The translations under genes were made by a program, and so were the position numbers. Below, in pieces: positions 1-64,000 of a stretch of DNA of 64,000 nucleotides (the first letter of the stretch is position 1; each line of letters begins with the position of its first letter). Below the pieces are notes generated by a model that was given only the letters and a program-made list of their open reading frames with translations, searched no databases and was not told the DNA's origin. This stretch comes from Escherichia phage REP8, in the sequence record OQ174507.1. One strand, 5' to 3'.

Positions 1-7171
<7,171 letters not shown>

Positions 7172-7173
7172 TA

Positions 7174-8346
7174 ATGGCAGTAGGTGAAATTCAAATTAGT
7201 GCCTTGCCTCAAGCAGCCTTACCAATTGACCTTAGTGATATCTTCCATCTTAAGCAGGGTATTGAGGATAAGAGATGCACTCTTGAGCAATTACTTGCTC
7301 CACACTCAAGCCTAAGAAATAACCCACATGGTGTTACTAAAACACAAATTGGTTTAGATAATGTTATTAATGCTCTTCAGTTAGTCGCTGCAAATAACTT
7401 ATCAGATATTGTTAATGTAGCTGAGGCAAGAGCAAATCTACAGATTATGTCTTCAGAAGAGGTTAATAGTCTTGTTCAACAGCATATTAATGATAAGAGT
7501 AACCCGCACAATACAACTAAGGCACAGGTAGGGTTGAGTAATGTTCAGAACTGGACAACATCTAACCTTTATAACGAGGATGCAGATAAGTATGCTACAG
7601 CAAGAGCAGTAAATAACTTGTACAAGGCTGTTCAGGCTTCCTATCCAGTAGGTACTATCCATCTTTCCATGAACTCTGCAAACCCTTCTACATATTTAAT
7701 TTGTGGAGGAACTTGGGAGTTGGTTTCAAAAGGTAGGGCATTGGTTGGTTATGCCTCTGATGCAAGACCAGCAGGTTCTGTATTTGGTGCTTCAACTGTC
7801 ACTTTGTCAGTTAATAATATGCCTCAACACTCCCACTCTGTATCACTTAGTGGTGGTGGCCACACTCATAATGCAACTGTGTCAATCTCAGCTTTTGACT
7901 ATGGAACTAAGACTACCAACTCTTTTGACTATGGAACAAAAGCTACTAACACAACTGGCAACCATACACACAATGTATCAGGTAACACAAGCACAAATGG
8001 TACTCACAACCATGATGTGTATCCTAGAGAAAATGATGGTACTGGTAATGCTGTAGCTGACTCTGATGGTGGTGGAGCATGGAGAACATCAAGAACTTCT
8101 AGTGATGGTGCACACTCACACAGTTTTAACGTCACATCTGGTGCATCAGGTGACCACAGCCACACGGTTGGTATTGGTGCTCACAGTCATACTGTTGGTA
8201 TTGGCTCACATACACACAATGGTACTGTGGCAGTTTCTTCTTCTGAGCATACACATAGTGGTAACACAAATAGTGTTGGTGGAGGTCAGGCTGTGAATAT
8301 TGAGCAGCCATCCTTCGTCCTGTATGTATGGCAGAGAACAGCTTAA
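7174..8346 (+). CDS. tail fibre protein with His-rich C-terminal repeats
   Basis: Repeated HSHS/HTHN/GxHxH motifs and tandem FDYGTK repeats in C-terminal half; C-terminus homologous to that of the next gene. Confidence 0.6.
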   Translation: MAVGEIQISALPQAALPIDLSDIFHLKQGIEDKRCTLEQLLAPHSSLRNNPHGVTKTQIGLDNVINALQLVAANNLSDIVNVAEARANLQIMSSEEVNSLVQQHINDKSNPHNTTKAQVGLSNVQNWTTSNLYNEDADKYATARAVNNLYKAVQASYPVGTIHLSMNSANPSTYLICGGTWELVSKGRALVGYASDARPAGSVFGASTVTLSVNNMPQHSHSVSLSGGGHTHNATVSISAFDYGTKTTNSFDYGTKATNTTGNHTHNVSGNTSTNGTHNHDVYPRENDGTGNAVADSDGGGAWRTSRTSSDGAHSHSFNVTSGASGDHSHTVGIGAHSHTVGIGSHTHNGTVAVSSSEHTHSGNTNSVGGGQAVNIEQPSFVLYVWQRTA

Positions 8347-8392
8347 TTTCTTTACAGGGGCTTGATAGCCCCTTTTAAGAGGAAAATTTATA

Positions 8393-10750
8393 ATGGCAGA
8401 TTACAAGTTGAGTGAATTAAACTCAATCGATACAATCCGTTCAGATGACCTTCTTCATGTCAGGGTTAAAAAGAGACCTGAAATGCTAGGTGATGAAGAC
8501 CGTCGAATGACCTATCAAGATTTCTTAGCATCTTTTAAGCTTGAAAGATTTGTTCAGATTGCTGGTAGTACTATGACGGGTGACTTAGGGATTGTTAAGT
8601 TACTTTATGGTGGTAAGGCAGTCTTTGACCCAACAGGCTCTTCTGAGGTTACTATTGGGGATGTTTTAAAGACTTTTAAAATCAACGCAAATGGTCTTAG
8701 ACTAACTATTGCAGATGCTTCAAGGTCAGCAACTGTTTATCATACTCTGAATAAACCAAGTCCTAATGAACTTGGGATGAGAACTAATGAAGAGAATGAT
8801 GCAAGATATGCAAGACTTGCTGTTACAAACTCATTCCAAGCTAAACAGAGTGTCGTAGCAAATGGTGAGCAGTTGACACTGAAGACCCCTGCGGGTGCAA
8901 GTGAGGCATACTCCGCTATTGTAGGTCGAAATGCCAATAATGATAAAACTTGGGCTGTTGGTAATCTAACTCAAGGAAGTCTTGATGTTCATCTCGAAAA
9001 TAGCAGAGGTTCAAGAATCACTCTAGGTGCAATTGTGTCTGTTAATAAGGCTCTTGCTATTACTGGTCAGGTTAAACCCTCTGATTGGTCTAACTTAGAT
9101 GCTAGATACTTTACTCAGACAGCAGCTAATCAGAGATTTGCACAGTTAACTACGAATAACACTTTCACAGGCGCTAATACATTTAGGGATATGCGTGTTA
9201 TCTCGAATTCTGCTGCTGTTACACTACAATGTGCATCAGCAAATGAATCATTTTATCTACTTGGAAAAGATTATCAAGGTGGTAACTCATGGTTTATTGG
9301 TAGAGGTAGTTCTGGAACAGAGGTTACACTCTATAACTATGTTAGTGATACATCTTTAGTGTTGTCTGAGACGGCAAGATTTAATAAGTCTGTAGAAATC
9401 ACTGGTCAAGTACAACCTTCTAATTGGACTAACATTGATTCAAGGTATGTTCCGAGTTCTCTGACAAGAGTTCTTGCAAGGACTGATTTAACTAATACTT
9501 TCACTAAAGCACAGATTATCTCTACTAGCAACGGCAACCTTTTTAGACTACAGACAACAGTACAAGATTCTGAACTCTACATGTCTGCACATAATGCTGA
9601 TGGGAACAGGAGATGGTGGTTGGGTATTGGTGGTGCTGGTCAAACCACAGTGGCACTTACCAATGATGTAACAAAAAAGTCAATCAATCTTGGTACTAAT
9701 TTAGATGTGAATACACATGTGAATATTGTTGGGCAAGTAAGACCAAGTGATTTCTCTAACTTAGACGATAGATACTACACCCAATCTGCCGCAAACTCTA
9801 GGTATATGCTTGCAGGTTATACTGGTGGAGCTTCAGAAGCAGATGGTAGTGATGGTGTTGCATGGAATGCAAAAACAGGATTATACACTGTCTCCAACGC
9901 AGCTAAGACGTATACTTACCTTGTGTATAACATGTTTTCGGGGGATGGTTCCACACCATCTGCACAATTAAAATTTCAGTTTCAAAATGGTGGGATGTGG
10001 TATAGGACATCAAGAGATGCCCATGGCTTCGAAGATAACTGGTCTAAAGTTTACACGGAAGCACAAAAACCAAAACCTTCAGATATTGGTGCATACTCTA
10101 AAGCAGAAACTGACCAGAAGATTGCACAGGCAATTAGTGACTCTACAGACCTTAACAAAATCTATCCAGTAGGCATTGTAACGTGGTTTAACAGTAATGT
10201 TGACCCTAATACAGCACTTCCTGGGTTAACTTGGACGTACCTGAACAATGGTGTTGGTAGAACTATCAGAATTGCAGCAGCAAACGGTTCAGATGTTGCT
10301 ACAACTGGTGGTTCAGATTCTGTGACGTTAGCTGTTGGTAACTTACCATCACACACCCATAGTTTCTCTGCTACCACTTCATCTTTTGATTATGGTACGA
10401 AGGGAACTAACAGTACGGGTGGGCACACTCACTCTGGTAGTGGTTCTACTAGCACAAATGGTGAGCACACTCACTACATTGAGGCGTGGAATGGTACTGG
10501 TAGAGGTGGTGATAAGATGTCATCATATGCCGTATCATACAGGACGGGTGGGAGTTATACTAATGCAGCAGGGAACCACAGTCATACTTTCTCTTTTGGG
10601 ACTAGCGGTGCTGGCGACCATTCCCACTCTGTAGGCATTGGTGCTCACAGCCACACAGTTAGTGGTAACACTGGTGGTACAGGTTCTGGTTCAGCATTTA
10701 GTGTTACTAACCAGTTCTACAAGCTAATGGCTTGGGTGAGAACTGCTTAA
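8393..10750 (+). CDS. long tail fibre protein
   Basis: 785 aa; three internal repeats of GQV[KQR]PS[DN][WF][ST]N[LI]D[AS]RY; His-rich C-terminus shared with 7174-8346. Confidence 0.6.
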
Positions 10751-10828
10751 TCCCTTGTTGACTGATTGTTAAGATGGTGTTAATATTCTTTAGGGTATTC
10801 TCACCATCTTGGCTGATGAGGTGATTAA

Positions 10829-11023
10829 ATGCCTACAATCCTAGCAATTCTTCTAAAAAATCTAGGTAGCTTCTTCTGGAAACTCATTTTATCCCTTCTA
10901 AGTGAATACATGATTGAGAAAGTGTTCTTTAAGCTTGCAAGATACCTTGCGAGTAAAACAGACACACCTATTGATGATGAGTTCGTAGATAACTTAGAAA
11001 AAGCTTTTAAGGGGGAGAAGTAA
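10829..11023 (+). CDS. small hydrophobic protein
   Basis: 64 aa, N-terminal hydrophobic segment. Confidence 0.3.
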   Translation: MPTILAILLKNLGSFFWKLILSLLSEYMIEKVFFKLARYLASKTDTPIDDEFVDNLEKAFKGEK

Positions 11024-11395
11024 ATGAAGTGGTTAGAGGAAGCTTTTAAAAATAATATTGGTGCAATTGTAGTTGGTATTTTTAGTGTTATCGGGATGTA
11101 TACCACGATGCAAGTGTCAAGTGGTAAACAAGAGGTGTCTGTCAAAACAAAGTTACAACAGTTGGATAATTACACAAGTAGCAACTATTCAGCTATTCGT
11201 GATTTACAGTCTGACATGAGACTTATTCAGTTAGGGATGGAGAACCAGAAAGTTCAGTTAGAGAATGTTAAGGGTGAAAACGCAAAACTTACCAAAACTC
11301 TTGATAAATTCTCTGACAGTGTGAACAATCTGGCTCAATCAGTATCAGCCCTCCAAGCTATTACTGAAAAGAACACAAAGAATACTGAAAAATAA
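11024..11395 (+). CDS. membrane-anchored coiled-coil protein
   Basis: N-terminal TM helix (IGAIVVGIFSVIGMY) followed by heptad-like region. Confidence 0.3.
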   Translation: MKWLEEAFKNNIGAIVVGIFSVIGMYTTMQVSSGKQEVSVKTKLQQLDNYTSSNYSAIRDLQSDMRLIQLGMENQKVQLENVKGENAKLTKTLDKFSDSVNNLAQSVSALQAITEKNTKNTEK

Positions 11396-11400
11396 AGTTT

Positions 11401-11430
11401 AAGGCTCCTTTTTACGGGAGCCTTTTTTGT
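11401..11430. terminator. intrinsic terminator (possibly bidirectional)
   Basis: GGCTCC-loop-GGAGCC hairpin followed by TTTTTT; sits between convergent genes. Confidence 0.55.
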
Positions 11431-11431
11431 T

Positions 11432-12331
11432 TTATTTACCTACTGACAAAGGTGCTTCAATCTTTCCTGCATGTTGATAGTTGCTAATACCACCGATAAA
11501 GTCACTTGCAGTAAGATGTTTTAAGTCACTTAAAGTGTTAAGCTGTACACCAATCTCAAAAGTGGGTGCATGGAACTCTTCATTGTTCATCAGTTCATAA
11601 ACCTGTTTCATATGGTTCTGATAAATCTGAGTATCTCCAAAGACACCTATCAAGTACCGTGGAGTGTATCCAGTCATCTTACAAAGAACTTCTAAGATGA
11701 AACCATAAGACGCAATATTAAACGGAAGTCCTAAAAAGGTGTCTACTGAACGCTGATACCATTGCAAATCCACTTCACCCTCGTTAGTGATGTAAATCTG
11801 AAACAGAACATGACAAGGTGCTAAAGCCATCGAGTTGGCTGCAATATCTGCTGCATTCCAAGCATTAACAAGCATGTAACGGTCTGTGATATCACCTTTC
11901 ATCTTCGTTACTAAGGTCTCTAACTGGTCTACAACACAACCGTTATGACCTTCAAAGTTTCTCCACTGAACCCCGTAGATTCTCCCACCTGCATCTTCTA
12001 ACCAGTCTTGTTCAGAAGAATAATTAGAGCTTAACCAGCGTTTAAAATCATCTGACCAGATTGTCCAACGTTCTCCGTCATTTTCACCCCAAGTACGATA
12101 ACGGAGTTCACCCAGCTTATTCTCGCCATTCAGGAACCATAAAGCTTCCCCAATAACTTGCCGTGTAAACACCTGTTTAGATGTTAAGAGCGGGAAACCA
12201 GTTCGCATATCAAAACGAAACTGAGGTGGAGCAAATGCAGAGATGACATCTCCAGTTCGTGTAGTACGCAGTTCACCAACTGATAAAACATGGTTCAGGA
12301 TATTTTTGTAACTCAAATCAGCTTGTGACAT
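11432..12331 (-). CDS. thyA: thymidylate synthase (ThyA family)
   Basis: Motifs LAPCHVLFQ and QRSVDTFLGLPFNIASYG match the ThyA active-site region; a dNMP hydroxymethylase cannot be formally excluded. Confidence 0.65.
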   Translation of the reverse strand: MSQADLSYKNILNHVLSVGELRTTRTGDVISAFAPPQFRFDMRTGFPLLTSKQVFTRQVIGEALWFLNGENKLGELRYRTWGENDGERWTIWSDDFKRWLSSNYSSEQDWLEDAGGRIYGVQWRNFEGHNGCVVDQLETLVTKMKGDITDRYMLVNAWNAADIAANSMALAPCHVLFQIYITNEGEVDLQWYQRSVDTFLGLPFNIASYGFILEVLCKMTGYTPRYLIGVFGDTQIYQNHMKQVYELMNNEEFHAPTFEIGVQLNTLSDLKHLTASDFIGGISNYQHAGKIEAPLSVGK

Positions 12332-12332
12332 A

Positions 12333-12878
12333 TCAAAAGTGTCCTTTTACTTGTGGAACATAAATCTCAAAGGTTGCTTTACCATCATCTGAGGGTCTTG
12401 ACTGCACCTTTGCAAATACACGGCTATCATACAGCTTCTCAAAGAAGTTTTCAAAAGGTAAATACACAGTGGCCTCTTCAGTAACTTTATGGAAAACTGT
12501 ATGGAAAACTACACCAGCATACGGCAAAGCATTGACAAGAACACCTGCACCACCAATTACAAAGACATCTTCATCAATAGAGCTATCAAGATACTTCAAA
12601 AATGCTCCAAATGACTCTTTACTGGCTTTAGCATACATTACATCATCTTTGCCAAAGTCTATGCCTAAGTATGGTACAGAATTTGTTAAGATGAGGTTTG
12701 CACGTTCTGGTAAAGGTTTACTACCCAGAGTCTTAAAAGTCTCATTACCCATAACTACTAAGTTGTCTTTAGTGAGTCTCTTAAACTCTTTCATATCTTG
12801 CTTATGTCGAGGCCACGGCATACCAGTTGGAGTACCGAACTCCCCATTTTCACCACTTGCAAAGATTAATTTAATCAT
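12333..12878 (-). CDS. frd: dihydrofolate reductase
   Basis: N-terminus MIKLIFASGENGEFG..MPWPRHKQDMKEFKRLT..VVMGNETFKTLG fits DHFR signature; adjacent to thyA. Confidence 0.65.
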   Translation of the reverse strand: MIKLIFASGENGEFGTPTGMPWPRHKQDMKEFKRLTKDNLVVMGNETFKTLGSKPLPERANLILTNSVPYLGIDFGKDDVMYAKASKESFGAFLKYLDSSIDEDVFVIGGAGVLVNALPYAGVVFHTVFHKVTEEATVYLPFENFFEKLYDSRVFAKVQSRPSDDGKATFEIYVPQVKGHF

Positions 12879-13135
12879 TTTGTAAACCTTTTCTTAATGA
12901 ACCAGTTGATAACATTCTTCACAGATTTATTGCTATGGTAGATTAAGTGCGGCGTGGGTTGGTATGAACCATAAGCCCAGAAAGCGATAATTTCATTACA
13001 CCCTGTGCATCGGGTACTTTCTTCAGTAATATGACCGTTGACTATTTCACTTACCTCACCTTGTAAGTCTGTACACCCACAATGTGGACATCGGATAGGT
13101 GTCCCATCAGACTCATAGCAGTGTTCAATTTTCAT
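12875..13135 (-). CDS. zinc-ribbon protein
   Basis: CPHCG...CTGCN cysteine pairs. Confidence 0.3.
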   Translation of the reverse strand: MKIEHCYESDGTPIRCPHCGCTDLQGEVSEIVNGHITEESTRCTGCNEIIAFWAYGSYQPTPHLIYHSNKSVKNVINWFIKKRFTK

Positions 13136-13651
13136 CTATTTAACCTCAAAAACTGGTTCAAGAACCAATATAAAGTCTACACAGTCATCTTCTTCATCCA
13201 GAATACCATCAAAGTTCTTAGGAACGAAGTCGAAGAGGCTCATCACAAAGCAGTCAGAAGTGACCTTGATAGTTCCTCCCATGTTCTCTACAGTCAACAC
13301 TGTACGACTTTCTTTTACCTCCCTCAGAAGATTACCCACAAAGTCATCTAAGAAATACTTCATCAGTGACTTGAAACCTTTAGGGTAATCTGTACCAGAG
13401 TATGTTTCAATCTGAGGAACAAGTTTAACATTTATACTAGTCTTTGTTAAGAACGTTTTAGAGAACATACTATCAGGTAGCTTACAAACAGTCTTTCCAG
13501 TACCTTCATGTTCAATCTCAACAAAACCAGCTTCATCGCCACATGTAACTATTTTAAAAGATGCTTCATTCTCATACTGTGAAGCCATAAACTTTTTAAG
13601 CATCACTTTAAGGAAATCTGCATGAGCATCTTGTAAGTAGATATCAATCAT
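13136..13651 (-). CDS. hypothetical protein
   Basis: ORF only. Confidence 0.3.
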   Translation of the reverse strand: MIDIYLQDAHADFLKVMLKKFMASQYENEASFKIVTCGDEAGFVEIEHEGTGKTVCKLPDSMFSKTFLTKTSINVKLVPQIETYSGTDYPKGFKSLMKYFLDDFVGNLLREVKESRTVLTVENMGGTIKVTSDCFVMSLFDFVPKNFDGILDEEDDCVDFILVLEPVFEVK

Positions 13652-13664
13652 AGTTAATCACCTA

Positions 13665-14024
13665 TTATGGGAACAGACACTTAATGTCATCATTTTTGAA
13701 AACAAAACTTGTGTAGTTATGACCGTCAACATCCAGCCAAACAGCCTGAACATCCACACCATCAAGATTCTGGTAAAGCTCTTTGATGAAGTGGTCTTTC
13801 ACAACCTGACTGCTAGTTGTTTCCAGCTTAATGTTTGAGATTGCTGAGCCTACAGCCATATAGCCCATGACACGTTTCTTCTCAGTGTGCTTAATCTTAC
13901 CATCTTTGTAAGCCATAATGAGATTGGAAAGAATCTTCACACCGTAGTACTTTTCAAGGTGAGTTGGTACGCCATAAAAGCCTAATGCGAAGTTTTCAGA
14001 GTGGATAATGTTTTCACGTTTCAT
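13665..14024 (-). CDS. hypothetical protein
   Basis: ORF only. Confidence 0.3.
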   Translation of the reverse strand: MKRENIIHSENFALGFYGVPTHLEKYYGVKILSNLIMAYKDGKIKHTEKKRVMGYMAVGSAISNIKLETTSSQVVKDHFIKELYQNLDGVDVQAVWLDVDGHNYTSFVFKNDDIKCLFP

Positions 14025-14025
14025 A

Positions 14026-14355
14026 TTAATCTGCCAACCTTAAATTGAAATTAACACCAAATTTTTCACATACTTCCAACATATACTCAAGGGAGACGTT
14101 ACCAGTGAGATGGATTATGTTGGATACACGAGCCTGAGAGATACCACAAATTTTAGCAACTTGCTCTTGAGAAAGACCTCTGGATTTAATCTCTCTCTTA
14201 AAACGATGTGCAACGAAGTCTCTCATTTCGTCTACATCCATTGGACAAATATAACTCTCCATTTCAGCCTCTCTGTCAGCCTCCCAATCATCTTGTGGAG
14301 CATAAGGGTCAAAAACCTCATTCATCTTTCTTCCTCCGTTTGCGTGGAGTGTCAA
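14026..14355 (-). CDS. helix-turn-helix DNA-binding protein
   Basis: LSQEQVAKICGISQARVSNI resembles an XRE-type HTH. Confidence 0.4.
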   Translation of the reverse strand: MTLHANGGRKMNEVFDPYAPQDDWEADREAEMESYICPMDVDEMRDFVAHRFKREIKSRGLSQEQVAKICGISQARVSNIIHLTGNVSLEYMLEVCEKFGVNFNLRLAD

Positions 14356-14530
14356 TCAATGAATCTATGTTTGTAGCCCTAACCTTTTCACGTTCATCAT
14401 TAAGATAATCATCAAGAGCCTTTTCAATCTGTGAATCATCTTGACAGATAACTGTAAAGACTGTAAAGCCGTCTGTATCGTCAATTATCTTACCATAACC
14501 GCTTCTGGGATGTAACTTTTTAAGAGCCAT
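14318..14530 (-). CDS. hypothetical protein
   Basis: ORF only. Confidence 0.25.
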   Translation of the reverse strand: MALKKLHPRSGYGKIIDDTDGFTVFTVICQDDSQIEKALDDYLNDEREKVRATNIDSLIDTPRKRRKKDE

Positions 14531-14531
14531 A

Positions 14532-14915
14532 TCAAATACCTGTGCAGCTTCTGTTTTCTAAGAAATACTCCACACCGTACATAGCTTTTTGCATCAAATC
14601 TTCTTTAAACTGGATACGATGGTTGAGCATAGCCTGTACATCAATATCATCATGGTGCTTCTCTTTAATATTTGCAGATTGCAGGAAATACTCTGCAAGA
14701 ACACGATACTGATAGTCAGTCACCTTATCAGTCATCTCTGTTAAAGATTCTTCAGAGATTGGTTTAAGTAGCTCACCTTTGGATAAAGCAACACCTTTTA
14801 CAATCTGGCAAGTGTCTTCTGGAACACCTGATAAGTTCACATTTGGTAGTTCTGTTGCACTAACTGGTGAACTTATTGCCATAACCATTGCAGCAGCTAA
14901 TAGAATCTTTTTCAT
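14532..14915 (-). CDS. secreted/periplasmic protein
   Basis: N-terminal signal peptide MKKILLAAAMVMAISSPVSA. Confidence 0.35.
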   Translation of the reverse strand: MKKILLAAAMVMAISSPVSATELPNVNLSGVPEDTCQIVKGVALSKGELLKPISEESLTEMTDKVTDYQYRVLAEYFLQSANIKEKHHDDIDVQAMLNHRIQFKEDLMQKAMYGVEYFLENRSCTGI

Positions 14916-14959
14916 AATGACCTCAAAGTTATATTAAATTTTGTATTACGTTGAGTATA

Positions 14960-14988
14960 AAAATAAGCTATAACACCTGACTTGTCAA
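14960..14988 (-). promoter_or_regulatory. sigma70-like promoter with flanking 9-bp inverted repeat
   Basis: Minus strand TTGACA-N17-TATTTT; AAGCTATAA/TTATAGCTT inverted repeat brackets the -35. Confidence 0.35.
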
Positions 14989-15005
14989 CAGATTTTATAG
15001 CTTAT

Positions 15006-15128
15006 TTGGCAGATTTTTTATAAGGCTACTGCCATCCTTCCATACATTACCTAACCAGACCAGACCTTACCTTACCAAACACCACCCCACCTCATTAAAA
15101 GACCCTCTTTAAAGACCTTTTAAAAAGG
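15006..15128. repeat. ~125-bp intergenic repeat element, copy A
   Basis: Shares two near-identical blocks with 16261-16397; plus strand almost G-free. Confidence 0.6.
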
Positions 15129-15146
15129 AGCCTCCGAAGAGGCTAC
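15116..15146 (-). terminator. intrinsic terminator
   Basis: Minus strand AGCCTC-TTCG-GAGGCT hairpin followed by TTTTT. Confidence 0.5.
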
Positions 15147-15155
15147 CTAGTCAAC

Positions 15156-15596
15156 TTAGAAAGGTTTTCTACGTTGCTTGTTAATATTAGCTTTCATAGC
15201 AGCTAAATGGTTTTGCTGTTCAATTAGTCGTGAACGTTCTTGGTGGCTAAGTGCCATAGTGTTCACATTCTCAATCGCTTGAGTGGCTTGCTTTAAAGCA
15301 CGACCAATCTTACCAGACATTTTGCGTTTTGCAATAGTTGCTTGATGCTTAGGTTCAACCACACGATAACCAACACCCATTGAAGCAACCAGATAAATCT
15401 TCTCTTCTTTAAGAAGCTTCTCAATAAACTTCTCAAGCCGGTTTAGACGTGTAAGTGCATAAGCCTTCATTTCATCTTCGTACTTAACAATGTCACCTTG
15501 ATAAGTTGGCTTCACAATACCTAAGAAGGTATCCATCTCAGAATGTGATACAGTGTCACCGTAACTAAACTTTGCTGCTAATGCTTTTGTATTCAT
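15156..15596 (-). CDS. hypothetical protein
   Basis: ORF only. Confidence 0.3.
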   Translation of the reverse strand: MNTKALAAKFSYGDTVSHSEMDTFLGIVKPTYQGDIVKYEDEMKAYALTRLNRLEKFIEKLLKEEKIYLVASMGVGYRVVEPKHQATIAKRKMSGKIGRALKQATQAIENVNTMALSHQERSRLIEQQNHLAAMKANINKQRRKPF

Positions 15597-15598
15597 AA

Positions 15599-16204
<606 letters not shown>

Positions 16205-16260
16205 TTAGTTGATTGTTAAGTTGTTTGTAAAGAACCCTCAACAGAAGACTCTTTAGAAAC

Positions 16261-16397
16261 TTGGCAGATTTTTTTATAAGGCTACTGCCATCCTTCCATA
16301 CATTACCAAACAGTACCGTGCCACAACACACCATACCCAACTCCACCTAACCCTACCACACCTTATTAAAAGACCCTCCTAAAGACCTTTTAAAAAA
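16261..16397. repeat. ~135-bp intergenic repeat element, copy B
   Basis: Homologous to 15006-15128; followed by a further C/A-rich tract to ~16490. Confidence 0.6.
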
Positions 16398-16561
16398 GTA
16401 AGTCTCATTTTAATGTAGCTGAGACTAACTACCCACACCAAACCTTACTTCACCGGACCCTACCACACCCTACCTAGCCTTGCATTACCGTACATCACTT
16501 AAAAACCCTCTTAGAAGACCCTTAAGTGATGCTGGTGAGTACCCGTTGGTTTATGCTGCTC

Positions 16562-16590
16562 AGTATACTCACCAAATTTTCTATGTCAAC
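16562..16590 (-). promoter_or_regulatory. sigma70-like promoter with hairpin over the -10
   Basis: Minus strand TTGACA-N17-TATACT; GGTGAGTA...TACTCACC inverted repeat overlaps the -10. Confidence 0.4.
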
Positions 16591-16596
16591 AACTTT

Positions 16597-17700
16597 TTAT
16601 TCGTAGTCTCGAATAACTAACCCAACAGGGAACTGTAAAGAACCTTTACGAGTCATCTTCTGGAACTGAACCGTCAAAGGTTTCCCGATAAACTCTTCAG
16701 GATGTTCAGCAAGATACTGTTTCTTCTCATGAGTAGTCTTCCATGAGACATCTACAAAGACGTTAGGAAGAGTCTCTACAACGAACTTGCCATGACCACG
16801 CTTATCAGTCTTTACACCAGTCACTTTAAACTCTTCAGTGTGCATCTTCTTGTGCTTAATCAAGAAGTATGAACGGTGACAGCACTCATAGAAGGAGTCT
16901 TCAGAGATTGAACGGTACATTGCACCTTCAAACTTAGCTTCAACCCACTTATCATGAGCTTCATCAAACTCTTCCCAAGAATTTACACGACGAGACTTAA
17001 CAGGGATAACTTTACAGCCATCTCTAAAGTCATTCAATGGTGAAGTCTCAATAATATCTCTACGCTCAGGCCACGTCTTAGTACTGTCACAGATATCATA
17101 CCAGTAAAACTTGAGCAAGTGTCTGTCAGGATTGTCTTCATTTTTAATCATGGAGACGATATCTTCTAAGTCCCACCCATGAGCATAAATCTCTCCATCA
17201 AATTCATCAACATCTTTGTGGAGCCTTAACATTGCCATAATGTCAGGTATTAGTTCAGTAGGTATTTTGTAAACAGTATTCTCACGAGAATATGCTGTAA
17301 ATACACTGCCAATGCTTAAGTGCCTTGAAATCCTACAACGGACACCATCAAGTTTCGGTTGAGCATCAGCAGGGAACTTCAGATACTTTGCATGGCTAAC
17401 CTTTGCAGCATCATGAGCAAGTTGTACACCTACCTTCTCAGTATTCTGTGCAGACTCTTTTGTGTAAGCATAACCTTTGCGGTCAACTTGCTTTTTATAC
17501 TTAGCAGCAACTTCAAAGAGAGCTTGCTGTTCAGCATTACGCTCATTCTTTTTACCGATGTTTTTCGGTTCTGCTGTATACTCTTCAAACATCATCTTGC
17601 CATTTTCTTTACCGTAGGTTGTAATAACTTTGTCACCTACAGCAACGCATGACCAGACGTTAAAAGAGCCATCTTTATTTTGTTTGTATAGAATTGTCAT
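16597..17700 (-). CDS. ATP-dependent DNA ligase
   Basis: KLDGVRC nucleotidyltransferase motif I; 367 aa, T7-ligase-like size. Confidence 0.65.
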   Translation of the reverse strand: MTILYKQNKDGSFNVWSCVAVGDKVITTYGKENGKMMFEEYTAEPKNIGKKNERNAEQQALFEVAAKYKKQVDRKGYAYTKESAQNTEKVGVQLAHDAAKVSHAKYLKFPADAQPKLDGVRCRISRHLSIGSVFTAYSRENTVYKIPTELIPDIMAMLRLHKDVDEFDGEIYAHGWDLEDIVSMIKNEDNPDRHLLKFYWYDICDSTKTWPERRDIIETSPLNDFRDGCKVIPVKSRRVNSWEEFDEAHDKWVEAKFEGAMYRSISEDSFYECCHRSYFLIKHKKMHTEEFKVTGVKTDKRGHGKFVVETLPNVFVDVSWKTTHEKKQYLAEHPEEFIGKPLTVQFQKMTRKGSLQFPVGLVIRDYE

Positions 17701-17903
17701 TTTCTCTTACCACCAATCTCTACGTCAATCACTTGAACATCACCAGCAACATCAAACTTATGAATGATGCTTTCCACAGTGTAAGTCCAACCCTCGATTC
17801 GAACCAACTCACCTTCTCGTGGGACGATTGGGTTACGTTGAGCTACGGTTGTAGTGGAGTGAGCAACATCATAACAGTAGATATAGTTTACTAGGACTTG
17901 CAT
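17697..17903 (-). CDS. hypothetical protein
   Basis: ORF only. Confidence 0.25.
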   Translation of the reverse strand: MQVLVNYIYCYDVAHSTTTVAQRNPIVPREGELVRIEGWTYTVESIIHKFDVAGDVQVIDVEIGGKRK

Positions 17904-17912
17904 ATCTTTCCC

Positions 17913-18146
17913 TTAAAAGGATAAGTCAATATCAATACGTTCACCCTTAAGGACTCCAGTGCGGTCTCTTGCAATCTTGCCGTCAACAATAAGGATATGC
18001 GCAGACCTTAAAGATTCACTATTAAAACCTTTTACGAACTTGCTAGGCATAACCACAATAAGCATCTCTTGAATCAACTCTGGGGTGTAGCAGTTGTCGT
18101 GAAGTTGCTGAATAACGTCTGAAAGTGTCATTTTTGGTGTCTCCAA
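17913..18146 (-). CDS. hypothetical protein
   Basis: ORF only. Confidence 0.25.
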   Translation of the reverse strand: METPKMTLSDVIQQLHDNCYTPELIQEMLIVVMPSKFVKGFNSESLRSAHILIVDGKIARDRTGVLKGERIDIDLSF

Positions 18147-18337
18147 TACTCAATATCTACAAGTTCTTGTGCAATGCTTTTAAGGTTACCTTTCAAGAAA
18201 ACCTTCTCAGAACCTGAAAGAGATGAATTGTCAATTAACCTGTTCATTCTCTCAAACAACTTCTGCTTACGGTTCTTGATAGTTTCATTTGAAGCACCTT
18301 TCATCATCGCTGCATGGGTTCTTCCACGGTGGCTCAT
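18128..18337 (-). CDS. hypothetical protein
   Basis: ORF only. Confidence 0.25.
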   Translation of the reverse strand: MSHRGRTHAAMMKGASNETIKNRKQKLFERMNRLIDNSSLSGSEKVFLKGNLKSIAQELVDIEYWRHQK

Positions 18338-18388
18338 AAGCCCTCCTATACAAGATATTGTATAAGGTACTCTTCCATGAGCACCTTG

Positions 18389-18925
18389 TCAACTTAGTTT
18401 TGCAAACTCTCCGTGGAGTTTCATAGCAGCTTCACAGTAAGCTTTATGGGCTTCTTCAGGGGTGTCATGGTGACCTAAAAACATCTTCTTACCTTTATAA
18501 CTTATCTGTGCGACCCACTTACCAGACTTCTTCTTAAGACTTACACCCTTGTACCCAGATTTATTGGTGACTGGTTTGCCTTTATTCCAAGCACTTTGAA
18601 AGTCATCTGCTTCCCTTAAGTTTACAATCCTGTTGTCAAGTGAGTCTCCGTTGATATGGTCAATGATACCTTTTGGCATCTTGCCATACACGTAAAGCCA
18701 TGCGAGTCTGTGTGCTTTATGTGCTTTCTTGTCAAAATAGATACTAATCTGTTTATGACCACTTGAATCAGTCTGGATATTACCTGCCACCTTTCCTGCA
18801 TAATTACTGTTAAAAACACTAACAGCTCTTGATTTACCTTCTCTGCGAAGCCAAGTAAAGACCCCTGTTTCGGGGTCATAGTGTAGTAGCTCCTTTAAAC
18901 GTTTTTGTGAAATAAAATCCATCAA
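18389..18925 (-). CDS. HNH homing endonuclease with AP2-like DNA-binding domain
   Basis: HINGDSLDNRIVNLR HNH motif plus YKGVSLKKKSGKWVAQISYKGKKMFLGHHDTPEEAHKAY AP2-like segment; starts immediately after the polymerase stop codon. Confidence 0.65.
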   Translation of the reverse strand: MMDFISQKRLKELLHYDPETGVFTWLRREGKSRAVSVFNSNYAGKVAGNIQTDSSGHKQISIYFDKKAHKAHRLAWLYVYGKMPKGIIDHINGDSLDNRIVNLREADDFQSAWNKGKPVTNKSGYKGVSLKKKSGKWVAQISYKGKKMFLGHHDTPEEAHKAYCEAAMKLHGEFAKLS

Positions 18926-19482
18926 TCAATGTACCTCATACCAACTCTTACCAACCTTTGCTGTACCAGTTACAAGTGTTTCTTTCTTCAAACCTAAGTT
19001 TTTTGAAGCTTGCCCATACATCCAGTCAGCAATTGCTTTCATATCATGTGTCATATTCTCTGGGCATTCCCAACTATTTTCGTCGTGATATGCCAGAAGT
19101 AGTCTTGCTCCGATAGCTGGTTTTCGAGCATTCAGTTTTGTCAGGCCATCTTCACAGGCTTTTCTTGCTGCTAGGTTGATGGCCTCATTCTGAATCTGTG
19201 CTTCCGAACTCATCAGGAGGTAGTTCAGTAGTTTATGTGGAGATTTGCACCATATCCATGCTCCAGCGACCCTGATATAACCACCCTTAGCAATTGAAGA
19301 ATTCTTCCCAAAAACCTCTTCCAGAGCCTTTTTAGACGCCTTAAAATCGGCTTCTAAGCTATCAAGTAAACTCTTAATCTTCGGTAGACGCATATAGTAA
19401 GTCTGCTTAGTCAATGCACCTTCCTCTGTAGAAGCTGCCTTAATGGTTTTGGCAAACTTCTCATCACCTGCACCGAACAATA
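18926..19482 (-). CDS. DNA polymerase (family A), exon 2 (C-terminal part)
   Basis: FGAGDEK (motif B continuation), LLLAYHDE (motif C), C-terminal ...WYEVH ending typical of Pol A. Confidence 0.65.
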
Positions 19483-19750
19483 CATCTGGTCAATACACTC
19501 GCAAGGTGTACCAGTTCTCTTATGAACTTCTCCGCATTTCTACGGAGTGTCGGACTATATCACGTAGTAGTAATACTACCGTTGCACTTGGGAATGGTCA
19601 TTAGCTTACCACCCTACTCTACTCAGTTCATACATTAAGTATGCTTTTCGATAGTCTCTGAACGTTCCTCTCAAGAGGCTTCGCTGCTGATTACCGTATC
19701 TTCTCAGACTTAGGCTTCCAGCAATTCACAACGTTTTACATGCGCCACTG
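19483..19750 (-). ncRNA. putative group I self-splicing intron in DNA polymerase gene (boundaries inferred, +/- a few nt)
   Basis: 268-nt ORF-less insertion inside Pol A motif B; minus-strand R-like GTTCAGAGACTATCG (19664-19649) and S-like GATATAGTCC (19564-19550); 5' exon ends in U, insertion ends in G; joining restores KNGIYALLFGAGDEK. Confidence 0.55.
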
Positions 19751-21923
19751 ACGCATAAATGCCATTTTTGGCTTTCTTACGACCTTTTGTAATCTCGTGG
19801 AGAAGTTCCTCATCCTGTGTCTCCCTGCAACGAACAATATCCTCTTCTTTGTTAAGACCAAAGTAAATACTGTTCAGTGTATGCGCATCAGTCCCTGTGT
19901 AGACTTCATAGAGGTCGTTCTCAGCATCATAACGAAGATACTTATCAGTTTCTGGATTAAGATACTTATCGAGATGCTTGCAATAGTATCTGCCATCTTC
20001 TTGCTTAGTGAACTCTACTGACTCTTTACCCTCAGTTACCGCTTTGGTGAACTCTTTATCACCCATAAAGTTACAAAGAAGAACAAGCTGTGCAGAGTTC
20101 TGGTCAACTGAAACGATATTAGTCCCTTCCTCGCAAATCCAAACCTCCCTCATAGGCGCTCCATAGACAGCAGCACCAGACGGTACGTTTACAATACCAT
20201 ATTGTGTCATACGTCCAGTTGAAGTACCAAACACCATTGCACCAGCACTAAGGCGACCATCAGGACGAATCTGGTTCAACCAACCTTTTTCATCATCCTT
20301 TGAGTTCTCAATAGTTCTGCGTCGGTGCATCAAAGTATAGTACTTAGCAATCTTCTGTCCAAGCTCACCTTCAATCGTGTCATAAGATGATTCAGTAAGT
20401 TTTGGTGAAGTACGGATTAAGCAAGGCTCAAGCAAATCTGTGTATTTCTTCACAGACCAGTTATGTTCAATGTACTGTACACCTTCATGCTCAACATAGC
20501 TCAAACCACACCGCTCAACCATTTCCTGCCACTTAGGATGCTTTGTAATCATCTTTTTATTGTCTTTGAAACGACAAACTTTAACAGGGCGACCATCTGA
20601 GTCTTTCTTGTAGTTCCAGTCATCTGGAATCCAACCAACTGATTTCAAGTAGTCTTTAACAACTGCTACCTGAGTCATACGAGAAACTTCAAACTCAATT
20701 GGTGTATACGGTGCATCAATCAAACCTGTGTAGCGACTCGACTCAAGCTCAAAGTGGTTAACAACGTGGCTGTTATAGTACTTCACAGTTTTGACTGTTT
20801 TTACTGGCTTCCAGTCTTTGCATTTCTTACCAATCTTTGCGTTCAACTCATTGCAAATTGCACGAGCATCCTTCATTGCTACAAAACCTTCTTTGTACTC
20901 TTCACCAGTTACAGAGTTGGTTGGTGTATAGCAATTCCGCTTTTCAATGTTAAAAATCTTTGTAGTTGGCTTACCAAATGGCTTGATTTCATATGTCTGC
21001 ATCTCACCGTTACGTACCTGTTGACGATACTTTGTCTTAGGGTACTTGGTAATTCTCTTCAGTCCATCTGCATGACCAAATGCTTCAACATACTCATTCC
21101 AAGCTTTTGCAAACTCTTCTCCAGTGACTTTACCTTTGGTCTTAATAGTTGGAGGTAGATGTGGTTCAACCTCTGAAGCAAGCTCATTAGTCAACTTGTC
21201 AAGTTCCTTTACATGGAACTCCATAAGTTCTTTATCAGCTTTCCAGCCATTGATAGCTTGTTGACTCATCCAGAAAGATGTTTCTTTAGCTCGCATGTAG
21301 GTTTCATAGGTGTCTACGCCACACTTCTTTAGCTTCAGATATTCATTATCCAATGCACGTTTAGTTTTGGCGTTGATACGGATATCTTCTACAACACGAG
21401 TGAAGATTTCTGCATTCCACACACCCCAATGTTCAATCTCTGGTTTACGAACACCAACACGAGCACCCCATGCAGCCAAGCCATGAGCACCTTTATAACC
21501 CTTTGGAGTTGGCCTATCCATCCACTGAACACGAGACTGGATAAGAGAATCCTGAAAGAAATTACTCCACGGTTTACACTTTGGATTATCAAAGTTCCAT
21601 AAATCAGGTGCAATGTGATTGAAAACCCACCAGTCATAACCGAGACCGTTATGGATGCAAAGACGTTTTGCCTTTAACGCAAATTCAACACCTTCACGTA
21701 AACCACCCTTGATGTACTTAGTGTACTTGTGACCGAGGATAGGTTCATCTGTAAAGACCCATACAGGTGGCTCTTCATCGTCAGATTTATAGTCTGCGAA
21801 AGCCATTACGTGCACTTTAGTGAACTCAAGAAGTAAACCATCAGTTTCTGTATCACCAACTAAATGTAAGTTTTTAAAATCTACGTTTTCCATTTTTACT
21901 CCCTCTAAAATCATTAACCTCAT
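19751..21923 (-). CDS. DNA polymerase (family A, T7-like), exon 1 with 3'-5' exonuclease domain
   Basis: DTETDG Exo I motif; VSVDQNSAQLVLL motif A; RKKAKNGIY start of motif B; the ORF then reads into the insertion for 12 codons before a stop. Confidence 0.7.
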
Positions 21924-22088
21924 ACATTACTGCAAAAAATTATAAAAAGCAAGTTGACAATGTACTTGACAAGGTGTTAATCTTTGCGAAGTGGGTTTTT
22001 ACTTAAAAGGTTACTTAACAGTTTAACTATACAGATACTTTAAAACTCTTAAAAGATTATTTAATAGCTTTTAAAAAGCTTTAAAGTA

Positions 22089-22107
22089 TAACGTATAGAA
22101 TACGTTA
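22089..22107. promoter_or_regulatory. perfect 19-bp palindrome in divergent intergenic region
   Basis: TAACGTAT-aga-ATACGTTA between the divergently transcribed polymerase and 22151 genes. Confidence 0.35.
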
Positions 22108-22150
22108 AGATAAAAGATTAAAACTTAATAGTTACTTAAAAGAGGCTTAC

Positions 22151-22573
22151 ATGCAGAAAATGTTTGTTCACCCAGACATAGCTGACTTTGTTAGGGCTTT
22201 GCAGAAGTTGGAAGAACTTGACATTGCTGCTCAACGGGAATATGCTCACCATCACAGGAGAATGGTTGATATACAACATGAAATAGAGTTGTCTGAAAAC
22301 TATGAAGATGACTTAAAATGCTCTGTATTTGAGCATATGAAAGATGTTGCTACAGCGAGACGTAAAGCTAAAGACACAGTTGCTTTACTAGATTCTCTTA
22401 AAAAGAGGTTGCAAAGTGGTACAGACCTGTGTAATCTAGCGTCACTGATTAACGATGTTGAAACTTCTTGGGATAGACATTACTATCCACGTTCTGAAAA
22501 GACACTTGACTTTTCTTCATCAGAAAACTTAAAATGCTCTAGAAAGAAACTTAACCAACTGAGAGAGAAATAA
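22151..22573 (+). CDS. hypothetical protein
   Basis: ORF only. Confidence 0.3.
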   Translation: MQKMFVHPDIADFVRALQKLEELDIAAQREYAHHHRRMVDIQHEIELSENYEDDLKCSVFEHMKDVATARRKAKDTVALLDSLKKRLQSGTDLCNLASLINDVETSWDRHYYPRSEKTLDFSSSENLKCSRKKLNQLREK

Positions 22574-22574
22574 T

Positions 22575-23375
22575 ATGAACACTACTGTAGACCAAATACT
22601 TAAAGAAAAAGGTATTGACGAAGCATTCTTAATCAATGCCGTAGAAAGCATGGCTATGATTCTTCGTGGAAACAACTACACAGAACAGTTTATGCCTGCA
22701 AGCTATAACTTGCCTAAAGACAAGTCTGATAACGGTGCTTTTGCAGAACAGGTTAATATGATGCTGTGTGACAAAACACTTGCTTTAGCATCTATCGTTG
22801 TAGGTGTTGATGCTCTTGCAGAGTTCATTTTTTATGAGATGCAGAAAAATGACTATATTGCAATGACCTCTGAAGAAAAAGACTCGTTACTGCTCTTAGG
22901 CTATGATGAGCTAGTTAACCTATTAATTTCGTCAACGAGTGCTGTTATGGCTGCTCTTGAGAAGCGCATGGAAGAGAAGCTGTCACGATATGAAAAACTT
23001 GATTGGGGCGTAGAAGAGTTAAACCCACGAATCAAAGAGATTATCCAGCAAACTAAAGACTCTTTAGCAGAAGCTGTGAAAGATGACTCTGTAGCTGATG
23101 TAGAACCACTACAGGTGAAAGTTGCATTGATGATTCCAGCTATCTCTACGATGATGAATATCGTTGCACTAATCCAACTTTCACAGATGATGGGTACAAG
23201 CATTGAGTTCATTGAGAGTATGACTGGTGGTGTGAGTATGCAAGCAATCAATGATGTTTTGGTAAGCATCGGTGCTTCAATCATTGAAGAGAAGCTTCGC
23301 ATTAACTTCGGCGATGATTTTGTGAAGCAAATCTCAGCTATGGCTGAAAAAGAGTATACTGACCAACTGCACTAA
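22575..23375 (+). CDS. hypothetical protein
   Basis: ORF only. Confidence 0.3.
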   Translation: MNTTVDQILKEKGIDEAFLINAVESMAMILRGNNYTEQFMPASYNLPKDKSDNGAFAEQVNMMLCDKTLALASIVVGVDALAEFIFYEMQKNDYIAMTSEEKDSLLLLGYDELVNLLISSTSAVMAALEKRMEEKLSRYEKLDWGVEELNPRIKEIIQQTKDSLAEAVKDDSVADVEPLQVKVALMIPAISTMMNIVALIQLSQMMGTSIEFIESMTGGVSMQAINDVLVSIGASIIEEKLRINFGDDFVKQISAMAEKEYTDQLH

Positions 23376-23436
23376 GTCTTTATAAATCTCACAAGCCTCC
23401 TTAGTTGGGGGCTTTTTAGTAATTAAGGAATATAAA

Positions 23437-24180
23437 ATGAGTAGTATTGTTGCATTTACTGGAAAGGCACGTTCTGGAAAAGACACCTCATGTTCTATTG
23501 TGAAGAACATCTTAGAGGATGAATACGGCTATAATGTTGCTGTAATGGCCTATGCAGACAACCTTAAGCTATCTGCATCAAAGATATTTGACCTGACTTG
23601 GAATGACCTGTATGGTGAAACTAAAGAGACTCCACAGGTTTTTGATTTATCATATCCTGAACTGATGTTCAAAGTTACAGAAGCTATGGAGTTCACCTTC
23701 AAAGGTGAACGTTACCATACGGACTTTAAACTTATGTCAGAGTTAACCGGACGATTAATCATGGAACTTAAGAAGGTTGCTAAACCGACTCTATTAACAC
23801 GTCTGGGATTTAGTAAAAAGTATAAATTCTCATCAAGACAAATTCAACAGATTTGGGGCACTGAAGTTATCCGTAAAGTTCTGGGTGACAAGTTCTGGGC
23901 TAAAGACCTCGAAAAACGAATGGTAAATTTCTTTGATGTTTGCTCGCTTAGAAATCAAGAAGGTGTTGTTTTAATCAGTGATTTAAGATTTGACTCTGAA
24001 GCTGAGTGGCTGAGTAGATTTGCACACCAAACCATTGAAGTAAAAAGAGACAATGTGGACAAAGTTTCATCACATGTTTCAGAAAATGGGATTTCTACAA
24101 AATATGAGCGTGACATTATTCATAATAATGGTACTCTTGCAGACCTTGAGAGCAAGCTAAGAGCTATCCTGAAAATTTAA
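23437..24180 (+). CDS. deoxynucleoside monophosphate kinase (T4 gp1-like)
   Basis: N-terminal P-loop VAFTGKARSGKDT resembles T4 dNMP kinase LSGVKRSGKDT; similar length. Confidence 0.5.
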   Translation: MSSIVAFTGKARSGKDTSCSIVKNILEDEYGYNVAVMAYADNLKLSASKIFDLTWNDLYGETKETPQVFDLSYPELMFKVTEAMEFTFKGERYHTDFKLMSELTGRLIMELKKVAKPTLLTRLGFSKKYKFSSRQIQQIWGTEVIRKVLGDKFWAKDLEKRMVNFFDVCSLRNQEGVVLISDLRFDSEAEWLSRFAHQTIEVKRDNVDKVSSHVSENGISTKYERDIIHNNGTLADLESKLRAILKI

Positions 24181-24188
24181 AAGAGAGA

Positions 24189-24389
24189 ATGAAGATGAGA
24201 GTAAAAGATAATTTTAAGGTTATTGACCATCGTTTAGTGGAACTCTCATCTCTTTCCAATGAGGTAATGATTGAACGTCTTAAGAGAGTTGAATCACGAA
24301 GGAAAGAGATTGCAGATGAAATTCATGAACTGGACAAGATTGAAAATGGATTGAAGGCAGAACTACAACGAAGAGGTGCTAATGTCTAA
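24189..24389 (+). CDS. hypothetical coiled-coil protein
   Basis: ORF only. Confidence 0.25.
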   Translation: MKMRVKDNFKVIDHRLVELSSLSNEVMIERLKRVESRRKEIADEIHELDKIENGLKAELQRRGANV

Positions 24390-26367
24390 AGGTCGTAAAT
24401 TGAAAGAGGCTGGTCAGTTTATTGGTCATTGTGCATGTCCACGTTGTGGTTCATCAGATGCTGGTTCAATCTACCATCATGACGATGATTCTTATTCGAT
24501 GACTTGCTTTAGCTGTAACAAAGGTTTCCCAGAGTGGGATTTTGATAAAGGACAAATCGTGAGCACTTACTCTACTGGTTCAGACAATAAAAACCGTACT
24601 TTCCGTGGAATGGATTTAGCCGATGTAAAAGAAAACCTTGAAGCAATGGACTTAAAAGACAGGAAGATTCCTGCAAAAGTTCTTGAGCGTTTGGGTATCA
24701 AGGTTGACATTGACAGTGACGGTGAAATTGACGCACATTTCTACCCAACTTACAAACGTAATGAAGATGGTAAGTTAGAGCACGTTGGTTACCGTGTACG
24801 TCACCGTTACCCAGAAGACCATCCAAAAGAGCACCTACGTGGTAAGCTAAAAGACTTTTCTGGTGGTGTCGGAGACATTAAAGGTGAACTGGCAATGTTC
24901 GGTTCATGGATTGCTCCAGAAGGTGGTAACCGTCTATTCATCTGGGAAGGTGAGATGGAATGTGCGACAGCAATCTACATGACTTCTTTGGCGATTAAAG
25001 ATAAGTCTCGTCGTAAGAATTACTGTCACGTATCTGTCCCATCAGGTGCAAACATCAAGTCTATCAAAGATAACTATCAGTACATTACATCATTTGATGA
25101 GATTTACTTGTGCTTTGATAACGATGAAGCAGGTGCTAAAGCCACTAAAGAGGCTGCTGGTATCCTACCTATTGAGAAGGTTCGTTTATTCCAGTATCCA
25201 GAAGGTGTAAAAGACCTTAACGAGTGGTGGACAAAGTTCTATAAAGAGAAAGATACAGTTCTGGAGGGGTTTAAGCAGCGTATCTACAATGCACCTCGTT
25301 ACTGTCCTGCTGGTATCAAGAACTTCGCAGATGGTTTTGAGGCAATGAAGAATCGTGGTCAGATTCCATTGATTCCTTTCCCAGAATCTTTCGGGGATTT
25401 GAACAGACTGACTTATGGTGGTTACGGTTTAGGCGAGATTACGACTATTGCAGCACCATCCTCAGTAGGTAAATCAGCTTACACCCGTGAAATGATTTAC
25501 ACTGCTTGGAAAGAAACTGATTATAATATTGGTGTAATTCCTGTAGAGGATACCTATGAAGAGTTGATGGAGATGCTCTGTGCAATCCACCTAAGCAAGC
25601 AGATTTCTGAGATTCCTTATGATGAACGAGATTGGGATGAATTAAAGGGAGCACACGCCGAGCTTTCAAAAGGTCGTCGTATCCATATCGTTGACCATCA
25701 AGGGGCAATTGACCAAGATAACTTGCTGGAGTTTGTTGACTATCTTGTTAACAGCTTAGATTGTAAGATTATTATTCTTGACCCTATTACGTTGGCTCTG
25801 TCACGTTCAGATACGGATGAAGAGGAAGTTTTGTCTGAGCTATTGCGTCGTTGCAAACGCTACCAGTATGCGCAGGTAAACGTATGTCACGTTCGTAAGA
25901 GTGCAGGTGGTCAGAAAGCTAACTCTGAAGGTGGGGATATCTCTGAAGAGGATATCAAGGGTTCTGGTGCGTATTTCCAGATTTCCATGAATAATATTTT
26001 GTTAATGCGTAACAAGGTTGACCCAGACCCTGTTAAGAAAAACTTGACAAAAATCAAGTTAACTAAATGTCGTCGTCACGGTAAGTCAACGGGTATTGCT
26101 GGTCATACTTGGTACAATCCAGATACAGGGCGTCTCATTAAAGCATCTGGTTGTGGAGTTGACATTGATGGTGCAGCAGAAAATATCCGTCAACAGTTTG
26201 GTATTGGTGAGGCTGAAGACCATTACGATGACTCTTTGCCACATTATGAGGATGAAGTGTTTGACCGTGAGACTGGTGAAGTCTATACTGATGAGCAGCG
26301 TCAAAGCTCAACGATTCCACCTGTATTAAGTGAGGATGCAGATGACTGCCCGTTCGAAACTGAGTGA
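24376..26367 (+). CDS. bifunctional DNA primase/helicase (T7 gp4-like)
   Basis: N-terminal Cys4 zinc finger (CPRCG...CFSCN), central TOPRIM-like region, Walker A APSSVGKSAYT and Walker B IIILDPIT of a DnaB-type helicase. Confidence 0.7.
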   Translation: MLMSKGRKLKEAGQFIGHCACPRCGSSDAGSIYHHDDDSYSMTCFSCNKGFPEWDFDKGQIVSTYSTGSDNKNRTFRGMDLADVKENLEAMDLKDRKIPAKVLERLGIKVDIDSDGEIDAHFYPTYKRNEDGKLEHVGYRVRHRYPEDHPKEHLRGKLKDFSGGVGDIKGELAMFGSWIAPEGGNRLFIWEGEMECATAIYMTSLAIKDKSRRKNYCHVSVPSGANIKSIKDNYQYITSFDEIYLCFDNDEAGAKATKEAAGILPIEKVRLFQYPEGVKDLNEWWTKFYKEKDTVLEGFKQRIYNAPRYCPAGIKNFADGFEAMKNRGQIPLIPFPESFGDLNRLTYGGYGLGEITTIAAPSSVGKSAYTREMIYTAWKETDYNIGVIPVEDTYEELMEMLCAIHLSKQISEIPYDERDWDELKGAHAELSKGRRIHIVDHQGAIDQDNLLEFVDYLVNSLDCKIIILDPITLALSRSDTDEEEVLSELLRRCKRYQYAQVNVCHVRKSAGGQKANSEGGDISEEDIKGSGAYFQISMNNILLMRNKVDPDPVKKNLTKIKLTKCRRHGKSTGIAGHTWYNPDTGRLIKASGCGVDIDGAAENIRQQFGIGEAEDHYDDSLPHYEDEVFDRETGEVYTDEQRQSSTIPPVLSEDADDCPFETE

Positions 26368-26623
26368 TATCTATAAAAGAGAGGGGTTCATACCCTTCTT
26401 TGAAGAAAAAAGTTTAAATAAATTTCAGGAAGAGTGTTTGACAAAGGTTGATAGGTTCTATAGAATGCTCTACATGAAATGTGATGGGGGTGTTGAGGTA
26501 GAAGAAAAGTTCCATCACAGCATAATCACAGTCACTATTACTATACCTAAACATAATATTGGTTGGCTGTTTATAATGAAAGAAAATGTGTTTGAATATC
26601 AAGTATATCGGAGAATATCATGA
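26330..26623 (+). CDS. hypothetical protein
   Basis: ORF overlapping helicase 3' end. Confidence 0.25.
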   Translation: MRMQMTARSKLSDIYKREGFIPFFEEKSLNKFQEECLTKVDRFYRMLYMKCDGGVEVEEKFHHSIITVTITIPKHNIGWLFIMKENVFEYQVYRRIS

Positions 26624-26769
26624 AACACTCTAAAGCATTTGAAAAAGTTTTTGGGGATTCCTTAAAAGCCACTGCTGGAAAACCAGCAAAATACTATGAA
26701 GAGAAGCGTGTAAGAACTGGAAAAACTGCACGTAAAGCAGCTTCTAAAGATAAGCACAACTTCCAGTAA
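26620..26769 (+). CDS. small hypothetical protein (49 aa, below ORF-track cutoff)
   Basis: ATGA start/stop overlap with upstream ORF; basic, Lys-rich. Confidence 0.2.
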   Translation: MKHSKAFEKVFGDSLKATAGKPAKYYEEKRVRTGKTARKAASKDKHNFQ

Positions 26770-26776
26770 TTAATGT

Positions 26777-26805
26777 TTGACAATAGAGTATCAACAAATT
26801 AGAAT
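26777..26805 (+). promoter_or_regulatory. sigma70-like promoter
   Basis: TTGACA-N17-TAGAAT upstream of SSB-like gene. Confidence 0.45.
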
Positions 26806-26841
26806 TGGTACTCTTCATAAATTGAGATAGAGGTTTAAATA

Positions 26842-27696
26842 ATGTCTAAAGTTGTTAAAATGAAAGCTCCGGTAGAGAAGTACAACGGTACTGAACGTCA
26901 AACTCTGCGTTACCTTCTGAAAGATGTCTGGTTTTATTACCTGAACACTTCACCACGTCCGGGTAAAGGTAAATCTATTGACAAGAAATTCCCAGGAAAA
27001 GATTGTAACTACAGCGTATCAATTCTGGCAGAAGACGGTAACAAACTCTTTAAAGAGTTTACTAAGTCTAAGAAGAACCCAGAAGGTTGGGATAAAGTTA
27101 CTACTGAAGCAGTTGATGCAGATGACTTCGAAGAGAAGTTTGGCTGCAAACCACCATTTGAAGCAGACACTTACTACATCTTGAAAGTAAGTCGTGCAGC
27201 AGCTTATAAAGATGGTGCTGTATGGACAGCTAAACAGTCATTCCCTGTAATGCTGATTGAGGAAGTAAATGGTAAGCGTGTAGCTGTTAAACAGCCGATG
27301 AAGAAAATCAAAGCTCAAGCATCTGATAAACATGAAGATGACAAGAACTATGATGTAATTCATCCAGATATTGCAGTTGGTAACGGTTCTTTCGGTAGTG
27401 TGATTCTCTCTACTCACTTCTACACTTTTGAGAACAATGTTCTGACAAAACCTATTCAGGAACAGTTTATCATTGATACTCTTGTACCTTACACTGGTGG
27501 TAACGGTGCTAATGGTGAACCTGAACTGGATGAAGATGAACTGGCTATGCTTGGTCTTGATGGTGTCGAAGATAACGGTGAAATCACTGAAGAAGACGCA
27601 AAAGACCACAAACCTTCGAACGATTCTGATGATGATGATGAAGATTTGCCAGACCCAGATGACGAAGAAGATGAAGACTTCGATACAGAAGATTAA
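26842..27696 (+). CDS. single-stranded DNA-binding protein (T7 gp2.5-like) with acidic C-terminal tail
   Basis: Position in replication module; extremely acidic C-terminus SNDSDDDDEDLPDPDDEEDEDFDTED. Confidence 0.45.
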   Translation: MSKVVKMKAPVEKYNGTERQTLRYLLKDVWFYYLNTSPRPGKGKSIDKKFPGKDCNYSVSILAEDGNKLFKEFTKSKKNPEGWDKVTTEAVDADDFEEKFGCKPPFEADTYYILKVSRAAAYKDGAVWTAKQSFPVMLIEEVNGKRVAVKQPMKKIKAQASDKHEDDKNYDVIHPDIAVGNGSFGSVILSTHFYTFENNVLTKPIQEQFIIDTLVPYTGGNGANGEPELDEDELAMLGLDGVEDNGEITEEDAKDHKPSNDSDDDDEDLPDPDDEEDEDFDTED

Positions 27697-27757
27697 TCTC
27701 TAAAGTTGCTTTAAAGCCCTGTACTCCGTATGGGGCTTTTTCATATGGAGAGCCATA

Positions 27758-28798
27758 ATGGAGAAGTACACATTAACAAAACTTCCCGATTCAGTTACAC
27801 ATGTTTTTATTGACTCTGACAGTATTGCCTATAAAGGTGCTTGTGTAGTTGAGAAAGCAAAATATAAATATGTCAATAAACTCACAGCAGAAGAGTCTGA
27901 GCCATTTGATAATGCGAAAGATGCTGCAAGATGGTTAGCAGACCAGAGAATCCTTGTGGAAGAGCTTGGTCTGACATTTGATGAAGATGAATGGGAAAGA
28001 CAGACTTGGAAAGAAGCTAAGAGTGAAAAAGAAGCTATCATGGCTACTCAACAGGTGCTTCAGGAATGGCTTAAGGTTGTTGGTAAAGAGAGAACTTGGG
28101 TAGGTTATTTAACAGAGAAAGGTGTGCATAAACATAAAGACATTAAAGGTCTTGAGCACCAATATCAAGGGAACCGTAAAGATGCTGTCACACCAACACA
28201 CTTAGTTGCTTGTCGTGAATACCTTTTATCCAGACCAGAGTTCAAGCTGATTCTTGATGGATTTGAAGCTGACTCTATCGTTATTGCTAAAGCTGAAAAG
28301 ATGGGAAAAAAGGCTGCCTTAATGAGTATTGATAAAGACCTTCGCCAAGCTGAAGGGACTTACTGCATTGATATGACCTATGAAAAGTCGCCTTTGATTT
28401 TTATTGCTGATAACAACGTTGGTGAAATTTGGGATTGTCCAATAAAATCGACACCAAAAGCTAAGAAGACAGTTGGTGTGGGTTTTAAATTCCTTTGTTA
28501 TCAAGCTGTGGCTGGTGACAATGCTGATAATTATTTTGGTTTAAAGGGCGTTGGTAAGGCTACTGTAATGAAAGCCCTTGAAGGTAAAAATACTTATAAA
28601 GAGTGTCTTGATGCTATCTATGAACTTTATGCTAAGAAAGAGTCATACACTTATGTATCATGGGATGGTCAAACAATTACCAGAACACCTTTAGAGTTAA
28701 TGCAGCAACACTTTTTCTTAGCTTATCAGGAAAGAAATAAGAAAGACGATTTTACTTTTAAGAAATATAATTGGGAGCCGTGTATGAATGAAGATTAA
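27758..28798 (+). CDS. 5'-3' exonuclease / flap endonuclease
   Basis: Acidic-residue N-terminal domain and helix-3-turn-helix-like NYFGLKGVGKATVMKAL. Confidence 0.55.
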   Translation: MEKYTLTKLPDSVTHVFIDSDSIAYKGACVVEKAKYKYVNKLTAEESEPFDNAKDAARWLADQRILVEELGLTFDEDEWERQTWKEAKSEKEAIMATQQVLQEWLKVVGKERTWVGYLTEKGVHKHKDIKGLEHQYQGNRKDAVTPTHLVACREYLLSRPEFKLILDGFEADSIVIAKAEKMGKKAALMSIDKDLRQAEGTYCIDMTYEKSPLIFIADNNVGEIWDCPIKSTPKAKKTVGVGFKFLCYQAVAGDNADNYFGLKGVGKATVMKALEGKNTYKECLDAIYELYAKKESYTYVSWDGQTITRTPLELMQQHFFLAYQERNKKDDFTFKKYNWEPCMNED

Positions 28799-29285
28799 AG
28801 GATTTGGTAATTGCCCCACCTATGGTCATTGGGTATCTTTATGTGGGGAAGTTGACCCCACTAAACATTTTGGTTTTGTCTATTTAGTACACTGTAAGAA
28901 AACCGGACAATATTATATAGGAAGGAAACAGTTTAACAGTGTTACCAAAAGAAAAGTTGCTGGAAAGACTCGGAAGAAGGTAGTCACTAAGGAGAGTGAT
29001 TGGATGACTTATGAGACTTCTTCTGAGTATATTAAAAAAGATATTGAGAGCTTTGGAAAAGAATTTTTTGACTTTTACATTATTCAGACCTACTACACAA
29101 AAGGTGGCCTAGTTTATGGTGAAGCAAACCTTCAACATAAGTTCGATGTAATGACAAAAAGGATTGACTCGAAGCTCAGACTCTTCTACAATGCCAATAT
29201 TGCAGCAATTAAGTTTATCACTAAAGAAACTTATGAAGATGCTGAAAAAAGAATCCATAAGGTAATGAAAGCAAATTGTGCTTGA
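28788..29285 (+). CDS. GIY-YIG-like nuclease
   Basis: GFVYLVHCKKTGQYYIGRK matches GIY-(~9)-YIG spacing; overlaps 3' end of exonuclease gene. Confidence 0.4.
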   Translation: MKIKGFGNCPTYGHWVSLCGEVDPTKHFGFVYLVHCKKTGQYYIGRKQFNSVTKRKVAGKTRKKVVTKESDWMTYETSSEYIKKDIESFGKEFFDFYIIQTYYTKGGLVYGEANLQHKFDVMTKRIDSKLRLFYNANIAAIKFITKETYEDAEKRIHKVMKANCA

Positions 29286-29291
29286 TAACTA

Positions 29292-29555
29292 TTGAGAGAG
29301 AATAAAATGTTTAACAAAAGCAAAGCTGTGAGTCATGTAGCAAAAGTTGACAGCAAGATTGAAGAACTTGAGCGCATCCTTGCAAATGCTAGAGAGTCAA
29401 TAATCAAAGAAGTTGAAGCTGTTGAATCTCAAATGCAGCACCTAATGCTTAAACGTCAAGAGCTACGTGAGCATCTAGAATATATTGAAACACGAGAGCT
29501 AAAAGTTAACAGATATTTTAAGGAGTCCGAATGTTTAACTCAAGAGAATCAGTAA
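29292..29555 (+). CDS. hypothetical coiled-coil protein
   Basis: ORF only. Confidence 0.25.
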   Translation: MRENKMFNKSKAVSHVAKVDSKIEELERILANARESIIKEVEAVESQMQHLMLKRQELREHLEYIETRELKVNRYFKESECLTQENQ

Positions 29556-30286
29556 AAAACTGGAACCTTCGTTGTGGAAACACTCAAAAGCAACCTTACA
29601 GTAATGAGTATTGGGAATCTTTAAAATCTCAATCTCTGTGTATGCTTGAAGAAGCAAAAGAGCTTGTAAAAGCAATTGAAGAGAAAGACCCCATTGAGAC
29701 ACTGGATGCTCAGGCAGATTTACAATATGTTCTTGACGGTTTGATTTACCTGTCACAACATGACCATAACGGTGCTATGGAAGCTGTTTGCCATAATAAT
29801 GACCTGAAGTACACAGATGACTATGAAGAAGCTTTAAAGCGTCTTGCAGATGTTGAGAAGCGTACTGGTCAAGAGTGTATCATCAGAATGTCAGTGGTTG
29901 ATGGTAAAGAGTGGTATGCGATTGTCCGTGCAGCCGATGGGAAGATTATGAAGCAATCTAACCTCCCTAAAGTACAGCTTGGCGAATACATTGTAGAGCT
30001 TGAAAGCCAAGAACTTTTTGTGGTAGTATCTGAGACATGCGTTATCTGCAAAGGTATTGTAGGTAGCTTAAAGGATTTGGGTGTAGGTGGTTTTGTAGAA
30101 GTTAATCCAATTACCTCTAAAGCAGATAAAGATTTCTGTAAAGAGAATGGACTATGGATTGCAGATATTGTCTACTATGATGGTGAGCAGTTCCATGTAA
30201 CCTCATACCCGAAACTGAATTATGATGCTAATAACCTGAAGTGCTGGTTAAAAGGGGTTGGTTATAATGGATTCACAGAGCATTAA
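29531..30286 (+). CDS. hypothetical protein (possible MazG-like NTP pyrophosphohydrolase)
   Basis: LEEAKELVKAIEEKDPIETLDAQADLQYVLDGLIYL resembles MazG EExxE...D motif; weak. Confidence 0.3.
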   Translation: MFNSRESVKNWNLRCGNTQKQPYSNEYWESLKSQSLCMLEEAKELVKAIEEKDPIETLDAQADLQYVLDGLIYLSQHDHNGAMEAVCHNNDLKYTDDYEEALKRLADVEKRTGQECIIRMSVVDGKEWYAIVRAADGKIMKQSNLPKVQLGEYIVELESQELFVVVSETCVICKGIVGSLKDLGVGGFVEVNPITSKADKDFCKENGLWIADIVYYDGEQFHVTSYPKLNYDANNLKCWLKGVGYNGFTEH

Positions 30287-30590
30287 TAAAGAAGGTGTGG
30301 CTCAGAAGAGCCACTTCTCAAACTACAATATCTCTATGACGGTGTTTATGTATGACCCGTTACTTGAGAAGTATGGTGAGACTCCAGATACACTTCTGGA
30401 TAATGAACAAGTTTTAAAAGCAGTCCTGTACAAATATGGGATTGATATCGAGAAAGAGTATTCCTTTGAAATCTGCCTACACAGAAATACTTTTGGGAAA
30501 GTTGTGATGGCTCCACTCTTCATGGGTGTAGAAAGAACTGACTATGGTTGGTTATATCTAAAAAGAAACTTGGAGAAATACCGTGTCTAA
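30258..30590 (+). CDS. hypothetical protein
   Basis: ORF only. Confidence 0.25.
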   Translation: MVIMDSQSINKEGVAQKSHFSNYNISMTVFMYDPLLEKYGETPDTLLDNEQVLKAVLYKYGIDIEKEYSFEICLHRNTFGKVVMAPLFMGVERTDYGWLYLKRNLEKYRV

Positions 30591-30918
30591 AGCAAAAAAG
30601 CTATCTTATGATGACATTATCTCAGGTGCTAAATTAGGTGTTGATAGTATCGGACAAGATGTTAAGCACGGGGACACAGTTATGTACTGTGATGACCGAA
30701 GAGGCAGAAGTGCAATCTTGTTTGGAAGAATTGTTTGCAAGATGCGAGGTAATTACGTTGTTGCAGACATGGATGAGAACACTACACAAGAGCTTGAAGC
30801 AATTATGAATGGCAACACATCATCGTGGTTCCTGAATTGTATGCACACTTCTTCAGTCACAAAGGTAAGTGATAAGTTTTACGATATGTGGCAGAATGAG
30901 CAAATTTTCAAGATTTAA
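30583..30918 (+). CDS. hypothetical protein
   Basis: ORF only. Confidence 0.25.
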   Translation: MSKAKKLSYDDIISGAKLGVDSIGQDVKHGDTVMYCDDRRGRSAILFGRIVCKMRGNYVVADMDENTTQELEAIMNGNTSSWFLNCMHTSSVTKVSDKFYDMWQNEQIFKI

Positions 30919-30923
30919 ACTAG

Positions 30924-30946
30924 GGAGCCTCTTCGGAGGCTCTTTT
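30924..30946 (+). terminator. intrinsic terminator
   Basis: GAGCCTC-TTCG-GAGGCTC hairpin followed by TTTT. Confidence 0.55.
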
Positions 30947-30964
30947 CATCTGTAGGATTCAAAA

Positions 30965-33199
30965 ATGATTAAGACAATTAAAAAATCAAACGGTACAGTA
31001 GTAAGCTTTGACCCAGAAAGATTGAATAAATGGGCATCATGGGCAGATAAGCGTGGAATTATCTGGTCAGAAGTCACTATGGAAGCTATGAAACGTGTCT
31101 ATGAAGGTTGCACTACAAAAGAGATGCACCAAGCCATGATTGATGTTTGCGTTGATAAACAAACTCAAGAGTACTCAGATATGGCTGGACGACTGCTTTT
31201 GGGTATTATCTACAAAGAAGCCTTTGGAGGTTTTACTAAGGTTCCTACGCTGATTACCTTCGTTAAAAATATGGAGAGAGCAGGACTTTGGGAGAAGATG
31301 GATTATTCACAGGAAGAGCTTGAATACCTGCAAGGTTACATCGTACACTCAAAAGATATCTCTTACGGTTATGCAGTCTTGAAACAGTTCAGAGACAAGT
31401 ATGGTATCCGTGATATTAAAACGGGAAGACTTTTTGAGTCACCGCAATTTATGTTTATGGGTATGGCTATGAAAGCCTTTGAGAAGCAACCAAAGCACCG
31501 TAGACTGCAAGATGTTATCAAGCTGTACACTTACCTATCTGACCTGAAGATTAACGCTCCTACACCTTATTTAAACGGTTTAAGAGCAACTAAATCAGGC
31601 TATGCGTCATGCTGTTTGATTAAGGCAAATGATACTGCTGAATCACTTGGTATTGCTGCAAAGGTTGCTTATGATATGACTACAAAGCAAGCTGGTATCG
31701 GTATGCTGATGGAGACTCGCACTATTGGTGATGGTATCCGTCAAAACACGATTGAGCACATGGGTAAGCTACCTTATTACAAGCTTGTACGTTCATCTGT
31801 AGAGGCAAACAAACAGAAGAGTCGTGGTGGTTCAGCTAATAACTTCTACACTGCTCTAGACCCGCAGATTGAAGATTTACTGCGTTTGAAGCACCCTACA
31901 ACGGTTCCTTCTAAACGTATTAATGAGATGGACTACTCATTCGGCACAAACGATTATTTCTGGCAGTGTGTTCAGTATGATACGGATTGGTTGCTATTCT
32001 CTTACAAAGATGCACCAAAACTCTATGACATGTTCTACACAGCATCTGCTGATGAGTTTGCTATGGCAGTTGGTCACGCAGTACATTCAGGTGTTAAACA
32101 CAGACGAGTAAAGGCTCGTGAAATTGCCAAGCTGTTTATTCAACAGCGTTATGCAACAGGCCGTGTGTACCCATTCTTCACGAATAATGCAAACACACAT
32201 ACACCATTTAAAGAGCCTTTGAAGATGTCAAATCTTTGTATGGAAATTGTGTTGCCAGTGTATGGTTTTGAGAAAGAGACAGACCTTTACAGAGATGATG
32301 CTGTGAAAGAAGATGGTGAGGTAGCTCTTTGCTTCCTAGCTAGTTTGGTTGCAGGGAGAATTTCAGAAGATGAATACGCTGACGTTGCTTATTATGCTCT
32401 TGCAATGGTTGACTCCGTTATTGACCTTATGGATTATCCGTATCCGTCGATGCGTAACCATGTTCAGAAGCGCCGTTCTGTTGGGATTGGCCTTACAAAT
32501 GTGGCTCATTACCTTGCGAAGAACTACGTGAACTACTCTTCACGAGCAGGTAAAACGAAACTTCATGAACTGGCAGAGATGCACTCTTACTACTTACACG
32601 AAGCCTCTCTGAGACTTGCTAAAGAACGTGGCGTGCCAGAGTACATGAAGTTCACTAAGTACCCTGAAGGCTGGGTTCCTCCAAAGACAGCCAACAAGAA
32701 GATTGATGAAAAGCATGATGCAAAACTACGATATGATTGGGATGACTTAGCACAACGTATAAAAGAAAATGGTGGAATCCGAAACTCTGTATTAGAAGCT
32801 TACATGCCTAATGAGAGTTCTTCACTAGCAACTAACACGACAAATGGCTTGTACCCAATTCGTGACTTTATTTTAACTAAAAAGTCTGCAACTGGTAACG
32901 TACTGTTTATTGTTCCAGATTATGAAGAGTTGAAGTATGTTTATGAAATTGCTTGGGATATTGACACCTTTGATATGATTGATTGTTATGCAATTGTTCA
33001 AAAGTTCACTGGTCAAGCTATTTCTTCAGACTTCTATGTTGACTATGCAAAGTCTAAGAAGGTATCATTAGCTCAAGCTTTGAAGTACATGATTTATGCC
33101 AACTCGGTAGGTATGAAAACCATGTACTACCTTAACAGTCGCATTGGTGTAGGTAAATCTGCACTGCAAGATGCTTATTGCGAGGGTTGTGGTGTTTAG
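30965..33199 (+). CDS. nrdA: ribonucleotide reductase class Ia large subunit
   Basis: 744 aa; N-terminal ATP-cone-like segment; followed by nrdB. Confidence 0.8.
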   Translation: MIKTIKKSNGTVVSFDPERLNKWASWADKRGIIWSEVTMEAMKRVYEGCTTKEMHQAMIDVCVDKQTQEYSDMAGRLLLGIIYKEAFGGFTKVPTLITFVKNMERAGLWEKMDYSQEELEYLQGYIVHSKDISYGYAVLKQFRDKYGIRDIKTGRLFESPQFMFMGMAMKAFEKQPKHRRLQDVIKLYTYLSDLKINAPTPYLNGLRATKSGYASCCLIKANDTAESLGIAAKVAYDMTTKQAGIGMLMETRTIGDGIRQNTIEHMGKLPYYKLVRSSVEANKQKSRGGSANNFYTALDPQIEDLLRLKHPTTVPSKRINEMDYSFGTNDYFWQCVQYDTDWLLFSYKDAPKLYDMFYTASADEFAMAVGHAVHSGVKHRRVKAREIAKLFIQQRYATGRVYPFFTNNANTHTPFKEPLKMSNLCMEIVLPVYGFEKETDLYRDDAVKEDGEVALCFLASLVAGRISEDEYADVAYYALAMVDSVIDLMDYPYPSMRNHVQKRRSVGIGLTNVAHYLAKNYVNYSSRAGKTKLHELAEMHSYYLHEASLRLAKERGVPEYMKFTKYPEGWVPPKTANKKIDEKHDAKLRYDWDDLAQRIKENGGIRNSVLEAYMPNESSSLATNTTNGLYPIRDFILTKKSATGNVLFIVPDYEELKYVYEIAWDIDTFDMIDCYAIVQKFTGQAISSDFYVDYAKSKKVSLAQALKYMIYANSVGMKTMYYLNSRIGVGKSALQDAYCEGCGV

Positions 33200-33254
33200 T
33201 TTTAACAACTATGAGGGTCGTAAAAGACCCTCTAAAAATAACTTTGGAGAGACC

Positions 33255-33512
33255 ATGAAAGATTTAATAGAAAAACATGAGCGACCTATATACTTGCTCC
33301 ACAAGCCTCGGAAAACGATGTACTATGTGAGTAGCACAGATATGATGATAAAACAAAATGATGACTCATGGGTTGCTGGTATCTCTTACATCTCTACAGC
33401 AGATGGTAAAATCTACGCAAGACCTTATGAGATGTTTAACAAAGAAAATTGGGAAGTTTTAGACAGAAAACAAGCCTTAGAAATGATAAAGAAAGGAGAA
33501 ATCACGCTATGA
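33255..33512 (+). CDS. small hypothetical protein between nrdA and nrdB
   Basis: ATG at 33255 with GGAGAG SD; stop overlaps nrdB ATG (ATGA). Confidence 0.25.
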   Translation: MKDLIEKHERPIYLLHKPRKTMYYVSSTDMMIKQNDDSWVAGISYISTADGKIYARPYEMFNKENWEVLDRKQALEMIKKGEITL

Positions 33513-34582
33513 TTAACCAGCACCCAATCTTTTTAGGTGGTGAGAGAAAGACATTTGACTCACTTAATAAACACTACCCAAAAATCTTTGAGCTTTATAA
33601 ACAACAAAAGGCACAAGACTGGTCAGAAGATGAGTTTCCTTTTGAACAATCACGTCTTGATTTTGAGAGTGTGCCAGCATCAATGTCAGGTGTAATGCTT
33701 GAGATTCTTAAGTGGCAGTGGGAAGCAGATACCCAAGTTGCTAAGAGCTTGGCATTTGCCTTTGCACCATTTATCTCTGATGACATCTATGCAACTGCAA
33801 TTATGAAGCAGTCTGAGATTGAAAACCTACATGCTCTTACTTACTCAGAGATTGTAAGGCAATGTATTAAAAACCCTGAAACAATCTTAGATGAGATTAA
33901 CCAGAATGTTGCTGTGCAAGACCGATTAAAAACTGTGAATCGTGTTCTTGAAGAATTACTGGATGAAGGCATAAACTATCGCCTGAGTTATGTGCGTGAT
34001 TCGCTTCTGGACAAAGACCCTTTACACTTCCATAAAGTGATTCTAAAAGGTCTATTTGCAGTGACTGCACTGGAAGGTATATCTTTTATGGCATCCTTTG
34101 CATGTACTTTTGCACTTGATGCTCAAGATAAATTTCAGGGTATTGCTCAAGCTGTCCAGAAAATTATGCTTGACGAAATCCTTCACACTAAAATTGATAT
34201 TGAAGTTTTAAAAGAAACTTTAAGAGATGATGAGTGGCAGAAAGCTTTTCAACAAATTCTTCCAGAGATTAAAGTAATCTTAGATGAAGTGGTTGAAAGT
34301 GAAGAGAAATGGTCGTATTATATCTTCTCCGAAGGACGTGCTGTAGTCGGCTTAAATACAAAGCTTCTTCATGAGTGGGTTTACTATAATGCTGCCCCAC
34401 TGTATGATATGTTTGGCATTCCCAGAGATTTTGTAGCTCCTAAAGAACCACCTTTGAAGTACATGATTAAGAAGATGGAAATTGATAAAGAGCAGAATGC
34501 TAATCAGGAGCAGCAGAACGGTGCGTACCTGTTGAATACTGTTGTAGATGATTTGAATAGTGGATTTTTAGAGGTTCCTTAA
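33509..34582 (+). CDS. nrdB: ribonucleotide reductase class Ia small subunit (start placed at internal ATG with AGGAG SD)
   Basis: Position after nrdA and size; glutaredoxin gene follows. Confidence 0.75.
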   Translation: MINQHPIFLGGERKTFDSLNKHYPKIFELYKQQKAQDWSEDEFPFEQSRLDFESVPASMSGVMLEILKWQWEADTQVAKSLAFAFAPFISDDIYATAIMKQSEIENLHALTYSEIVRQCIKNPETILDEINQNVAVQDRLKTVNRVLEELLDEGINYRLSYVRDSLLDKDPLHFHKVILKGLFAVTALEGISFMASFACTFALDAQDKFQGIAQAVQKIMLDEILHTKIDIEVLKETLRDDEWQKAFQQILPEIKVILDEVVESEEKWSYYIFSEGRAVVGLNTKLLHEWVYYNAAPLYDMFGIPRDFVAPKEPPLKYMIKKMEIDKEQNANQEQQNGAYLLNTVVDDLNSGFLEVP

Positions 34583-34824
34583 TGACTTATGTAATTTACT
34601 CCAAAACTGGATGCCCTCAGTGTGAGACTGCAAAGAATTTTGCAAAAGCTCGTGGTATTGACCATGTTGTGAGGATGTTAGGGCAGGATTATGAGCTATC
34701 AGAACTAATGGACATTGCACAGATGCCAGTTCGTCAGATGCCATTCATCATGAAAACTGATGGACAAAACCTAAAACCTGTTGGGACGCTACAGAATTTT
34801 ATGGCAGAGGTGAATAATGCTTAA
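34582..34824 (+). CDS. glutaredoxin-like protein
   Basis: 80 aa with CPQC active-site motif near N-terminus. Confidence 0.55.
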   Translation: MTYVIYSKTGCPQCETAKNFAKARGIDHVVRMLGQDYELSELMDIAQMPVRQMPFIMKTDGQNLKPVGTLQNFMAEVNNA

Positions 34825-35023
34825 ACGCCTTTGGGAAGGTTTGGTTGTTGATGCACCAGCTATTGTGATTGGTATGCTTATTGTTAACCTATTTACTGAC
34901 TTTGAACAAGGTTCGTTGTTTGGAGCCATGTTACTATGGGTTATCTTCGAAATATTAGAGATACAGTTAGGTATCACTGAAAAACTAAGAGAACTCTTTG
35001 CGAAGTTTTCTAAAAAGATTTAA
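34817..35023 (+). CDS. small membrane protein
   Basis: Two hydrophobic segments. Confidence 0.3.
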   Translation: MLKRLWEGLVVDAPAIVIGMLIVNLFTDFEQGSLFGAMLLWVIFEILEIQLGITEKLRELFAKFSKKI

Positions 35024-35029
35024 AATGAA

Positions 35030-35052
35030 AGGGTCTCTTCGGAGACCTTTTT
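35030..35052 (+). terminator. intrinsic terminator
   Basis: GGTCTC-TTCG-GAGACC hairpin followed by TTTTT. Confidence 0.55.
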
Positions 35053-35071
35053 AGAATGTAAAGGGGCAATA

Positions 35072-36268
35072 ATGAACAAAGTACAGATTATTAAAAAGAA
35101 TGGCTCACTCGAAGAACCTGATATCAAAAAAGTTTTAACAGCAGTCACAAAGTCAGCTAATAGGGTTGGGTATAAAGAACTCCCGCCAGATGTTACCCAA
35201 GCTCTTGAGTCAGCATTTATGAGGGTTCTGGTAAAATCCACTAAGCAGAATAATTTACTCGTTTCAGTAAATGATATTCACAGTATTGTTGAGGGTGCTT
35301 TGGCAGAAGTCAATCACGAGATTTATGAGTCTTACTCAACATATAGAAATTACCGTAAAGAGGTTGCTCAAAACTGGGATGAACTCTACCAGAAGACTAA
35401 AGATACACTCTTCTTAGGTGACCGTGAAAATGCTAATTTTGACAGCAGTTTAATTTCTACGAAAGGTTCAATTATCCGTGGTTACCTGACTAAAGAAATC
35501 TTTAAACAGTATCATCTAACACCAGAGGAACTTGAAGCCATTGAGAAAGGCTTTGTCTATATCCATGATTTAAGAGACCTGATTTTTGGTGGTATTAACT
35601 GTTGCCTGTTTGACATTGGTAAAGTACTAAAAGGTGGCTTTGAAATGTCCGGCATTGAGTACTGTGAACCTAAATCTGTACTGTCAGCGTTGCAGGTTAT
35701 TGGTGACGTAGTACTTTCAGCAACTGCACAGCAATTTGGTGGTTTTACTTTAGCAGAGATTGATAAGGTACTTGTACCGTATGCGAAGAAGTCTCTACGC
35801 TATCATGCTGAGAAAGCATCATCTTATGGTATCCCTAAAGAGCATTACCACAATTATGTCATGGAGCAGCTACAGATTGAACTGACTCAAGGTTTCCAGT
35901 CGCTTGAAATGAAACTAAACACTGTACCTTGTAGTCGTGGGGATTTTGCATTTACAACTTTGACATTCGGGTTACTTGACTCAGACATGTCTAATGAAGA
36001 CAACCGACTGCAATACATGATTGCAAGTACTCTCCTAGATGTTCGTATGAATGGACAAGGTAAGAGTAAGAAGCCTGTTGTATTCCCTAAACTGGTTTAT
36101 ATTTATGACCAGAAGAGACATAATGAGAATATCTGTCAAGGCCACCTGTACAGTAAAGCTATAGAGTGTTGCTCTAAAGCGATGTATCCAGATTTCTTAA
36201 GTGTATCTGGTCATGGTGCTGTAGCAGAAGCTTTTGAGCGTTCTGGTAAGGTTATTTCACCGATGGGT
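35072..36268 (+). CDS. nrdD: anaerobic ribonucleotide reductase, exon 1
   Basis: ORF ends ...VISPMG then TAA; continuation found in frame at 36585. Confidence 0.7.
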
Positions 36269-36584
36269 TAACAAGCTCTATAGCTCATCTAAAACGTGCC
36301 TAAACAGGGAAACTCTACAGATGTAGACAATCCTGTGCTAAATGATGTACGATGTAAGAAACTATACAACATAGGGGTCTTACATGCCAAATAACTTCGA
36401 ATATGAGTTTGGATACATCTAAATGCCGAACGACTAACCGTGATGAATGTAGCGGTGTAGGGTCAAGCGACTCGAAATGGTACGCTACTTAGAAATAAGT
36501 AGAAGATATAGTCTGGACTTACTGGCGACAGTAAGCAGCTTGAATAAAGCGGGGTAAGCGTAGCGAACTTACCTGAACAACAAG
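36269..36584 (+). ncRNA. putative group I self-splicing intron in nrdD
   Basis: 316-nt ORF-less insertion; 5' exon ends in U, insertion ends in G; S-like AAGATATAGTCTGG (36503-36516) and R-like CGAACGACTAACC (36428-36440); downstream frame encodes CRAFLSPYHNEDGEEFYVGRANIGAVSLNLP. Confidence 0.55.
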
Positions 36585-37532
36585 TGTAGAGCGTTTTTAT
36601 CACCATACCATAACGAAGATGGTGAAGAGTTTTATGTAGGTCGTGCTAACATTGGTGCTGTATCTTTGAACTTACCAATGATTTACCAGTACTCTAAAGA
36701 GAATGGTTTAGATTTCTGGAAAGAGCTTGATAAGTACCTAGAAATGATTCGCAGCTTCCACAAGAAACGCTACGAAATGATTGCTAATATGCCAGCAAGT
36801 TCTAACCCTCTTGCATTCACACAAGGTGGTCTGTACAAAGGGACTAAGAAACCTACTGACAAGGTTGGTTGGGATATCGTGAAGTCCTTCACAGCTTCTT
36901 TTGGGGTTACTGCGCTTGATGAGCTATCTGTTCTTGCTGAAGGTAAACGACTTCATGAAGTTGGAAGCTGTAGTTTTGCATACGATGTTCTGGAATACAT
37001 CAACATGAAAACTGAAGAGTTTAAGAACGAAGATGGCTTCTTGTATGCGGTATATGGCACTCCAGCAGAATCACTTTGCGGAACTCAGCTAAAACAGTTC
37101 AGAGATATGTTTGGCGTTATTAAAGGTGTCTCTGACAAGGAATACTTTACAAACAGTTTCCATATGAATGTTGCAGCAGACATTACACCATTTGAGAAGC
37201 AGGACTTAGAAGAACCCTTCTTTCATATCTGTAGAGGCGGCAGAATCCAGTATGTAAGGGTAGCTAATCCAGAAAACTTATCAGCACTTAAAAGTTGTAT
37301 TACAAGAGGGATGTTGAAAGGTTTCTATCAGGGACTTAACTTTGACTTAGCAATCTGTGAACATTGTGGTAACAGACCAAAGGCTGATGTTGAAGAATGT
37401 GAGGTTTGCCATTCACACGATATCTCTGTGATTAACAGGGTGTGCGGGTACTTGTCATTCACAAAAATTAAAGGTCAGTCTCGAATGAATGACGCTAAGA
37501 TGGCAGAAATTAAGGATAGAGTATCTATGTAA
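36585..37532 (+). CDS. nrdD: anaerobic ribonucleotide reductase, exon 2 (glycyl-radical domain)
   Basis: C-terminal Cys cluster CEHCGN...CEVC and glycyl-radical motif RVCGYLS. Confidence 0.75.
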   Translation, partial: CRAFLSPYHNEDGEEFYVGRANIGAVSLNLPMIYQYSKENGLDFWKELDKYLEMIRSFHKKRYEMIANMPASSNPLAFTQGGLYKGTKKPTDKVGWDIVKSFTASFGVTALDELSVLAEGKRLHEVGSCSFAYDVLEYINMKTEEFKNEDGFLYAVYGTPAESLCGTQLKQFRDMFGVIKGVSDKEYFTNSFHMNVAADITPFEKQDLEEPFFHICRGGRIQYVRVANPENLSALKSCITRGMLKGFYQGLNFDLAICEHCGNRPKADVEECEVCHSHDISVINRVCGYLSFTKIKGQSRMNDAKMAEIKDRVSM

Positions 37533-37685
37533 AACTTGACAAGGTGGTGTGGGTCTTGATAGGCTTACATCACCTTTTTATTGGATGTTAGATATGGCTG
37601 AGAGTATTATTGGGTTGTTCATAGGTTCTGTCTTACTAGGGTTCTTTTTAGGACTCTCTTATTGTGAATTGAGAGATAAGTTAAA

Positions 37686-37886
37686 ATGTTTAAAATATCA
37701 AAAACGTTGATATACATACTCCACATTTTAATCTTCTTCTTTGGGGTTAGTGTTATGGTATGGGGTTTTTCAGACCCACAATGGAGTTTATCATATCATG
37801 GTCAGATGGATTTATGGTCATGCTTCAAACCATTTTTAGGGTTAGCTATAGCATTCAGTGCATTACCAACTAAGGTGAAATTATGA
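37686..37886 (+). CDS. small membrane protein
   Basis: Two predicted TM segments. Confidence 0.3.
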   Translation: MFKISKTLIYILHILIFFFGVSVMVWGFSDPQWSLSYHGQMDLWSCFKPFLGLAIAFSALPTKVKL

Positions 37887-38278
37887 TTAAGTTAAACCAA
37901 AAACAGTTAGAGTGGCTTAAAGATTATGCCTCAGAGTGTGGCTCTTATGAAAAGAATCACGTAAGATACTCAACATTCCACACGACCTTTACATTGTACA
38001 TTAGTGACAACGTTCTAAGTGATTCCGTAGAAGATTGTGCAGCGTTGCCTAATGAGTTGCTTGACAAATTAGTTGTAGTCACTGGAACTTGGTCTGAAGA
38101 AGACGGCCATGAATTATCTAACGATGTTGTCTTCTACAGTCTTGAAAATATCATGAATCCAGAGTACATTATGCTAATGACTTGCGCACAAGACTGTGTG
38201 CCATTACAAAACTTCATTAAAGAACACTGTGAAGAATTTATTACTAAACTGGTCCCTTGTCAGGTAGTGTTTGAATGA
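37883..38278 (+). CDS. hypothetical protein
   Basis: ORF only. Confidence 0.3.
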   Translation: MIKLNQKQLEWLKDYASECGSYEKNHVRYSTFHTTFTLYISDNVLSDSVEDCAALPNELLDKLVVVTGTWSEEDGHELSNDVVFYSLENIMNPEYIMLMTCAQDCVPLQNFIKEHCEEFITKLVPCQVVFE

Positions 38279-38313
38279 GTAAAATAATTAAATAATATTG
38301 GTGAGGTAACTAG

Positions 38314-38799
38314 ATGAATTACATGGAGATTAGGCCATTTGATACAGCTAATGGTGAAGGGGTTCGTGTAAGCCTCTTCGTAGCTGGTTGTAAGCATCAC
38401 TGTGAAGGCTGCTTTAACAGGGAGTCTTGGAAGTTTAATGCTGGTAAAGAGTTTACCTATGCAAACCTCTACGGCATCATTAAGTTAATGGATGATAATG
38501 ATGTCAGTGGTTTGTCAATACTTGGTGGAGAACCTCTGGATGATAGAAATATTCAAGAGGTTACCAACATATGTAAACGTATTAAAACTGTTTATCCAGA
38601 GAAGACTATATGGCTCTGGACAGGTTTTCAGTTACACGAAAAAATTCACCTAGATGTGATGAAATATGTTGACGTGGTTATTGATGGTAAGTATGATTCA
38701 TCTAAACCAACAGTTAAACCATATCGTGGTTCTGATAACCAAAACCTCTGGAGAAAAGAGTATGGGTGGCAAGGTGATTGTCAATGGCGAGCAGAGTGA
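38314..38799 (+). CDS. nrdG: anaerobic ribonucleotide reductase activating protein (radical SAM)
   Basis: CKHHCEGC matches CxxxCxxC radical SAM cluster; follows nrdD. Confidence 0.7.
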   Translation: MNYMEIRPFDTANGEGVRVSLFVAGCKHHCEGCFNRESWKFNAGKEFTYANLYGIIKLMDDNDVSGLSILGGEPLDDRNIQEVTNICKRIKTVYPEKTIWLWTGFQLHEKIHLDVMKYVDVVIDGKYDSSKPTVKPYRGSDNQNLWRKEYGWQGDCQWRAE

Positions 38800-39037
38800 T
38801 TATTCTGGCAAGTGGACTTATGACATCAACAAGTTAGATACCTGGATGATTTATACGAGAGAAAAATTTGGTGCACGTTCATTATGTGCTCTTGCAACGA
38901 TGGTGAAGAACGTTACCTTTGACATTCATGAATCTGATAAGTTTGGAGACTTCTACAGGATTCAAAACATCAGAGAAGGTATAACTCCAATCGGTATCAC
39001 TGAAGAAGAACTTCATAAGTTCTGTATCAAACTTTAA
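38762..39037 (+). CDS. hypothetical protein
   Basis: ATG at 38762 overlapping nrdG 3' end. Confidence 0.25.
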   Translation: MGGKVIVNGEQSDYSGKWTYDINKLDTWMIYTREKFGARSLCALATMVKNVTFDIHESDKFGDFYRIQNIREGITPIGITEEELHKFCIKL

Positions 39038-39040
39038 TGA

Positions 39041-39319
39041 GTGAGACTAAAAATGGGAATTTTAGGTAATATGAAAGCTGGCTTCTTGAAGGCACTGGCA
39101 AAAGCAGCAGCAATCATTTCTATGACTGGAAAGCAGGTTGGTGTGGATGCTTCAGCAATTACACAAGTTCTTGCAAGCCAAATTGAACAGCAACCTTACA
39201 TCCACGTAGGACGTGGAAAAGGTGGTAAGAAACAAGCACATCGACCAACTGGTGCAGCAGCTATTAAACGAGCAGCTAAAAAAGCTCGTAACCGTAAACG
39301 TAACAAGAAGGCTAAATAA
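39041..39319 (+). CDS. hypothetical basic protein
   Basis: Lys/Arg-rich C-terminus. Confidence 0.25.
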   Translation: MRLKMGILGNMKAGFLKALAKAAAIISMTGKQVGVDASAITQVLASQIEQQPYIHVGRGKGGKKQAHRPTGAAAIKRAAKKARNRKRNKKAK

Positions 39320-39321
39320 TC

Positions 39322-39642
39322 ATGAGCAAAGTTTATAACACTCGTAAATTACAGATTTTCGTACTGTGCCAGTTTATGGCTAAAGAATACAACTTCTACT
39401 ATTGTGGTACAGGTTTTATTAGCGATGATGATGGCTCATACCTCCCATTCAAAGAAGCTGTGAAACTCTTTAATGAAGAGAAAAGCTCTAAGAAAGATAT
39501 TGAAAAGGTTAAGCTAACCTACAGCAAGAAAGATAAGAAGATTATCTGCCTAGATAACTTTGTAAAAGTTACTGGAGAAGCAAAAGAGTTTATGGATGAG
39601 AGTGAGATTTCATTCACAAGCATCTTGAAAGTAGCTCAGTAA
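39322..39642 (+). CDS. hypothetical protein
   Basis: ORF only. Confidence 0.25.
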   Translation: MSKVYNTRKLQIFVLCQFMAKEYNFYYCGTGFISDDDGSYLPFKEAVKLFNEEKSSKKDIEKVKLTYSKKDKKIICLDNFVKVTGEAKEFMDESEISFTSILKVAQ

Positions 39643-39653
39643 ACAGATACTAT

Positions 39654-39682
39654 AAGGGAACTGTAAAGGTTCCCTTTTTATT
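39654..39682 (+). terminator. intrinsic terminator
   Basis: GGGAAC-loop-GTTCCC hairpin followed by TTTTTATTTT. Confidence 0.5.
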
Positions 39683-39693
39683 TTGGAGATAAA

Positions 39694-40209
39694 ATGTATC
39701 TGTCAAACCTGAAACGTTCGGCTGCAATGTCAGTGTTAAGACTCAGCTTTGAGGAACGTCAAGAGTTCATTGACTCCCACCAATACGACCCCTCAAACTC
39801 CAATCACATGATTCTCTGGAATCGTGAAAGTGCTCGTGAAAGAGCACTATTCCGTTATTACCCACACTACACCATAGACAACCTGTATGAATGTTTTGTT
39901 GTGAAGAACACCATTACAGTACTCAATAAACTTTGCAGATACACAGGTAGTCAATCCTTCACATTAGGCCACCACAAACCTGTTACAAAGGGTGGTGAGC
40001 ATCACTGTGCAAACTGGTTTATCCAGACTAAACTTGATAACCAGAAGCAGGGAGATAACCTTCTAAGCACACCTAAGATGACCTACGAAGAACAAGAGAA
40101 ATATATCAAAAATAATATGCCAGATGTGCTTGACAACAACTATACAGATTTGGCAATATCTCTCCTGTTGAAGTTCGAGACAGTTTATAGGGCAACTTAT
40201 AATGGCTAA
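39694..40209 (+). CDS. HNH-like nuclease
   Basis: LGHHKPVTKGGEHHCANW...N resembles the HNH His/Asn core; weak. Confidence 0.3.
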   Translation: MYLSNLKRSAAMSVLRLSFEERQEFIDSHQYDPSNSNHMILWNRESARERALFRYYPHYTIDNLYECFVVKNTITVLNKLCRYTGSQSFTLGHHKPVTKGGEHHCANWFIQTKLDNQKQGDNLLSTPKMTYEEQEKYIKNNMPDVLDNNYTDLAISLLLKFETVYRATYNG

Positions 40210-40480
40210 AGAAAAGTGGGAGATTTTACCATTAGTCAGTGAAGGAGGTAATGGTTGTGAGATGTACATGATACGTGGTCATGTTCCAGAACCAATTGCA
40301 CTTGAGATGGTAAACAACTTTACAGATGGTTCTTACAAAGACTTAGGAGAGCCAACTATAAAGCATCAATGGGTAAAGCCTGTACCAGACAGCACAGGTA
40401 ACTGTAGTGTACTTTACCACGTTGTAGACCCTGTAAAATGCAAATCTGCAATGGCAGTAACAAACGTAACTTTTGATTGA
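40202..40480 (+). CDS. hypothetical protein
   Basis: ORF only. Confidence 0.25.
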   Translation: MAKEKWEILPLVSEGGNGCEMYMIRGHVPEPIALEMVNNFTDGSYKDLGEPTIKHQWVKPVPDSTGNCSVLYHVVDPVKCKSAMAVTNVTFD

Positions 40481-41373
40481 GAGAGAAAACTATGAAAACA
40501 TCTATCCGTGTCACAATTCATTCACCGACTAAAGGAACTCACGAAGAAGAGTTTAACATCATCCAATTCCCCTCTGGTGAGATTGGTGGCCACTTTTCAC
40601 AAGAGCTTGTTGATTTTACTGCTTATGCAGCATCATCTATTAACAATGTGGTTATGATTGTAAAGGGTTATGACAAAGACACACTGTTTGCTGTGGCACT
40701 GGCTAAAGAAGCAATTGACGATTTAGTTCCTCATGATTATGCCCTGAAGACTGTCATTTTTTACTACTTGCCAAATGCACGATACGACCGTCACATGTTT
40801 AAAGGCGACGCAGCAGCTTTAAAGGTTTTTGCTAAACAGGTAAATGCAATGGGATTTGGTGCAGTCTGTGCAGTTGACCCTCACAGTTATGTACCAGATA
40901 ACCTGTTTAACTGCTTCCAAAGTATTCCTCAAAAGGAAATTGCAGTCCATTATGCAAATGACCCTCTGATTGATTACTTAGTAGCCCCAGATGCAGGTGC
41001 TTCTAAGAAGATTGCAGAGACTGCTAAAGAGGTGGATAAACCATATATCACAATGTCTAAAGTACGTAACCTTAAGACTGGTGAAATTACTGGTATGCGA
41101 ATCCTTGATGATGTTGATTTGACAGATAAAACCGTCATGATTCTGGATGATATCTGTGATGGTGGTCGAACCTTCGTAGAAGCAGCGAAACATCTTCGTG
41201 AAGCAGGTGCAAAACGTGTGGAACTTTATGTAACACATGGTATTTTCTCTAAAGGTGTTGAAAACTTACTTGACAATGGTATTGACCACATCTACACTAC
41301 AAACTCTTTAGGAGAAGCTAAAGACCGTAGCTTAACACATTATAGTCAAGTTACTGTAGCAAACCTTGATTGA
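40477..41373 (+). CDS. ribose-phosphate pyrophosphokinase-like enzyme (Prs family; candidate ADPR-PP synthetase)
   Basis: PRPP-binding motif VMILDDICDGGRT; ~300 aa; immediately upstream of NAMPT-like gene. Confidence 0.6.
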   Translation: MREKTMKTSIRVTIHSPTKGTHEEEFNIIQFPSGEIGGHFSQELVDFTAYAASSINNVVMIVKGYDKDTLFAVALAKEAIDDLVPHDYALKTVIFYYLPNARYDRHMFKGDAAALKVFAKQVNAMGFGAVCAVDPHSYVPDNLFNCFQSIPQKEIAVHYANDPLIDYLVAPDAGASKKIAETAKEVDKPYITMSKVRNLKTGEITGMRILDDVDLTDKTVMILDDICDGGRTFVEAAKHLREAGAKRVELYVTHGIFSKGVENLLDNGIDHIYTTNSLGEAKDRSLTHYSQVTVANLD

Positions 41374-41382
41374 AAGTTTATA

Positions 41383-41404
41383 GGGGCTTAAAAGCCCCAT
41401 TTTG
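41383..41404 (+). terminator. hairpin with weak T-tract (possible attenuator)
   Basis: GGGGCT-loop-AGCCCC followed by ATTTT. Confidence 0.35.
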
Positions 41405-41418
41405 AGAGAGATTAAAAG

Positions 41419-43200
41419 ATGACTAAATCACTTTATGCAGTACCAGCAGGTCTTAATGCAGATGCTTACAAGGCATCACATATATATCAGTATCCAGATG
41501 CTACGCAATATCTTATGTTGAACCTGACACCACGTAGTGATAAATGGTTTAACAGCCCCTTAGCAATTGATGGTGTAGTTGCTTTTGGTATTCAACGTTT
41601 TGTTAAAGATTACTTGATAGACCACTGGAACGCCACTTTCTTTGAACGTGATAAAAAAGAAGCAGTTGACGAAATCTTAGAAGTCATGAATGGTGTTCTG
41701 GGTAAAGATGCTATCGGTCGAGAGCATTGGGAAGCACTTCACGATTTAGGCTATCTACCAGTTGAAGTATACGCTGTAGAAGAAGGTACAGTTGTTCCTA
41801 TGCGTGTTCCAATGATTGTCTTCCAGAACACTGTTTCAGGTTTCCATTGGGTAGCAGGTTATCTGGAAGATGCTTTCTCTGCTGAGATTTGGAAGGCTTG
41901 TACCATTGCAACTATCGCATTGCACTACAAACGCATCTGTAAGAAGTGGGCTGACCTTACTTGTGACAACGACTTACATTTACCTTATCAGTGTCACGAC
42001 TTTGCTATGCGTGGTATGTCCGGCTTTACTGATGACGCATTTAATGCTGTAGGTCACTTAACCAGCTTTAAAGGAACTGATAGCTTCCCTGCTGTATATA
42101 CAGCTAAACGTATCTATGGTCAGTCTTACCCAATCTCTGATATTGGTAGTTCTGTACCAGCCACTGAACACTCTGTAATGTGTGCAAACATTGCTTGGGA
42201 AGGTGGTAATGAGTTGATTGAAGAAGAAAGACGCTTTAAAGGTGAGTTGCAAACCTTCCGTCGTTTCTTAACAGAAACTTACCCAACTGGTATTGCAAGC
42301 ATTGTTTCAGATACTTATAACTTCTGGAGAACTGTGTCAGAAATCTTACCAGCACTCCGTAAAGAGATTATGGAACGTGATGGCAAACTGGTAATTCGTC
42401 CTGACTCTGGAGACCCTGTACATATTGTCACAGGTTATAAAGCAATCCACTTAGAGTGTGCTAAAAAGGCTTATTACGAACACTTAAGCAAGCTTGAAGC
42501 CAGCGACACAATGTTGAATGCTGTTCTGAACATGAAGCTTGAAAACATCAATTATGGTATTGCTGGATGGCTACTGTCAGAAGGCTACGAAATGGTTGTT
42601 GACAGAGAAGACTTTGAAGTTGCTGATACAGTGCTGTTGAAAAACGCTTATATGGTTGGTTCTGCAAACGTTGTAACACGTCCTGTAGCTGAGATTGATG
42701 GAGCTATTAAGACACTGTACAACATCTTTGGGGGAACTATTAACTCTAAAGGGTTTAAGGTACTGGATGAGCACATCGGCCTTATCTATGGTGACTCTAT
42801 CACGTTGGAACGTGCAAACGAAATCCTGAAGCGTTTGTATGAAATGGGTTTTGCAAGCTCTAACGTAGTGTTTGGCGTAGGTTCTTACACTTACCAGTAC
42901 ATGACTCGTGACACCTTTGCATTTGCTGTCAAAGCAACTCTTGCAAGCATTGGTGGTAAAGAGATTATGCTTGCAAAAGACCCTAAAACAGATAGTGGTG
43001 TTAAGAAATCTGCTTTTGGTGGTGTAGCACCTATGTGGGATGGTGATAAGTTGAAAGCTGTAGATGGCTATGGATTCCAGAGCTTTGCAGATGTACTTGA
43101 ACATCCAGCTTGTGCTTTACGTTTAATCTTTAGCGACTCTGAGCAGTTCGGTTACACAACGCTTGGTGATATTCGAAATAATATTGACAAGCAGCTTTAA
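41419..43200 (+). CDS. nicotinamide phosphoribosyltransferase-like enzyme (NAMPT family)
   Basis: 593 aa; overall resemblance to NAMPT/NadV as recalled; paired with Prs-like gene. Confidence 0.6.
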   Translation: MTKSLYAVPAGLNADAYKASHIYQYPDATQYLMLNLTPRSDKWFNSPLAIDGVVAFGIQRFVKDYLIDHWNATFFERDKKEAVDEILEVMNGVLGKDAIGREHWEALHDLGYLPVEVYAVEEGTVVPMRVPMIVFQNTVSGFHWVAGYLEDAFSAEIWKACTIATIALHYKRICKKWADLTCDNDLHLPYQCHDFAMRGMSGFTDDAFNAVGHLTSFKGTDSFPAVYTAKRIYGQSYPISDIGSSVPATEHSVMCANIAWEGGNELIEEERRFKGELQTFRRFLTETYPTGIASIVSDTYNFWRTVSEILPALRKEIMERDGKLVIRPDSGDPVHIVTGYKAIHLECAKKAYYEHLSKLEASDTMLNAVLNMKLENINYGIAGWLLSEGYEMVVDREDFEVADTVLLKNAYMVGSANVVTRPVAEIDGAIKTLYNIFGGTINSKGFKVLDEHIGLIYGDSITLERANEILKRLYEMGFASSNVVFGVGSYTYQYMTRDTFAFAVKATLASIGGKEIMLAKDPKTDSGVKKSAFGGVAPMWDGDKLKAVDGYGFQSFADVLEHPACALRLIFSDSEQFGYTTLGDIRNNIDKQL

Positions 43201-43213
43201 AAGTATATGATAA

Positions 43214-43238
43214 GAGGCTCCTACGGGAGCCTTTTTAA
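43214..43238 (+). terminator. intrinsic terminator
   Basis: GGCTCC-loop-GGAGCC followed by TTTTT. Confidence 0.55.
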
Positions 43239-43253
43239 TTTCTGGAGAAAACT

Positions 43254-43589
43254 ATGAAAATCAAAGAGATGAATATCAACATTGTCTTAGAGGAACGTTG
43301 GGAGAACATTAAGAAACCTGAAGATGGTAAAAAATTCCTTAACAAAATTTTAGTAGCAGCTAAAGAAGAACTGACTGGTAAGGTTGCAGCAGCAATCACA
43401 ATAAAGGTTTGTGTAAAAGGTCTTCCACAACATCACCAATTTGCACTTGACGAGTTTAAAGAGAGCTTCTATAATCCAAACAAACAGATGCTTGAAAGTA
43501 ACTTTGCAGTATCTACAAGTATCGTTCATGACAGAAGCTTTATCCTTTACAAGAATATGAGAGGTGAGTCATGCAAGCATATTGGATAG
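43254..43589 (+). CDS. hypothetical protein
   Basis: ORF only. Confidence 0.3.
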   Translation: MKIKEMNINIVLEERWENIKKPEDGKKFLNKILVAAKEELTGKVAAAITIKVCVKGLPQHHQFALDEFKESFYNPNKQMLESNFAVSTSIVHDRSFILYKNMRGESCKHIG

Positions 43590-43747
43590 AAATTTTGCTG
43601 TCACTTGGTAGTGTAGCAGTATTTGTTTACCTTCTTTGCAAGTACTATGCAGAGCACAAAAAATGTGACTTCTGTAACGGAGAAGGTTATACAAGAGCAG
43701 GTTGCTGCCCTATGTGTGGTGGTTCTGGTAAAATGTTTAATAAGTAA
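43571..43747 (+). CDS. small membrane protein with two DnaJ-type CxxCxGxG zinc-finger motifs (58 aa, below ORF-track cutoff)
   Basis: N-terminal hydrophobic helix followed by CDFCNGEG and CPMCGGSG. Confidence 0.35.
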   Translation: MQAYWIEILLSLGSVAVFVYLLCKYYAEHKKCDFCNGEGYTRAGCCPMCGGSGKMFNK

Positions 43748-43775
43748 TTTAACAGTAAACTAAGAGGAAAGTATT

Positions 43776-46142
43776 ATGCGCATGGTAAACGACCACGCAG
43801 AAGTGATTAAGAGTTCAACTTCTTTAGAGACGTCTCAAGCACAGATTACAATGACACCTGAAATGTTCAGCCTTTTGAGTTCTGGTGTATATACCTTTAA
43901 AGAAAGGGCAGTTATTCGTGAACTGTCATGTAACGCAGTAGATGCTCAGAAAGAAGCTGGAAAAGAGAATATCCCGTTCCATGTGCATTTGCCTACTCGT
44001 TTTGAGCCTTACTTTGAAGTTCGTGATTTTGGAACTGGATTGACTCATGATAAAGTTATGAGTTTGTATCTGAACTACGGAGCTTCTACGAAGAATGACT
44101 CTAATGATTACATTGGTGCAATGGGTATCGGCTCAAAGTCACCATTTGCAATTGCTCAGTCATTCACAGTATCTAGCTATGTTGACGGTGTTGTTAATAA
44201 GTACTCTGTTTATCTTGAGAATGGTATCCCTCAAGTAACTAAGCTGACCACCAACCCAACAAAAGAACCTAATGGTTTAGCTGTACGTGTAGCAGTTGCT
44301 GACCATCGTATCTCAAAGTTCTTTGAAGAAGCTGGTCACGTATACTCATACTTTGCTGTAAAACCAGAAAGTAACATCGAGTATGACGATGTATTAGCAG
44401 ATATGAATGTCATTGCCCGTGAAGAAGGTGTTTATGATGCCATGATTCATAAACAAAGCTGGCGTTCTAGTGGTAACAGGACAGAGTTTAACGTGGTGAT
44501 GGGTAACATTGCCTATCCTGTTAACATGGAAGCATTACTTGGTGATGATTTCTTCAAAATCTTGCCAGAATTTTTCCGTAGGAGCGTAGACCTTGTAAAC
44601 ATCTACATGCCTATTGGTTCAGTTGCTATTGCAGCTTCTCGTGAAGCATTGCAGATGAATGACACGACAAAAAATGTTATCATCGAGGCTACTAAAAAGA
44701 TAACTGAAGCAATTACAAAGGATGTTATTAAGGGAGTTAATAGTCAACCTACACTTATGGATGCTGCACAGGCTTATGCAGAGTTACGTTTGAACTCACG
44801 AGAAATGTTTAATGCTGTGTGTCCAAAGCTAGAGTGGGGAGGCGTTAAGCTTGATTCTCTGGAAGAAGAATTGCTAAACATTCGTCGTGGGATTATCTAC
44901 GCAGAAGATGGCTCAGTCATTTATGAACGTGACGGTAAAGGCAATATTAAGGTTGATAGGAACGGAAACAACATCCCTAAAGTAGATTATCTTTATGACC
45001 CAGTTGCTTATGTCAAGTTCAACTCTTTAGAGAGTAAGATTCGTGCAACAGCACTTTCCTACACTCAAGAGGCAAGTATGTTCAATATCTTTGGTGCAAT
45101 GCGTAAAAGCCAAATTGAACAGTTTTTGTTTGTGATTAATGACCGTCGCAATAAAAACGGTACTGAGAAGACTGTAGGCCGCAATCAGATTCTGCGTGGT
45201 GCATGTCGAGACTACGCCAGTGAGTCAAGTCTGTTTCACAGATACAATGGTATTGTGTTTGTATTCTCGACTGAAAAAGAGTTAGATGATTTAATCAATC
45301 TACACAAACTTGATAAAAGCTTGTTAAAGATTGTGAAGATGTCTGATAAGGAACATCATTATCAGCGTAAAGAAGCTGTAAGAGGTGTTGTAAAACTTTG
45401 GAAAGCTGTTCCAGCAGAAGGTGTAGCTTCATACAAAGAGGTGTCAGAAGACTTAGATACGATTGAAGAGCCTCAGCTTTATATTAAGGCAGTAGGCGAC
45501 ACAGTTGATGGCGAATGTTTTTGCTCATCTCCAGAAGATGTAGCTAAGTCAGTTGCCAATGTCATTGGAAAGACAGTATATGTTTTCCGAAAAGCAAATT
45601 GGAAAAAGATACCAGAAGACTGGATTGAAGTAGATGAGAAGCTCTTGAACGACAGCTTAACTGATGTTCACTGGATTAATCACAACAGGTATATGACACG
45701 TATCTATATGAATGGTGTCCTAGACCTCACAAGCAGTTGGATTATTGCCAGAAACTTTACGTTCAATAACAGGAAGATTTCTCGTGGCTATTGCTATTCA
45801 CGAGATACAAACAAAACTATCTTCCTAGAAGGTAATGAAGATGCTGTTGAGGCAATGTTTGGTAAAATCCAATACGTTGCTGCACCGTTTGCATACACTT
45901 ACACTATTAGTCGGTTGCAAACTTTGAAAGAGTGCCTTGACAATGATACAAAGCTGTACAAGAAAATTAAGAAAGCTGGTGACCGTATGGTTATTAAGGT
46001 GACAAACTACCTTTCAAAAAGAAAACAAGAAAACTTCTTGCTTTCTCATTTAGATTGGAATAAAGTGTCACCCATCGAAGTGAGTAAGTTCTTAGGCTTT
46101 GATGTGAAGTGTGTTCCAGAAGGGACTACAATTTACGATTAA
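43776..46142 (+). CDS. rIIA: rIIA-like protein
   Basis: 788 aa; N-terminal GHKL-type ATPase motifs (ELSCNAVDA, DFGTG, GAMGIGSKS). Confidence 0.5.
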   Translation: MRMVNDHAEVIKSSTSLETSQAQITMTPEMFSLLSSGVYTFKERAVIRELSCNAVDAQKEAGKENIPFHVHLPTRFEPYFEVRDFGTGLTHDKVMSLYLNYGASTKNDSNDYIGAMGIGSKSPFAIAQSFTVSSYVDGVVNKYSVYLENGIPQVTKLTTNPTKEPNGLAVRVAVADHRISKFFEEAGHVYSYFAVKPESNIEYDDVLADMNVIAREEGVYDAMIHKQSWRSSGNRTEFNVVMGNIAYPVNMEALLGDDFFKILPEFFRRSVDLVNIYMPIGSVAIAASREALQMNDTTKNVIIEATKKITEAITKDVIKGVNSQPTLMDAAQAYAELRLNSREMFNAVCPKLEWGGVKLDSLEEELLNIRRGIIYAEDGSVIYERDGKGNIKVDRNGNNIPKVDYLYDPVAYVKFNSLESKIRATALSYTQEASMFNIFGAMRKSQIEQFLFVINDRRNKNGTEKTVGRNQILRGACRDYASESSLFHRYNGIVFVFSTEKELDDLINLHKLDKSLLKIVKMSDKEHHYQRKEAVRGVVKLWKAVPAEGVASYKEVSEDLDTIEEPQLYIKAVGDTVDGECFCSSPEDVAKSVANVIGKTVYVFRKANWKKIPEDWIEVDEKLLNDSLTDVHWINHNRYMTRIYMNGVLDLTSSWIIARNFTFNNRKISRGYCYSRDTNKTIFLEGNEDAVEAMFGKIQYVAAPFAYTYTISRLQTLKECLDNDTKLYKKIKKAGDRMVIKVTNYLSKRKQENFLLSHLDWNKVSPIEVSKFLGFDVKCVPEGTTIYD

Positions 46143-46147
46143 AGTGT

Positions 46148-46177
46148 TTGACAAGGGGCTTTGAAGCACCTTAGAAT
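46148..46177 (+). promoter_or_regulatory. sigma70-like promoter
   Basis: TTGACA ... TAGAAT with imperfect hairpin in the spacer. Confidence 0.4.
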
Positions 46178-46221
46178 AGCTTTACAAAATGATTTATTAA
46201 CTAACAAGAGAGAGTAATAAG

Positions 46222-47331
46222 ATGACTACTAAAACTAAAGCACAGATTGACGCAGAAATTTACAAACTGGTTAAAGAAGGCAAGCTGACTAAAACAGCTA
46301 TTGCACAGAAGTTCAATACTTCAACCCGTTCAGTTGGTCGTGCTGTAGAGCGTCATGAAGCAACCTTAAAAGGTAAGAAAAAGGTAGCTTCGACACCAGC
46401 TAAGAAGACTTTGAAGCAAGTTGCTAAGTCAGTTAAAAAGAAAGCTGGAAAACCAGTTGAAAAGGTTGTTAAAGACACTGTACAGAAAGTTCCAGTAAAT
46501 AAACTGCACGAAGCTATGCAGAAAGATGACAAGATTGAGTACATGATTACTGGTGACTCTGTAATTATGACTTATGGTTCAGAATCTGAAATTGTTGAGT
46601 CTACTCATCCGAACTATCAAGAGATTGTAGTTCATGTTGTGAAAGGTGAGTTCAAGAAAGCTTTCGAACTGATGAACATTCGTAAATCTATCGAAAACTT
46701 CACTCAGGGTGCTATCACAATCAAAGGTGACAAGTTATTCTACGGTGCTGTTGAGATGCGTTCTACTCTGGTTGACCGTATTCTTCACATGATGAAGACT
46801 GGTGATAAAGGTTTTGAACGACTTGTAATGTTCTTCGAAAAACTGATGGAAAACCCATCTAAAGACTCTGTAGAACAACTTTGGGGATTTGTATCTCACC
46901 TTGATGTTGAAATTGATGAAGAAGGCTACATCATTGGTTGGAAGAAAGTCTCTACTCGTGAAGGAAAACTGGTTGACTCTCACACCTACAAAGTACCTAA
47001 TGATTTGGGTAACATTGTAGAGATGCCACGTTGGATGGTTGATAACAACCGTAACGTAACTTGCTCTCAAGGTCTTCATGTTGGTGCTTGGGATTATGTT
47101 CGTTGCTTCTCAGGTGATACCATCCTGAAGGTTCGCGTCCATCCACGAGATGTTGTATCTGTTCCAACTGATTATAACGATATGAAGATGCGCTCGTCTC
47201 GTTATGAAGTTGCAGCAATCGTTGATAATCAACGTAAAGTGCTGGAAGCATGGGATGGTAAGACTGAAGCTTTACATGTCATCGTCGGTACTGCTGGAGA
47301 ACTTATCTCTCAGCGTAAACGTGAAATCTAA
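46222..47331 (+). CDS. rIIB: rIIB-like protein
   Basis: Follows rIIA-like gene; N-terminal HTH-like segment; size close to T4 rIIB. Confidence 0.4.
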   Translation: MTTKTKAQIDAEIYKLVKEGKLTKTAIAQKFNTSTRSVGRAVERHEATLKGKKKVASTPAKKTLKQVAKSVKKKAGKPVEKVVKDTVQKVPVNKLHEAMQKDDKIEYMITGDSVIMTYGSESEIVESTHPNYQEIVVHVVKGEFKKAFELMNIRKSIENFTQGAITIKGDKLFYGAVEMRSTLVDRILHMMKTGDKGFERLVMFFEKLMENPSKDSVEQLWGFVSHLDVEIDEEGYIIGWKKVSTREGKLVDSHTYKVPNDLGNIVEMPRWMVDNNRNVTCSQGLHVGAWDYVRCFSGDTILKVRVHPRDVVSVPTDYNDMKMRSSRYEVAAIVDNQRKVLEAWDGKTEALHVIVGTAGELISQRKREI

Positions 47332-47345
47332 TAAGTAATTTCTTA

Positions 47346-47370
47346 AAAGGCTGCTTCGGCGGCCTTTTTT
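47346..47370 (+). terminator. intrinsic terminator
   Basis: GGCTGC-TTCG-GCGGCC hairpin (one G-U pair) followed by TTTTTT. Confidence 0.5.
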
Positions 47371-47399
47371 ATTTGTATTTTGTGCAGAGTGCTGTATAA
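47371..47399 (+). promoter_or_regulatory. sigma70-like promoter with consensus -10
   Basis: TATAAT at 47394-47399; weak -35 TTTGTA 17 nt upstream. Confidence 0.4.
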
Positions 47400-47431
47400 T
47401 TGAGGTCACGATAAACTAAACAGGAGAACCA

Positions 47432-47980
47432 ATGAAGAAGTTGATTCTAGGTTTGTGCTTAATGTTTACAGCACACTTATCTTATGCAGTTGACTGCCCA
47501 GAGCTATCAATTAGCCAAAAAGTAAACATGTTAAAAGCTTACCAGTATGGTGAGAATAATATGGGTAAAGGATGGGGCATCACTCTAGCTGCTATAGCCT
47601 TACAAGAGTCAGAGTTAGGTCTGAATATGGAGAATAAAAAGACCCATGACTATGGTATCTTCCAGAATCACTTGAAGACTGTTGTAAAGCGTAACAAAAT
47701 CAGTCCTAATGTGGCTAAAAAGAAACTCTTAAAAGACTTCGACTATGCTGCAAAGGAAACACACAAAGAGCTTGAGTTTTGGACGAAGGTACATGGTCAA
47801 CCAAAGTCAAAGAAGACTTTACAAAAAGTTTTAGCGTCATATAATGCTGGGTATTCGTACAAAATCCCTAAAGCTAAGAAATATTCTCAGGATGTCTATA
47901 ACAATATGAAAGTTATCGCTCAATGTGAATTTGCAACAAACATTTCTAAGGTAAATCATGAAAAAATTAAGAAAGTTTGA
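47432..47980 (+). CDS. secreted protein, possible lytic transglycosylase
   Basis: Signal peptide MKKLILGLCLMFTAHLSYA; AIALQESELG weakly resembles the transglycosylase ES motif. Confidence 0.3.
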   Translation: MKKLILGLCLMFTAHLSYAVDCPELSISQKVNMLKAYQYGENNMGKGWGITLAAIALQESELGLNMENKKTHDYGIFQNHLKTVVKRNKISPNVAKKKLLKDFDYAAKETHKELEFWTKVHGQPKSKKTLQKVLASYNAGYSYKIPKAKKYSQDVYNNMKVIAQCEFATNISKVNHEKIKKV

Positions 47981-48653
47981 TGAAGTACTGTGTCATGCTT
48001 ATGACTTGCATCCTCATGAGTTAGGTCTTGATTCCTGTGTATGGACGTCAGAACAGTGCAGGGATTTTGAAGACACTGCAAGAGAAGTTGTATGTTCACT
48101 TGAAGAGTTCCACACATCAGAACCAATCGTGAACGTTGTGGACAAAGAGACTGGACAAACTGTAGGAGTGAGACGTGACAGCCTAGTCATAGTCAATAAA
48201 GACCTTGTAGAAAAAGGTAACCTCATCTTAGCAGATATTGATGGCGTTCTTACAAATTTTAATCACGAAGATTACTCCACAGAGTTGACTGACGGGTCAT
48301 TTTCACAGTACACTAATCTTCTTGACTCTGTAAGAGCAAAACCAACGTATGTTTTTAGTATTATTGATGCAATTGCTAATCATGCTGCTATCGGACTCTT
48401 GACAGCAAGAGGTGAAACTCAGAGAATACCTACTGAGATGTTCTTGAGGCACAATATAGAGCATGATTACATGCTTTTTATGCGTGGTTTTGGAACTAAC
48501 TCCCTAAGTGCAGAAAGTTTAAAAGTGAGGATGATTCAGTCTTGCATTCTCCCTTACTTTAATATAGTATGTTTTATAGAAGATACAGAGAAGAATGTTC
48601 AGAAGGTAAACCAAATCCTTCCACACATCAAAACCATGTTAGTTAAACATTGA
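47958..48653 (+). CDS. HAD-superfamily hydrolase-like protein
   Basis: LILADIDGVLT matches HAD motif I (DxDG[TV]). Confidence 0.35.
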   Translation: MKKLRKFDEVLCHAYDLHPHELGLDSCVWTSEQCRDFEDTAREVVCSLEEFHTSEPIVNVVDKETGQTVGVRRDSLVIVNKDLVEKGNLILADIDGVLTNFNHEDYSTELTDGSFSQYTNLLDSVRAKPTYVFSIIDAIANHAAIGLLTARGETQRIPTEMFLRHNIEHDYMLFMRGFGTNSLSAESLKVRMIQSCILPYFNIVCFIEDTEKNVQKVNQILPHIKTMLVKH

Positions 48654-48663
48654 GAGAAAACTT

Positions 48664-49128
48664 ATGAACAATATCATTACGGTAGCACTGGACGTTACGG
48701 AAAACAAATCTGAAGTAGTTCGTAACATTATCAAGAGCAACTTTGAGGGTAAAATCTTCCGTGCTGTCAATGTAAAAGCAGACGGCAATATCAGAGAGTA
48801 TCGTGCTCTTCTGAATGTTAAGAAACACGTCAAGGGCGCTGGTTCGACGACTGCACACAAAGAAAACCTGATGACTATCTATGATATGGGTATGGCTTCA
48901 GAGTTAGGTGCTGAAGGTATTGTTAAAGAAGGTGCTCCGTATCGCTCTTTCAATCTGGAAACTGCTCTTATGCTTTCCTTTACAAGTGGTTCTAAAACAA
49001 CTACTTATCTCTTTACTGATGCTGCAACGGTATCTGCTATTAAGGATAGCACTGTCAAAGCTGGGGTAGCTGCTGCTGCAAAAGCTTCTTCGATGGCTGC
49101 AAATGTCCTTGCTAAAGTCCTCAGTTAA
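48664..49128 (+). CDS. hypothetical protein
   Basis: ORF followed by strong terminator. Confidence 0.3.
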   Translation: MNNIITVALDVTENKSEVVRNIIKSNFEGKIFRAVNVKADGNIREYRALLNVKKHVKGAGSTTAHKENLMTIYDMGMASELGAEGIVKEGAPYRSFNLETALMLSFTSGSKTTTYLFTDAATVSAIKDSTVKAGVAAAAKASSMAANVLAKVLS

Positions 49129-49138
49129 GGTTAAGATA

Positions 49139-49162
49139 CAGGCTCCTTCGGGAGCCTTTTTC
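49139..49162 (+). terminator. intrinsic terminator
   Basis: GGCTCC-TTCG-GGAGCC followed by TTTTT. Confidence 0.6.
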
Positions 49163-49180
49163 ATTTCAGGAGATTGTTAA

Positions 49181-49528
49181 ATGACATTTAAAGAGTTCTG
49201 CCAAGCTACTTTCATAATTGTTTTCTTAGTTGGAGCAGGTGTCTGGGGAGGATACTCTTACAGAGACTATCAAGTTGCTGAAGCTGAGCTAAACAATGAG
49301 AAACTAATAAGTGTTGCTAAAGATGCTTATCAGGAAGGTTTAGTCACACTGAGCACCAATTACAAAAATGATTTGAAAGATGTGCTTGCTAAGAATAAGC
49401 ATACAAAAGAGGTACTAACATATGAAAAAACTAAGCCAGAATTTTATAATGTTTGTGTTACTGATAATTATGTCAGGGTGTTCAACGAACAAAGTGAACA
49501 GTACATTCAAAAACTCCCAAGTAAGTGA
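49181..49528 (+). CDS. candidate i-spanin (Rz-like)
   Basis: N-terminal TM helix followed by charged, helical periplasmic region; contains an embedded out-of-frame lipoprotein ORF. Confidence 0.4.
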   Translation: MTFKEFCQATFIIVFLVGAGVWGGYSYRDYQVAEAELNNEKLISVAKDAYQEGLVTLSTNYKNDLKDVLAKNKHTKEVLTYEKTKPEFYNVCVTDNYVRVFNEQSEQYIQKLPSK

Positions 49529-49691
49529 GAGTGATAAGTACACTCAAGAAGAATCACGGTATACTGTCAAAGGGAGCACAGGCAGTGATGTAGCAGCAGC
49601 ACTTGAGTTCTACCGTGACGGCTTTTACCAGTGTACAATCAAAGCTAATAACCTTATTGACATGATTTTATTAGGGAACAAACAGCAATGA
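49422..49691 (+). CDS. candidate o-spanin (Rz1-like lipoprotein)
   Basis: Signal peptide ending in lipobox-like IMSGC; starts inside 49181-49528 in another frame. Confidence 0.35.
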   Translation: MKKLSQNFIMFVLLIIMSGCSTNKVNSTFKNSQVSESDKYTQEESRYTVKGSTGSDVAAALEFYRDGFYQCTIKANNLIDMILLGNKQQ

Positions 49692-49957
49692 CAGAGAATG
49701 AAGACACTTTCTATGTAGAAGGGTACTTACTGCTACCACGACCAAAAGATACTTATATGCGAATTGACTTCATACCAACCATTATGGATAATGTGATGTG
49801 CCATATCTTTATGCAAGGTGTCACAGCACAGCTTAAGCATGTTGGTAAAGAGTGCAAAATAAAGGTTGACACTCATCCAGAAATCAAAGAGAATCACTAC
49901 ACATGGTTCTTACCAGACTCTAAAGAAATCTTAGCAATTCTTAAAACGAGGAAGTAA
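49688..49957 (+). CDS. hypothetical protein
   Basis: ORF only. Confidence 0.25.
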   Translation: MTENEDTFYVEGYLLLPRPKDTYMRIDFIPTIMDNVMCHIFMQGVTAQLKHVGKECKIKVDTHPEIKENHYTWFLPDSKEILAILKTRK

Positions 49958-49959
49958 CT

Positions 49960-50283
49960 ATGCAGATTAATGGAAGAGACTTTGTAGCCGTTTACTATGA
50001 GAACGATAAAGAAGTTGGTGTAGCACAAGTAACCTACGGCAACGGTATGTGGTTATATGGAACAATAGCAGTAGTAGGCACAAGAAGTGATACAAAAACT
50101 TTTAAAGATTGTGTTGACCTTCTTGAAGAATCCATTCAGAATCATTGGTGTCTGATATGGATGACTGATAACGAAGTGATGGAGCGTTTCAAAAAGATTG
50201 ATATCAACATTGATAGCATTGAGCATGTTGATTTGTATGAGCTAACTGAGAAGGTAAGCTATGAAAGCTCTAGAGGTAATTGA
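49960..50283 (+). CDS. hypothetical protein
   Basis: ORF only. Confidence 0.25.
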   Translation: MQINGRDFVAVYYENDKEVGVAQVTYGNGMWLYGTIAVVGTRSDTKTFKDCVDLLEESIQNHWCLIWMTDNEVMERFKKIDINIDSIEHVDLYELTEKVSYESSRGN

Positions 50284-50488
50284 TAAAGATACTGGAGAAG
50301 TGACATCAGCATGTGTTTTCATTAGTAACGACACAGTGATACCATTTTACAATCTCGATAGCTTTAGTTTTACAGGGATAACTCCAGAGGAATACTTTGA
50401 AGACCTCACCTTTGCCAGAATCTCTATAGACACATTCTATAAATGCTTCTATGATGAAGGTAAAGAATTACGAGAAACTGAACTATAA
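50261..50488 (+). CDS. hypothetical protein
   Basis: ORF only. Confidence 0.25.
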   Translation: MKALEVIDKDTGEVTSACVFISNDTVIPFYNLDSFSFTGITPEEYFEDLTFARISIDTFYKCFYDEGKELRETEL

Positions 50489-50500
50489 GGTGTATATGAT

Positions 50501-50701
50501 ATGGCTGACTTCTGCAAAGATTGTTCTATCGAAATGTTCGGACGTGATACAGGTGACTTAAAAGGTCTTATCACTGAAGATGACTTTAAAGCTGGCTATG
50601 TAATGCCAGTAATTTGTGAAGGTTGTGGATGTATCTGGGTAGACCACGAAGGGCAACGTGTAAAACCTTCAGAAGATAAAGAATCTTGGGAGAGATGTTA
50701 A
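50501..50701 (+). CDS. small Cys-rich (zinc-binding) protein
   Basis: CKDC...CEGCGC. Confidence 0.3.
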   Translation: MADFCKDCSIEMFGRDTGDLKGLITEDDFKAGYVMPVICEGCGCIWVDHEGQRVKPSEDKESWERC

Positions 50702-51487
50702 ATGGGTATTGTAAAAATCATCAAAGGTGATATCTTTGACGCCTTTGATAAAGGTAAATTTGATATCATTGGTCATGGTTGCAACTGTATGAATTTCATG
50801 GGTGCAGGTATTGCAGCAACTATTTCTAAGCGTTATCCAAAAGTGTATGATACTGACACAGAAGTTTACCTGTTTGCAGGTGGCATTCGTCACAAACCCT
50901 GTGAAAATTTACTGGGTAATTTCTCCGTAGCACGTTTAAAACAAGGTCGTGTAGCTAACCTTTACACCCAACTCCATACTGGTAAAGATGCCCGATACAG
51001 CGCTTTAGAGTCATCTTTGAAGAAACTTAACAGATACTGTGAAGTTAACCAGTTGAAGAAGGTCGGTCTACCTATGATTGGTGCAGGTATCGGTGGACTT
51101 GACCCTCAAGCTGTCACAGTTATCATTAATCAGGTGATGAAGAGTGTAGATGTTTATCTGTATGTCTACGAGACAGAGATGTACAACGAGTTACACTCAG
51201 GTTGGAAGAACTACTGTGAACCAGAATACTTTGCAGGTGTAGCAGTGTTCACAGATAATGCAGTTACCCTCTTCAGACGAAGACAAGGTAAGGTACATCA
51301 AAGTAACCCTCCGGTTGAAAAGATGTCTCTAAGTAACGCTCTAGTTACCCACCTGTCGAAGAGCAGTCACAGGATTGCAGTAACATTTGGCAGTGATGCA
51401 GATGCTTACATCTATGCAAGAACTGATGAGGATATCGAGACGGTTTTCTCTTCACCAGAAGTTACCTTCTTAGACGCAAAGAACTAA
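50702..51487 (+). CDS. macro domain protein (ADP-ribose binding/processing)
   Basis: IKGDIFD...DIIGHGCNCMNFMGAGIA...LPMIGAGIGGL matches macro-domain Gly-rich loops. Confidence 0.55.
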   Translation: MGIVKIIKGDIFDAFDKGKFDIIGHGCNCMNFMGAGIAATISKRYPKVYDTDTEVYLFAGGIRHKPCENLLGNFSVARLKQGRVANLYTQLHTGKDARYSALESSLKKLNRYCEVNQLKKVGLPMIGAGIGGLDPQAVTVIINQVMKSVDVYLYVYETEMYNELHSGWKNYCEPEYFAGVAVFTDNAVTLFRRRQGKVHQSNPPVEKMSLSNALVTHLSKSSHRIAVTFGSDADAYIYARTDEDIETVFSSPEVTFLDAKN

Positions 51488-51518
51488 GAAACTCTGTAAA
51501 ATATTCACAATAGACTAA

Positions 51519-51561
51519 GCCTTCCTTATCTGGGAAATCTTTCAGGTAAGGAGGGCTTTTT
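51519..51561 (+). terminator. intrinsic terminator
   Basis: 10-bp stem GCCTTCCTTA/TAAGGAGGGC followed by TTTTT. Confidence 0.4.
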
Positions 51562-51738
51562 CATTTCAGGATTGTGCAGGTAGATTTCTGTAGAGAAATC
51601 TGTAGAGAGAATTTTGAACTCCAAAGAGAAAATTCATTTTCAAACTGTGCAGGTAATCTCCAAAGAGCTTTTTCATTTTCAAAACGTGCAGAGAAAAATC
51701 AGGTCGGGCAAGAAAAATCATTTTCGAATTGTGCAGGT
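51559..51738. repeat. four ~23-bp imperfect direct repeats (iteron-like)
   Basis: TTCATTT(T)C...TGTGCAGGTA at ~51562, 51633, 51672 and 51714. Confidence 0.5.
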
Positions 51739-51915
51739 AGGTGGGTGCAGGTGGGGATGTCGCCATTTCTCACAAGGCTACCACATCTGAAAAGAAAAGT
51801 CAACAGAAAAATTTGTAGCGGATTGAAAAATAATTCTTGATTGTAGTTCTGTTTTGTGGTAGTCGCGTGCGCCCGTTTCATTACATTTTTGCCAAAAATA
51901 TTTTTAAAATTTTTA

Positions 51916-51944
51916 TTGACTCCTCGAACGGGTTTTTATAGTAT
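51916..51944 (+). promoter_or_regulatory. cassette promoter 1 (sigma70-like) with downstream 5'UTR hairpin and SD
   Basis: TTGACT-N17-TAGTAT; hairpin GGGGAGG...CTTCCCC 51955-51974; AGGAG 51996-52000; ATG 52009. Confidence 0.5.
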
Positions 51945-52008
51945 TTGCATCAACGGGGAGGAAATGACTTCCCCACTAAATAAAACCCTTAAACTAGGAG
52001 ATTCTAAA

Positions 52009-52392
52009 ATGGCATATCGTGCACCTAAATTCATCAATAAAGACAACTTCCGCAACGCACTGGAAAAATCACTTGATGAGAATTTTACAGGTCAGATTAT
52101 TGTTGTTCACGCATATAATTTTAAGTATGATATTAACGGGAACAGAATCAACCATTACACGGCAACCATGTTAGATGGTGCGCTATCAAGTGAAAAAGCT
52201 GTACTGAATGCACTTGCTGGACGTGGTAAAAACCTGATAAAATGCAATAAGAGACGTTATCAGGGCGGCGCATATGGTTACGATGACGCTGTTTATCATC
52301 TTGAGAATATGGGCTATTCAGTGGAAAAAGCTGGAGTGTCTCAAATAATCGGCAGTGACGGCTATGTGACAATATTCAAAATTAACAAATAA
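52009..52392 (+). CDS. hypothetical early protein
   Basis: Start placed at ATG after SD; the ORF-track N-terminal extension reads through the cassette. Confidence 0.35.
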   Translation: MAYRAPKFINKDNFRNALEKSLDENFTGQIIVVHAYNFKYDINGNRINHYTATMLDGALSSEKAVLNALAGRGKNLIKCNKRRYQGGAYGYDDAVYHLENMGYSVEKAGVSQIIGSDGYVTIFKINK

Positions 52393-52397
52393 AGTAC

Positions 52398-52426
52398 TTT
52401 ACAAGGGGTTTATAGTTCGATAAAGT
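52398..52426 (+). promoter_or_regulatory. cassette promoter 2 with stem-loop spanning the spacer
   Basis: TTTACA-N17-TAAAGT; GGGGTTTA (52405-52412) pairs with TAAACCCC (52426-52433). Confidence 0.5.
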
Positions 52427-52477
52427 AAACCCCAGATAAAGAGCTTTACCGCTAAATCCTAGACTGGAGATTCTAAA

Positions 52478-52774
52478 ATGAAATTATCGAATAACGTTCG
52501 TGAAAATCTAAGCAAATTACTCAATAAAATCAATTTTATTGAGACCTCAAGAAATACTCATGAGGTTATGGAATGGATACACGGGAAAATAAATGGTCGT
52601 CGTGTAGTAATTTGCTTATGGAATAGTTGCAGGGAGTATAAAAAACCTGTCTTACAAATTAATATTTATGACGATACTTTTAAAAGCCCAGTAAAGTCTA
52701 AAAGTGACTTATTAGAATCTTATGAGATAACTTTAAATGGCAAGGTATCACGTAAAGAGGAAACACCATGTTAA
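52478..52774 (+). CDS. hypothetical early protein
   Basis: ORF after cassette with GGAGA SD. Confidence 0.35.
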   Translation: MKLSNNVRENLSKLLNKINFIETSRNTHEVMEWIHGKINGRRVVICLWNSCREYKKPVLQINIYDDTFKSPVKSKSDLLESYEITLNGKVSRKEETPC

Positions 52775-53100
52775 TGATGGGGACAACTGCAATCATCGCC
52801 ATTATAGCACTTTATAAGGCATATAAAGCCTATAATCTGGCAAGTAAGGCAATCACGCAGCAGGTTAATAATAGCCTTGTAGAAAGCTTTCTAGGGCGTT
52901 TAAGTGATGAGCAAATAAAGCGGCTAGAGATGAGCTTCAGATATAAAGCGAAAACCTATCAGATAAGTGACATATTCAAAGATGATTTTCAGCTTGTCGA
53001 TGATTATAATGCTCTGATAAATGCTTTAAATATCAGTGACTTAAAAGACTACTACGCTGTAATTGTTCAAGAACTGAGCAAACGAAAACAAAATGCTTGA
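52768..53100 (+). CDS. hypothetical membrane protein
   Basis: N-terminal TM helix. Confidence 0.3.
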   Translation: MLMMGTTAIIAIIALYKAYKAYNLASKAITQQVNNSLVESFLGRLSDEQIKRLEMSFRYKAKTYQISDIFKDDFQLVDDYNALINALNISDLKDYYAVIVQELSKRKQNA

Positions 53101-53125
53101 CACTGGTTTTTAAGTAGGTTAAATT
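53097..53125 (+). promoter_or_regulatory. cassette promoter 3
   Basis: TTGACA-N17-TAAATT; 5'UTR hairpin GGGGG...CCCCC; AGGAGA SD. Confidence 0.55.
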
Positions 53126-53187
53126 ACACATCAACGGGGGCGGTAAACCCCCCACTAATTAAAACCCTTAAACTAGGAGATTCTAAA

Positions 53188-53460
53188 ATGTATACTACTA
53201 ACAACGGTCGCACCTTAAACGTAACCCTGCGCCACTATGTAAACGGGGTAATGCACTTCGAGGATTTACAAGCTGAACAACATATCTTGGATTGGCAACT
53301 TGCAGGATTCCAAAAAACTGCTACCGGATACGGGAAAAAGATTCCAACTAGTTGGAAAGTATACTACGAAGGACGTTTGCGCAGAATTTATCAGGATGTT
53401 TACAGCAATAGCGCAACAAGTTACATCATGGTAAAAGGTAAAAAATTGCACTTAGTGTAA
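53188..53460 (+). CDS. hypothetical early protein
   Basis: ORF after cassette. Confidence 0.35.
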   Translation: MYTTNNGRTLNVTLRHYVNGVMHFEDLQAEQHILDWQLAGFQKTATGYGKKIPTSWKVYYEGRLRRIYQDVYSNSATSYIMVKGKKLHLV

Positions 53461-53465
53461 AGTAC

Positions 53466-53494
53466 TTTACAAGGTGCTTATAGTTCGATATAGT
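53466..53494 (+). promoter_or_regulatory. cassette promoter 4 with stem-loop
   Basis: TTTACA-N17-TATAGT; GGTGCTTA...TAAGCACC inverted repeat. Confidence 0.55.
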
Positions 53495-53545
53495 AAGCAC
53501 CAGATAAAGAGCTTTATCACTAAATCCTAAATTGGAGATTCAAAA

Positions 53546-53950
53546 ATGGCTATTAATAACCGTGATTTATTAATCTTAAAAGCACGTTTGACCGTTAACC
53601 GGATTAATGTTATTACGTCATCAGCACCAGACGAGACACTGCAAAACATTATCGGGAAGATTCAAAGTGTTATCTTAGACGTTGAAAACGTGAAAAACTC
53701 ATTAACTGACGTTGCAGCAGGTATCACGCTAGACGGTGCACAATACGAAATGGCTGACATGTTGGGCAAATCTAAGGTAATGAATAAAGAGCTTGATTTA
53801 AAAATGTTCAGATTCGCTGTGAAAGTGTGGCTATCTGTTGAGTATGATGCTAATTATGCAATCGCTGACTTTTTCGCCACTTGGTTGCAGCGTAATTTGA
53901 CAAATCACGATTTTCGCAATATCTGCGATGCAATTTATGCAGAACTTTAA
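53546..53950 (+). CDS. hypothetical early protein
   Basis: ORF after cassette. Confidence 0.35.
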   Translation: MAINNRDLLILKARLTVNRINVITSSAPDETLQNIIGKIQSVILDVENVKNSLTDVAAGITLDGAQYEMADMLGKSKVMNKELDLKMFRFAVKVWLSVEYDANYAIADFFATWLQRNLTNHDFRNICDAIYAEL

Positions 53951-53958
53951 AAATTTTC

Positions 53959-53987
53959 TTGACACTGGTTTTTAGATAGATTAAATT
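53959..53987 (+). promoter_or_regulatory. cassette promoter 5
   Basis: TTGACA-N17-TAAATT; 5'UTR hairpin; SD. Confidence 0.55.
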
Positions 53988-54051
53988 ACACATCAACGGG
54001 GAGGAAATGACTTCCCCACTAAGTAAAACCCTTAAACTAGGAGATTCAAAA

Positions 54052-54255
54052 ATGGCTATTATTAACGGTTTAAACATTGAAACAACGCACATCAAAGATA
54101 TTAAAGTTGGTGATGTGGTTCTCTTTCACGGCGTAGAAAAAACCGTCACGGCGAAAGATATTACAGAGGACTCCTTCATGGGTCGGTCGCTCTTCGGTGA
54201 TTCTTATTGCTTAGGTTACCGTGCAGTTTTAAAAGTTGTCAAAAATAACAAATAA
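54052..54255 (+). CDS. hypothetical early protein (67 aa)
   Basis: Start placed at ATG after SD. Confidence 0.3.
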   Translation: MAIINGLNIETTHIKDIKVGDVVLFHGVEKTVTAKDITEDSFMGRSLFGDSYCLGYRAVLKVVKNNK

Positions 54256-54260
54256 AGTAC

Positions 54261-54289
54261 TTTACAAGGGGTTTATAGTTCGATAAAGT
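54261..54289 (+). promoter_or_regulatory. cassette promoter 6 with stem-loop
   Basis: TTTACA-N17-TAAAGT; near-identical to cassette 2. Confidence 0.5.
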
Positions 54290-54342
54290 AAACCCCAGAT
54301 AAAGAGCTTTACCACTAAATCCTTAAACTAGGAGATTCAAAA

Positions 54343-54885
54343 ATGAAATGCTTCCACGGTACTACTCAAGAAAACTTCATCAACCTGATTAATAACGGTG
54401 ATAAGCCATCAGGTGCATGGAATTGTTCGGATATGGATGGGAATTTTTACGTTTATCCAGAAAATAAAATCTATGGCGACGATGCGGAAGAGATAGCATC
54501 TGAAGGTATCCAGCAAGCGTTAGGCAATGCCGCTATCACCGCAGCTTTCCAGATGAAAACTCAAAACATTGTTATCTTGGAACTTGATATTCCAGAAGAT
54601 GAGTTAAACGATGATTACTCTTGTGATAATATGGCGAACGTGGCAAGTTTTACAGAGTATTTCGATTTAAAATGGATTAAAAAGGTTTATACCACTGAAT
54701 TTAATGCTATGTTTTCACCATTTTGTCTGCCTTCACTGGATAACCCAAATATGAATTATCTTGATGAGACATTAGAACTACTTGCCAAAAGCGTTCAACA
54801 GTCCGACAGTATTCAGGTTTTTTGTGACATCATGGACACACTGACGGGAAACATCGCAGAAGAGGATTTAAAGAGCTTTTTTTAA
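54343..54885 (+). CDS. hypothetical early protein (acidic)
   Basis: ORF after cassette. Confidence 0.35.
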   Translation: MKCFHGTTQENFINLINNGDKPSGAWNCSDMDGNFYVYPENKIYGDDAEEIASEGIQQALGNAAITAAFQMKTQNIVILELDIPEDELNDDYSCDNMANVASFTEYFDLKWIKKVYTTEFNAMFSPFCLPSLDNPNMNYLDETLELLAKSVQQSDSIQVFCDIMDTLTGNIAEEDLKSFF

Positions 54886-54927
54886 AAACCTATACAATCA
54901 CCTTATAAACACTATTCAGCACCTTGT

Positions 54928-55185
54928 GTGTGCTTCTGGAGTGCTTTAATCATGCTTACAACCGTTTACCTCATCCTTTCCATGTGTAATGGTCATTCAT
55001 GCGATTTCGAAGAGCTTGGGGAGTTTACAGGGAGTAAAGAAAACGCTATTCAGGTTTGTCAGATAGAAAGGCAAGACTACCCCGCCAGTGATGATATAAA
55101 ATGTTACTTTAAGACAGAAGACAGCGACGGCGTTTATTTTGACAGTGTTGACGGGCAAGATGAAATTATCATTGATAAAGACTAG
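54928..55185 (+). CDS. hypothetical protein with N-terminal hydrophobic segment
   Basis: ORF; no cassette upstream. Confidence 0.3.
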   Translation: MCFWSALIMLTTVYLILSMCNGHSCDFEELGEFTGSKENAIQVCQIERQDYPASDDIKCYFKTEDSDGVYFDSVDGQDEIIIDKD

Positions 55186-55211
55186 ACAAGCCGGATAAAA
55201 GCAAGTAAATT
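55183..55211 (+). promoter_or_regulatory. cassette promoter 7
   Basis: TAGACA-N17-TAAATT; 5'UTR hairpin; SD. Confidence 0.4.
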
Positions 55212-55277
55212 ACTAATCAACGGGGAGGTAATGAACTTCCCCACTAAGTAAAACCCTTAAACTAGGAGATTCAAAAG

Positions 55278-55619
55278 ATGGCTTATGTAACTGTAATTAC
55301 CAATAAACCGGATTCATCTTGGTCAACTCAAGTAAGCGATAAGATGACACCTATGCAGTGCCTAAAATACTTTGAGCAATGGAATAAAGGCGAGGAAACA
55401 AGTCCCTTCCAAGTGATGCAGATTATCCATGTAAGTAATGAAGGGACTAAAACGGTTTTAAATAGTGAGTACTATGCAACCAGATTTGAGACGAGATGTA
55501 AAACGATGAAGCTATTACGTGAATCCGGCTATTCTCATATTGCCGCACTAATCTGGGATGACCTGCTAAAAAATCAGCGTATCAGCTATGTAAAACATGA
55601 AAAAATATTCATCAGTTAA
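55278..55619 (+). CDS. hypothetical early protein
   Basis: ORF after cassette. Confidence 0.35.
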   Translation: MAYVTVITNKPDSSWSTQVSDKMTPMQCLKYFEQWNKGEETSPFQVMQIIHVSNEGTKTVLNSEYYATRFETRCKTMKLLRESGYSHIAALIWDDLLKNQRISYVKHEKIFIS

Positions 55620-55652
55620 TCAATAACTTACAAAAAACTTTTAAAAAAAGTG

Positions 55653-55681
55653 TTGACAATGCCCCTTGACATTGGTAATGT
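55653..55681 (+). promoter_or_regulatory. sigma70-like promoter
   Basis: TTGACA-N17-TAATGT. Confidence 0.4.
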
Positions 55682-55750
55682 TGTTCGAGGGGGTTTATCT
55701 TAAAGGGATTCACTTAAAAGATTTCTTTAAAGATAAGCTTAAAAAATTGC

Positions 55751-55779
55751 TTGCAATCAGCTATCAAAACAAGTAAATT
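55751..55779 (+). promoter_or_regulatory. cassette promoter 8
   Basis: TTGCAA-N17-TAAATT; 5'UTR hairpin; SD. Confidence 0.5.
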
Positions 55780-55844
55780 ACTAATCAACGGGGAGGAAAT
55801 GAACTTCCCCACTAAGTAAAGTCCTTAAACTAGGAGATTCTAAA

Positions 55845-56375
55845 ATGAACAAATTTCAAGCTATCAACTATATTCGTTCCGTCAATGTCATGTCAAAGCC
55901 TGTAAAAGATACGTATGAATTTCGTTGTAATGGTGTACACTTCGCAACAATCACCAAATCAGAAAACGGAACTTATTACGTCCATCGTCGTAATGTTGCA
56001 ACCGTTGTTGTCTCTCATTTTATGCAAGCTGTCGCGGAACTTCTCCCGATGTTTTTGGGTCTTTACTTGGATGAGTGTAAAAACGTTCAAAATCACGTTA
56101 AAAACCTTTTAAATAGTTATAAAATGGCTTACGAGCGTTCTATCAAGCACTTAAACAAGTTTTACAACGCACCTGAAAATACTGTATCAATGGCATATGC
56201 TGTAAATGGTGAGGCGGTGAGTCTCTTTGAAGTGGAAAAAATTAACCTGTATGATTTACGCCCTCACGGTTACACTAAGACACTGGGAGAAGGTTTAACG
56301 TTCAATATCAAGAACTTAGAAAAAACTTTAAAAGATATTGAAAAAGACATTGACGAGACCATCAAAAATCTGTAA
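55845..56375 (+). CDS. hypothetical early protein
   Basis: ORF after cassette. Confidence 0.35.
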   Translation: MNKFQAINYIRSVNVMSKPVKDTYEFRCNGVHFATITKSENGTYYVHRRNVATVVVSHFMQAVAELLPMFLGLYLDECKNVQNHVKNLLNSYKMAYERSIKHLNKFYNAPENTVSMAYAVNGEAVSLFEVEKINLYDLRPHGYTKTLGEGLTFNIKNLEKTLKDIEKDIDETIKNL

Positions 56376-56378
56376 ATT
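56350..56378 (+). promoter_or_regulatory. cassette promoter 9
   Basis: TTGACG-N17-TAAATT overlapping 3' end of upstream gene; 5'UTR hairpin; SD. Confidence 0.5.
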
Positions 56379-56443
56379 ACTAATCAACGGGGAGGAAATG
56401 AACTTCCCCACTAAGTAAAACCCTTAAACTAGGAGTTATCAAG

Positions 56444-56707
56444 ATGGAAAACGTAGAATTAATCACGCTCTTACAAATCGCAACCGACAAAGAAAACGTA
56501 GCATTATTACACCGCATTGAAAGTGATTTGTTCAATGGTGAAATCATCAAAGAATCTTATGAAGTTGTCGGATTCAAAGATGGTAAAGCATTTGGATTCT
56601 TTGACCTCGACAAAGGCAACGCTGTTACAAATTACGATGTTTTATCTTGTGAGATTCTTACAAAATACAACGAAAAAAGGCTTGCAACATACGCCAACAT
56701 GCAGTAA
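56444..56707 (+). CDS. hypothetical early protein
   Basis: ORF after cassette. Confidence 0.35.
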   Translation: MENVELITLLQIATDKENVALLHRIESDLFNGEIIKESYEVVGFKDGKAFGFFDLDKGNAVTNYDVLSCEILTKYNEKRLATYANMQ

Positions 56708-56710
56708 ATT
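56682..56710 (+). promoter_or_regulatory. cassette promoter 10
   Basis: TTGCAA-N17-TAAATT; 5'UTR hairpin GGGGAGG...CCTCCCT with compensatory changes. Confidence 0.5.
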
Positions 56711-56775
56711 ACTAATCAACGGGGAGGTAATAGCCTCCCTACTAAGTAAAGTCCTTAAACTAGGAGATTCAAAAA

Positions 56776-57024
56776 ATGGCAACTATCCGCGCAACTGTCA
56801 ATGCTTATGGCTGTTATACTCTGGACGTTAAATTTGATATTGGTGGGACTGATGAATGTTTTTCCTTAGTGAAAACAGTTATCAAGCAAGTTATCCCAGA
56901 ATATAACCCTGCTGATGACTTCTGGAAAGATGCCGTAAAAGAGGCCATAAACGATGAGCACCACTATCATTACTGGGGTGATTTGATTGTCTCCCTGTAC
57001 TACAATAAACAAGGTTACAACTAA
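56776..57024 (+). CDS. hypothetical early protein
   Basis: ORF after cassette. Confidence 0.35.
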   Translation: MATIRATVNAYGCYTLDVKFDIGGTDECFSLVKTVIKQVIPEYNPADDFWKDAVKEAINDEHHYHYWGDLIVSLYYNKQGYN

Positions 57025-57063
57025 TCGACGCAGCGGGGATAAATAACCCCAGATACCCCTAAA

Positions 57064-57089
57064 AGCACCTATTTAAAGGTGCTTTTTTA
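57064..57089 (+). terminator. intrinsic terminator
   Basis: AGCACCT-loop-AGGTGCT followed by TTTTTT. Confidence 0.55.
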
Positions 57090-57099
57090 CGTCTATTGA

Positions 57100-58780
57100 A
57101 TCCTTATACAATCCCTTTCCCTCACCTTTCCAGAATCTATCCACTGATTCGATAGAACCTATCTCATACCTTAAAAAGCAATAACTCTATAGTCTACTCT
57201 ATAACCTTTTATCAAATCAACTTAAATAAAAGCCAATAACCCCAGAAAGGGGATGGCCTCTTATTGGTATTGTTACCAATCCCTAAAACGCTCTATAAAG
57301 CTCTATAACAGCCTTATCAACCTAACTTAAGGGATTGCATTAACCAACCTTAAAAAGCTCTTTACAAGGCTTTATAGAGGCTTAAAAGAATCTTATAAGG
57401 TTATAAGCTTTATTATCTCGTTAGCTATCTTGTGAACTACTAAAAGTGCTATGAGATAGGAATCTATGAGGGTAATTCATTACCTGAATCACTATCGAAT
57501 CCTATTGTTATTGTCTTAAAAGTATGTTATAGGGTGCTATAAAGTTACTTTGAAGTAGTTTAAAAGTTACGTAAATGCTAGCCACCTTAACATTTTCTTA
57601 ACAATTTCTTAACAATCCCTACATAGTTATGCTTTTAAGGCACTTGTTAGCAACTTGTTAGCACCTTGTTAAATCTCTGTTAAAACCACGTAAAAGCCTT
57701 GTAAGAACCTTTGACATAGCCTTTAAAGCACCTGTAAAGCACTATAAAGAGCTATCCATACAGTTGAGGGGTAAATACTAGGGAGAGCCTTAAAAGAGCC
57801 TATAAAGAGCTATAGAGAGCTTTTAAAAGGTATGTTTAAGAAATCACTAAGAGGGAAAGGGAACGATAAGAAAAGAGGTAGTGACCATGTTAATAGCTTG
57901 TTAAAAAGGTTAAACACTTGTTAGGAACTTGTTAATTATCTAACTGGTATTGTTACCAATCCCTAACAAAATAACCCTTAAAAATTAACCTGTTAGCTCT
58001 TGTTAGTCATCTATTAAGATTCTGTAAAGCCTATTCAGTACTTGTTAAAAGACTGTTACCCTCTTGTTAAAACTGTTAGAAATCTATTAAGACCCTTAAA
58101 GAGATGTTAAAAGGTTGTAAGAACTGTTGAGAGATTGTTAATGATATTTTAAAATTTTGCAAAGGGGATGTTAAGGAGCTGTTAAGGGCTACCAAGCAGA
58201 TATACATCCTCAACAGATATTTTTGAGTTCCTTCAAAGACCCTAAAAAAATGACTTGATAGTCCTATTTTATAAAAATTTTAAAATTCTGAATAATTACC
58301 TATACAGTCTTTCTAAAATACAGGTAGAAACAGGCTTATAAGATACCTTGTTAGTACCGTGTTAGACCTTGTGAGATAAGGTCTGTAAAGATATTCCTGT
58401 TAAGTTTGTTAAAACAGTCTATATAGAGGCTTAGTAATACCTAGTGAACACCTATAGAGGGTATCATAGCTGACATAGAGATTAAGAGGTGTATAGGAGC
58501 TTCTAAGAGGGTATATAGGGATGGTTAAGGTGATTGTATAGGTTGTTAAGAAGACTTGTTAGAGGGCTTGTTAGAGGGCTTGTTAGAAGGATTATACAGA
58601 GGGGCTATTAAGACCACTAGGTAGTTACTAAGATACTATATAGTACTATATAACTATATAGAGAGTAAGATTAAAAAGGTTGTTAAGAAGGATAGATATT
58701 TTGTTCACATATGATGGTGACCCAGAGGTTGGGACAACCGATAAAATTTTATAAAAAATATAAATTTCGTAAATTTTACT
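57100..58780. repeat. ORF-free AT-rich repeat-dense region (candidate origin, packaging or regulatory region)
   Basis: No ORF >=60 aa in any frame; many TTGTTA(A/G) motifs; 13-bp tandem repeat x3 at 58555-58590; identical 22-bp repeat at 57265-57286 and 57945-57966. Confidence 0.5.
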
Positions 58781-58783
58781 CAA

Positions 58784-58808
58784 TAAAAAGCCCCCAATTA
58801 AGGAGGCT
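58784..58808 (-). terminator. intrinsic terminator
   Basis: Minus strand GCCTCC-loop-GGGGGC hairpin followed by TTTTT. Confidence 0.45.
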
Positions 58809-58819
58809 CTTAAGATATT

Positions 58820-59413
58820 TTAAATCAGTGTTTCCAGAACTGTCTTCAGTGATGATTTGGTTGTCTGATAAAAATGAGTAAAGCCATTGTTGTTATCAAA
58901 TACCTGCATCATGATATCATCTCCCTTGATTGGGTACACTCGGATATCATAGTGAAAACCATTAAAGACACAAGAGCCACTACAGAATGCACTAAAGTCA
59001 TTAACTGAGATATACTCTTCATGACCTGTGATTTTTATACAAACACCTTTACTCGGTCTCTTAGGGTTGATATCTTCCATCACAGACATACTCTGTCCAC
59101 CAAGAGATACCATAGCGACCACTTTACGGTTCTTCTGTTTAAAGTACATTTTAACTTTCTGTAAAGTGTCTTCATAGAACGGATAAGACTTCTCTACAAA
59201 GATTCCTTCAAGTGGCTCTTTACCATTTTCAACTTCTCTGTTATGCCGTACTGCAAAGATAATTTGTTCAAACCAGTCAAGATTTTCTTCGGAGAGTGCT
59301 TCCCGAATATCATTCCAGTCAAGGACTAGGTAGTTGCCTTCAACTTCTTTTAAGTTATCTTTTTCCATAGCTATCACACCATTATCGTAAAACTTGGTAG
59401 GCTGGTACTGCAA
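58820..59413 (-). CDS. hypothetical protein
   Basis: ORF only. Confidence 0.3.
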   Translation of the reverse strand: MQYQPTKFYDNGVIAMEKDNLKEVEGNYLVLDWNDIREALSEENLDWFEQIIFAVRHNREVENGKEPLEGIFVEKSYPFYEDTLQKVKMYFKQKNRKVVAMVSLGGQSMSVMEDINPKRPSKGVCIKITGHEEYISVNDFSAFCSGSCVFNGFHYDIRVYPIKGDDIMMQVFDNNNGFTHFYQTTKSSLKTVLETLI

Positions 59414-59846
59414 ACTTGTTGCTATTGTTCCTAATAAGGTCTTCTTCTGTTACTAAGAATGTAATCCCACATAAGTGTGTATAGTGGCTGTCATACTCAA
59501 ATATTTTAAGTAAGTATTTACCATCATGGTAGACAGATTCTACTACACCTTTTGCAACAATCTTTCCAGTCTTGAAGTCTTTAATAGGGTATGTATTACC
59601 AACTTTAGGGACTGTTTTCACTTCAGGTTCTTTTAGCTTCTCACCAGCTTCTACATCACCTAGCAAGTGAGAACTTTCAAACGCTACATATTGCATATAA
59701 GCTTCTGAACATTCCCAGATAAAACAATGTACAAGAGCCTTAGCAGCATGTCTTGAGCAGTTCAACTTATCACAAATTTCTGTGTACATCTCATCTTTAG
59801 TAGAATTGTCAAGCATTGCTCTTTGCACTACTTCTTTAACTTTCAT
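59382..59846 (-). CDS. hypothetical protein
   Basis: ORF only. Confidence 0.3.
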   Translation of the reverse strand: MKVKEVVQRAMLDNSTKDEMYTEICDKLNCSRHAAKALVHCFIWECSEAYMQYVAFESSHLLGDVEAGEKLKEPEVKTVPKVGNTYPIKDFKTGKIVAKGVVESVYHDGKYLLKIFEYDSHYTHLCGITFLVTEEDLIRNNSNKFAVPAYQVLR

Positions 59847-60264
59847 AAGCTCTCCGAATAACCCTATTAAGCATCTCTAAAGTCAACTTTCCAGATTCTA
59901 AATGTGGCATAACAAGCTTTAAAGCTTTTTCAACATCATGCACAACATCTATTATACCTTCTTCATAGGCTTCTACAAGGATATCTTTTACGTTTTGTGG
60001 ATTACCTTTTTGTGGTATCACTAGACGCATATCAAACTCATTTGCTTGAGGATGGTTCTTACCACGCCAGAAACCGTCCTTATCAAAGCTTATAAAGTTA
60101 TCCTCATTAAAATTAATACCACAAACCTCAAATTTGTCTAGCACTATGCAGTTAAGAGGATAAAAATCACTCATATCACTAATTCCAAGAAACTTAACAG
60201 TGGTTATATACTTCTGTGTCTTTGCATCTACAATGTCAAGCTCTTTACCTACATGCTCTTTCAT
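59836..60264 (-). CDS. hypothetical protein
   Basis: ORF only. Confidence 0.3.
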   Translation of the reverse strand: MKEHVGKELDIVDAKTQKYITTVKFLGISDMSDFYPLNCIVLDKFEVCGINFNEDNFISFDKDGFWRGKNHPQANEFDMRLVIPQKGNPQNVKDILVEAYEEGIIDVVHDVEKALKLVMPHLESGKLTLEMLNRVIRRAYES

Positions 60265-60318
60265 TTCGCTACCTTCTAAGTTTCTACAAAGGGGCTATCA
60301 AGTAACCCCCTCAAGTTA

Positions 60319-60543
60319 CTACTCAGACTTTTCAGTCTTCTTATCGGATTTCTTACTAGTCTTCTTCTCAGCTTTCTGCTCAGGTTCCTTCTCAGAAGTT
60401 GCCTTGATAACCATATCAAGAAGCTCTGATAAATCACTCTTCAGCAGAGTAACAGGCTGCTCGTTGTAGAAGTTTTTGTCAAGATAAACTTTGAACTCTT
60501 CAATAGAAGGAAATCCAAAAATTGGTACAGGTGTCTTAATCAT
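60319..60543 (-). CDS. hypothetical protein with Lys-rich C-terminus
   Basis: ORF only. Confidence 0.25.
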   Translation of the reverse strand: MIKTPVPIFGFPSIEEFKVYLDKNFYNEQPVTLLKSDLSELLDMVIKATSEKEPEQKAEKKTSKKSDKKTEKSE

Positions 60544-60619
60544 TACTTAGTCTCTCCATAGGCATCTTTTAAGATTGCCTTGTTAATCATTTCAGCGATT
60601 GCAAAACGAACACATACAG

Positions 60620-61123
60620 CTATAATTGTAGGTTGCATTCTTTACTTACCTCTTCAAGTTTAACCTCAGAGTCCTTAAGTCGTTTCTTATGAACTCTGAA
60701 TCTTAGTAGTGAGATGATGATACCAGCTAAAGGAACAGCATACAAGTACCAAACATCATGTACCTTTGCAGTAATCTGTGTAATGGTCAAGTCTTGAGCT
60801 ATACAACTGATTGCTGATACTGCCAGTAACATTGCTAAGAAGAACGCCAGTACCATAACAATACTCAGGCAGCCTCTGGCATGGTGTTCATGCTTAATGC
60901 ACTTATTCTTTTCGTCAACAACCCTGTTGTAGTCATTTGTAAAGTCTCTGTAGAAGGCTTTCAAGTATTCTTGACTGTAGCCCTCAAAGCAACCTGTACC
61001 GTACCAATAATCACCACCAAAATGTGCTATGATACCAGTATCCCCATTTGGTTTGGTTACTCTTAGTGAAGTATGATGACCAGTCTTCTGATAGTCTATC
61101 TTGTATCTTTCTTCGTAAATCAT
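60620..61123 (-). CDS. membrane protein with two C-terminal TM helices
   Basis: Hydrophobic segments LSIVMVLAFFLAMLLAVSAI and YLYAVPLAGIIISLL followed by charged tail. Confidence 0.3.
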   Translation of the reverse strand: MIYEERYKIDYQKTGHHTSLRVTKPNGDTGIIAHFGGDYWYGTGCFEGYSQEYLKAFYRDFTNDYNRVVDEKNKCIKHEHHARGCLSIVMVLAFFLAMLLAVSAISCIAQDLTITQITAKVHDVWYLYAVPLAGIIISLLRFRVHKKRLKDSEVKLEEVSKECNLQL

Positions 61124-61338
61124 TTACCAACCCCTCTCAATCTTTTGTTCCACTCAAGGTCAACAAGTCTTTGCAGGACTTTCCCTCTAGGTGTTACACC
61201 TTTTAAATCTGCATCGTAGCAACGGTAGAAGTCACCTTCAGCGTGTTTACCATAGCATTTTCTGATATTTTGGCTCCTACGATACTGCTCTAACAGGGAC
61301 AGTTTGTAGTAGTCTTCAACTGTAGTTAGTTTTTTCAT
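61120..61338 (-). CDS. hypothetical protein
   Basis: ORF only. Confidence 0.25.
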   Translation of the reverse strand: MKKLTTVEDYYKLSLLEQYRRSQNIRKCYGKHAEGDFYRCYDADLKGVTPRGKVLQRLVDLEWNKRLRGVGK

Positions 61339-61421
61339 TCTTTTACCATGTCTCTTATCTAGAAACTAAAAAGGGAACTACCTCTCGATAGCTCCCATCA
61401 TAATCAGTGTTGTATACTCGG

Positions 61422-62003
61422 TCAAGAGTATTTTTTAGGCAGCAATGCACTGCGCTTGTTGCTCTCTTCACTCAACAGTGCAATGAAATCATCACTTTTA
61501 CCTTTCCACGGGCTGAATGAAGGTATGCGTTCACGGATAGCCTCAATCACTGTTTTAAGTGCTGTGTTCTTCATCCACCAATCAGAATCTGCTGATGCTA
61601 CCACGTAGTATCCACCGTCATCAGTTAGGATTGGCTCTGAAATACATGGTGAAATCAAAGTGGTGATGATTGAACCATTGTTCATGTAGTATGTACGCTT
61701 AATAACCTTTTCAAGAAGCTTGTGAAGGTCACCAAACAGTGTTACAAGTTCTTTGTGGTCAATGTCTTTTTCGAGATTTGCTCGATACTTCAAAAGTGCA
61801 GCATCAACTTCTCTGTCATTAAACTTGAAGTACTGGACTTCCTCAACAAGACAAACGCTGATGTTGTTAACATTCATAGTCAACTTACAAACTTTTGCAG
61901 GGGAATTGATACTTGGCTGAAAAAGTGCAATACACCCTTCAATGTTTCCAAAATGCTGTACCAGTGTTACTTGTGGAGTGATATTCTGTTGCTCTTCGGA
62001 CAT
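61422..62003 (-). CDS. hypothetical protein
   Basis: ORF only. Confidence 0.3.
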   Translation of the reverse strand: MSEEQQNITPQVTLVQHFGNIEGCIALFQPSINSPAKVCKLTMNVNNISVCLVEEVQYFKFNDREVDAALLKYRANLEKDIDHKELVTLFGDLHKLLEKVIKRTYYMNNGSIITTLISPCISEPILTDDGGYYVVASADSDWWMKNTALKTVIEAIRERIPSFSPWKGKSDDFIALLSEESNKRSALLPKKYS

Positions 62004-62347
62004 TACAGTTTCCTCATTAAATACTTTTTAAGTTGTGTGTTAGGTTTCTCAAAAACTTCTATAGAAGATATCTTGACAGATTCACCACGCATACCTGTAT
62101 GCTTGAATATATAGTACTCTAACATTCCTATATACTTTGCTGGTAAGTCATGTTTGACATACACCGTTACAGAGTCTTCAAATTCAACAACCTTTGTACC
62201 ATCTTTGTAATTAAACTCTTTAGGATGGTTGTAATTGTCGATGTCGTACATTAAAAAGAGTCTTTTCCGTTGCATGTCAAGCTTATTGGTTAAAGACTCT
62301 TTGATGTCTGAGAAGTTTTTGTACACTGTGACATGGAGCTTACTCAT
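62003..62347 (-). CDS. hypothetical protein
   Basis: ORF only. Confidence 0.3.
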   Translation of the reverse strand: MSKLHVTVYKNFSDIKESLTNKLDMQRKRLFLMYDIDNYNHPKEFNYKDGTKVVEFEDSVTVYVKHDLPAKYIGMLEYYIFKHTGMRGESVKISSIEVFEKPNTQLKKYLMRKL

Positions 62348-62633
62348 CGTTAAACTCTCTGACGAAGAAGTAGTTGACTTTATTATTACCTACCATAAGG
62401 TCAAAGCAGGTATTCTCAAAAGGTTTGTTGTAGGCATCATATGAAGTGTACGTATCAGCTACTTGTTTGGTGTTGAGCTTTTTACTTGATGGATTTAAGA
62501 GGCCACCATACAGTTTCTTGATAGCCTCTTCTACAACAGACCAGATGATTTCGTCAGTAATTTCTTCGTACAGGCCAAGTTCACGCTCTAGTGAGAAGTC
62601 ACAAATTGGGAAAATAACCTGTACTTTACTCAT
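62340..62633 (-). CDS. hypothetical protein
   Basis: ORF only. Confidence 0.3.
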   Translation of the reverse strand: MSKVQVIFPICDFSLERELGLYEEITDEIIWSVVEEAIKKLYGGLLNPSSKKLNTKQVADTYTSYDAYNKPFENTCFDLMVGNNKVNYFFVREFNDE

Positions 62634-63028
62634 TAACGAATAACCTGTGTTACCTGAATAGCTTCAGTTACTGACAAATCACCAACCGTTTCTTCTTTGA
62701 CGAAGGTGAAGGTCAGTTCAATAGGCTCTTGCTCTTCTTGCTCAACAGGAACACCATTAAGCTCATCAAAGATTGATTGAGTTGTCCAGTCTTCTCCACC
62801 ATCTGGGTAGTGGATGGCATAAAGAGGAAACTCTAAATTATACCAAGCAAAAACAGGGCAACCATCTACATCATCTCGGCATCTGTGGAGATATGTGTTT
62901 GTACCTTCAAAATGCAAATGTAGATTACCATTCTTCTCAAAGAGAATAGCATCTTGCAGGTCTAATTCCTCATTTTCGCTGTAACGGCTGACATCAACTT
63001 TAACGTGAATATGACTGTTATTATTCAT
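62633..63028 (-). CDS. hypothetical protein
   Basis: ORF only. Confidence 0.3.
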   Translation of the reverse strand: MNNNSHIHVKVDVSRYSENEELDLQDAILFEKNGNLHLHFEGTNTYLHRCRDDVDGCPVFAWYNLEFPLYAIHYPDGGEDWTTQSIFDELNGVPVEQEEQEPIELTFTFVKEETVGDLSVTEAIQVTQVIR

Positions 63029-63419
63029 AAAAACCTCTCTCTGCTTGTTCGATTTTCGCTTTTAGAACTTCACACCGTTCAATGTGATATCTGGCTTCAT
63101 TCTCATGTGTCGCCAAAGTTCTTTCAAGAATGGTTTTATAGTAACCTGCAAGCTGCTCTCTTGTCAATGGGTTCTCTGAAATAATATCGAGACCACTTTC
63201 ACCCAGAGTATTAAACTGCCCATGTTCATTTACATGATAAGTCTCAAACTTGAATAAACCGTTATTAGCAGTGTCAATAGGTGAGAGTTCAACCAACTCA
63301 ACGGTGAACATTGTATGCACCCTATCACCAACTGTAACAATGTTACTTCCAATGATGCGTACAAGCGAACCATTACGAGTGTACTTAAAAGTCCCAAAAT
63401 CACTAGCCCAAAGCTTCAT
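63021..63419 (-). CDS. hypothetical protein
   Basis: ORF only. Confidence 0.3.
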   Translation of the reverse strand: MKLWASDFGTFKYTRNGSLVRIIGSNIVTVGDRVHTMFTVELVELSPIDTANNGLFKFETYHVNEHGQFNTLGESGLDIISENPLTREQLAGYYKTILERTLATHENEARYHIERCEVLKAKIEQAERGFYE

Positions 63420-63433
63420 AGTTTTCTCCTTAG

Positions 63434-63460
63434 AAAATAAAAAAGGCTCCCGAAGGAGCC
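63434..63460 (-). terminator. intrinsic terminator
   Basis: Minus strand GGCTCC-TTCG-GGAGCC followed by TTTTTTATTTT. Confidence 0.6.
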
Positions 63461-63470
63461 TATGAAGATA

Positions 63471-63935
63471 TTACTTTGGATATACGCTGTCAAGATAAAT
63501 GTCAGCTTCCATTCTACGTCTGTTTTTCAGACCGTTTGAAGTGACCTTCTTACCTTTGACTGTAACCTTGTTCCACCACTGCATAGCTTCTGCACAACCT
63601 ACCTTATTACCAGCATTGTGGCGCTTGATAAATGTGGAATCCTGCATAGCTGTGATACCGATGTTGTATGTTTCACTTACAAGTGCATCGAACTCGTTCT
63701 GAGAAGTTGGAACCTTGATGGCTTTGTTCACTGCTGCAACGAACTTCTCAACATCTGCAAGAAGATACTGTTCAGCTTGTTCAGCAGTAATCTTCATACC
63801 CATCTTAACAGGTTTACCAGCAATACGGATTGTTCCATACCCAATTGTAGGGATTCCAGCAGAATCTTCGTAAGCCTCTAGCTTAAGACCTTCAAAGAAC
63901 TTAATAGCTTCTAAACCTTTTCTTGAGAGTTGCAT
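63471..63935 (-). CDS. endolysin, GH24 (T4 lysozyme-like)
   Basis: EGLKLEAYEDSAGIPTIGYG matches the T4 lysozyme catalytic region [21 protein letters not shown]; 154 aa. Confidence 0.7.
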   Translation of the reverse strand: MQLSRKGLEAIKFFEGLKLEAYEDSAGIPTIGYGTIRIAGKPVKMGMKITAEQAEQYLLADVEKFVAAVNKAIKVPTSQNEFDALVSETYNIGITAMQDSTFIKRHNAGNKVGCAEAMQWWNKVTVKGKKVTSNGLKNRRRMEADIYLDSVYPK

Positions 63936-64000
63936 TATGCCTCCCCTGCTGGGTTAACTGTAACTGTTGCTGCATTAGATGTTACAGAGCCACCTGCACC

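Follow-up and report, generated by a model that had tools for sequence, protein, structure and literature searches.

The gene-free, repeat-rich region described here, located in a stretch of 64,000 nucleotides of Escherichia phage REP8 (henceforth the window), is the ortholog of a known feature, the terminal repeats of about 600 bp of Felix O1-like phages, which have been known since 2016 and whose sequence has been published. Its identity as the collapsed chromosome ends is considered highly probable. As judged from sequence comparison, the gap very probably represents the concatemer junction, i.e., the joined chromosome ends, of a Felixounavirus with short, exact, and non-permuted direct terminal repeats (DTRs). 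Three properties of the region appear undescribed, namely phased and polarised arrays of a short motif, a pair of inverted cores at the two junctions, and small palindromic indels.

Extent and content of the gap

The true non-coding gap extends over 57025-58819 (about 1.8 kb) and is bounded by the end of a plus-strand CDS at 57024 and the end of a minus-strand CDS at 58820 (Table 1). The initial annotation had described positions 57100-58780 as AT-rich, as free of open reading frames of at least 60 amino acids, and as closed by terminators on both flanks. All three statements were borne out: the longest open reading frames overlapping this interval encode 30-56 amino acids, the GC content is 33.1% in the gap versus 38.8% in the whole window, and both flanking hairpins fold well. 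The stretch is gene-free because both neighbouring transcription units run toward the ends and stop at terminators. At the plus-strand terminator, the stem (57061-57086) is preceded by an additional hairpin at 57035-57050, and the segment 57030-57095 containing both hairpins folds with −21.7 kcal/mol (z −4.6); a compensatory change from GCACC/GGTGC to GCCCC/GGGGC was found in SUSP1, Moogle, and Sf16. The minus-strand terminator hairpin is kept in other genera, and in the record of Moogle terminators are annotated on either side of its own gap. In the records of relatives, the stretch is unannotated or only terminators and short repeats are marked. Short open reading frames annotated here in some records were rejected as coding, because the genera often differ by indels whose length is not a multiple of three.

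Table 1 Features of the gap (positions in the window; a slash within a sequence marks a chromosome end)
Feature	Position	Strand	Evidence or remark
Right-end unique non-coding DNA, last plus-strand gene to DTR	57025-57580	.	Homology to four records
Terminator, two hairpins followed by a T-run	57035-57090	+	Ends the plus-strand transcription unit
Terminator-like hairpin, conserved	57239-57254	-	Scan and fold, z −2.2 (weak)
22-bp hairpin element, copy 1, core TTGGTA-TTGT-TACCAA	57265-57286	+	Alignment
Left junction core TAGCCACCTTAACA	57579-57592	+	PhageTerm-defined left end between 57580 and 57581 (TA/GCC)
DTR, 613 bp, single copy here (the assembly collapses two virion copies)	57581-58193	.	Homology
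Cluster of three TTAACA hexamers, 11 bp apart, adjoining the left end within the DTR	57586-57616	-	Motif positions
(C)TTGTTAR / TGTTAR arrays within the DTR, mostly at 11-bp spacing, single orientation	57642-58186	+	
22-bp hairpin element, copy 2, inside the DTR	57945-57966	+	Alignment
Right junction core TAGCCCTTAACA	58180-58191	-	PhageTerm-defined right end between 58193 and 58194 (GGGCTACC/AAGCAG)
Left-end unique non-coding DNA, DTR to first minus-strand gene	58194-58819	.	Most conserved part of the gap
Tandem repeat of the 12-bp unit TTGTTAGAGGGC, 3.7 copies	58543-58587	+	Tandem Repeats Finder
Tandem repeat of ACTATATAG, about 3 copies	58634-58662	+	Repeat search and exact positions
AT-rich, near-invariant block with promoter-like site	58744-58797	-	Promoter scan; invariance over three genera
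Intrinsic terminator of the minus-strand transcription unit	58786-58811	-	Terminator scan and fold, z −2.6

Assignment of the chromosome ends by homology

Escherichia phage REP9 shows 100% identity to positions 57000-58900 of the window, and the stretch is likewise 100% identical in REP12. Altogether, the stretch matches 255 phage records, mostly at 80-90% identity and nearly all from Felixounavirus. The records of four relatives, sequenced by three laboratories in three countries, bear exact terminal repeats: Pr103Blw (USA, 581 bp), Ro111lw (USA, 613 bp), SeKF_63 (Canada, 613 bp), and D4 (Philippines, 581 bp). All four start with GCCCCCTTAACATTTTC, and in all four the homologue of 57025-57580 precedes the right-hand copy of the DTR at the end of the record. 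The record of Pr103Blw both starts and ends inside the stretch and carries an annotated 581-bp “short direct terminal repeat” at both ends, which aligns end to end with 57581-58193 as its sole full-length match in the window; the collapsed junction of this phage is collinear with window positions 56741-59001. The segment was found at 265 places in 242 records, so about 23 records carry two copies. Additionally, the record of pEP20 (Korea) opens exactly at the right junction, and the start and end of the GE_vB_7A record (Georgia) fall a few bases from the junctions. Three other record breaks within the region were rejected as physical ends: the start of the REP10 record reflects a 77-nt assembler overlap, and the breaks of ekra and dune lie about 395 bp past the right junction, near the 12-bp tandem repeat.

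The DTRs of these relatives were determined in part by published termini analyses. PhageTerm yielded a DTR of 613 bp for Ro111lw, which was placed in the T7-like short-DTR class without permutation (PMC6454146), and a DTR of 581 bp for Pr103Blw (PMC8303462); a PhageTerm-derived DTR has also been published for D4 (PMC11737134). For virion DNA of UAB_Phi87, Bardina et al. (2016) reported that Bal31 digestion removed two defined fragments, that run-off sequencing of the ends gave a DTR of 608 bp, and that restriction digests after heating revealed no cohesive ends (PMC4837284). In the same study, the large terminases of UAB_Phi87 and Felix O1 grouped with those of DTR-generating phages (PMC4837284). 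As the GenBank record of UAB_Phi87 is not opened at the physical ends, the DTR printed in the supplement was used for comparison (Figure S1, AACATTTTCTTAACAA to GGGCTACCAA). It is the same segment as 57581-58193, except that its first base lies 8 nt inward of the left junction and its last base 2 nt past the right one; with a junction-to-junction distance of 614 bp in this phage, 614 − 8 + 2 gives the 608 bp reported. The exact cut positions are uncertain, because the ends obtained by PhageTerm and by run-off sequencing disagree, by 8 nt at the left end and by 2 nt at the right end.

Among the options listed in the initial annotation, a packaging site is the one that gained support, in the form of genome ends: the virion-DNA junctions of the relatives are unchanged in the window. 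They read TA/GCCNCCTTAACA at 57580/57581 and GGGCTACC/AAGCAG at 58193/58194 and are identical in the records from the three countries. The virion end positions of the phage studied here are assigned by this homology and would accordingly be placed at the same bases. A headful pac site or a cos site, with permuted or cohesive ends instead of exact repeats, is a very improbable alternative. A gene-free and repeat-rich region is of the general kind that holds such sites in other phages, but the relatives have two fixed ends and exact repeats, and both the unpermuted class of Ro111lw and the digestion experiments on UAB_Phi87, i.e., two defined Bal31 fragments and no heat-sensitive cos fragment, argue against it.

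In the genome papers on Felix O1 and wV8, short terminal repeats were inferred from size only, the genome was opened at rIIA, and this region was not described. The text of the PhageMaP paper on the Felixounavirus Bas63 contains no mention of this intergenic region.

Conservation of the gap

In a comparative alignment of the kind proposed in the initial annotation, the non-coding gap proved to be as conserved as the flanking genes among 19 relatives. Across the same relatives, identity to the window base is 92-98% over 58176-58725, with dips to 82-87% at 58526-58625; the spots of low conservation in the gap are indels. Suspvirus SUSP1 and the Mooglevirus phages Moogle and Sf16 possess a gap of 1.6-1.75 kb between the same convergent genes, which is collinear with the gap of the window over its full length at 71-74% nucleotide identity, whereas the adjacent protein is only 50-56% identical. 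The lack of genes, the low GC content, and the many simple-looking repeats could also be expected of a functionless, decayed spacer or of an assembly artefact. Such an origin of the region is hardly credible, however, given that conservation equals or exceeds that of the neighbouring genes (19 relatives, three genera), that the same architecture occurs in 255 independent records, and that motif counts lie far above shuffled expectation (see below).

Inverted cores at the two junctions

The left junction ...GTAAATGCTA/GCCCCCTTAACA (in longer form ...GTTACGTAAATGCTA/GCCCCCTTAACATTTTC) and the right junction ...GGGCTACC/AAGCAGATATAC (in longer form ...TGTTAAGGGCTACC/AAGCAGATATAC) are common to Pr103Blw, Ro111lw, SeKF_63, and D4. 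Both junctions are conserved in every aligned relative. The right one, GGGCTACC/AAGCAGATATAC, shows no change in any relative or in any of the three genera examined, and the left one is conserved in SUSP1, Moogle, and Sf16 as well. The two junctions share the core TAGCC(N0-3)CTTAACA, of which exactly two copies exist in the 64 kb of the window (0.03 expected), in inverted orientation and one per junction, so that both cores read inward from their junction. The inverted pair is present in most relatives spanning both junctions. Measured from the shared core, the two cuts given by PhageTerm show an offset of about 2-4 nt, which is inconsistent with a simple symmetric cut. Of the hexamers, the second and third show lower conservation at the right junction than at the left.

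Phased and polarised repeat arrays

The initial annotation had pointed out a high density of TTGTTA(A/G), and the counts bear this out: with 17 copies in the gap and 21 in the remaining 62 kb, the motif is enriched 28-fold. For CTTGTTA, the enrichment is 90-fold (13 copies in the gap versus 5 in the rest of the window). The shorter motif TGTTA is found 31 times in the gap versus 3.3 ± 1.8 times in dinucleotide-preserving shuffles, and 15 of the 30 spacings between adjacent copies measure 9-13 bp, with a peak at 11, versus 2.2 ± 1.4 under random placement. In the form TGTTAR, 26 copies lie on the plus strand versus 4 on the minus strand. Thus enrichment, 11-bp phasing, and polarity of the motif are all strong. 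The initial annotation had recognised neither the phasing of the arrays nor their strand polarity around the two inverted junction cores. Three of the four reverse-oriented copies are the hexamers just inside the left end, which form the sole reverse cluster of the gap; all copies from 57645 onward are oriented opposite to them.

By location, 19 of the TGTTA copies lie in the DTR, 9 in the left-end unique DNA (on the plus strand without exception), and 3 in the right-end unique DNA (57025-57580), where CTNTANAG-type repeats occur instead of TGTTAR. As the TGTTAR motifs run about 500 bp past the DTR into the left-end unique DNA, they are not merely part of the repeat. Several individual repeats had been listed in the initial annotation, and their coordinates were correct throughout, except for a proposed 13-bp unit in three copies: the tandem pairs TTCTTAACAA (57595 and 57606) and CTTGTTAGCA (57643 and 57654) as well as the three copies of ACTATATA (58635, 58645, and 58653) were recovered, while the supposed 13-bp unit is in fact the 12-bp unit of Table 1, the exact 13-mer occurring only once. 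Among relatives, array copy number differs by whole 11-bp units, with 2 to 6 copies of CTTAACATTTT and 1 to 5 copies of CTTGTTAGNNN. Equivalent motif arrays with similar counts are present in SUSP1, Moogle, and Sf16.

Repeats of this form raise the question of a replication origin, proposed in the initial annotation and here considered either alone or in addition to the chromosome ends. The TGTTAR motifs would then serve as iterons for a phage initiator, and the AT-rich segments 58264-58300 and 58744-58780 as unwinding elements. This reading is unlikely, although several features are in its favour: there are about 30 phased direct repeats with copy-number variation, the two related AT-rich blocks make a 34-nt direct repeat, and the non-coding DNA outside the DTR is strongly conserved. 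Moreover, packaging of plasmids by T7 needs an origin as well as the concatemer junction, according to a passage in PMC13236587 that cites Chung and Hinkle (1990), so the two functions can sit close together. However, the concentration of the motifs in the DTR and their change of polarity precisely at the left junction agree better with end recognition, and GC skew follows the direction of transcription in the window without an origin signal. An initiator gene does not adjoin the gap either. Searches of the six flanking genes against Pfam and PHROGs, aimed at a binding or packaging protein, matched only families without a known function. The origin reading and the chromosome-end reading are compatible and not mutually exclusive.

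Arrays of 11-bp-phased repeats are also known from plasmid origins (iterons) and from centromere-like sites such as parC of R1. The likeness consists in many same-orientation short motifs at helical-repeat spacing and in copy-number changes by whole units, and is one of form only: unlike those arrays, the one described here has no initiator or partition gene nearby and is tied to chromosome ends.

Palindromic insertions

An identical 22-bp sequence at 57265 and 57945 had been noticed in the initial annotation, and no other copy exists in the window. What had been missed is that this sequence is a presence/absence insertion at two sites among relatives. In the alignment with 20 relatives, the window shares copy 1 with L037 only and copy 2 with L018, L038, and Ro111lw; at the latter site, the remaining 16 aligned relatives lack the element. 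UAB_Phi87 carries the 22-bp hairpin element at a third site, and some phages have a distinct palindromic insert of 24 bp immediately after the right junction. Additionally, the 52-bp segment 57450-57501 is found inverted and elsewhere in Moogle.

Possible transcripts across the gap

The initial annotation had also offered a cluster of small RNAs, which found no support: ARAGORN detected 0 tRNA genes, and the best Rfam match (E = 0.37) is far below the gathering score. Alternatively, the gap may encode a small or long non-coding RNA, for example one transcribed leftward from the promoter-like site (58773-58746) across the junction to the hairpin at 57254-57239, with a role in regulation or maturation. 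The candidate promoter consists of TTTACG and TAAAAT separated by 16 nt on the minus strand (58773 to 58746), and it falls inside a block that is invariant across genera. The terminator-like hairpin is 1.5 kb downstream of it on the same strand, and its stem is retained among relatives as CCCC/GGGG or CCC/GGG. A precedent exists in T7, where transcription, or pausing of T7 RNA polymerase, is involved at the concatemer junction (PMC3276506). Nevertheless, such a transcript is quite improbable. Promoter-like sites are barely more frequent in the scan than in shuffled sequences (12 versus 8.2 ± 2.6), which renders the scan as a whole uninformative. A consensus-fold scan of both strands of a 14-sequence, three-genus alignment picked out nothing beyond the two terminators and DNA palindromes with similar scores on both strands; its z-scores are unreliable at places where the energies of the shuffled sequences approach zero. 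A literature search returned no RNA-seq study of this phage group.

Proposed packaging mechanism and comparison with known systems

With the gap taken as the chromosome ends, we infer the following roles for the arrays and the junction cores. The virion chromosome would start at about 57581 and end at about 58193 one genome length later, so that 57581-58193 is present at both ends, while in replicating concatemers the repeat would be present once per junction. The packaging enzyme would recognise the inverted core at each of the two junctions, where it would cut or nick opposite strands; strand-displacement synthesis would then duplicate the repeat lying between the sites, as has been suggested for phages of the T7 type. 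The one-directional TGTTAR arrays, being phased at 11 bp, would put the repeated sites on one face of the helix and would most likely serve as loading sites for an oligomeric DNA-binding protein by which the junction is marked and which would function like a small terminase or as an end-binding factor. A small terminase has not been recognised in Felix O1-like phages (PMC3185647), and a DNA-binding junction factor would therefore be needed. The specific mechanism, i.e., core recognition, cuts on opposite strands, and an array-loaded protein, is put forward tentatively, its chance being somewhat below even. In a more far-reaching version, which we consider rather unlikely, the cores and the roughly 30 phased sites would jointly form the recognition platform of an undescribed packaging system, with an oligomeric protein coating the junction and directing the two cuts, and the GGTA..TACC-type inserts, found at alternative sites and in this region only, would be miniature mobile elements with phage chromosome ends as their target.

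Among known systems, the DTRs of the Felix O1-like phages UAB_Phi87, Ro111lw, Pr103Blw, and D4 are the same orthologous DNA, with identical junctions and the same two convergent genes. They measure 581-613 bp in the relatives versus 613 bp here, where the ends are assigned from homology. The published reports give the length of the DTR only or, in one case, its sequence. The papers on UAB_Phi87, Ro111lw, Pr103Blw, Felix O1, and wV8 do not mention the conserved non-coding flanks (1.1 kb), the phased and polarised TGTTAR arrays, the conservation over three genera, the inverted cores, or the palindromic indels.

The concatemer junction of T7, with a repeat of 160 bp, is likewise short, exact, and non-permuted and is present once per junction in replicating DNA; in both T7 and the phage studied here, the repeat lies in a gene-free stretch and packaging signals lie in the flanks. 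Dunn and Studier are said to have described, in 1983, arrays of short imperfect repeats (SRL and SRR) flanking the T7 repeat. In contrast to T7, the repeat is four times longer here, the motif is a different one, and sequence similarity to T7 is absent. Furthermore, transcription converges on both ends here and terminators close them off, whereas the left end of T7 contains strong early promoters. T7 also has a small terminase, gp18, which again differs from the situation in Felix O1-like phages (PMC3185647).

Implications for Felix O1-like phages

Because the basic identity of the region was already known, the finding is useful rather than surprising. In most of the 255 related records, the genome is opened at an arbitrary position and the stretch is left blank or filled with spurious small open reading frames; with the two junction sequences, the physical ends can be located in any Felix O1-like genome on the basis of its sequence alone. 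The Felix O1-like group is widely used in biocontrol and typing of Salmonella and E. coli. To our knowledge, the recognition and duplication of short terminal repeats are understood only for T7-like podoviruses. Here, a subfamily of myoviruses without a known small terminase shows a conserved architecture of inverted cores, phased arrays, and conserved flanks, by which the question becomes experimentally addressable.

Length variation and palindromic inserts

In a comparison of loci L001-L041, the junction-to-junction segment equivalent to the direct terminal repeat (DTR) ranged from 567 to 658 bp among the Felixounavirus relatives, the differences arising mainly from changes in whole repeat units and from small inserts, and the segment measured exactly 570 bp in each of SUSP1 (Suspvirus), Moogle and Sf16 (both Mooglevirus). 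The 22-bp hairpin element was itself an insert, present in some of the aligned phages and absent from others. Site 1 was occupied in the window and in the relative's locus L037 only, and site 2 in the window, loci L018 and L038, and phage Ro111lw; a third site, near window position 57984, was found in the sequence printed in the supplement for UAB_Phi87. Across the whole 64-kb window, no copy was detected outside sites 1 and 2. It may be a very small mobile element, or else have arisen by recombination.

Coordinates of repeat and AT-rich features in the gene-free region
Feature	Position	Strand	Sequence
22-bp hairpin element, site 1	57265-57286		core TTGGTA-TTGT-TACCAA
22-bp hairpin element, site 2	57945-57966		core TTGGTA-TTGT-TACCAA
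52-bp segment	57450-57501		palindrome GGTAAT-TC-ATTACC
Imperfect long inverted repeat	57585-57688
AT-rich block	58744-58797	-
Promoter-like site	58773 to 58746	-	TTTACG-16-TAAAAT

Two further palindromic segments were observed. The 52-bp segment was missing from most Felixounavirus relatives (conservation ~0.38), and the gap of Moogle (L040) carried it at 92% identity, inverted and elsewhere in the gap. A 24-bp insert, ATGAGGTAGATTCTACCGAATCAA (palindrome GGTAGA-T-TCTACC), lay 15 nt beyond the right-hand junction of the DTR, on its outer side, after window position 58208, in three relatives' loci (L023, L034, L038), in pEP20 and also in Moogle; the window was without it.

Database records

Some records open within the region. 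The two ends of the REP10 record (OQ174509.1) overlap by 77 nt, and the records of ekra (MN850644) and dune (MN850636) break ~395 bp past the right junction, near the 12-bp tandem repeat. These starts are due to assembly and are not physical ends; therefore, a record start by itself is no evidence of termini. Separately, the 147-kb GenBank record GU169904.1, named Staphylococcus phage SA1, contained this Felixounavirus terminal region at 135332-137159 (86.8% identity, entire 1.9-kb query covered), which suggests that the record is chimeric or contaminated.

Conserved AT-rich block and junction-proximal inverted repeat

Just beyond the minus-strand terminator, the AT-rich block was near-invariant across three genera, and the promoter-like site within it was directed into non-coding DNA, towards the terminal repeat. 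Hairpin ends have been proposed as intermediates in the processing of T7 concatemers. Just inside the left DTR junction, the imperfect inverted repeat was made up of the three TTAACA hexamers and the CTTGTTAG repeats that follow them. Because both strands folded about equally well, this repeat could adopt a hairpin or cruciform shape as DNA.
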